A stretch of DNA of 64,000 nucleotides from Paragordius varius (Eukaryota; Animalia; Nematomorpha): NCBI GenBank assembly GCA_964247055.1, contig OZ176051.1, positions 9,238,001-9,302,000 of the forward strand. Reading direction: 5' to 3'. The notes beneath the pieces were generated by a model. That model saw only the letters and a list, made by a program, of their open reading frames with translations. It searched no databases and had not been told where the DNA came from. Positions 1 to 64,000 of the stretch are shown here, in pieces (position 1 is the stretch's first letter; each line of letters begins with the position of its first letter). A program made the translations under genes and the position numbers.

Positions 1-349
1 TATAAAACAAATTTGGTTAAATTTATAAAGTTTGTTTCTAAATAATTATATAATTGGTAAAAAATTAATATTATTATTATTTTTATAATTCTTTCAGTTT
101 TGGGTTTTTTGGATAGTGAATATAGCATTAATAAATTCATTTCGCATTTATACGTATAACTAATATATTCAATTCTGGTGAAAGTTTTAAATTTACGCTG
201 TTTCAGAACATAAATTTTTGCTTGAGATGAATATAATTTATTAAAATGAATATCTGTTACTATTCAAATATACCATAAATTCAAACATAATTGCAATATT
301 TAATGAGAATTATAAGGGACATATCAATAGTTAATACATATACCATTTA

Positions 350-662
350 CAATTTCACCCTACATTCACCCTTGAAAAATTCAAATTCACCCTCAAATAA
401 AATATATGTTTGAGTGATTAAAATTTATCTTTATTTTATATATTTTTAAAAAATAAAAATTTAATTTTAAATTAAAATAATACTAAAAAATAATAAGCTA
501 TACCATAAACATATATTTATTAATGAATTATATTAGTTCGAAAACACATAATTCATTTTTAGGGTAAATAATTGTTCAAAGATGAATTTGAATTGTTGAA
601 TTGCTCAAGGGTGAATTTGAATATTTCGAAGGTGAATTTGGATTGTTCAAGGGTGAATTTGA
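350..662. repeat. Inverted repeat built from ~21-bp TTCAAGGGTGAATTTG units (MITE-like); second copy near 33085-33330
   Basis: Left arm ...ttcacccttgaaaaattcaaattcaccc (~350-400) is the reverse complement of tandem ttgttcaagggtgaatttg units at ~560-662; the same arrangement occurs in an RTF1 intron at ~33085-33330. Confidence 0.6.
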
Positions 663-711
663 CTGTAAATAGTATATATATATATATATATATATAATTT
701 TTTTGCGACAG

Positions 712-9413
<8,702 letters not shown>

Positions 9414-11177
9414 TGAACCTTTTTTATTACAAAATCTGCAAAATTCGGCTTCCAAACATGCAAAAACAATGTAATAAGTTAGTTAAATTTTAATACAAGC
9501 GAGTGTATAACAATTTAATTATATTTTTTTATTTTTGCACAAACATCTGAAATGAATTATTTTGAACGGATTTTTATCACTTATTAATAAAAAAATATTT
9601 TTTTGCATTGCATTAAATTGAAATGTATTACACCCCACATTACCACATCCATCATAATAAGAAGTATCTAAAGTTTTTTTACACATATTTTATTTAGTAA
9701 ATTATAAGTTTATTGGAGTTTAATCCATATTCACTTTCCACATATAATAAATTATTACTCTAAGAAATTTGTCGCTAATATATTATATGATAAATATGTT
9801 TTATATAAGAAATTAAGGGTTTGTAACCCTCAGCATTAGCCTATTAAAAACCTTTCATCAAAATGTTTTGCTATTTTAGTCAATACACTAATGTCCGAAT
9901 TTTATCAACATATATATGGTAAATAGAATAAAATTTTTAGAGAAAATATACCAGGTATGTCAGTGAAATGTTCGGCATCCTATTTATTTGACAAACACGC
10001 CATTGTTCAACTATCGTTAAACGCAAAAGATACTCATTTTGATTGGCCAAAAACTAGCTTTTGATTTTTATCACGTAATCATGTTAAATTTTGCCTGAAA
10101 TAAAGATCGTTTGCTGCTATAGAGACATGTAGAACCATGCCATCGGTGAAACATGGTTTAAAACTCACCGGGCGCCATAGTTGAAGGGGCGCCGAATTTT
10201 CAAAAATCTTTGTTTTTACATATAAAATAACTATTTAAAAGTTATTATTTTAAATAATACATAAAAAAATCACCCATTTATGAGTATAATTTAAATTTTA
10301 TCATTTTTTTAAAATGCAAGGGGTTTCATGGAAGGAAGAGGGCGCCATCAGGGATTCATACACCAGGCGCCAGATATGCAACCTACGCCTTTTTACAAGA
10401 TGCGATGTTTTTTATAAATGCCTTATTTATAAATATATAATGGGGTAATCATTATGGATCTTTTCTAGGTGAAATGGTTATGGTTTATCGATGTCTTGAC
10501 CATTTCGCAATCTTAGGAATATAAGGAAGAAAAGTTTCAACAAAATGCATGCTAAAGAACGTTAGGTAACGAGCGTGTCTTCGGATAATGGACGAAAAGC
10601 TTTCCATTTTAGGAAATCGAAATAGTGTGCAAGATATAATTTTTAATGTGAAGTTCAATTCTTAGGAAATGAAGGAAACACATTTAACCTAAATAATATT
10701 CCTGATGAATTATTATCATTTACACAGCACAAGAATGCGAAGCGGTAAAAATATGGAGATATAACATAATGATTCGGCGCAGTTTGAGCATTAAACGGCT
10801 CGAAACTGTCAACAAAAATTATAAAGTATTAGATAATCTTGCATGACATGATATTGAGTATGTGTTTTTAAAATTCCAACATGTTTTACATATCGGAAAT
10901 GCTAAAAGCACTAAATCCATGTAAAAAACCTTGATAAATTTTAAACAATTAATTTCGTGTTGAATAAAGCTAATGTTTATCGAAATAACTTATGATTGCA
11001 ATTACGGCATGCATTTAAATGGTTATTTATTTCACACTATAGTTAAGTAATTCGCAGCACAGTTATGGAAAAAAGAAGGGAAAAATGTTTATTAATATTA
11101 TTGTTGTTTTATCCATACACTAACTACTGTGTTCGAATTGTCCAACTATGTGAAATAAGCAACCATTAAAATGCATA

Positions 11178-11217
<40 letters not shown>

Positions 11218-11959
11218 CATGACGTCCCGCTTTTGGCGGGATAGTCCCGATTTTTTACCCTTTATCCCGCTACTTTTTTTAAAAGTCCCAACTTTCAGAT
11301 TCCAGATAAATTTTATGTTACTCATTTAATTTTATTGATATAATTTATTTTAGATTTATAACAAAATGAGCACGAAAAGAGGATGTAAACTCACCGATTA
11401 TGTAAGAAGTTTTCTTATTAAAAAATCTAAAAAGGACTACAGAGTCAAATGTCAAACATGCAACTGCGAATTCACGATTTTGCACTGCGGAAAGAATAAT
11501 ATATCAAGCATTTGGAACCACAGAAACATGAAAGATGTTTTAATACTGCTGCATCATCTTTCAAAATGCCAGATTTTTTTATGGAGACGAAGAAAATGTT
11601 TTAGCATTAAACTTGTATCATTTCACGCTGTTAATACAATTTTTCCTTCAGATCTATAATTTGTACATCACAAGTTATCAGAAAGCTATTCAGCTAGAAC
11701 AAAGGGCGAGGCAATAGTATGTAATGTGCTTTCCCCATATGCATTTTCAGAAATAAAAAATAATTTACAAAAAATTAATTTTATATTTATATAATCTAAC
11801 GCATCTAATCATAAAGAAAGAAAATTATTTCCAACCATCATTAGATATTTTAATTCAGATTCTGGTGTTAAAATTAAAATTTTAGAATTTCTTTACCCGG
11901 TGAAAATCCTAAAATAATTTTTAGTTCTATGCCAAATACTCAAAATCTGCTTTCGTACA

Positions 11960-12125
11960 CCAGAAATACCAACTTTCATAAATAAACCGATAAAATCGCT
12001 TATATCATACAAATTAAATTGCGTCTCTACATCATACTCAAAGAAGAGACGCCGCCCACCCTTAAAAACTGTTGAAAACATTAATGTTAATGGGAAAAGA
12101 AGAAAGGGTCGACCATTCTTTTCTT
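11960..12125 (+). mobile_element. Possible 3' fragment of an RTE-like non-LTR retrotransposon
   Basis: Translates to ...LKTVENINVNGKRRKGRP, resembling the C-terminal GKRxxGRP motif of RTE-type ORFs; short and degenerate. Confidence 0.4.
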
Positions 12126-12129
12126 ATAA

Positions 12130-12768
12130 TCTATATATTTATAAAAATGGAAAATGCTGGCTTTGTGATCTGGTACAGGAAAACCGGTAGACCCATTCAA
12201 ATCCAAACTTCGAATAATTAATGAATGCCCCGACAATAGCTTCGCCCTTTTTTTGAAATAGGCCCCCAGTTCGGGCCCACCCCGTGTGAAAAACGGTTTT
12301 TTTGAAAACAGAAGTCCACAAAAATCGTGTCTTTGAGACAATTTTCTTGAGAACGTGTTGGTCCATTCTATTTCAAATATGATTTTTGTTTACTTATTTT
12401 CGATTGCGCCGAACATAGTCGAGTCACTTTTTTGATTTAGGCCCTCTTTTTACCCGCTCCCCCCGTAAAATGCCATTTTTTTCAAAAAACAAAGTCCACA
12501 AAAATAATTTTTTAAATCTATTTTTCGCCCTAGGTATGAGACCGTAAAAATTTAGTATGGATACGTGTTCCCTGTTAAAAGGCAAAAATTTTAGTCAGGT
12601 GTTTCTTTGATGATAGCTGCTGGGTAAGAAGCTTCCGGCTAAAAACTGATTCCTCATGTAACTTTATGATCTGGTACCGGTAAACCCAATCAAATCCAAA
12701 CTTCGTAACCCCCACCAGATGTCCGAAGGACTTCCTCGGGCTGCGTACCAGCACGAGATTTACGCTAG
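12130..12768 (+). mobile_element. Non-autonomous Helitron (complete termini)
   Basis: A|TCTATATATTTATAAAAATGG 5' end. The 3' end has hairpin CTCGGGCTG-cgtac-CAGCACGAG followed by ...CGCTAG|T. Inserted between A and T with no TSD. The 5' ~320 bp recurs in reverse at ~54240-54560. Confidence 0.8.
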
Positions 12769-13086
12769 TAATAATATAATAATGTACTTAAATCAACGTA
12801 ACATAACATTGTAAACATCGTAAGTTATGGCGGAATTACTTTGTGGTCACAAAACTCCGAATCTGGACTCCTAACATTTTCCACCCATTCTATAATTGAT
12901 ATTATGGCAAAAAATATTTAAAACAAAAATTATAGCACACTGTGCAGACAATACGAATACTATAAATCAAGAGGAGTATAGATAGTTAATCTACCGAGTT
13001 CCAGGTTGGATATATTAGTATTCCTAATTGGCAACAGAGACTATGAGAAACCCAAATTTTGTTGACAGTGTTTACCACGTGTCATA

Positions 13087-13130
13087 GTGTGAGACGCGTT
13101 TCGTCCTTTTTGTGGAATTATCAGCCACAC
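13087..13130 (-). ncRNA. Minimal type-I hammerhead ribozyme, degenerate copy
   Basis: Minus strand: GTGTGG CTGATAA TTCC acaaaaa GGAC GAAA CGCG TC TCACAC. GUC cleavage triplet is intact, but the core reads CUGAUAA (G8>A) and stem II has a mismatch. Confidence 0.75.
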
Positions 13131-13508
13131 ATAATGAACACGGGTAACACTGTCAGTTCAGGAATTGTATATATATTGAGTTTTAGAGAATTAGAAACCG
13201 AATAGAGTCGGGAAAATGAATATAATTGAGCTAAGAGTCCATATTGAACAACCCATTATACTAAAATTCAACCAAATATTATGACTCCTTATAATCCCAA
13301 AGCCAGGATTAAGCTTTTTATAATTAGAAAATCCGAAAATTTTTTGGCGAAGGCGATATCTCATTATAAGTTATAAATCAAGAGGAGTTAAATAGTTAGT
13401 CTCTAAGCTCTATAATATTCATTTTCCCGACTATATTCGGTTTCAAATTCTCTAAAACTCAATATATATACAATTCCTGAACTGACATTGTTAACCCGTG
13501 TTCATTAT

Positions 13509-13552
13509 GTGTGGCTGATGAGTCCACAAAAAGGACGAAACGCGTTTCACAC
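13509..13552 (+). ncRNA. Minimal type-I hammerhead ribozyme
   Basis: GTGTGG CTGATGA GTCC acaaaaa GGAC GAAA CGCG TT TCACAC: complete CUGAUGA/GAAA core, 4-bp stem II, palindromic CGCG stem III, GUU triplet, stem I GTGTGG/TCACAC. Confidence 0.88.
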
Positions 13553-14451
13553 TATGACACATGGTAAACACTGTCAACAAAATTTGGGTTTCCCATAGTC
13601 TCTGTTGCTAATTAGGATATACTAATATATCCAACCTGCAACTCGGTAGACTAATTATCTATAGTCCTCTTGATTTATAACTTATAAGGAGATGGCGCCT
13701 TCGCCTAAAAAATATCTGATTTTCTAATACGAATACTAATTTGGGAGGAAAGCGAGAAGAGTCACAAAAAATATTTTTTATAAATTAGCGAAAGATCTGA
13801 ATCAAAATATTATTGGTGTTGAATGTGCAGCGCATATAACGCTATTCAAACAGCTGCTGACTTGTTACCAGTAGATGTGGAAAATATTGTTGTTAAAAAA
13901 TATTCTTATTTCTATATATATTCTGTACGCGTTAAGATGCTTAAAGAATTTTGTGATAATGCGTAAATACTTGGATACTGTAAAACGCGTTCGTTAGCTC
14001 TTCTGCCAGCTATCGAAAGAATTAAAAATTATCCCTTAAAATCCCATTTTCTATCGTAGGACATATCTCCTACATTTTTAGAAATTTTTTTTGAACTAAA
14101 ACTTTATCAATATGGCTAGAGTTTCTAAAAAATCAAGCTGGTCTTTTTCCAAATTTCATTAAATTTATTGAAGGTGACAAATTATCAACCGAAGTAGCAA
14201 ATGAAGTTAATAATTTAAAATACCAATGTGAAGAGAGGTTAAATAATTTTCTGCCATTTACTATTCGCAATAGTATAAACGAGTTTGAAGAGCAAGGTGC
14301 CACCGCATGATATCAACCTTATAAAAAGGTTTTATACCAACTGCAAAGATTATTTAGAAAGCTGGGTACAATTCGATGATAATTGACATTTTTATTAGAA
14401 TACATTAAAACCAGAATTCACTTGGTAAGATGTTCAAAAATTTTTTTATTA

Positions 14452-15570
14452 CACTGTGTGAAAAAAAATTTTAACAATATTTTTTTCATGAGATAGCTTG
14501 TGGCCAACGTATTCATTTGCCGAAATTTTACGACATAGTTAAAATATTGAGAGAAAATCAAAATCGGGGAAAAAGTGAAAATTACGAATAATAAAGAATA
14601 ATATAAAAAATAATGATAAAAGTTGAGATATTATGGTTTAGTATCATTTTAGCATATTTTTTCAATATAAAATAGCCTAAAATTATATAGTCCGGGTTGC
14701 TATAAAAAATCAGCTCAAAAGATGGCGTTTTTCTTTAAAACACATAAAAGACAAAAAACTTTTTATGAAACTATAAATTATTTTTTTAATTATTTACTAG
14801 CTAAACTCACTATTTAAATCTTAATATTCATATTTTATTCAATATTCTATATCAAAATAAAACTAAAAAATATTGTTTTTTATTTTTTCCTTTTTTTGTC
14901 ATCTTGTTTACGAGTATAAATTTTTTTTACTGTTTTTGGAGTTTTACATAAGTGGAAATTATTAAGTATATTTATGCAAAACAGGATTTAACAGTAGTGG
15001 AAGGTCAACAAAAATCCGTACATATCCCAGTAAAAATATGAATTAGTGTTAAAACAAACTTTTTACAGAATTTGTAAGGATTGTTGGATGATATTCCACT
15101 ACTAAATCTTATCTTGCATAAATTATATGATTTATTCCCACTCATGTAAGATTCCAAAACAAAACAGAATAAATTTTTTATAGACACATAAACCACATGA
15201 CAAAAAATGAAAAAAAAAACAATATTATTTTTATTGTGATATATAAGTTTTTTTACTGAATAAAATATAATGTTTAGATAATTGTAAGTATATCTAGTAA
15301 ATATTAAAAAAATTATTTTAATATAGTTGCATAAATTTTTTTATCCTTTATGTGTGTTAGAGAAAAACGCCATCTTTTAAGATGAGATTTTATAGCAACC
15401 CTAATTATATGATATTAGGCTTTTTATATATTGAAAATATCCTAAAATGATACAAAACCATAATATCTCATTTATTGTTAATTTTTAATTTTTGCCCGAT
15501 TTTATATTAATATTTCGAAAACTAGGGTCAACAAATTAAGTTTTTGCGGCAAATGAATTCGCTGGTCATA
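14452..15570. mobile_element. ~1.2-kb palindromic MITE (CAC...GTG termini, Chapaev/CMC-like), right terminus deleted
   Basis: Starts tta|cactgtgtgaaaaaaa; long inverted arms; homologous to 27011-28219 and 37168-38408. Confidence 0.75.
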
Positions 15571-16579
15571 ATCATTGGTTAAAAAATACATTGATAAGGA
15601 AAAGCTCAAATATTGGGCATCAGAAAAAATAACAGCAGAGGACAAATGGTTAAAATATTTCATTATTTTGAAACAACTAAGTTTCTTGAATGTTTTAAAA
15701 ATTTGGGAAAAAATAAAAATTAAATGTTTAATGAAAGCCATTTTATGTGTCAAATATAATTTAACAAATTCTTGTGATATATTAAAAAAGTATAACAACC
15801 TACTCAAACAAAACTCAATAAAAAATATATTAAGGAATGAAATATTATACATTTTTTATACTTATAAATAGTATTATTTAAAAAATAAAAAAATATTACG
15901 ATATTTGTTAGAAAATTGATAGTAACCCCCTCTGTTCATCAGTGTTGACCCGCTTTTTCCATTTAAAAATCTGGCCCTACTACATATATAGCACTTCATT
16001 TTGTTAATAATATGGATAGCTTATATTTTAACGAGTTTTAGAAGTGTCATTAGCCAGTCTATATAAAACTATTTGCAAAAATAATTATTCATTGTTGTTG
16101 ATATTTAAATTTCTGATTTCTACTAATTATCTGAAATTTTGAATGTGCATGGACCATTTAAATTTCGTATTTACAACAATAAAGGTTGCTCTATTATCAC
16201 CAAAATAACCTAGATACTTAAATGGAAAAATTATTAAAACTTCCACTGATTTAAAAATTTATAAGTGAAAAAACTAATTTTTTTGACAAAATTTTGGTAT
16301 CCGACGTCGTATAAATTCTATTTATGTGTTACGTTTGGATAAACTTAATGTCAACTATGCAATGGTTTTAATTATTGTATAAGATATTAAAAAGAACAGT
16401 ATCTTAATTGAAATATATTGTGCCGAATATAGTAAATCTCAAACATTTGTTCCTAAAAAATATTTTAACAACTATAAACTACCAAACACACATATTAAAT
16501 ATGATAATGCTACTATTTATTTTATTATGGAAAAAACTACAATATTAATTAATTGTATAATTTAATTTGCTAGACAATT

Positions 16580-17988
16580 TCAATACAATGGATTAGCGTA
16601 TTTGCCTTTAATGAGAACGGCTTCATTGTGTTTCACCACATAATATAAAAACGGCCTATCAATCACAAGCGTAGAATGTTGGATATCGTCTGTTTTTTCA
16701 TTCTTAGCGTTTAATTGATTGTCATTAGGTAGGGGTGTATTAGTTCCCGATAAAGTTGTTTTCATTAACGTGGCTTGAACACTTTGAGTCAAATTCAACG
16801 TCTGGTATTCTAACACTTTATCCATTTTGCTGAAAAATAAAATGATAAAAATTAATACAATTCATATATGAATTATTTGATAAAAAAAGTGAAAAAAAGA
16901 GCTTACCCTGAATGGCAAGTGTGAAGGTGTTTGCTTAAGACTTGGATAATATCCAATTCTCCCATTATATCAATGCTGGGCATCGAAAATTCCTTAAATG
17001 TTTCGTATTTTTTACCCTTTATGTCGCTTAAAAAATTGGGATTTTTTTCGATCAGATTTTCAAGGTCCATCAATGTGTTGAACTTTAGTGCTTTGGAGGG
17101 CATTACAATTATTAATCGATAAGATTTTATTTCAAAGGGTAAAATGTAAACTGTGGCGTTGTTTAATTTGGGTGAATTAAATTTGAGCAATTTCATGTTT
17201 GTGCCAACCAAAATTGGTACATCACGGATTCCTGATGTCGTGGGAAAGGAGTGCTTTTCAATTCTATAATTATACATTTATAAAGCTTTTATTTCAAAAG
17301 GGAGTTAAAACGCTAAATTTTTCAAAATCTATAGACAGATTATAATAGACCCTAAATTTATATAAAATTCTTATCAACATTTCTCAAATTACCTCTGAAA
17401 TTTTTGTGACCAGTCTAGATCAAGTGTCAGCACAGAAACGGGAAACAAAGTGGTATTATAGGGTAATGGCTCAACTATATCTTGCAATTGTCCGTTCGTA
17501 GCATCTTCGATTTCGGTATTGATTATGTCATAAGCACCTGTCTCAAAATTGAGTTGTTCAACTTTTGCTCCGAAACGGGACAAGGCATTTACAAACTTTT
17601 GGTTATTGTTAGATTCTACGGGTACGTAGATGGCATTAAACAATTTTGTATATCCAGTCTTTTTGCCAGCATAGAGTACATTAAAAACTGCTCGATTTAC
17701 TTCACGTGGCGTCATTAGTCCGAATGAAGGGATGTTAGGGCAACTGCTACCAAAATTTATCATAGTCAATGCCGTTTGAAGGGTTAACGGAGAAAAAACG
17801 TAATCTTCGTCCATGTTAGTACTATGATTCATAGATTCGTGAATCATTTTGGTCATTACACTGGCCCATTTTATTTGATTTTGAAAGGTTTGTGGGGCAA
17901 GAGGCTGATTCTTAGCAAAAACTGTGGAATATAATTGACCCCAACAGCAGAAATACAAAATGAGTATGCTGAAAAGGGAACAAATCAT
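16580..17988 (-). CDS. Secreted serpin (400 aa, 3 exons), probably non-inhibitory
   Basis: Exons 17988-17393, 17263-16907 and 16829-16580, GT-AG and in phase. Hydrophobic N-terminal signal (MICSLFSILILYFCCWGQLYSTVFA). Serpin motifs: DYVFSPLTLQTALTMI, YDIINTEIEDATNGQL, LDLDWSQKF, VYILPF, FSMPSI, LVIDRPFLYYV, KGKYANP. Confidence 0.88.
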
Positions 17989-18503
17989 TTTAATTTCTAA
18001 AAACAAGTTAAAGCAAATTCAGTTTTTTGTATGGATACAGAAATGGTTATTTAAAAATTATATAAAAAAATCATCCTTTATATATTTTTTCGTGCCTATC
18101 TTTTGGGTTAAAGATTCAGTTGTGATTAATCTGGTTTATGTTGGTTCTAGATAATTTATTTTGAAATTTTAAAAACTTATTTGCTAAAAACCAGTTTATT
18201 CCAAATCATTTAATTAACAATATAAAATGAGCCATATTTTAAACAAATAATCTACTGAGAAAAGTAAATATAGATGAATTGCGTAAATGAAATTATAGGT
18301 ATTGTTATATTTTCGCGCTATTGGGAAATAAACTAATTTCATAACCTTCTAAAAATCGAGTTTTCATGATCAATATATTTTTACCATTTTTTTCAATCAG
18401 TTAACGTCATACCAACACCTAATAAGCGTGTACATTTGTACAAGTCAATACGCTTCTAAACTCAATGTATTTTTATAATAAATGATAAATGTAGAGTTAA
18501 AAG

Positions 18504-18793
18504 CAGGACTGCCCAACCCATATGGCTATGCCGCATTCAAAAAATGAAAATTAAAATATTTTATTTTAAACGTAAGAAACTGTAAAAAAACCAACACAGT
18601 ATATACTTTTTCAACAATTTTAGCTAGCTCGTTGCCAAGAAAAGACTTAATGAGAATTTTGTTTAAGAAATATCAACGTTAGTAATGTAAATAGCACATT
18701 TTTGCAAATTATTTTTGATTTTTATGGTAATTTATCCAATTTTTTTACCCCCAGCTAATTAATTTTAGAGGGGCCGCATGTTGGACACCGCTG
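18504..18793. mobile_element. Degenerate Buster/Charlie-type hAT MITE
   Basis: caggactgcccaaccc...ggccgcatgttggacaccgctg termini. Similar 5'-end remnants at ~5610 and ~35448. TSD not convincing. Confidence 0.4.
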
Positions 18794-20045
18794 GTTTACA
18801 CCGACCTTAAGTTTGACTACACTAATTATTATTAATCCCTAGTGTATAGATATAACAAATTAGAAAAAAAATTTTTTATCATCAATATTTAAAAAAGGCA
18901 GAATGTCCCAAAAAAACTTTGGGCCACTGTGCAAAGGATACGTGACTATCACCAAAATCAATATACATGCAAATATAACAAAAACATTTTAGTAGCATTT
19001 GACCTTTACTGCTTTTATATACAAATTTTTTTGCCACTTTCAGGAATAAACAAGATTTTAAGTAACTATTAGTTTTTGTTTTAATTATAGGTTTTCTAAA
19101 CTATCCTAAACCTGAATATATCATTATATTTCCTAGGCGTGCACCCCTTTCATATAACAATGACAAAACAAAGGGATCAAAAGCATTTTTATATTACATA
19201 TTTGTCCAAATAAGCTAATAAATGTTAATAAAAGAGTTAAATTGAACGGCACAAAGCCAGACTTGGAATACATAATAACTAAACGCATAAAGCTGTGATT
19301 AAAATTATTTATAAAATTTCCGGGTATTCGTTGTTGTTGGTATCGATTTGTATTTTATAAATTCTTTTTTCTTCTACTAACATACAAAGCGTTCCTATCG
19401 TCGAAAATAATTATTCATTAGAGTTTACGTACCGCTGTAGTTGCCGATATGGAGTGCGGCACGATTAAAAAAGTGTTTTTTTACAATCCATTTTTTTCCG
19501 GTAAGGGACGCCAATTATTGCTTGTTTTCTTATCTAATAAACCTTGATCTTCTGCCCCTTTATATATTAGAACGGTATTATATGCACTATTTTATTTAAT
19601 GGTTTGTCAAACTAAAATAAACTTTAGCAAACTAACAAAAAACTCAATGCTGAAAACAGGAAAAAATTTAAAGATTTCGGAAACACGTGATTTGTATCAC
19701 TCGGAAGTAAATTCTTAATATTGTTATCTAAAATCAGGTATTTACATTTTATTTCTGGTAAATAAAGTTTGGTAATCTGTATTATGATAACGACTATCAA
19801 TGTTAATACTTTCTGCTTAATATTAATTATTAAATTACTATAATATCCATATTATATAAGCAGGTTGCTATCCGATTTTACCTGATCTCTATTGCTTTCG
19901 AGAGGGATTTTACGAAGTGATAAAGAATTAACATATGCTATAAATAGTTTCTCAAAATTGTGGATATTACTCAATGCTCATAATATGAATATTCTGATAA
20001 AAAAATGTATCAATATAATCGTTTTTAACTTAGGGACTAATTTAA

Positions 20046-20267
20046 CACTTCGATTCAAATTGAGGTCCCAGCCAAAGTTTAATTTGATATTTGTGAACTA
20101 CTGAAAGAAACGGTTCCAAATTTAAATTTATGCTTCTATCATAAAAATTGTATAAAATAACTAACATCAACATTTTTAATATTTTTTTTAATTTCGGTTT
20201 ATAATGTTATATAAGTGCAAACTTTTGGCATTACAAAGGACTGAAATGAATGTGTAGTATTTAAGTG
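20046..20267. mobile_element. Short piggyBac-like MITE (TTAA flanks)
   Basis: TTAA|CACTTCGATTCAAATTG ... tagtatttAAGTG|TTAA; both ends match the family at 36088-41825 and 42449-43020. Confidence 0.6.
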
Positions 20268-21639
20268 TTAAGACAGATTCTTTCCATATAGTCATTGCAA
20301 AATGGGAAAATATTAACGATTATATATAAAAAATTAGTATTAGGAATCAGCTATATAATCTTTATTTTTATTAGACAAATATTTACTCCATATTCTTTGA
20401 TACTTTTTTTCAAAAAAGTATTAAATTATTTTTTAAATTTATACTAATGAATTTTTTGATTATGTTAAGTTAGCAAGTAACCACAGGGCCTAATATTACG
20501 GCCGGATCTGCTTTAACAGATTTTTTTATGTGGTGTTAACACAAAGTAGGACCATATCCAAAGTTACAGTCATTTACAAATTTAAATGCCATTACGAGTC
20601 AATCATCAAAACCAATTATTGAATCCATGTAATACTATAACAGATACTCGGAATAATTGCTTTGAAGCCAAGTTATCACGACGTTTTTTATGTGAGAGGG
20701 TGGGTGATCTACTCAGTGATTAATATAAAGCCACCAACTGAAATTATTGTTTTGCGTCCATCCTATAATAAATCATACCTACTTTTTCCAAGCAATTAGA
20801 TATTGAATCTGTCGACTAAGACACTACAAACCATTATTTTTAGAATTATTTTTACAAATAGAGTTTCCGTTTTACCGGGGTAGTTAGGGTAAAATCATTG
20901 TTAGGCAACAGATACTATACCAAATTGCATAGAAAAGCTGCTTTTTATATATACAACTGTGAGGCCTGTCATTTACTTCCGGTATGATAAACACTTTAAT
21001 TCTACGAATTTTATAGTTTAAAACTCTTGAAATATATAATATTTGTTATCCTAAATATTTAACGTCTATCCATAAATCTCCAATACACTTCTTATTACAC
21101 ACTGATTAAACAATGCCTTAGATAATCTAGCAACTAATTACAACAATATAGCTAAACTACACCGTGGTTTACTTATGATTATAATGACTTTGTTCTTGCC
21201 TTAATAACGCTTAAGCTGGGAAAAAAATGGTGTAATTTCTTAGTTCACAAAAAATTGCCAATAACGCGGACTTATATAAACCGCACTTCGGTACCATACT
21301 ATTACATACAAAATCACTAGATATCACTATCATCCAGGCTTACGCCCCCACAAGTACATCAGACGAAGCTAATATATTAAAATTTTGTACCGAATTACAA
21401 CCAGCAACATTCAAACTTAAAAAAACTTTTGATTATTTTTGGAATTTAAATGAAAAAATTGGAACATCAATATAAAGAATCTGCGGTGGTAAAGGACTGG
21501 CTGAGCTTAACGTCAATAGCGAAATTTTAATAAATTTATGTATCAGCAACAATTTATTTGTATGAAATCTTACTCAACCTAAGTGAAAACTCATATACCA
21601 TTAGAGACCAAGACATGAATCCAATTCGATTATATATAT

Positions 21640-24380
21640 CAGGGGTGGCCACACATTTTTTGTCGCGAGCTTTTTTTTTGGCTTTTTTGTTAAAAAAAGA
21701 GTTCGCGGTCACCCAGAAATATTTATCAAAAAAACTCAATCAACACTTTAAATGATGTATATACCTGCTTTACAGATTAGAGTGACTTGTTTAAATCATT
21801 TTAAAATTGTAATTTTTTTATCTATCAACCAAATACAAAAATAATTTTAATTAAAAGACAACGGGTTATTAACTACCTTAATTTTTTAACCAACTTAAAA
21901 CACTTCAAAATATTTATTTATTAAATTTCTATTATATAAAATTTTACAATATAAAAATTTAAACAATGCATTTGAAATTACAGGGGAGAATACATTATGA
22001 TACAAAAAATAAAAGAAATAAAAATTAGCATTCCAATTTAGAACCATAATTTGAACATAAATAAGAGTACATTAAAATTGTATCAGTTTTAATTCTATCC
22101 ACATATTTTTTAGTAAATCGGATTTTTCCTAAGCGAAAATACAACTCGATAAACATCCATATTTAATAAAGAAAAAAATATTTAAAACGCCCGACTGCGA
22201 AAAAATTCAGAAAGTTTATCTAAATTAGGTTCAAATGAAGTCAAAGCAATTCTCAAACATGATTCTAAATGTTTATTAGTTAATTGTGATCTCTGTTTAG
22301 TTTTGATAGCATTCATATTTGAAAAAGCTGATTCACATAAATATGTGGATCCAAAAAAAGAATTGAATAATGCAGCGGTTTTCCAAATATGGGGGTATTT
22401 ATCTTTATTTATAAATTTATATATATCTGATCCTAATGATTTTAGATGGATATCGCATTTAACATTTATTAATTCCTCTTCCAACTCTGCTAAATTTGGT
22501 ACACCAAGAAAGTGGCTGAGTTTTTGAGCAATATATTCAACATTATTATTATTATTAAATGGGCATGGTAAAAAAATAGCGATGTCTTCAAGTTTATTTA
22601 TAGATGAAAATCGTTTTTCAAAATAATTAATAAGCAGACCAATATCATCTGCATATTTTTCAAAAGAGAGATTCTCTATTTTTTCAGACACCGCTGCCAG
22701 ATTAAAAAAATGTTTTAAATCTCGGTTTTTTAATTATGTTTCTACTACTGTTAGTGTTTCCTTAAAAGATTTTAAAGCACCCATCATATCCATTATTGTT
22801 TTATCTTTTCCTTGTAATTGGATGTTTAATTTATGCAATTTTTCCGTGATCTCGCATAAAAATGCAAGATCAAGCATCCAATCTTGATCTTTCAATTCAG
22901 AGTATGAAAATTTAGAATTCTCTAAAAAAATTTCTATTTGTGGTAAAAGTTGCCTAAATCTAATTAAAAATGCGGCACGACTCAGCCACCTTACATCAGT
23001 ATGTAATAAAAGTTCTCCATATTCCACGCCGCACTCATTTAACAAAATTCGAAATTGGCGGCGGGACAAGCTTTTTGTTCGAATGGTGTTAACAATTTTA
23101 AAACAGGGGTTCATTACATGATGGTATTTTGAAACTTTTGAACATAAAACTTGATTATGGATTATACAATGGTAATCAATGAACTTGGGAAATGCACTGT
23201 GATTTTTACATAAAGCGATAAAGCCGTTGTTAACGCCAATCATAGCTGGAGCTCCATCAGTAGTTATAGATGCGAGTTTTACGATGGGAAGTTTCGTATC
23301 TGTGATAAATTTATAAAAAGAATCAAAAATATCCTGCCCTCTGGTTCGTTCGTGGAGAGGTATTATAGTTAATAATTCCTCCTTTGCAGATAAATCACTA
23401 AATATCATACGAATAAAAATGAATAATTGGGCGATTCCAACATAATCGGTGGACTCATCGAGTTGCAAGGAAAAAAAATACAGTTATTAATATTTTCATG
23501 TAAAATTTCATCAAGATTATTACTAATATCTTCAGCCCTGCGCATAACGGTATTTCTCGATAAGCTTATGCTTTTAATAGCTGTCATAATATTATTTTTG
23601 TTATCAAAATTTTCAAATAAAATATCACAAGCGCTAATAAAGGCTTCTTTAAATATTTCACCATCTTGGAATGGCTTATTGTTTCGAATGAGTATTTCCG
23701 CTACCTTGAATGAAGCAATCGTAGCATTTTTATACTCTTTGTTGTATTTAAGTATGCTATTTTGTGAGGCGGATAATTGTTCTTTTAATTCCTTTACTTT
23801 AATGTTGCGTTCTTGAGTTTGTAAGGGGTAGTTTTTGGAGTAATGTGGATGCAGAGATCTATAATGTCTTTCAATATTTGACTTTTTGGGCAAAGCAACA
23901 GTACTATTGCATATTAGACAGGTGCATGTTTCATTTATCATAATAAAAAAGTATTCATGCTCCCAATCTTTCTTGTATCTGTACAACTTTTTTTGGCTCA
24001 TTCTAAAATATAAGTTTTAAAAACCTACTTTTGGTGTATCAAATCAAATCTAACTTCACGATTATGCTTCTGATTTATGAATAAGCTTTGCTCAAAGTTT
24101 TGATATATTCAAGGGAAATGACTGATTTTAAATTTTAATGCAAATGCTCCAAAACATATGAATTATAATTTATAAAATAATTTTTTTACACCCTTTTCTT
24201 AGACGTTTTTTTTTAATTTAAACCGTATTTTTTTGTATTTTAAATTTAAATTCGCTCAGAAGTAGCCAACTATCCGAAAAAAATCAATAAAATTTTTTTA
24301 AAAAAAATATTTTCAGGCGGTCACTTTTTGAATTGTCGCGGTCACGAAAGTGACCGCGGTCACCTCGTTGGCCACCCCTG
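21640..24380 (-). mobile_element. Near-intact Buster/Charlie-type hAT transposon (SPIN/GTF2IRD2-like transposase)
   Basis: TIRs CAGGGGTGGCCA / TGGCCACCCCTG; perfect 8-bp TSD ATATATAT (nnnTAnnn); 2741 bp. Confidence 0.95.
22182..24001 (-). pseudogene. hAT-Buster transposase (~600 aa) with one frameshift and one in-frame stop
   Basis: Three ORFs join up: BED-like CLIC...NIERHY; LDESTD, SITTDGAPAM, HCIIH, VRWLSR (DDE); FGSTYLCESAFS.M..IK...RS.LT (dimerisation). Frameshift in a T8 run at ~23470; TAA at 22734-22736, after which the frame continues (LKNRDLKHF...). Confidence 0.92.
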
Positions 24381-25985
24381 ATATATATCAACATGAATGG
24401 AAAAATTTGTTCGCAAATGTGAAAACATCCCCAGGTGTTAATTACGGCTCGGATAATTCCTTGAATGCCAAAATTAAACTAAATGTCAACAATAAAAACA
24501 AAAATATATCAATAATAACTATGTGAAATTGCCACTATAATTGAACTAAATAACTGCTTTGCATAACTTGAATTCAATGATTTCGACACCAATGACTGTT
24601 AGAATTATATAAAAACAAAATTCGAAATTATTTCGCAAAAAGGAGATTATAACAAATTGAATAAAGAGTTTTCTACCAAACAAAAATTGATATAAACGCA
24701 TATTACGATAATCTTTGTAATGAGATTGAAACTAAAAATTATAAAAGGTATAAATATTTTCCCCTCAGTCTAACAAATCGTTGCAACTAAAATACTTGAT
24801 ATGGGATGTAAATTACTGAAAAAGACAATATAAGTAATAGATGAAAACAAAATTTTACAATGGCCTAAACGTTAGGCAATCTTTCAAAAAACTCCGCATA
24901 GATGAACCACCCATCCTAGAAAGTGAGCTCCTAAATGCAATCGAATCCCTTCCTCGAAACAAAGCCTTTGGATTTGACGACATCATAGAAATACTATATT
25001 GTATTTCTATAAAAACACATACATTGCTTATCAAAAAGTATTAAATTCAGCATTTGGCCAATCAAATTAAACAAATCTATATCCGATTCACAAAGAGGCA
25101 ACCCTAAAGTATGCAACAAATTCCCAACAATAGTGCCTATACGCAGGCAAAAATATTATTAAATATATTGTATTTTAAAATATTATTTCAAGTTGATAAA
25201 AACAACTCACAATATGAAGCCGGTTTTTAAAAGGGAAGGCTGCAGAGATCTCATCTGCAACTCAGGTTTATTAGTAAAAATTGAATACCCAACCAATATA
25301 TCTGTGTTTTATTTACACAAAAATTTTGACATCTTATTCACAACACATTATGGGAAGCCTTGGAAAAAAGTGGCACAACACCTTCTCTCTCTACAATAAT
25401 AAAATATACAGCAATAGCTGAAGCCTGTATTCAAACAGCACACGGTACCTTTATAGGTTTCCTACAAACAGGGGCACTCGTCAAGGGTGCTTCCTTTCAT
25501 CACTGTTATTCAATATCACCGAGAATATCTGGTATAAATAAGATAATCATAATTTGGCCTAGAAGTAGGCGAAGAAATAATAAATCTCAAATGCGCTGAC
25601 GATACCGTACTCGCTGGTACACAAAACGATTTACAACGGCTCCTCAAAATGTTACATCTTGAGAGACAACGTCATGGCCTTGAAATTAACTTGGAAAAAC
25701 TAGTCAAAAACGTTAATTGCCTAACTAAAATGAATGAACATTGCTAAGAAAATTTAGACAACTACATATATTAAGGAGTGAATTAAAAACAAAAATCATA
25801 AATCTCCTAATAAACAGACATATAACCAAGGCTAAAACAAAATCATATCACGATATATGATCCTCATTAAAACCAAAACCACCACTATAAATCTTAAATT
25901 GCTCTGGGATATAAAACTACCCCAAAGATTTGTAAATTGTTAAAACATAATATATACATATTGCGTATTCATTCATACATTAACC

Positions 25986-28900
25986 ATGAGTGGAAAGGTT
26001 TGTTTTTCCATTTTATTTTAGAGAGGAAAATCTAATTCAGACACCTCTACGACGGAAAGCGATGAGGTTGGATTATAATAAAAATTTAGTGGGGTAAAAG
26101 TAAAAAGAATAAGGTTTCGAAAAAGAGGCAAAAAATGGCTACTAAATCAGGTTTAAATTTAATAACTTAATAGTCGTTCAAAATGCATTGAGCTCTGATA
26201 CCGATTCTGGATCTGATACATTCGATGATGGCTATGATGAAAATTTAATCGGAGATGAAGATGATAGAATAAAGTTAGAAGCTATGACTGAAAAAGAACG
26301 CGAACAAGAAATATTTAACCGATTAGAGCGCCGAGAAGTCCTAAAAGCAAGGTTTGTTTTTTATTAGTTTTCCAAACCCTTTTCCTATTTTAAACTTTGG
26401 TTATATGATTATTATCAGATATGAGATTGAAAAGCGTCTTAAAAAGGTGGGAAAAATGAAAGAAACGGAGCGTTTGGCATTACTAAATAGTAATAACAAT
26501 AAGAAAAATGCAAAGTCCACTGATAAAGTTTATTCGACGTCAAATTCTGATGATGATGATGATGAAGGCAAGGAAGCTACAAAAGTCAAATTAAAAACTC
26601 TAAGTTCTGACGAACAAAGTTTAAATGACGATGAGACAGCCAAAGGTTTTGTTATTTTTTGAATTTATTTAAATATTATTTATATTATTATAGGAACTGT
26701 TGTCCGCAGCTCTATGCGCCGAGCTCAAGCCGATAGTAACAAACAGCAAAGCCGTATCCATCAAGCCATATCAGACCTTAAAGCCAAGCGTGAGGAAAAG
26801 AAAAATAAAACGTTAAATTCCAATTTGTCTTCCGGTAATTTATCCAATAAAATGCATTCATAGCTGGAACCGCTTATAAAACTAACCATTTAAAATTTTT
26901 ACTTATCCCTTGATATAACAAAACTACCAAATATAGGTTCTGAAATGTTAGATTTCGGGTACAATTGGTCGAAATTGTTTTAATATATATATATATATAT
27001 ATAATATATACATTGTGTGAAAAAAAATTTAACAAAAATTTTTTTTGATGAGATAGCCTATGACCAGTAAGTTCATTTGTCGTAAAATTTTTTATTTGTT
27101 TACGACCTAGTTTTTGAAATATTGAGAGAAAATCGAAATTGGGGAAAAAGTGAAAATTAAGGATAATTCAAAAATAATGATAAATGTTGAGATAATAAGG
27201 TCGATTATCATTTTCAGAGATATATTCTATATATAAATAGCCTAAATAGGGTGTCTATAAAATCTCAGTTCAAAAGATGGCGTTTTTTTAACAGATTTAT
27301 AAGTCAAAAAAAATTTTATGAAACTATATATTTTTTATTTATCTAGCTAAACTCACTATTAGAATCTTAACATTCATATTTTATTCAGTAAAAAAAACTT
27401 CTATAATAAAATATAATTAAAAAATATTGTTCTTTATTTTTTGTCTGGGTTATGAGCGTATAAATTTATACTGCTTTGGAATCTTAGATGAGTGAGAGTT
27501 ATAAACTATATAATTTTTGCAAAATAGGATTTAAAAGTAGTGGAATGTCAACCAACTATCCGTGCAAATACCAATAAAAATATTAATTTGTTTTAAAAAA
27601 AACCTGTTACAGGGATTTTTACGGATTGTTGATTGATAATCCATAACTTATCCTATTTTGCATGAATTATATAGCTTATGATTCCAATTCTTGTAAGAGT
27701 CCAAAATAAAACAGTATAAATTTTTTACACACTCATAAACCAGATGACAAAAAAATGAAAAAATAAAAAACAACACTTTTTGTTTTTATTTTGATATATA
27801 AGTTTTTTTTACTGAATAAAATATGATTAAGATTTTAATGGTGAGTTTAGCTGGTAAATAATTAAAAAAAAATATTTTAATATAGTTTCATAAAAAAAAA
27901 TTTGTCTTTTAAGTGTGTTAAAAGAAAATCGCCATCCTTTGAGCTGAGATTTATAGAAACCCTATCTATATGATTTTAGACTTTTTATATATAGAAATAT
28001 CTCCTAAAATGATAACAAACCATATTATCTTAGATTTATCATTATTTTTTGATTATCCTTAATTATTATTAATTTTAACCTTTTGCTGATTTTGATTTTC
28101 GCTTAATATTCTAAAAACTAGGTCGTCAACAAAAAAAATTTTTGCGGCAAATGAATTTACTGGTCATAAGCTATATTACGAAAAAAAAATTGTTTTGTTA
28201 AAAAAATTTGCACACAGTATATATATATATAAATATATATTATCAATTGATGTTTTACGACTGCATTTATGAGCCCTTAATTTAATTATAGTTTTGTGAT
28301 TTTAAACATTTAGTCATCTTTTAACATAAATGCGTCCAGAATTTTTTTGAAAAGGCTGATTATTAATTCGTAATGATTTACTACGCATGTTTGTTTATTT
28401 TAAATATCATCAATCAATTTGTGCTCCACTTAGGCATGACATTTAAATTTTTCTTGATCTTACAAAAACTATATTTGTATGAAATTATAATTGTTTTAAC
28501 CCTTTAAGATGCTCAACAAAATCAAAGTACTGCAGCTTTTTTAAAATCGAAAAATGATATCTACACCGATGATGACGATGATGAAGACTATGACAACGGA
28601 AATAATAATAATAATTTCGAGGGGACAACCCGTAAAGATAAAGGAGATATTGATAAAAGTACAACAATCCTTAATGCAAAACATCCATCAGGTATAATTA
28701 ACTGAGAATCTATTATATGTTTCTTCTTTTAAGTTACATGTAGTTTGAATTTATGGCTCAAAAATTATGTTCTAAATATTCCCATCTCAACTTTTAAAAT
28801 ATGAGTTTCAATTCAGCTCAGGTTAATTTAGTCGGTTCATTCATAAAAACTTCAGGCCTAAGCCTTGTTGATGTAACCCATCATTTTTTATTATTATTTT

Positions 28901-31900
28901 TTATAACATGCGCCTATTTTTCTCTAAACAGTTTTGAATCGGTCATCAAGCTCAGACGAAGAATCTACATCCAGTGATGAAGAATATGGGTAAGTCTAAT
29001 TTATCTATTAAAATTTTAAAACTTAGCCAAATATAGGGTGGGGGAATAAAAAATTTTTTTTGACTTGACTTGCAAGTTTTTTAAGTCATGGCTTGCTTTC
29101 ATGTGATAAAAACATTTTATCAGACGACCTATGTCAAGCAAGAAAACTTTATTCGGAGGTGATAAACAATCATTCAAGTTTGGTGTAGGGCACACTTGAC
29201 AGATTTGAAATATGGATAAAATTATTTTGGAAACTTGTATAAAATTTAGGTTTAAATGTAATTTAAACCTATGTTAATGCTATAAGCTGTTTATTTGATA
29301 ATTTTTGGCTAATTAACATATTCAAATTGGGTTGATACAAAATGGGATAAATTTTTAGAAAAACTCTACTAATATTTAAGAACAATGCATATTAAATATG
29401 CTAAATTTATTAATTCCGTGAACCTAAAAAAATTTGTTTATCGGAAGTATGTTAATATTAATAAATAACTATTAAGCTTGTTTAAAATTTTCAAATCTTC
29501 GTTTTACATAAAATGATGAACGCTGAAGGCTTCACCATTAAAACATGTAAAGAGTTTATTTCATCATAAATTTTCAAATGTAATATTGATAACCAATTAA
29601 AAATAATAATATATTATATTGTATAAACATCTTCCCATTATATGTACAAATGGACTCCTAACAAAATAAGTTGTGTGGAAAATAATAAGAGAGTGTTTTA
29701 CGGGCTTATGGTTTCATTACCCAAAAAAATTTAGTTTTCGGGCTCAATATTTAGGAAAATTTATGATTATATTAAATAAGATACGTGTCATTGAGTTTGA
29801 AAACAATAAATACATATTGTATTGATTGTTTATCTTTTTGTGCCTTATTTCATAAATTTTGGCTGAAAATTATCCAAATAATTTCCGTAAATTCAATGTG
29901 ACAAAAATTTTTACATTTATAAGCAAAAGACTTGACTTAAGTGTTTTTTTTATCATCGATTTTCAAGTTTACACTTGTTGGCTTAAGTAAACTTGCTCAA
30001 CTTGCCACGCTTGACTTACAAGTCACGTGCGACTTTTTATCACCTCACCCATGCGAATGAAGACTAGAGAGGTTAACATATGTACTCTTATGTTTACTTA
30101 CATTTTCAGTATTATCATTAAGGCTTAACAGTTATCGCGCCCAAATTGTAGTATTTGACCAATTTAATTTTGATAATTGTTTGACAGAAAACATATATTT
30201 TTGTAACTTTTTTTTGAATCCTCCTATAATATATGTCTGGTCATTAAATAGGAAAAAGGGGAAAAAGATTGCTCCACCCATTCCAATCACACAACGTGAA
30301 CAACTCAGTCGGATACGTTTATCAAGGAATAAATTGGAAAAGTATATTGAGATATGCAAAAAAAATTGAAATATGGAAACAAAATACAAATATTTTTTAT
30401 ACAAAAACTACATTTTTTTACATTTCCATGATTTTTTTACAATAATCATCATGTTGTTTGGAATTAACGAATAGTTAATGAAATAATTGCCACTTATATA
30501 TCAAACGTACTCATTTATGTTAAATAGGAAGATTAAATATAATTAAATATGGTTTTTTTCTAAGATAAAATCTCTTTTTTTTACTTTCATATTTTATTTT
30601 ATAAAAATAGATGGGTTCACATGCCTTTTTTCGCTAAAACTGTTGTGGGGTGTTTTTTGCGTTTGGGAATTGGACAACATGATGGTCGGCCTATTTATCG
30701 AGTATTTTAAATTTTATTTTATACTTAAAATTTTCGGAACACTAGGTCATTCTTCAATTTTAAAGGTATTTTGAAATTTTTTGCTCTAAAACAAGAAATC
30801 GGAATGGAATTTTCGACTCGTCGAGAATTTAAATCAATTAAAAAATATTTTAATAGTGTTTAATTAATGAAGATAAAGTTACATTAAATGGTATATTTCT
30901 GTTGAATACTGAGTTTGGTTATTATTTTGCGTTTATTCTTATCTAAAAGCGTGTCCTTATGAACAGACTAAGCATAGGCAAGCCAAATTATTACTTTTAT
31001 AAGATGAAAAATATGGTTTGAAAGTTAATAGATATAAATTCTAATAAACATATGGTACCATATTTAGTAGTGACTATTTATTTTAGCTTTTCTAATATTA
31101 TCGATTTATTACTAGTTATGGCCACACTTTCTTTTTGGTTTACCAAAATATTTCTTAACTTTTATTAAAGAAATATTTTAATTAGTATTGTATTGTTTTC
31201 ATACATATATTCTATAGATTGTCGAAATTTTGGAAGTTCAGGAAACATCCAAAATTTATCAATTAGGATCGACTCGCACTAATAAAGGATTACGCGTTAG
31301 GTAGATTTTATTAATAGCTTTTGTTTATACCATACTAAATTTACCATCATTTTCATTGTTCTAATATAATTTTCATCAGTTTTATTATTAATTTATTGAT
31401 GACATTTTGCTAGATACAATTATCTTTTTTAAATTAAATGAAATTTTAAAAATTATTGTTTCCCAATAAATCATGAGTAAATCATTTATAATATTTGCAG
31501 ACATGGTTCAGATTCTAGGGTATTTCGACTAGAATTTGTTTCCAACAGCGATTTTACGGACTCTGAATTCACTAAATGGCTGGATGCTATGCAAAAAGCT
31601 TGTTTACCTTTACCTTCCACCATTAACGTTGAGAACAAAGTTCGAGATATAAAGGCTGCCCTTGACTACAATTTTAAGGACGAGGATATTGAACAAGTAT
31701 TTTTTGAATAACAAATATTGAAAAGTTGTATAAAATCAATCTACTGTTAAAAATTATTATTCTTTATTTGATTTTAACATTAGTATTTGGTTTGTTAAAT
31801 ATAATATGGATTGCATTTTTTATGTTTTTAGTAAAAAATACATAATTTAATTCGATGTATTCTATTATTTAATTACATACATTTGAAAAGATTGTCAACG

Positions 31901-34900
31901 AAAAATTGCGTTTCAAGAAAACACCCCATAACTATGCTATGCGAAAAAGTCTTTTACTCAAAGCTAAAGTAATGTTTTAATTAATATATATCTATCTATC
32001 AATATATATATATATATATATGAGCATATGAAATGAGATACGAATTTTTTTATGTATGGGACGAAAATCTAGTTACGAATAATTACACATTGCTTTAACT
32101 ATACTAATATGAATTTTTATTGGGTTTATCAGCAGTAAAAAGGGTAAAAATATAGAATACAAATATAAAGAATGATAAAACTAACACTTAAGCATACATA
32201 TATATATATATATATACAAACGTAAATGATTTATAAACCTATCAAAAAACATAAAATACTACTTAATATTTGGATATATTCTGCAATAAAAAGTAATGAA
32301 AAATTGGTGATTTATATCTATTTTGCCAAAATTGTGATTATGTTAGGAAGAGGCCGATATGTTGGGAGATGTTGAACGCATTCGTGAAATTAATGAAGAA
32401 CTCCACGAACTTGAAGCCAAAGCCATGGAAATCGAACGTTTACGGTCGGGTAGTCTTAATGCCATTAGGTATTATCCAACAGCTGTTACATTATAAAGAT
32501 TAAACTTATAAACAAGATAATTAACATATTATCAAATCTCTTATTTTAATTTATATAAGATATATCGCGCTTTGATTTGCAAAAAAAGGAAGGAATATAG
32601 ATGTTAATTGTATCATAACATAATATAATTTTACAGTGTAATCATTATGATTATATATAAATCAAAGGAAGGCTCTCCTTATCAAAAAATTTGTGTTTTA
32701 TTTTTTCTGTAACTGCAATTTTTGCTATAATAAATCGGTTGCGTTTTTTTGCTCATAAATGCATTCTTAACCGCGATATAAAAATATTAAAATCGTTCGA
32801 AAATATGTTTAGAACGTGAATTAAAATAACATAACCATAAAATATACTTTAAAATTTATATATTATTATTTGTTATTAACAATTTTTCATTTAATTGGTT
32901 ATTTTATTGCTTAGCTAGATTCGCCTTAGTTAAAATTCGAACCAAATATAAATATCAATTAACAGTTTTGTAGCGGAATTCACACAGTTATTTTTCATAA
33001 TATGTTCTAGTTACATCAATCAAAGAAACCGAAAACAAAATATCATACAGGCTGAGAAGGCTATCTTAGTAATTTTTAATTTAATATTTACACTCAAATT
33101 CACTCTTGAACAATCAAAGTTTACCCCTTAACCCATATTCACCCTAAAAATATTTTGTTTAATTTTATTTCTTTATGACGTTAATTATTATTTCTGTATT
33201 AAATTTATTTTAAACCAAATCATATTTTTTTATAATATAAAAATATATGTAATTTTAATATTAACACATAACTTAGAGTGTATAAATGAGGCTGTATTTA
33301 AAATGTTCAAGGTGAATTGTTCAAGGATGAATTTTGAGTTATATATGGTCTATCATATCGTTGTACATTTGTAAAAATCTCCTTATATTTACTGTAAATA
33401 TTTTTGTATTTTTCGCACAACCCACTATATCCTAACTAAAATTTGGGTTTTTCTTTACGATTAACAGGAAGAGACCTTAAGTAGAAATCAACTGACAGAG
33501 ACTGATAATCAAGGGGGTGTTGGAAATGGCACAGATTTAAACGCAAATAATGTTTCGTTTGGTGAAGATGTATTTACGCGCAGAAAGTGTCTACCTATGA
33601 TTGTTACCAAAAAACGGTCTGAGATTATTTCATCCACCATAAAAACTAATAATATTAACACCAAAGATAATTATTCATCCAATCTTACCACTTCGACTCT
33701 GCAACACACAAGTTTAATCGCGAAAATTGGCGATGATAGTTATGAAAATGTAGATATATTGGATCCACTTATTACAACAGAACATGTAAGCATTAGTTTT
33801 ATAAATACAAAAATCTTTTAATTGGGATTATTTGCTTTGAAAACCATTGGACTGATTATAATTTTCGATATTGCAAATATTAATATTATCTTTTAATTTA
33901 TTACATTTATATCCTAAGTTACGCCACAAGATAGGTATAAAACCCCTGAATATTTTTGTCATATATTTTGGAAAAATATAAATCCAGATATTTCAAAAAA
34001 CATTATTATATTAATAAATTTTAACAAATACAGCTCACTATGATCGATGGAATATCAAATGCATTATCCCAAAGTATAAATGATACTACTGATGGTAATA
34101 TGGCCAATAATGTTAACAAATCAGATATATTGAGTAATGATCATGGTTCTACTGCACAATCAACAAATAAACCATTGGTTGTTACACCCTCCTCTCGAAA
34201 ATGGCTTGAAAAATATGGTCCTCCTCCAGCATTAACTCAGAATCTCAAAGGTTTTTCCAAATAGTTTACCTTTTATCACACATTTCCACTTTTTATTTAA
34301 TAAATTCTCTAACTCTATCATCAATTGAAGAAGTAAAAGTCCAATTTTATTGAACTCTTAAGTACTGATATTTATAAATCCTAGATTCATTTCTATCTTA
34401 ATACGGTTGGTTTTATATGGTAGACCGTTAAAACCTGTTTACTACTAGTTTGTCTTTCAAAGTTGCTGATCTTATACTAGAAAATTTTATATAATTCCAC
34501 CATTTTGTTAAAAAAATTTAATCGTATAAAACTTCTTTTAGACACACAATCCGATTTGAAAATACACAACACTACCATTGCAAATGATGCATTAACCAAA
34601 AATACGCACAGTACCAATACGTTTGGTGTAAACAATAATAATAATAATAAAAGTACTGGTTTAAAGCAAGATTTGTTTGCTGTTCATAACTTTGACATAA
34701 CGATTGATTTGGGACTTGACTTTGATAATAATACTCTAAACTCTAGCAGTAGGAATCATGCATCAACACATGGCAAACATTACAATAATGGTAAATGCCC
34801 ATTTAAACAATACAATATATTGGTAAAATAAACATTTTTAAAGACTAAACACAATTTTTTTGAAATCTATTATTTTTTTAAATAAACCATATTTCTCATA

Positions 34901-35191
34901 CTTGGTTTGTTTATATGTCGTTTGGACTGCTAAAAAAGAATGATAATTAGTACAACAATCATTTTGTTAGTGATTCATGTAAAATTATGATTATTACTGT
35001 AATATCAAATTTATAATCTGTTTTTTCTTTTAGAAGACAGTTATGAAGACGAGGAAGATTTTAGCGGGCCTAAAGATATTAATAAATGTCCATCAAATTC
35101 ATTATCTCAAAATAATGACAATATTGATAATGTCAATAAAAAAGTCACTCTTAATTTAAGTGATTATAAAAAACTTCGTGGCTTAGTTTAA
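25986..35191 (+). CDS. RTF1: RNA polymerase-associated protein RTF1 (PAF1 complex, Plus3 domain), 19 exons, ~854 aa
   Basis: Exons 25986-25997, 26022-26066, 26090-26150, 26174-26351, 26419-26645, 26694-26834, 28509-28691, 28932-28989, 30252-30341, 30611-30701, 31218-31300, 31501-31696, 31891-31968, 32347-32468, 33011-33068, 33468-33785, 34034-34250, 34542-34790, 35034-35191. Motifs: [30 protein letters not shown]; Plus3 [31 protein letters not shown]; FRLEFVSN; NYAMRK; YINQRNR; FTRRKC.P; [14 protein letters not shown]; [13 protein letters not shown]. The first exon / start codon is the least certain part. Confidence 0.93.
27011..28219. mobile_element. ~1.2-kb palindromic MITE (Chapaev/CMC-like) in RTF1 intron 6
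   Basis: cattgtgtgaaaaaaa ... tttgcacacagta, flanked by (TA)n; arms are inverted copies over ~550 bp. Confidence 0.8.
29034..30052. mobile_element. Non-autonomous DNA transposon with TAGGGTG-type termini (hAT-like) in RTF1 intron 8
   Basis: tagggtgggggaataaaaa ... tttttatcacctcaccca, with subterminal gacttgactt(g/a)caagt repeats at both ends; TSD degenerate. Confidence 0.5.
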
Positions 35192-36619
35192 CTCTATGCT
35201 GAAAATATTTTACCAAAAAACAAGTCATTTTTATCCAATATTTACTCGCAGTTTCTTAATTATTATACCTAGATTTAATATATCATATTATATGATTATC
35301 CAATTTTGTTATGTAGCTAATAAATATATTTTTATATTTATATATTTGGCATAACTTTTAACATTGAACTATCATCCAGATTTTTATTATAATAAGTTAG
35401 GTTTCTAATTTAGACCAGTGTTATTACAATGAATTTATATATTTAAATCAGGGGCCAACACGCGGTCCGTTATTTGTCGCAAAATAAATATTTTCAAAAT
35501 ATGTATTATATTTAGGAACTTCTCAATCGTTCGTTTATGATTATTTTTTAATACATTTTAAAAGTTTATACAATCGGTAATTAAACATTTTTTTCTAATC
35601 GATCATTTTTGATCAACGCGGTAACGGTTTACCTATTTTTAAATTGATTGGCTAAAACTCAGTCCATGTGTACAAAAAAACTAAAATCTAATATAAATGC
35701 GACTTCCAAAGTTTGTAATTATCAAATGATAATATTGATTTTTTTTAAAAAAGTATCATGTTTGGACGCTAACATATGTTTATTTATGCTCATTTTTATA
35801 ATATATATGGGACTTTTTTTCAAATTTTTGTTTAAAAAACAATTTGTTTTTCACAAAAATTACCAAATTTGAAAGCACACAAACCTTTATATTAAAAATG
35901 AGGCGATAAGATATTTAACATAATCGAATTATATAGAAAAAGTGTTTATATATCTTAGAGTGTTGTAATTACAGTTTCCATCATCCCTCTAAGTATGACG
36001 CTTTGATAATATTTGGCTAAAAAATTAGGTTTAAAAAAATTAGCAAATATCATTATCGCCAATCTCGGCATTTTTGAGTTTTTTTAACACTTGGATACAA
36101 CATAAACGTTTCTGTCATTCGATTCAAATTGGGGTTTAAATACTCCAGGCCTGTTTAATATAAAATTCTTATAATATATGGTAAGAATCGAAACCATGGC
36201 AAAATTGCGCACTTATATAACATTAATAAACCAAAATACATAAAAAAATTTATTCAAAAATACTTGATATTACTTGATTTAAGCTAAAACCGAAAGGTAA
36301 AAATTTAGTCAACGTTAATGTGACCAGATGGCTGTTTACAGTACTGGGTTTTAGAAAAAAACAGCGCTGTACTGCTTTTTGAAATTAAAAAAAATAATTA
36401 TAAATATAACCTTTTATTTATTCAAAATAGTACCCTCTGTAAAAATAACTCCATAATTTGTAGAGAAATGGTTCATTTTGCGGTAAAAAACTAAGATTGG
36501 CCTATTTTTAATTGGTTTTATTTTCTGCTCGAATTATAAAAAAACTTAAGATTGCAGTCTTTCGTGCAGTGGCGAAAAAAACCTCGGACTCCACCTTAAC
36601 ATGCTCTTTTACTCAGGGC

Positions 36620-36995
36620 CAGGGGCGTACCGAGGGGGGGCAAGGGGGTGCATCATGCCCCGGGCGCCGTTATTTAGGGGCGCCTAATTGATTTTTTAAA
36701 ATTTTAATTATGCAAAAATAATAAGAACTTTCAAATGAGATTTTTCAGCAATTTAAGTAATAATCCCAATATCAACTCTATTATTCACCTAATTAGTACC
36801 ATTGATTTAGTATCATATAAATATATATATTTAATAGATTTAAAATTTATATGACTGTGCTGTCTTATCTGTGGTGTTTAGGTTACAACGTTTGTATTTA
36901 ATTACTAAACTGTTTTATTGGCTTTTTAAAAAAGGAGGGAGGTGCGCCATAAAGGTTTTATGCCCCGGGCGCCGCAAATGCTCGGTACGCCACTG
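36620..36995. mobile_element. hAT MITE (376 bp, GC-rich termini)
   Basis: TIRs CAGGGGCGTACCGAG / CTCGGTACGCCACTG (14/15); perfect 8-bp TSD CTCAGGGC; internal gccccgggcgcc motifs, with related remnants at ~10165-10390. Confidence 0.92.
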
Positions 36996-37167
36996 CTCAG
37001 GGCTTCCGCAAAAAGAGGTGCTTCAAAATTTAAAATTAATAAATTAATTTATAATATTTAAATAAATGTTTGATCAAGTTTAGAAATTTCATTTTTTGTT
37101 ATAATTATCAAACGGAAAATTATAAATAAAATTGTTATTCATGTAACATATTTTGCAAAATTTATTA

Positions 37168-38408
37168 CACTGTGTGCCAAAAAAATTTAATAAAAAAATT
37201 TTTTCATGAGATAGCTTATGACCAGTTTATTCATTTGCCGCAAAAATTTTATTTGTTGACAACCTAGCTTTTGAAATATTGAGAGAAAATCGAAATTGGG
37301 CAAAAAGTGAAAATTAAGGATAATTAAGGATGAATCATAAAATAATGATAAAATTTTAAATATTATGGTTTATTATCATTTTAGGAGATACTTTGAATAT
37401 ATAAATTGCCTAAAATCATATAGTTAGTTTCAAATTTCATCTCAAAAGATGGCGTCTTTCTTTTATCACGTTTAAAAGAAAAAAAATAAAATGAAGCTAT
37501 ATTAGAATATTTTTTTAATTATTTACTACCTAAACTTACTATTAAAATCTTAACATTTATATTTTATTCAGTAAAAAATACTTATATATCAAAATTAAAC
37601 CAAAAATACTGTTTTAATTTTTACATTTTTTTGTCATCTGGTTTATGAGTGAATAAAAAATTTATACTGTTTTATTTTAGATTTTTTCATGAGTTGGAAT
37701 TATAAAGTATATAATTTATGCTAAATAAGATTAAAAAATAGTGGAATATCAACCAACAATCCGTACGAATCCCAATAAAAATATTAATTTCAGACTTGTT
37801 ACAGGGAATCGTAAGGATTGTTGTTGAAATTCCAATACTTTTAAATGCTAATTTGCATAAATTATCTACTTTAAATTCGCACTCATGTAAGAATCCAAAA
37901 TAAAAAAGTATAAATTTTTTATACACTCACAAACCAGATAACAAAAAAATGTAAAAATAAAAAATATTTTTTGGTTTTATTTTGATATATAAGTTTTTTT
38001 ACTAAATGAAATATGGATGTTAACTTTTAATGGTGAGTTTAGCTGGTAAATAATTAAAAAAATATATTAATATAGATTTATAAAAAAAATTTGTCTTGAG
38101 TGTGTTAAAAGAAAAACGCCATCTTTTGAGCCGAATTAAAACTATAACTATATGATTTTAGACTATTAATATATTTAAAATATATTTTGAAATGATAATA
38201 AACCATAATCTCAAATTATATCATTATTTTTGAATTATCCTTAATTATCCTTAATTTTTACTTTTTGCCCGATTTCGATTATCTCCCAATATTTCAAATA
38301 GGTTTTCAACAAATAATAATTTTTCCGGCAAATGAATTCATTGGTCATAAACTATCTCATGAAAAAATTTTCGTTAAATCAAAATGACCCTCTTTTTTGC
38401 ACACAGTG
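37168..38408. mobile_element. ~1.24-kb palindromic MITE, CAC...GTG termini, 3-bp TTA TSD (Chapaev/CMC-like)
   Basis: TTA|CACTGTGTGCCAAAAAA ... TTTTTTGCACACAGTG|TTA; long inverted arms. The superfamily assignment is an inference from termini and TSD. Confidence 0.82.
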
Positions 38409-38805
38409 TTATATATGGCATATCATACTTATTAGGTGGGACGTATATTAATTGATTTTTTTTCTTAAAATTTAATTTTATTAGTTTTTTTAATTTTTTT
38501 GCATAAACAAATTTGAGATATTTTGTTGAAGCGTCTTCAAACTATTTTGAAGCATGATGGAAACGGTATAACGCTCTAAGATATAATAAAACTCTTTTAA
38601 ATAATTCGAGAATGTTGAACATTACTATAGGTTCAGAATTTTGATTTAAAGGTTGTTTGATTGCAAATTTTGCTTTTTTGTTAAAAAACACATTTTCTAT
38701 TTTACATAAATTTGAAAACGAACGAATCTTATCAAAATTTAGATTGAGAATTAGCATAATCGAATTATATATATATACCATAATTGACATCTCAACCGTT
38801 TATAT

Positions 38806-41098
38806 CAGTAGTACTCACCAAAAAAATTTGACGGGCCAAATTAAATATATTTTTTTTTCGAGGGCCATGAACTTTATAATGGCAAATATCCTATAGCTAT
38901 TTGCACATATTTATACTTTAAATCAGCACAATGATTTTTTTGCGGATGTAATCCAGCTAAAAACTCGTTTTTTACCATTTAGTTTAAAAAATTAAAATAT
39001 TTTAATAACAACATTTATTTTGATATTAACCAATAATTTTTGACAAATTTGGTTTCTCCTCATGACAGGCCAATATTAATACGTCGTCCATATAATCATC
39101 GAAGTGAGTTCTGTATGTATTCTTGACATACTTCATCTTTGAGTATGCCGTCTCAAATGTGTAAGGGTAGGGAAATACAGTTAGGAAAACTTGAGCACAT
39201 TTTTTTATATTTTCATATTTATTTGGCACTCACGATTCTCCTTGAATATAGCCTCCATATTGAAATCATTTTTAAAATCTATGAATTTTTCAATGATAGC
39301 ACCTGATCAAAACCGAAATGCTCAAGTCGCTTAATATTGGATAAATCCATATGCCAGGGATTTTCAATATTTTAAGCAATTTTTAATATTTCTTTATTCC
39401 TGAACTCTGAATTTAATCTCATCAGATAAAATTAAATAATTGTCTATGATTAATTTAATCTCAATTAGCATATTGGGTTATTATTTTGCTCCCTTGACTT
39501 GTATTTAAAATACTAAGTTTATAAGTAATGTCACAAAGGTAGGCTAATAAAACCCACCATTTGTCACTATTAATTTCCTCGTCAAAATTTCTGTTATCCT
39601 TTATAAATAATATCATGTTTTAAAAGAAAAAATCTATTTAATACTTTGCTAAGGCTTAACCATCTTACAGTGGTTTACAAAAGAATATCATAAACTCACT
39701 GTGGATATCTTTCAGAAGGTTTTTGAATTTAAGGGCGGTACACTCTGCCCCTGTGGTTTACTATATCCACAACCGTTTTAAATTACTGAATTTAGCATTC
39801 ATCTTTTACACTCGAAACCAGGTTTTGCTTATGATTAAAGCAGTTAAATAATCAAATATTTTATATTTGTTTTTCAAAAGAGGAATAAATCCTTTGTTTC
39901 CAATCATAGAGGAACAGTCATCTGTGCAGATCGAAACCAATTTTCTCATAGATATACCATTATTAAAAAGGCTAATTATTCGAGAAAATAAATCTCTTTC
40001 GTGGTATTATATATTGGTAAAAATAATAAATATTTCTCGTTGATTATGTTGTCGTTGCGAAATCTCACAAGAGCGCACACTGAGTAGCTGACTAATATCA
40101 GTGCTAGAATAGCGATACTAAAATATTTGCAGTTTTTCAGAGCCAATAAATATATTTAGATAATGCGTCGAGCACATGTTGAATCAGAAAGTTTAAGTTT
40201 TTAATTTCCTCATGATTTGATCTTTACTATGTATTTATTAAATAAAAAAGGGCAACCATTTATTAGACATTCTTTTATTAATTGTCAATCAGTAAACGGT
40301 TTCATATTTTTTCCTAAAATATAGCAAATTCCATACGAAGCTAATGTTACAGCTTTTTCCTGGTTATGGACATAATAGATTTTTCTTCCTGGTCTAATTC
40401 CTTAATCTTTTAACATTTTTCGTTTCTTTCCTCATGATTTTCTGGTTTGTGAGAATGATGGATTGTAAAATGTTTTCAATATTGTATTTTAATTATGTGT
40501 CCTTACATATAAGCCAGGTGACATTTTTATTTAAAACGACAAAAAAATTTCTTCCCATTCTCTTTTTAAACGGAGCGATTTTCTCGGATAATTTACGTTT
40601 TTCAGCATTAGATGTCATCCTTTGAATTTATGTTTAAATATTATGTAAATATCTTCAAAAAAATGGGAATATAATTTGAATTATGCAATGAAAAACAGAT
40701 AAAAATTTAATGATGTGAGTTATATAAAATTATGCAGGATAGCAATGAAAGAATAAGTATATGCAAGTTTGGGAGAAAGGATTGCTTAAATACAAAAAAG
40801 GAATGCAGTAATTTCAAAATAGAAAAGAAAATAGAATGCAGAAACAAAAACAACAAGTTCCAAAATTTTGAAATCATTTTAATGTAGGGAAATTTTTTTA
40901 CATTTCAAATTGGGTAAAAATAAAAATTATCAAAATTAAATCTAAATAAAATAAATTAATATTGAAATAAGCGAAAATCCGAAAATGTGTATTTTAAGAT
41001 TTCATCAATAAAAAAAATAATTTTAGTATCAATACGGTCATAGGGCAATTTTAAAGCACTCTTAGGGCCGCATGCGGCCCGCGGTTTGAGTATCACTG
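38806..41098 (-). mobile_element. Decayed Buster-type hAT (copy A), 2293 bp
   Basis: Termini CAGTAGTACTC / GAGTATCACTG; perfect TSD GTTTATAT. Transposase remnants include YENIKKCAQVFLTVFP.PYTFETAYSKMKYVKNTYR. Inverted homolog of 50887-53082. Confidence 0.92.
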
Positions 41099-42448
41099 GT
41101 TTATATCGTTTCCATCATGCCCAAAATAATTCGAAGTGCGCTTCAAATTTTGCTAAGAATTAAATTTTTGAAATGGTCCATTTTTAAAATATCAAAATTT
41201 AGCATATATTTAAAATTATTGCACAATACGAATTTTTTGCGTTTATTTTAATAGAACAATCCATTTTAAAAGGGGCAAAAATTTGGGACTTTCAGAGTCC
41301 GCATCTAAAAATTTCAAAAGCGCCATAATAATCCTCAATTTTCTCGCTCAAAATATATATTTCATCTGGATATTTTTTTGTGGAAACTGTGTAATATACC
41401 ACACCGATGGTGTAAAAACAGGCAAAGTATGTTTTAATTTTGTACTGCGTCAAAGTTCAAAATATCTGGTCATATTAGTCAACGTGGCATGTGTGCAAGG
41501 GTAAAATTAAAAAATAATACAAAATAAATCGCGTTTTGTGTTTCTATCAATGTTAGATGTAATTTAAATAAAATATTAGCTTTAATTCTACCCTTAAAAT
41601 TAAATGAAGACGATATTTTGCAAAATAAAAATGGCGGCGAAGTAGTTTGACATAAAACTTTTTTTTCAAAACAAAATTTCATTTAAATATTTTAGCATAT
41701 TTATATAATTTTTATTAGGATAAAAGCATAAATTTAAATTGGGACCGTTTCCTTCAGTAGTTTTTTAAAAATCCTAACTCAAATTTAGTCTGGGGTATTT
41801 AGATACCCGAAAATGAATCGAAGTGTTAAAAGAACCTGCCATTTTTGAAGTGCGAGAAAAATTTGGGACTTTCGGGACTACATAAAAAATTCAATTTTTT
41901 CAAAAAAATATTGTTTTGCTTTTTATATGTGGTTTATTATATATTTCAATATTTTTTGGAATGAATTAGCTTTCACCAAAAAAATTTTGTTTAAAAAATG
42001 TGCGCAAATGCCATTTATGGAGCAATCGCCACAAAAGCGATACCTTTCTTAAATCACTTTTAGAGACCAAGAGCATCATAATCTTGATATATTCTATCGA
42101 ATAAATAAATATATATCATCAGGATATTTTTATGCGCCACGATTTTGGTCGCAGCGTTATATTTTACATTTATAAAATTTTAGTGGTAAGATGTGGGCTG
42201 CAAAAGCTTTCGATTCTCTATGCTAGTACACTTAAATACATCGATCCTCCTTTGGCCCCAGCCCTAATAAAAATTAATTATTTCAAATAATATGGAATTA
42301 ATTGAAATCATTGGAAGTATGTACTGAAACAATATTAATGAATTTAAAACCTAAAGGTTTAGAGCATGAGATATGGATGTGTATAAGCAAAATACAAAAA
42401 TAATGCAAAATAAACCAATTTTCTCTTTAGATTTTTAGATAAATTTAA

Positions 42449-43020
42449 CACTTACAACACACTCATTTTAGTCCTTCGATTCAAATTGGGGTAGTTGGAT
42501 ACCCCAGGCCTGTTTAAAATCAAATACTTTAAAAAGTATGGAAGCAATCGAAACCATGGCAAAATTTTGCACTTATATAACATTAATAACCGAAATATAT
42601 AAAAAATTTTATTCAAAAATACTTGATATTGCTTATTTTGAGCTAAAACTGAAAGGTAAAAATTTAGTCAACGTGACATGTGTCAAATTGTAAAATTAAA
42701 AAATAATACAAAGTGAACCGCTTTTTCTATTTCTATCAATGTTACATGTAATTTATATAAAAAATAAGCTGTTTTACCCTTAAAATTAAATGAAGACGAT
42801 ATTTTGCAAAAATTTTGTAAGATAAAAATGGCGTCGAAGTAGTTTGAGGTGAAACCTTTTTTTCGAAACAAAATTTTATCAAGATATTTTGGCATATTTA
42901 TATAATATTTATCGGGATAGAAGCATAAATTTAAATTGGGACCGTTTCCTTCAGTAGTTTTTTAAAAATTTTAATTTTTATTTAGTCTAGGGTATTTAGA
43001 TACCCCAATTTGAATCGATA
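42449..43020. mobile_element. piggyBac-like MITE, near-complete copy
   Basis: TTAA|CACTT...cttcgattcaaattggggta ... taccccaatttgaatcga; shares 41480-41820 and 36090-36315 sequence. Confidence 0.75.
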
Positions 43021-43603
43021 AAATAAAAAAGCAATTTTAGCGGTAGAATTATATAAACATTTGCACAATGTTGTAAATTAAAAGGGGATTGAATTAGTTA
43101 TGAAACTTTGTAGATATTTTGGCTTATTTATATAATTTTAATAAGAACGTTGTTTGTATACGAGAGTATGTTTTTTAAAACATTACATTACTAATTTAAG
43201 CCCTGGAGTCGTAAAATACCCAAATATGATCGCAATAAGGGTATTTTTTCACTTCCTTTGATTTTTATACATTCGAATTGTTTTGATATAATCAAAACCT
43301 CATCTCTTTTATTTGACAAAAACATAGAGTTCTTCCAGTTTTTTATTTTTAAAGTCAAAGTATGATTGAATCCAGTAGAAAATAAAAAACTTCCCGGAAA
43401 TTCTAAAGTTGTTCAACGTTATATAATTATAGTTTTAGCGATAGTTTATTTGTACACGATTTAAAAATATTAATTAAGCGTTTATCAATCTATAATTTGC
43501 AATTTTTTGATAGCGAGCTTTTATTAAAAAATTCTAACTATTAATAAATTACTCGGCCGTAAAAGAGCATAATTCATCCAACTGTTTATAAAAGAATGAT
43601 ATA

Positions 43604-47825
<4,222 letters not shown>

Positions 47826-47870
47826 ATTATTTTATTGGTTATAATGGTTTAAACAACCCTAAAGAAACTG

Positions 47871-48264
47871 CAGTGGGCCCTCTTTAATAACCCTTGTAAT
47901 AAGTTTTTTAAATCGCCCATCGCCTATATAACAATTAATTCATGTTGATCATTAAGCTCTCCGATTTTTAAATACAATCTTAATTTTTGAGCTATAATAG
48001 TTCAAAGAGGTGACCCTCCCACGAACTTTATAGTTTGTCGGTATTAAAGAACCTTTAAAAAATATTAATTATATAAATCAAATTTATTTATCTATTTATT
48101 TTTTTCTAAATATCTGTAAAATATGTTATATTTAATATATATTATCAAACAAATTTAATATTAATTTACTTTTACAAAAAATATATCCCTTAAAAGAGGT
48201 GTCATGATCACTTTGTCCTATGTATTTACTCCCACAAGCGGGTTAATATGAGGGGCGTCCACTG
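47871..48264. mobile_element. Tc1/pogo-type MITE just downstream of the SIRT2 stop
   Basis: cagtgggccctctttaataac ... gttaatatgaggggcgtccactg|ta (imperfect TIRs). Confidence 0.55.
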
Positions 48265-48959
48265 TATGTGCCTAATCTCACAATTGTTGTTAAATTATAA
48301 ATTTATGTATTTATATGTATAAGCATAATATTTCTGCACCAATATAATTTTTTTTCTATAAATTTGTAATGCAATTAGCAAAATAAATTTTTACATTTGT
48401 ATGAATTAATTATTGTATATATATATATAATGAGGTGTTATCAAAATTATGATAGCATAAAATAAGAATACCGATTACTGCATGGCTTTGCAAAGTCACT
48501 TTAAGCTTTTAGCAATAACATAAAATTACCTAAAATTAAATATAAGGGATTAGAAATGACAGAAAATGTTTCAACAAATTGTGAAAAGTCTAGGAATATA
48601 ACAACAGCTCCCTACCCAATACATATTCTGTGGTTAACATCATTAAAATTGTGTCATTTATTAAAGATTCGATATTTCTATAATTTCATTTTCTTCATAG
48701 ATTCTATCTTTCTTCGATTTCAATAATAGTATTATGTGGACATTTAACATTTAGACGTTCTCTTAGTTGAATATCTTTTCGCTTTTTGTGGATATTCTAT
48801 AAAAAGTTATTAACATAGCCATTTTTTTCATACTATGATAAACCATGTAGAAAAGTCTTTACCGGTTTTTTGGTAAAAAACACTATCCTTTACAGAAAAT
48901 ATAGTATAAATTTTAATATATTTTCGTTTCTACATTTTGTCCAACTCACAAATGTATGT

Positions 48960-49450
48960 ATGCCAAAAAAACTCATTGTTTTTTGCGGTAAACCATCAAT
49001 TAAGCCATTTTTAAAATCTCTGAATTTATTAAGAGCTGATCCGCCATCATGTGCCCCATTGATGCCAAGAGGTGATAGTTAGAAGGCGCTAGGTCTATTC
49101 CCGATGCAATTTTAAGATGCCTTTCACTTTTGCTGTGTGGCACGGAGCATTATCATGGAATTATTTGCCGTGTCTTCTCGCCTACTTCGTTCGTTTTAAT
49201 TAATGCATAGTTTAAATTATACGTTTGCGATCGAGTTGTATATTAATAGTTTAACCGGGTTTCTAAAGTGGATAATGCTAACACCGCTCTGACACACCTG
49301 ATATAGAGCATGGAATTATTACCGAAGTGATTCGGTCTTAGTGATAATGGACCGGCTAGCAAGGTGAAAGTAATTCTTCTTCCGCTTTAATCATCCTTAA
49401 CAATTTTATGCCAACATTTTTCCCTTTCTTTACCTTGAATGATCATTTCG
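48960..49450 (-). pseudogene. mariner (DD34D-type) transposase remnant
   Basis: Minus-strand fragments HDNAPCH (~49137-49159), DLAPSNYHL (~49071-49096) and a KPG.TIN-like stretch; heavily frameshifted; TIRs not found. Confidence 0.65.
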
Positions 49451-50886
49451 ATTTGCGATTTGACGTCAATAAAATTATGGGGATCCCATTTACCCAATTT
49501 ATTAGACTATTATTTGTTTCAACGCCCTTTTTCGGATATAAGAAAAGCAATGGGTGCAGTTGTACTTTTTAGCCACAAAATCAAACATAATTAAGAGTAT
49601 TGATAATACGCTAGTTAGCGGGCTCAACATTTGTGCGTTTGGCGTTTATGAGATGAGCAAAATGGGGTCTGTATTAAATTAATTGACTGCGTACTATTTC
49701 CTGACATCTTGTATCAGTTAAATGGAACTGACTTATGACTACACCTGGTGTAAATTAGCCTATGATGTACTTAATCCATTTCTCCCTTATTAATTTAAAA
49801 TCATTAACCATCCTAAATATCCCTAAAAAAATTACCCTTTTTATTCGAATTCATCACTTTTTCAATCTAACTCAAAAAATCTCATTCCAGGCTTATTATT
49901 ACACTAGATAAAAAAATTGCCAGAGTTTTTTTGCATTTTCTGATATTAACTATCATTTAAACAGTATATCTTTAAGGCTTCTACTTATGAATTTTTTATA
50001 ATTTGATTTTTGTAATTAAGCGCCCTCTTTATCAATAACTGTTATAAAAAATGTTTTTCGTATACAATAACGGTCCTTTTTTCAAATAGCGGCTTCGCAG
50101 GCTACAGCCTACACTATAATGTTTACCAGAGTAAAATAATTTAATACAGAAGAATTTATTTAGCAATTTTAATTTAATAAAATCAACAACCAAAATAATA
50201 GTTTATGGGTACAAAACTACTCGAAAATGTAATCAATAAAAAAATTAATGATTTTAACATATGTTAATATCTTTGCAATTTCTTTTGTTTATTGTTATCT
50301 ATCATATGACAAACATACAGATTGTTATTTTTTAATATAGAATTATTTCCCTCTAAAATTAAGGCATTATTCATATTTTTATATTCTTATTTTTGACTGA
50401 AATAGTTGAAAATGCATTTTTTAGCAATTGAACTATACCAAACACTCTATACTTTGTTTTGATATCAATAATATTTTTCAAAATTGGCTATTGTTTCCAC
50501 CATTTCTATTTATATGCCTTTTAATTACATTTTAATCATTTGTTATAGCAAACATCATTTATTTTTTATGTATTAAATTACATTACATTTATTTATTATG
50601 TAACACCTTTGTACATTTTTTATACACTCATGGATTGTATTAGATAACAGAAAAAATTATAATATCAAGAAAAATATTCATACTTTATTTTTATGATAAA
50701 ATACTAATTTTTAATAAATTTAGACATTAAATTAATTTATGATCTCATAGGATTTTCGGTGGTACATAGAATTTTCAAAACTGTGCCTTCATACTAATAT
50801 ATTGTTTACTGGTGTGAAGGCCCCATATTGACGGCTAACGGAAAAACCGATCTATTATAATACCTTTTTATGGGTATTATTTAAAG

Positions 50887-53082
50887 CAGTGATACTCAAA
50901 CCGCGGGCCGCATGCGGCCCTAAGAGTGCTTTGAAATCGCCCTATGACCATATTGATACTTAATTATTTTTTATTTATGAATTCAAAATATACATAAACG
51001 AATTTATGCTTATTTTAAATTTGATTTATTTTGTTTAGATCTAATTTTGGTAATTTTCATTTTTTATCGAATCTGAAATTTAGAAAACTTTCCCTTCATT
51101 AAAATGATTTCAAAATTTTGCATGTTTCTGTTTCAGTATTCTATTTTCTTTTCTATTTTGGATTTTTATTGCATTCCTTTTTTATTTAAGCCAGCTTTTC
51201 ATCCATACTTGCATATAGATATTCCTTCTATTGCTATCCTGCATCATTTTTTATAACTCATTCGCATAAAATATTTTTTAAATCAACATCATTAAATTTA
51301 GACCTATTTTAATTCAAATTATATTCCCATTTTTTGAAAATTACATCATATTTTAACATAAATTCAAAGGATGACATCTAATAAAATACGTATATCATCC
51401 GATGAAAATCCCTCCTAAAAGGATGGGAAGAAAAGTTCTTTGTCGTTTTGAATAAAAATGTTGTTACCTTTCTTATATGTAAGGACAACTTAATCATAAA
51501 AAATACAATATTGAAAGACATATACAATCCATCATTCTTATTAATTAACAAAAAATTATGAGAAAAGAAACGAAAAATATTAAAATTTAAGGAATACCAG
51601 AAAAGCTATTATGTCCATTGCTTTCGCCCAGGAAGAGCTGTAACATTAGCTTATAAAATTTGCTATATTTTAGGAAAATATATGAAACCGTTTACTGATT
51701 CCCAACTAATAAAGGAATGTCTAATAAATGATAGCACTTTTTTATTTGATAAATTTTATAATAAAGATCAAATCATGAGACAATTAAATTTTGATTCAAC
51801 ATGTGCTCGACGGATTGAATATATGTCTAGATCTACGAAAAAATTGGTTTCGATCACAGACAGCTCCCTAGGAATAAACAAATGATTTATTCTTCTTTTG
51901 AAAAACAAACATAAAATGCAAAATATTTTATCATTCACTGCTTTATTTATCAGCAAAACTTGATTTCGCGAGTAAGAGATAAATCACTTACTAAAAACGG
52001 TTGTGGGTATAGTTAACCACATCTGTGGCATAAAATTCAACCGCCGTAAATTCAAAACCCTTCTGAAAGATATCCACAGTGAGTTTTATGATATTCTTTG
52101 GTACACCGCTGTGAATATTAAATAGATTTTTTAAGACATGAAATCCTATTATTTATAAAGTATAACACAAATTTTGATGAGAAAATAAATAGTGACAAAT
52201 GGTGAGTTTTATTAGCTTACCTTTGCGACACTTATAAACTTAGTATTTTTAATACAAGTCTTCAAGGGAGCAAAATAATAACCCAATTCGCTTTTGAAGA
52301 AAAATTAATAATATATAAACAAGATTATATAAATAAAACACTCCTATATTTTCCAACACCTAACACGATTCATGAAGAAAATATGGAAAATACTGCGGAG
52401 AATAATTTAATAGACAATCATTTAACATTTTTATTTAATGAGATGAAATACATATTTCAAGAATTAAGAATATTAAAAATTGCTTAAAAATAAAATCCAT
52501 GGCATACGGATATATCCAATATTAAGCAACTTGAGCATTTCGGTTTTGATCAGGTGCATATCATTGAAGTATTCGTAGATTTTAAACATGATTCCAATTT
52601 GAAGGTTATATTCAAGGTGAATCGTAGAGAAGAAAGATGTGTTAAGTTTTGGAAATATGTGCCAAATAAATATTAATATATAAAATATGTGCTCAAGTTA
52701 TCCCAACTGTTTTTCCCTCAACTTACACGTGTGAGATGGCATATTCAAAAATGAAGTATGCCAAGAATACACATAGAAATCGCTTAACCGATGATCGTAT
52801 AATGGCGTATTAAGAGTGGCTTTTTATGAGGTGAAACCAAATTTGTCAAAAATTATTGGTTTTGATATCAAAATATTTTAATTTTTTAAACTAAATGGTG
52901 CAAAACGAGTTTTTAGCTGGATTTGCATGCGATCCGCAAAATATTCATTGTGCTGATTTAAAGTATAAATATGTGCATATGTGTCAAATATCTATGGAAT
53001 ATTTGCCATTATAAGGTTTATGGCCCTCGAAAAAAAAATATATTTTATTTGGCCCGACAAATTTTTTTGGTGGGTACCACTG
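50887..53082 (+). mobile_element. Decayed Buster-type hAT (copy B), 2196 bp
   Basis: Termini CAGTGATACTC / GGTACCACTG; perfect TSD ATTTAAAG (nnnTAnnn); transposase remnant MKPFTDSQLIKECL...STCARRIE. Confidence 0.92.
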
Positions 53083-53099
53083 ATTTAAAGCCATTATGA

Positions 53100-54560
53100 A
53101 CTCGCATGGCTTCTTAAGTTTTTTAAAAATTAGCTCCAAAACCATGCCATTTTTGTATGGCGTCTCGGTTTAAAACCGGTAGACTCCTACCCATAGACCT
53201 ATGTGGAAAAAGCGCCGAGTTAAATTCTTTGCCTTTATAGGGCAAATATTTGGAATGATCTATGATACCATCGTCTCATGGGTTATTCGAAAAAATACCT
53301 CAACACTAAATAATTCGTTATATGATGGCGTATTTTTACATAAAGGCCCCAAATTAACGGCTAATAAAAAAACACCAGACCTTAACTTTAACCCAGTTAC
53401 GTGTAATATTTCAAGCTTAATGAGCTCCAAAACAACGCAATTTCCATGAAGTGGCGCAGTTTTTGGTAGGTAGGTCCTTAACCGGGGGCAAATATAAAAA
53501 AAGCGTTGGCAAAATTTTTGCCTTAATTCGGGTAATACCTGAAATAATGATTAATTCCATATGGTCCCGTGGGATTTTTGAAAAATTGCGTCAAAACTAA
53601 AAAGTCATTCTAGGATGACGCATTTTCAGGACAAGGTCCTAATTAAGGGGTAATTTAATAAACCGCTCTACTTAAATATTTGCCTTTTACGGGTAATATT
53701 TCAAGCCCTTATTGGACTCATATGGCCTGATAAGTTTTCTGAAATTCGCAAAGTCACGATGTATCGATATGGTGCAGTTAGAGGCGGGTAGCCCTCTAGC
53801 CAGAGGCCTATAAAAAGACACGATAAAAATGTTTGCCCTTATAGGAGAATACCTGGAAATATAATTGATTTCATATGCTCTCCTTGGTTTTTGGAAAAAT
53901 GGCCTTAAAACTGAAAAATTATTCTATGGTGGTGCATTTTTCAGGGCCTTGAAGGGCCTAATTAACGGCTAATTTTAAAAAACCACATGACTTAAATTTT
54001 TGCCTTGTTCCTGGTAATATTTTTAGCACCTATTGAACTCATATGGCCTGTTTTCTGAAATTAAGCCCCAAAGGCACGATATTATGATATGACGGGGCAG
54101 TTTATAGCGTATATGTTTACCCAGCAAATATAAAAACACACGACCATTTCTGCCTTTTGAAAGGGAATATCTGGATTGAATTTTTACGGTATGATACCTT
54201 GGGCAAAAAAATAAAAAAATTATTTTTGTGGACCTAAGTGCCTAAATCAAAAAAGCGAGCCGACTATGTTCGACGCAATCGAAAAGAAAAGTGAAAAAAA
54301 AACATATTTGAAATCGAATGGTTTAACACGTTTTCCGGAAAATTGTCTCAAAGACGCGATATCTGTAAACTTCTGTTTTTTAAAAAACCGTTTAATACAC
54401 GGGGTGGGCCCGAACTGGAGGCCTAATTCAAAAAAATGACAAAGTTGTGAGGGCATTCATTGATAATTATATTTTTTCGATATTTGGATTTGAATGGGTA
54501 TACCAGTTTTCCGGAAACAGACCACAAATCCAGCATTTTTCATTTTTATAAATATATAGA
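53100..54560 (-). mobile_element. Helitron family member with an internal diverged tandem array; 3' end not found
   Basis: Minus-strand 5' end A|TCTATATATTTATAAAAATG at 54560; 54240-54560 is homologous to 12130-12450. ~300-bp units (anchor aattaacggctaat at 53352, 53641, 53960), each made of two ~150-bp subunits. Confidence 0.72.
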
Positions 54561-55405
54561 TTTCTTTGAAGTGTATTTACGTTCCGCAAATAAGATACAA
54601 TAGCGTAGCCTTTAAACAATGTTAGTCCATAATATAATAATAAAATATTTTTTCACATACACATTTCCTTAATATCCCCTTGTTTTTTAAAAAACATTGT
54701 TTTTATTCTTTTATGGACTAACAATGTTTTATACCATATACTACTGTAATGTAAATGCACGTTTACACTTATTCAACATTCGGTGACGTATTCTTTACAG
54801 CAGTAATGAAATGTAAAAAGGATAATCTAATTAAGATTTAATGAATTAGCCAAAAATTATATAAATTATCATACAAAAAATTTGTTATAAATGATTGTAG
54901 GGCAGTAAAACATATAAAATATTTGTATCTATTTGATATTCATGTATAAAGGTTATATAAATAAGCTCGTGACTATTTAGTTGAAGATCTTTGTCCCTAA
55001 TCTTAATTAATAAAAAATATTATTTATTTAATAATCCAGTGTTGTTTTTTCTTGGCTCTTTATTGTATCCACCTTTAGGGTGTAGGCTGGTTTATAATAT
55101 ATTTATTAATTTAAAAAAATTTTTTTATTTAAAACCCACTTTTTTTGTTTCAAACTATTTTTTTCTTTTAGAAAAAATATTACTTTATAAAAGTTTTAAA
55201 TATTAATAATTCAGAAAAATTATATATAACGTGTTTAACATCTTATTAAAATACAAATTAATTTAGAAAATTAATAAAAATATACGTCTGAATGATTAAA
55301 AATTGATATTGGTTTAAAGAGTATGTTGAATTAAGAAAATAGCTTAAAAATGATTAAATAGATGAATGATACACAATTTGATTGATAAAAGTTAAAAAGA
55401 AGTCA

Positions 55406-55533
55406 AAGGACCAACTTGAAGTGTTGAAGGCCCAACTTAAAATGTTCAATGATTGAAGTGTTTAAGGACCAACTTGAAGTGCCCAAGGACCAACTCAAAA
55501 TGTTCAATGATTAACCTGAAGTGTTCAAGGACC
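55406..55533. repeat. 21-bp minisatellite (~6 units)
   Basis: aaggaccaacttgaagtgttc consensus repeated with variation. Confidence 0.75.
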
Positions 55534-57131
55534 TCTTATATCAAATGGTGTTAACAGTCCTCCTCATAATCTAGACGGGTAGGTGCTTTTATACATGAGC
55601 GCTACAAGTGTACATTTAGTTAGCAAAATTTATTAGTATTAATTATCTTTTATACTCTCTTTAATTAAATAATGATTTGATTAATATGTGTAAATAGATT
55701 TTAATTTTTTTTTAATGTATTTAAATTGGTTGTAAGCTTTGTTCGACTGCCCAAATGTTATACTATTTCCACCTAAAATATTATAATCTTAATCGACATT
55801 TAAATTTACCCTAAATGAATTAAATGTTTTTCAAAAAAATATATTCATTATCCTAGTTTACGTGGAGTAGTTTTGTATCCCATAGCTCAATTTCGTAAGT
55901 AATCTACTGTTTTGAAAGTTATTTAATTTAAATGTAATCATCAAATTGTTCTTATATATTGAATAATGCTTTTACAGTGTGACTTTTAGAGTCTAAAACT
56001 GGGACAGTTACAAAACATTGAACCGAACAGATGATATTAAATAATATATATCATATTCTTGCTGGTAAGTAGCCTGAAAGCTCTTTAAAGTTAATTATTT
56101 ACATATAACCATAAATTTTACATTTTTTTAAATTTTTTATGGTAAAAGACTAAAATCATATTTTTGAATTCGGCTTAATATCTTAAATTTTAAGATATTC
56201 AAATTAGAAATCGCTCTGGATATAAAATTAACCCAAATGTAATGAAATGTTAAAATGAATTTGCTTATCAATATAATACAGAAAAAATGATAATTTCAAT
56301 TACGAAATTACATCAATAAGTATTTAAATGTGCCAAAAACCTATTTATTTTCAGGATGAATTTAATATTCTAGAGCAGGAGTCGGCAAAGTGCTCGCAAG
56401 CCAAACTTGGCTCGCCATGTGTTTTTATATAGCCAAATCATTTAAAAAAATTTAAAAAATTAAATTAAAGTTTAACCGTAAGCGTGCCGAAACCGGGCCT
56501 GTAAACAATTACAACTTTTTCAGAAAATCCAGCATTTTTTCATTTCACCAGATACTTTTATATCATATGTTTGCACATAAACATGCTCAAATTGACAACC
56601 ATGTTTCACTATTATTGATTTTAAATTTTGATATATGGTTAAGGTGACCAGACGTCCCGCTTTTGGCGGGACAGTCCCGCTTTTTCACACTTTGTCCCGC
56701 CTCCCGCTACGTTTATAAAATGTCCCGCTTTTTCATGATTATATAAAAACAATTTTTTTTAATACAAATAATTTTTTTTTAATACAAATAAATTTTTTTT
56801 ATTTTAAATTAAAATTTTTTATTTTTAAATTAAAAATATTTATTTTTTTCGAATTGATATCATATGATTATACACTTTCCTTCTTGCTACTACTGTCATT
56901 AATATCAAAAAGCCAAGTTACTAGATTAAAAGACAAATTGATACCATAAATCGATACCTTACACGCTTCCAGAAAATTAAGGTAATATAACATTTATTAT
57001 ACTAATATTTAGTTTTAAAACTTGCCAACATTATAAAAAATTCAAATTAATATTACAAATCGATACCTTACACGCTTTTTCCAGAAATTAAGGTAATATA
57101 ACATTTATTATACTAATAGTAGTTTATAAAT

Positions 57132-58954
57132 ATGAACACAAAAAGAGGCTGGAAATTCAATGATAAATTAATGAAAGATTTTCCTTGCATTAAAAAAACG
57201 AAGAATGAATCGTCTGTTAAATGTCTATGCGATGGGGAATTCACCCTGGCACATGGCGGCAAACATGACATAAAAGCATATTGATACACAGAAACATCAA
57301 AAATGTTTAATTATAACGGCATCATCTCACAAGATGAGCGATTTTTTTCGAAAAACCGCTTTTGGAGAGGAAGAAAAGAATTTAGCACTTGCTGAGGGCC
57401 TGTTTTCCTTTCACGCCTTAAATCATTGCCATTCATTTCGTTCAATGGATTGTACCTCACAGGTTATTCGCACGTTATTCAATAAAAAATTTACATGTGC
57501 CCGTACAAAGGCTGAAGCCATTGTGTGCAATGTTTTTTCGCCACATGCTTTTTCTGAAATACAAAAAAATTTGCTAAAAATTAATTTCTTTTCCCTATAC
57601 TCTGATGCTTCAAATCACCATGAAACAAAATTATTTCCTACTTTTCATCCAGAAACCGGAGTAAAAATTAAAATTTTAGATTTAATTTCCCTACCCGGTG
57701 AAAATTCTGAAATAATATTTACTTCAATAATGCATATTCTAGAAAAAAATAATTTAAAAGACAAAATTATCGCATATTGCGCTGACAACACCTATACGAA
57801 CTTTGGTGGAAAAGCAAGGAGAGGAACAAAAAATATTTTTCATAAATTAACAGATAATCTCAATCAAAACATTATTGGCGTTGGATGTGCAGCGCATATA
57901 ATACACAACGCTATTCAAACAGCTGCTGATTTGTTACCCTTAGATGTGGAAAATATAGTTGTTAAAATATATTCCTATTTTTATATATACACGGTGCGTG
58001 TTGAAACGCTTCTTGGATATAGTAAAACTCGTTGGTTAGCTTTTATGCCAGCTATCGAAAGAATTTTAAAAATATATGATCGATCCTTTAATATCCTATT
58101 TTTTATCACAGGACAAATGTCCTACAACTTTAAAAAAGTTTTTTGAAAGTGATTCTTCAAAAATATGGTTAGAATTCTTACATAATCAAGCTTCTCTCTT
58201 TCAAAATGTTATTAAATTTATTGAAGGTGACAAAATTTCGGCTGTCGAAGTAGCCAATGAAGTTAGTAACCTGAAATTCTAATGTCAAGAACGGTTAGAA
58301 AATAATTTTATTCCATTAACCATCCGCAATACAATAAATAATTTAGAAAAACAAGGCTTAATAAATCGCCAAGATATCCTGTACCATATAAAAATGTTTT
58401 ATACAAACTGTAAAGATTATTTGGAAGACTGGACGACGCAATTCAATGAAATTGATCATTTTCATTGGATAACATTAAAATCAGAATTTAATTGGTGCGA
58501 TGTTTAAAAATCATTTGATTATATCTGCTCCAAAAAATTCTCAAAAAGTGATCTTTCAGAAAATGATCTTTTTTCTGAAGTATCATTAGTTAAAAGATAT
58601 ATTAATAATGAAAAACTTAAATTATGGACTAAAGAAAAATATACAGTAGAAAAGAAATGGTTGGAAATATTTCATCATTTTGAAGTCAACTATATTACAT
58701 ACAATAATATTTTAAAAATTGTGGAATTCGCACTATCTTTACCTGGAACCAACGCTGCTACTGAGCGCGTTTTTTCCACAGTAAATCAGGTGTGGACATC
58801 GGAAAAATCAAATGTAAATGTTGAAACTTTGAAGGCCGTTTTATCTGTCAAATATAATTTGACAAATTCTTGTGAAGACTTCTACAATATTTTAAAAAAT
58901 GATGACAATCTGCTAAAACGCATTCACTCAAACAAAAAATATACCAAAGAATAA
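57132..58954 (+). pseudogene. hAT transposase, frameshifted with stops
   Basis: MNTKRG...KC.C...F..HGGK.DI (BED-like), YSDASNH, YCADNT.TNFGG, GCAAHIIHN, KTRWL, LSLPGTNAATERVFS; several frameshifts and stops. Confidence 0.9.
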
Positions 58955-58984
58955 ATATTTTCTTTAAAGTTTTTGTGTTAAAAA

Positions 58985-59825
58985 ACAAAATTACCTAAAA
59001 TATTGTATAAATCTTCATAATTTGTCAAATTATATTTGAACACATAAAATGGCTTTTATTTACCATTTTAATTTGATTCCGTGTCCTTACTTAATTTACT
59101 GTGGAAAAACGCGTTCAATAGCAGTGGTTCAGGTAAAGATAATGCAAATTCTACAATTAAAATAAAATTGTATGGAACATAATTTTTTTAAAAATGATTA
59201 TTTTAACCTATCCTACGTATTTTTTTCTGTTGTTTATAATATAAGCTTTCATTCAATATATTTATTTAATAATGAGACTTCAATAAAAAGTGACATTGTG
59301 CACCGTTTTGTCTTCCAAATAATCGTTTCTGTTTGTATAAAACATTTTTATATTCTGGCTATTCATTGAGCCTTGTTTTTCTGGATGCTTTATGATATTG
59401 CGATTAAGTAATGGTATAAAATTATTTTCTAACCTTTTTTGACTTGGAATTTTGACCTTTGTCCTGTGATAAAAATTAGGATTCTAGGAGATTCCATTTT
59501 TATAAATATTTCAATTGCTGGCAAAAGAGTTAACCAACAGTTCTGCAATATCCAAGCATTTTAACATCTATATTTTCCACACCCAGGAATAACAAATCAG
59601 TAGCTGTTTGAATAGCGTTGTGTATCTATCTGCCAATAATTTTTGTTTAAGATTATTCGCTAAATTGTTAAAAATATTTTTTGTGCCGCTTCTTGCATGA
59701 CCCAGCGCACTTTGTGATGATTTCGTCTTTATTATTTTTTTCTAGAATATTACAATCACTTCACCCTTTGTTCGTGCACATGTAAATTTATTGAATAAGG
59801 TACAAACAACCTGTGAGGTACAAAT
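58985..59825 (-). pseudogene. Antisense, internally deleted copy of the same transposase inside the element
   Basis: Reverse complement matches transposase segments: gtacctcacaggtt...tttacatgtgc, atacacaacgctattcaaacagct, ttgccagcaattgaa, gaatttgcattatctttacctg...gaacgcgtttttccacagtaaat, caaatataatttgacaaatt. This block is absent from the copy at 60477-62748. Confidence 0.82.
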
Positions 59826-60476
59826 TTTTTTATATTTATAATCTATTTGTGTTAAAAATAAATAAATATTACAATAAATTTTTTGTATAAAAATTTTTGG
59901 TTGTACCCCCCAATGACCCCCTCCCCCCTCAGATTTGTCCCGCTTTTTCCTTCAAAAAATCTGGTCACCTTATATATGGTATAATTATTTATATTTTATT
60001 GTAAAAAAAAATGTAGATAAAAAAAAACATAAATTACAAAGTTCCGCAAATTTAATGAAAAATTCATTAAAAATTTCAATAAACCGCTATGTTTAATTTG
60101 CAAAAAAAGAGTGTGTTAAGGAAATTTAATATACGACGCCACTACGAAACTAAAAGTTAAATAAATATATTAAAAAATCTAGACAAGATAAAATTAATTT
60201 TTTACGAAAGTCATTAGAACTACAACAAAAATTATCAAAAAAAATAAAATGAACAAAGTTCAACAGGTTGACGGTTGCAAAACTTGTTGAGAGTATCAGC
60301 ATTGAAAACACCAGATTTTAATGAATTAGCAAATTTAAGAACAGCAAGAAACATTGAATTTTTAATAGATGAATAGAATCAATAAACTATTATAGTCATG
60401 AAGAAAATGATATCTCATATTATTAGGTTTTAATTAAAAAGAACATTGATTAATCATAGTCATGTTATTGTATGTG

Positions 60477-62748
60477 TAGAGTGACCAGACGTCCCGCTTT
60501 TCACTTTGTCCAGCGTCCCGCTACGTTTTTAAAATTTCCCGCTTTTTCACGATTATATAAGAAAATTTTTTTTTAAATACATTTAAATTTTTTATAAAAT
60601 TTTTTTTTATCAGTTTAAATTTTTTATCATTAGTTATCTTCAAAATCATCAATTTTATACAAAAAATTTTATTTTTAAATAAAAATTATTTATTTTTTTC
60701 GAATTTAAATCATATGATTATACTCCTCGCTTCCTACTCCTACTGCCAACATTATCAAAAAGACAAATTAATACCACAAATCGGCAGCTAATACGTTTAC
60801 TCCAGAAAATTAGGGTAATATGATATTATACTAAGTTAAAAAATATGAGTACAAAAAGAGGTTTAAATTCAACGATGAATTAAAGAAAAAATTTCCTTTT
60901 ATCAAAAAAACGAAGAATGAATCATTTGTTAAATGTTCATTATGCGAGGGGGAATTCACCCTAGCACATGGCGGCAAGCATGATATTACAAAGCATATGG
61001 AAACACAGAAACATAAAATGTTGATATGGCGGTATTATCTTACAAAACGAGCGATTTTTATCAAAAAAACCGCTTTTGGAGAGGAAGAAAAGAATTTGGC
61101 ACTAGCCGAAGGCGTTTTATCTTTTTACGCCGTTAATCACAATCATTGATTTAGATCTATGGATTGTATCTCACAGGTTATTCGTACCCTATTCAATAAA
61201 AAATTTACATGTGCCCGTACAAAGGCTGAAGCCATTGTATGTAATGTCCTTTCGCCGCATGCATTTTCTGAAATACAAAAATATTTGCTGAGGAAACAAT
61301 ATTATTTTCCACTTTAATAAGATATTTTGATCCAGAAACTGGAGTAAAAATAATTTTAGATTTTATTTATCTACCCGGTGAAAATTCCGATATAATTTTT
61401 ACTTCAATAATAAATATAGAAAAAAATAATTTAAAAGTCAAAATCATCGCATATTGGCTGACAACACCAATACGAACTTTAGTGGAAAAGCAAGGAGGGG
61501 AACAAAAAATATTTTTCATAAATTAGCAGATAATCTTAATCAAAACATTATTGGCGTTGGGTGTGCAGCGCTATTACAAAACGCTAATCAAAATGTAGTT
61601 GTTGAAGTATATTCCTATTTTTATATATACACGGTGAATTCTGTGAAAATGCAGAAGTTCGAATGTCAAAAATGCTTGGATATTGAAAAACTAGTTGGTT
61701 GCTCTTCTGCCAGCTATCGAAGGAATTTTAAAAATGTATGATCCTTTAAAATCCTATTTTTTATCACAGGACAAATGTCCTACAACTTTGGAAAAGTTTT
61801 TTGAAAGTGATTCTTCAAAAATATGGTTAGAATTCTTACATCAAGCTTCTCTCTTTCAAAATGTTATTAAATTGATAGAAGGAGAATTTCGGCAATCGAA
61901 GTAGCCAATGAAGTTAGTAACCTAAAATTCCAATCTTAAGAAAGGTTAGAAAATAATTTTATACCATTAACCATCGGCAATATTATAAATAATTTTAAAA
62001 AAACTAGGCTTAATAAATCGTCAAAATATCCTGTACTATATAAAAATTTATACAAACTGTAAAGATATTTGGAAGACTGGACGGTGCAATTTAATTAAAT
62101 TGATCATTTTCATTGGATAACATTCAAACCAGAATTTAATTGGTGCGATGTTCAAAAATCATTTGATTACAACTGCATCTCCCAAAAATTCCCTAAAATC
62201 AATCTTTCAGAAAATGATCTTTTTTCTGAAGAATCATTAGTTAAAAAATATATAAATAAAAAACTTAAATTATGGACTAAGAAAAAATACAGTAGAAAAA
62301 TAATGGTTAGAAATATTTCATCATTTTGAAACAAACTATGTTCCATTAATATTATAAAAATGGTGGAATTGCACAATCTTTACCTGGAACCAACGCTGCT
62401 ACTGAGCGCTTTTTTTTCCACAGTAAATCAGGTGTGGACATCGGTAAAATCAAATTTAAATGTGGAAACTTTAAAGGCCATTTTATGTGTCAAATATAAT
62501 TTGACAAATTCTTGTGAAGACTTCTACAATATTTTAAAAAATGATGACAATCTGCTAAAACGCATTCACTCAAATAAAAAATATACCAAAGAATATGTTT
62601 TTTTATATTTATAATGTATTTGTGTTAAAAATAAATAAGTATTAAAATAAATTTTTGTATAAAATTTTTTGGTGGTAACCCTTCCCCCCCATGCCCCCCC
62701 TTTTTCAGATTTGTCCCGCTTTTTTCTTCAAAAAATCTGGTCACCCTA
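60477..62748 (+). mobile_element. Second Blackjack-like hAT copy, 2272 bp, transposase pseudogene ~60846-62600
   Basis: TAGAGTGACCAGA / TCTGGTCACCCTA; near-TSD TGTATGTG / GTTATGTG; colinear with 56640-59972 except for the antisense block. Confidence 0.9.
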
Positions 62749-63063
62749 GTTATGTGGCAAGTAATGTTAAGAATAAATTTTTTTTCCATTTTATTTAATT
62801 ACTATTATATTGACATAGAGTACTATTTTAATTATATTTTCAAGCGTAGTGCTCGCCTATAATATATTTTAAAAACGGCTCCCCTCCAAAAAAGGTTGAT
62901 CCCTGTAAGGTAAATAAAATCTTGGCGAGAAAAAATCAAAGGTATAAAGTGCAATGTGAATTGAGGCGTAATATTTAATCAAAAGCCAAATCCCGTACTT
63001 ATCTTATAATTATAATAAAATATGAGATGTGTTTTTATTAAATTTATATTAAAGTTTTAACAC

Positions 63064-63274
63064 CTCGTATACTTGATTAGCTACTAAGCTTGGCAAAGAA
63101 GGTAAATAACCATTAAAATATCTGGTACACAAAAATTGACATAACTCCAAATCTATTTGTGTATATTTTGGAGAAACTAATAATAGTAGTTTGTTGTCAG
63201 ATTCATCACATCTCAAATCGAGAGACCAACTCATGTTGTATCCTCTAACTAATATTGTGTTATCGAACACAATA
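63064..63274 (-). CDS. Possible internal exon of an unidentified gene
   Basis: AG/GT-bounded 211-nt open frame (IVFDNTILVRGYNMSWSLDLRCDESDNK...NQVYE); no family recognised and neighbouring exons not firmly joined. Confidence 0.3.
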
Positions 63275-63540
63275 CTATATTATTTTAAATATTCATATGC
63301 CCATTTTAATTCAACATTTAGGGTCGAAATCATTTTACTTTAAAATATATACATTTCATGGATAATGTTGTAAAACGGTGATAAATAAAACCTATTTTAT
63401 CAATATTTTCGACTCTATAATGTAAGGTGCGTACATTCATTTATTAATTTAGTATTATTTCAAATGTAATGAAAAAACTAGTGTGTTTGGGAAAAAAACT
63501 AAATATATATGATTATATAATTGATGCATATTCCAATTTT

Positions 63541-63746
63541 TTAATTTCGAATTCGATTGGACCATGCACCATATGCTCGAAGATAATCGTTATAGCTATT
63601 AAAATCATTGGGGTTCGGACGTCCAATATTTAGGTCTCCTTGTTGGCGATATGCCCAATCATTGTGAGCTCTAACGTAATCATTATGATTGGCGAAATCC
63701 CTAGGGTTCGGAGCACGAGCTGCAGCACCATTTCCACCACTTGATA
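63541..63746 (-). CDS. Terminal coding exon of an unknown gene extending past the window end
   Basis: Acceptor aaatag|; GC-richer than its flanks; 67 codons to TAA: SSGGNGAAARAPNPRDFANHNDYVRAHNDWAYRQQGDLNIGRPNPNDFNSYNDYLRAYGAWSNRIRN*. It contains an internal protein repeat. Missing from the ORF track because it has no start codon. Confidence 0.7.
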
Positions 63747-64000
63747 CTATTTATTTTTAGGTATATATGCAAAACTAAGAAGACAAACATTGAAAATAAA
63801 CGACTATAATATTTTTGTAAAAAATTATAGTTTTTTTATAATTAATATATATAAAAGCTTAATGCGTTCAAAAGAAAGTGACAAGTTTAAAAGTTTTATG
63901 CAAAATTAATAATCTTTTTAACAGATTATTTTTCACTCATTCATCTAATCGACTTGAAAAGGAATCTTCTTTTGTGGATTCAAAACTAGTACTTTTGTGA

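Follow-up and report, generated by a model that had tools for sequence, protein, structure and literature searches.

Which kind of element carried two hammerhead-like motifs, on opposite strands, into a decayed transposase gene of Paragordius varius? The locus lies in a 64-kb stretch of DNA, referred to here as the window, in which no ORF reaches 300 aa and four ORFs have at least 170 aa. An earlier sequence-only reading had assigned the insertion to a non-autonomous family of the Penelope-like or retrozyme kind. The limits of the insertion, its internal structure, its relatives across the genome and the candidate enzymes that could have moved it were analyzed in turn. The features of the locus are collected in Table 1.

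The host of the insertion is interrupted by stops and frameshifts and is broken twice, by a repeat of ~660 bp at 12127-12789 and by the insertion itself. Pfam recognised hAT in none of nine stop-free pieces of the host, and an Atlas search with a 44-aa peptide from the flank gave no match; the same peptide has at least 150 matches in the genome. Since the decayed pieces alone yield nothing, the host was identified as a hAT remnant through a collinear paralog in the same window (57334-58146 and 58661-58954). This paralog is a better-preserved copy of the host family, consisting of a 270-aa ORF and a 97-aa ORF, the latter with a hAT dimerisation domain (Dimer_Tnp_hAT, PF05699, 27.8 bits against a cut-off of 21.4). 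The host reads ...IIAHCADNTNT to the left of the insertion and FGRKARRVTKNIFYKLAKDLNQNIIGVECAAHI to the right, the paralog carries the uninterrupted block YCADNTYTNFGGKARRGTKNIF...GVGCAAHIIHN, and a block of the form ...CADNT.TNFGG...C.AHI... is common to both. Thus, the earlier placement of the insertion in the ADNT region of a dead hAT transposase is borne out by the paralog.

The insert is bracketed by a 13-nt direct repeat, AATACGAATACTA. In a DNA alignment the two repeat copies fall on one and the same stretch of the paralog, and because the paralog has this stretch only once, the repeat represents a true target-site duplication (TSD) and the paralog preserves the empty site. The final two bases of the repeat (TA) possibly derive from the element, which would give a TSD of 11-13 bp; as TA is common to target and element, the limits of the insertion are good to ±2 bases. 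A perfect 12-bp TSD around a 764-bp insert had been read from the sequence. The duplication stands, with both sizes corrected (13 nt and 763 bp). Within the insertion the largest frame, and the sole ORF of at least 50 aa, has 57 aa. A query with the left flank, used in the search for an empty site, mostly matched the unrelated, high-copy 660-bp repeat and was set aside.

Table 1. Features of the insertion, of its host and of the empty target site (positions in the window).
Feature	Position	Strand	Basis
Host: decayed hAT transposase remnant with stops and frameshifts; 3' limit approximate	11354-14600	+	Frame pieces; collinear paralog
Left TSD copy, AATACGAATACTA	12950-12962		Direct repeat; aligned to paralog 57787-57799
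Whole insertion, 763 bp	12963-13725		Without ORF; 34% GC against 28% in the window
Antisense arm, 443 nt: unit 380-411, then full unit 1-411 (1.08 units)	12961-13403	-	BLAST map against the unit; direct repeat with spacing of 411
Type I hammerhead, antisense arm	13074-13145	-	Core 13130-13087; HH9 24.7 bits
Sense arm, unit 135-411, 5'-truncated	13401-13679	+	93.5% identical to the other arm
Type I hammerhead, sense copy, with extended helix I	13494-13565	+	Core 13509-13552; HH9 33.9 bits
Tail: first ~46-49 nt of the next unit past position 411	13680-13725	+	Inverted repeat; aligns to internal copy 13326-13371
Right TSD copy	13726-13738		Direct repeat; same paralog bases 57787-57799
Empty target site in the paralogous hAT copy, same window	57787-57799	+	DNA alignment

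Several neighbours of the insertion were recorded along the way. A third, weaker copy of the hAT host family lies near 61478-61579, and the family comprises hundreds of genomic copies. The repeat at 12127-12789 has 2264 candidate genomic matches at a first look and is unrelated to the hammerhead element; at other places it is arranged in tandem with a ~510-bp period (for example G000:C7:6369988-6373514 and C8:608540-611192), and Rfam detected no ribozyme in it. On the minus strand at 22734-24001, two overlapping ORFs of 244 and 198 aa carry the motifs DESTD..., TTDGAPAM... and HCIIHN, and look like a second, different transposase gene of hAT type (DUF4371-like).

The insert is built from an ORF-less unit of 411 nt, one period of which is seen at 12961-13371 as a direct repeat with this spacing. 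Numbering of the unit follows the sense of the hammerhead. The stretch 12961-13237 is complementary to 13401-13679 in three collinear blocks with 93-95% complementarity. Inverted arms of ~280 bp had been described before; the arms were recovered, and the left part was found to span more than one unit. The outer end of the antisense arm falls exactly at unit position 411 and carries no tail. The sense arm together with its tail measures 326 nt, and the tail is present at the right end of the insertion only. The two arms thus have their 3' ends directed outwards and their 5' ends joined in the centre. A read-through transcript would fold into a long hairpin, as had been suggested earlier: the predicted energy of the insertion hairpin is -457.7 kcal/mol (z -41). 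Unit position 411, the tail-less terminus, lies in the loop of a small predicted hairpin (CUCC...GGAG) that is kept in five copies, and a second predicted hairpin (UGGC...GCCA) follows it in the tail; neither shows covariation.

Do the two motifs represent genuine hammerheads? A search for the core pattern with up to three mismatches found these two sites only in the 64-kb window, and 100 shuffles of the sequence yielded none. In Rfam, no family gave a match in the window at gathering thresholds. A relaxed Rfam search matched both motifs over their full length to Hammerhead_HH9 with E values of 1.4e-6 (plus copy) and 1.3e-3 (minus copy), at scores below the gathering score of 52. The best copy of the family in the whole genome reaches 38.4 bits and likewise remains under this score. 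These low scores are due to the near absence of helix III. The motif has a helix I of 6 bp, extendable to ~17 bp with an internal loop, a helix II of 4 bp, and a helix III (palindromic, ACGCGU) in which 1-2 bp close a small palindromic loop. The description as a minimal hammerhead therefore holds for helix III, but not for helices I and II, which have the sizes usual in animals; the min-HHR of Penelope pLTRs has a helix II of 7-8 bp and a shorter helix I (PMC4209133). Helix III would need a second copy, and pairing of the self-complementary ACGCGU between two copies is possible on paper. Minimum-energy co-folding of two ribozyme copies produced domain-swapped duplexes, uninformative on the hammerhead fold, and was discarded.

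The positions of both hammerheads and the different defect in each, as given by the sequence-only reading, were reproduced. The plus copy retains the complete core, with CUGAUGA, GAAA and an NUH triplet that can be cleaved, and its predicted cleavage site follows U13546. Its triplet is GUU where the family has GUC; GUU obeys the NUH rule, so this copy, which had been regarded as defective, departs from the family in a way that is not necessarily lethal. The minus copy, in which the cut would fall between 13093 and 13092, fails at G8: the G8>A change and a U/C mismatch in helix II are confirmed, and both are private to it. Compared with the majority of other copies, the arms differ at 13 and 11 sites, of which 4 are shared and 9 and 7 are private. 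Since most of these differences, the ribozyme defects among them, are private to an arm, the copy at 12963-13725 is, judged from its sequence, old and has decayed after insertion by ~3% per arm. With its two motifs on opposite strands and both mutated, it should be unable to process itself.

BLAST with the element yields 160 matches in the 110.6-Mb genome to which it belongs. A 31-nt core pattern occurs perfectly 37 times, at dozens of loci, and the reversed control pattern not once. Among 24 arms from 18 loci, most carry the consensus GUGUG(G/A) CUGAUGA GUCC-loop-GGAC GAAA CGCG UC, followed by UCACAC. The earlier expectation that related copies would conserve the core is thus matched by the genome; CUGAUGA, GAAA and GUC are intact in most of the sampled copies, for example in the one at C10:2883620-2883985. 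Over 21 copies, pairing holds in 96.3% of the helix cells and drops to 19-48% if the partners are slid. The helices show no significant covariation: a single compensatory pair was seen (GUCU/AGAC, in L011), and 153 of 500 shuffles reach as much.

Within the close family the hammerhead block shows no excess conservation (0.95, with neighbours at 0.94-0.96), and the argument for constraint was consequently based on a diverged subfamily. This subfamily is 71-79% identical to the query and retains a perfect core in at least 11 copies. At 24% divergence, chance survival of the 24 fixed bases is expected in about 1 of 700 copies. Hence, the ribozyme is the most constrained part of the lineage. Members of the diverged subfamily, for example C5:11946705-11947235 and C11:622540-623281, begin to match at query position 102 and thus do not share the last ~100 nt of the unit, beside the start site of reverse transcription. 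The subfamily may have a different partner enzyme.

The other copies also record how the element inserts. TSDs range from 10 to 15 bp over the loci (L002, 12-15 bp; L004, 15 bp; L005, 12 bp; L006, 11 bp; L009, 13 bp; L011, 13 bp; L012, 12 bp; L020, 12 bp). Duplicates of a single event were recognised by shared flanks (L005-L008 with L021, and L009 with L012). All nine independent insertions in which both ends are readable have exactly one tail: one end falls at position 411 (or 410) of the unit and the other bears a tail of ~46-58 nt, without exception. Accordingly there are two 3' termini, which follow the predicted cut site at distances of 131 and ~180 nt. Copies differ in the length of their arms and in their inner breakpoints, and some consist of a single 5'-truncated arm. 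In the unit maps of the 18 loci, arms of 1.08-1.35 units cross the junction from position 411 to position 1 and meet no coding sequence, which argues that the element is truly ORF-less and not a truncated coding element. What these copies document is a retro-type insertion with a 3' end fixed in two variants, a variable 5' end, outward-directed arms, a TSD and a template longer than one unit.

Five of the copies, L005, L006, L007, L008 and L021 (C10:2883xxx, C1:11675xxx, C6:7863xxx, C2:5641xxx and C2:11500xxx), share the same flank and the same TSD. They go back to one insertion, which was subsequently multiplied as part of a segmental duplication or larger repeat. A comparable pair, L009 and L012, lies on C1.

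Taken together, the insertion is very probably an old and inactive copy of a 411-nt, protein-less retroelement with a type I hammerhead, copied in trans by the reverse transcriptase (RT) and GIY-YIG endonuclease of a Penelope-like element (PLE). The assignment to a non-autonomous Penelope-like or retrozyme kind with inverted arms and a TSD is in keeping with the family, the tails, the TSDs and the layout of PLEs. The likeliest alternative is a classical non-LTR retrozyme, in which tandem repeats are transcribed, the hammerhead cuts the transcript, and the resulting 411-nt circular RNAs are copied in rolling-circle fashion by any RT. The sizes of helices I and II and the short palindromic helix III are indeed of the usual animal type, a unit of 411 nt at 34% GC falls within the published range of 150-450 nt and low GC (PMC7229834), and arms of 1.08-1.35 units require a multimeric or circular template. 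However, tandem hammerhead arrays, which the sequence-only reading had proposed to look for by genome-wide BLAST, were not seen. Among the 37 perfect cores and 42 model hits, the part of the candidates that was scored, no two hammerheads lie on the same strand within 1 kb, every close pair being arranged minus-then-plus and facing outwards; and none of the sampled loci holds two full tandem units, the maximum being 1.35. Moreover, the ends fall at the two fixed sites past the cut and not at the cut site itself, and fixed two-site ends, a one-sided tail and an inverted arm are hallmarks of PLEs (PMC8557442, PMC11167929). We therefore regard a classical tandem retrozyme as unlikely.

Long inverted arms, a flanking duplication and an insert that folds as a whole into a hairpin would also be expected of a DNA transposon of the fold-back or MITE-like kind, whose ~280-bp terminal inverted repeats happen to hold a hammerhead-like sequence. 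This origin is highly improbable, because the ends are asymmetric, one of them with the 46-58 nt tail, the arm lengths and inner breakpoints vary, single-arm 5'-truncated copies occur beside copies of more than one unit, and the TSD is variable in length. Lastly, the very stable predicted hairpin might be taken to indicate a takeover by the host, whether to supply dsRNA or small RNA for silencing of the family or to provide a ribozyme directed at a host transcript, but with the insert lying in a dead transposon, its ribozymes privately damaged and its arms drifted by ~3% each, there is hardly any likelihood of this.

For a PLE-dependent retroelement, a source of enzyme should be present in the genome. 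Matches to GIY-YIG led to an open frame of 787 aa with RT and GIY-YIG domains at G000:C1:4914348-4916708 (minus strand). The full protein gave no hit in Pfam, a fragment of it matches GIY-YIG, and its nearest Atlas clusters are annotated RVT_1 and GIY-YIG. This PLE has an inverted 5'-truncated copy at its 5' end, and near-identical copies (95-99%) on C6, C5 and C3 suggest that the lineage was recently active. A protein search revealed at least four divergent PLE lineages, at 65-67%, 39-41% and 31-36% identity. Several of them keep frames of 650-893 aa open, the longest in several lineages being 788-893 aa, and their copies are often arranged as minus/plus head-to-head pairs, in the same geometry as the ribozyme element. 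Other lineages, 31-41% identical to the first, were located at C7:2026537-2028615, C10:2825758-2827611, C5:10196475-10197851 and C1:4843810-4845603, and these are candidate sources of the enzyme mobilising the hammerhead family. A PLE copy is also placed at C5:11236517-11240154.

The 411-nt unit and the 787-aa PLE lineage, the one lineage read in this comparison, share no nucleotide similarity beyond chance by BLAST; a 29-nt AT-rich match in L049 was inspected and dismissed. In and around the same lineage, neither Rfam nor a regular expression found a hammerhead. An RT and GIY-YIG ORF adjacent to the element had been anticipated, and no copy of the family lies within kilobases of a PLE ORF.

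How does the element compare with known systems? Non-autonomous pLTR insertions of PLEs (PMC8557442, PMC4209133, bioRxiv 10.64898/2026.07.22.740005) offer a closely similar layout. They are described as partly tandem (pLTRs); in many of them the 5' end bears an inverted, 5'-truncated copy, and a tail is found on one side only (PMC8557442). Like the present family, they also have TSDs of variable length in AT-rich DNA and a hammerhead within the repeat. A study of 2014 reported pairs of hammerheads that lie on opposite strands, separated by 100-700 bp (PMC4209133). The present family differs from these insertions in three respects: the tail is longer (~46-58 nt instead of 30-40 nt), the hammerhead has a 6-bp helix I and a 4-bp helix II in place of the min-HHR, and a sequence link to an autonomous PLE was not found with the one lineage compared. 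With metazoan non-LTR retrozymes (PMC7229834) the family has in common the 6-bp helix I, the 4-bp helix II, the short palindromic helix III, the unit of a few hundred nucleotides, the low GC content and the lack of an ORF. Unlike in these retrozymes, the copies are dispersed and do not exceed 1.35 tandem units, an inverted arm is present, and no array was seen in which each unit has its own ribozyme. A 2026 preprint considers animal retrozymes to be non-autonomous derivatives of PLEs (bioRxiv 10.64898/2026.07.22.740005).

At the level of the ribozyme, the Rfam family Hammerhead_HH9 (RF02275, clan CL00010) is matched over its full length (1-77): the core is identical, loop 2 is similarly rich in A, and helix I is long and interrupted in both. 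The difference lies in helix III, which here has only 2 bp around a 2-nt loop and is reflected in the scores under 52. At the level of integration, the Poseidon PLE of Anolis carolinensis (PMC11167929) resembles the present element in its two discrete 3' termini downstream of the hammerhead and in the apparent use of both target strands as primers. The purified Anolis enzyme cuts and extends both strands from two internal RNA start sites whose spacing equals the tail (PMC11167929). In Anolis, however, the start sites lie ~85-92 nt past the cut and inside the ORF, whereas those of the present family are non-coding and lie farther from the cut, as given above.

On this basis, a route can be proposed by which the 411-nt element would be copied by a PLE. 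The enzyme, acting in trans, would nick both DNA strands 10-15 bp apart in AT-rich DNA, and each nick would prime reverse transcription at one of the two internal start sites of an RNA longer than one unit, which might be multimeric or circular. Head-to-head joining of the two cDNAs would account for the inverted arms, for the tail at one end only and for the TSD. The role of the hammerhead is presumably to process the multimeric transcripts that source copies give rise to, perhaps assisted by protein as in Anolis. A transcript reading through the copy at 12963-13725 would instead fold into a hairpin of ~280 bp. The biochemical steps of this route are modelled on published work with PLEs (PMC11167929, PMC8557442).

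The strict rule of one tail per insertion is the feature that goes beyond this scheme. If each strand chose its start site independently, a result of one end of each kind in nine of nine insertions would have a probability of at most ~0.002. We tentatively propose that the priming of the two strands is coupled and asymmetric, perhaps through an enzyme dimer that holds two RNAs in different registers, and that the PLE route mobilises an element whose hammerhead is of the usual animal (retrozyme) type instead of the min-HHR, with templates that exceed one unit and may be circular. The family would then amount to a natural archive of Penelope-type integration. We hold this combined proposal to be possible and somewhat doubtful: in the published in vitro system (PMC11167929) no such coupling of start sites was seen, the Anolis enzyme showing no strand difference in start site where the present family has exactly one of each per insertion.

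The kind of element found here has already been described. The locus itself, an inactive copy within a transposon that is likewise dead, gives no hint of acting on a host gene. Further work might be worthwhile only on the strict one-tail rule. As a family, by virtue of its TSDs, the empty site, the two termini and the one-tail rule, it provides a compact example linking retrozyme-type hammerheads to Penelope-style integration. It could hence help to test models of PLE retrotransposition as well as the proposal that animal retrozymes derive from PLEs.
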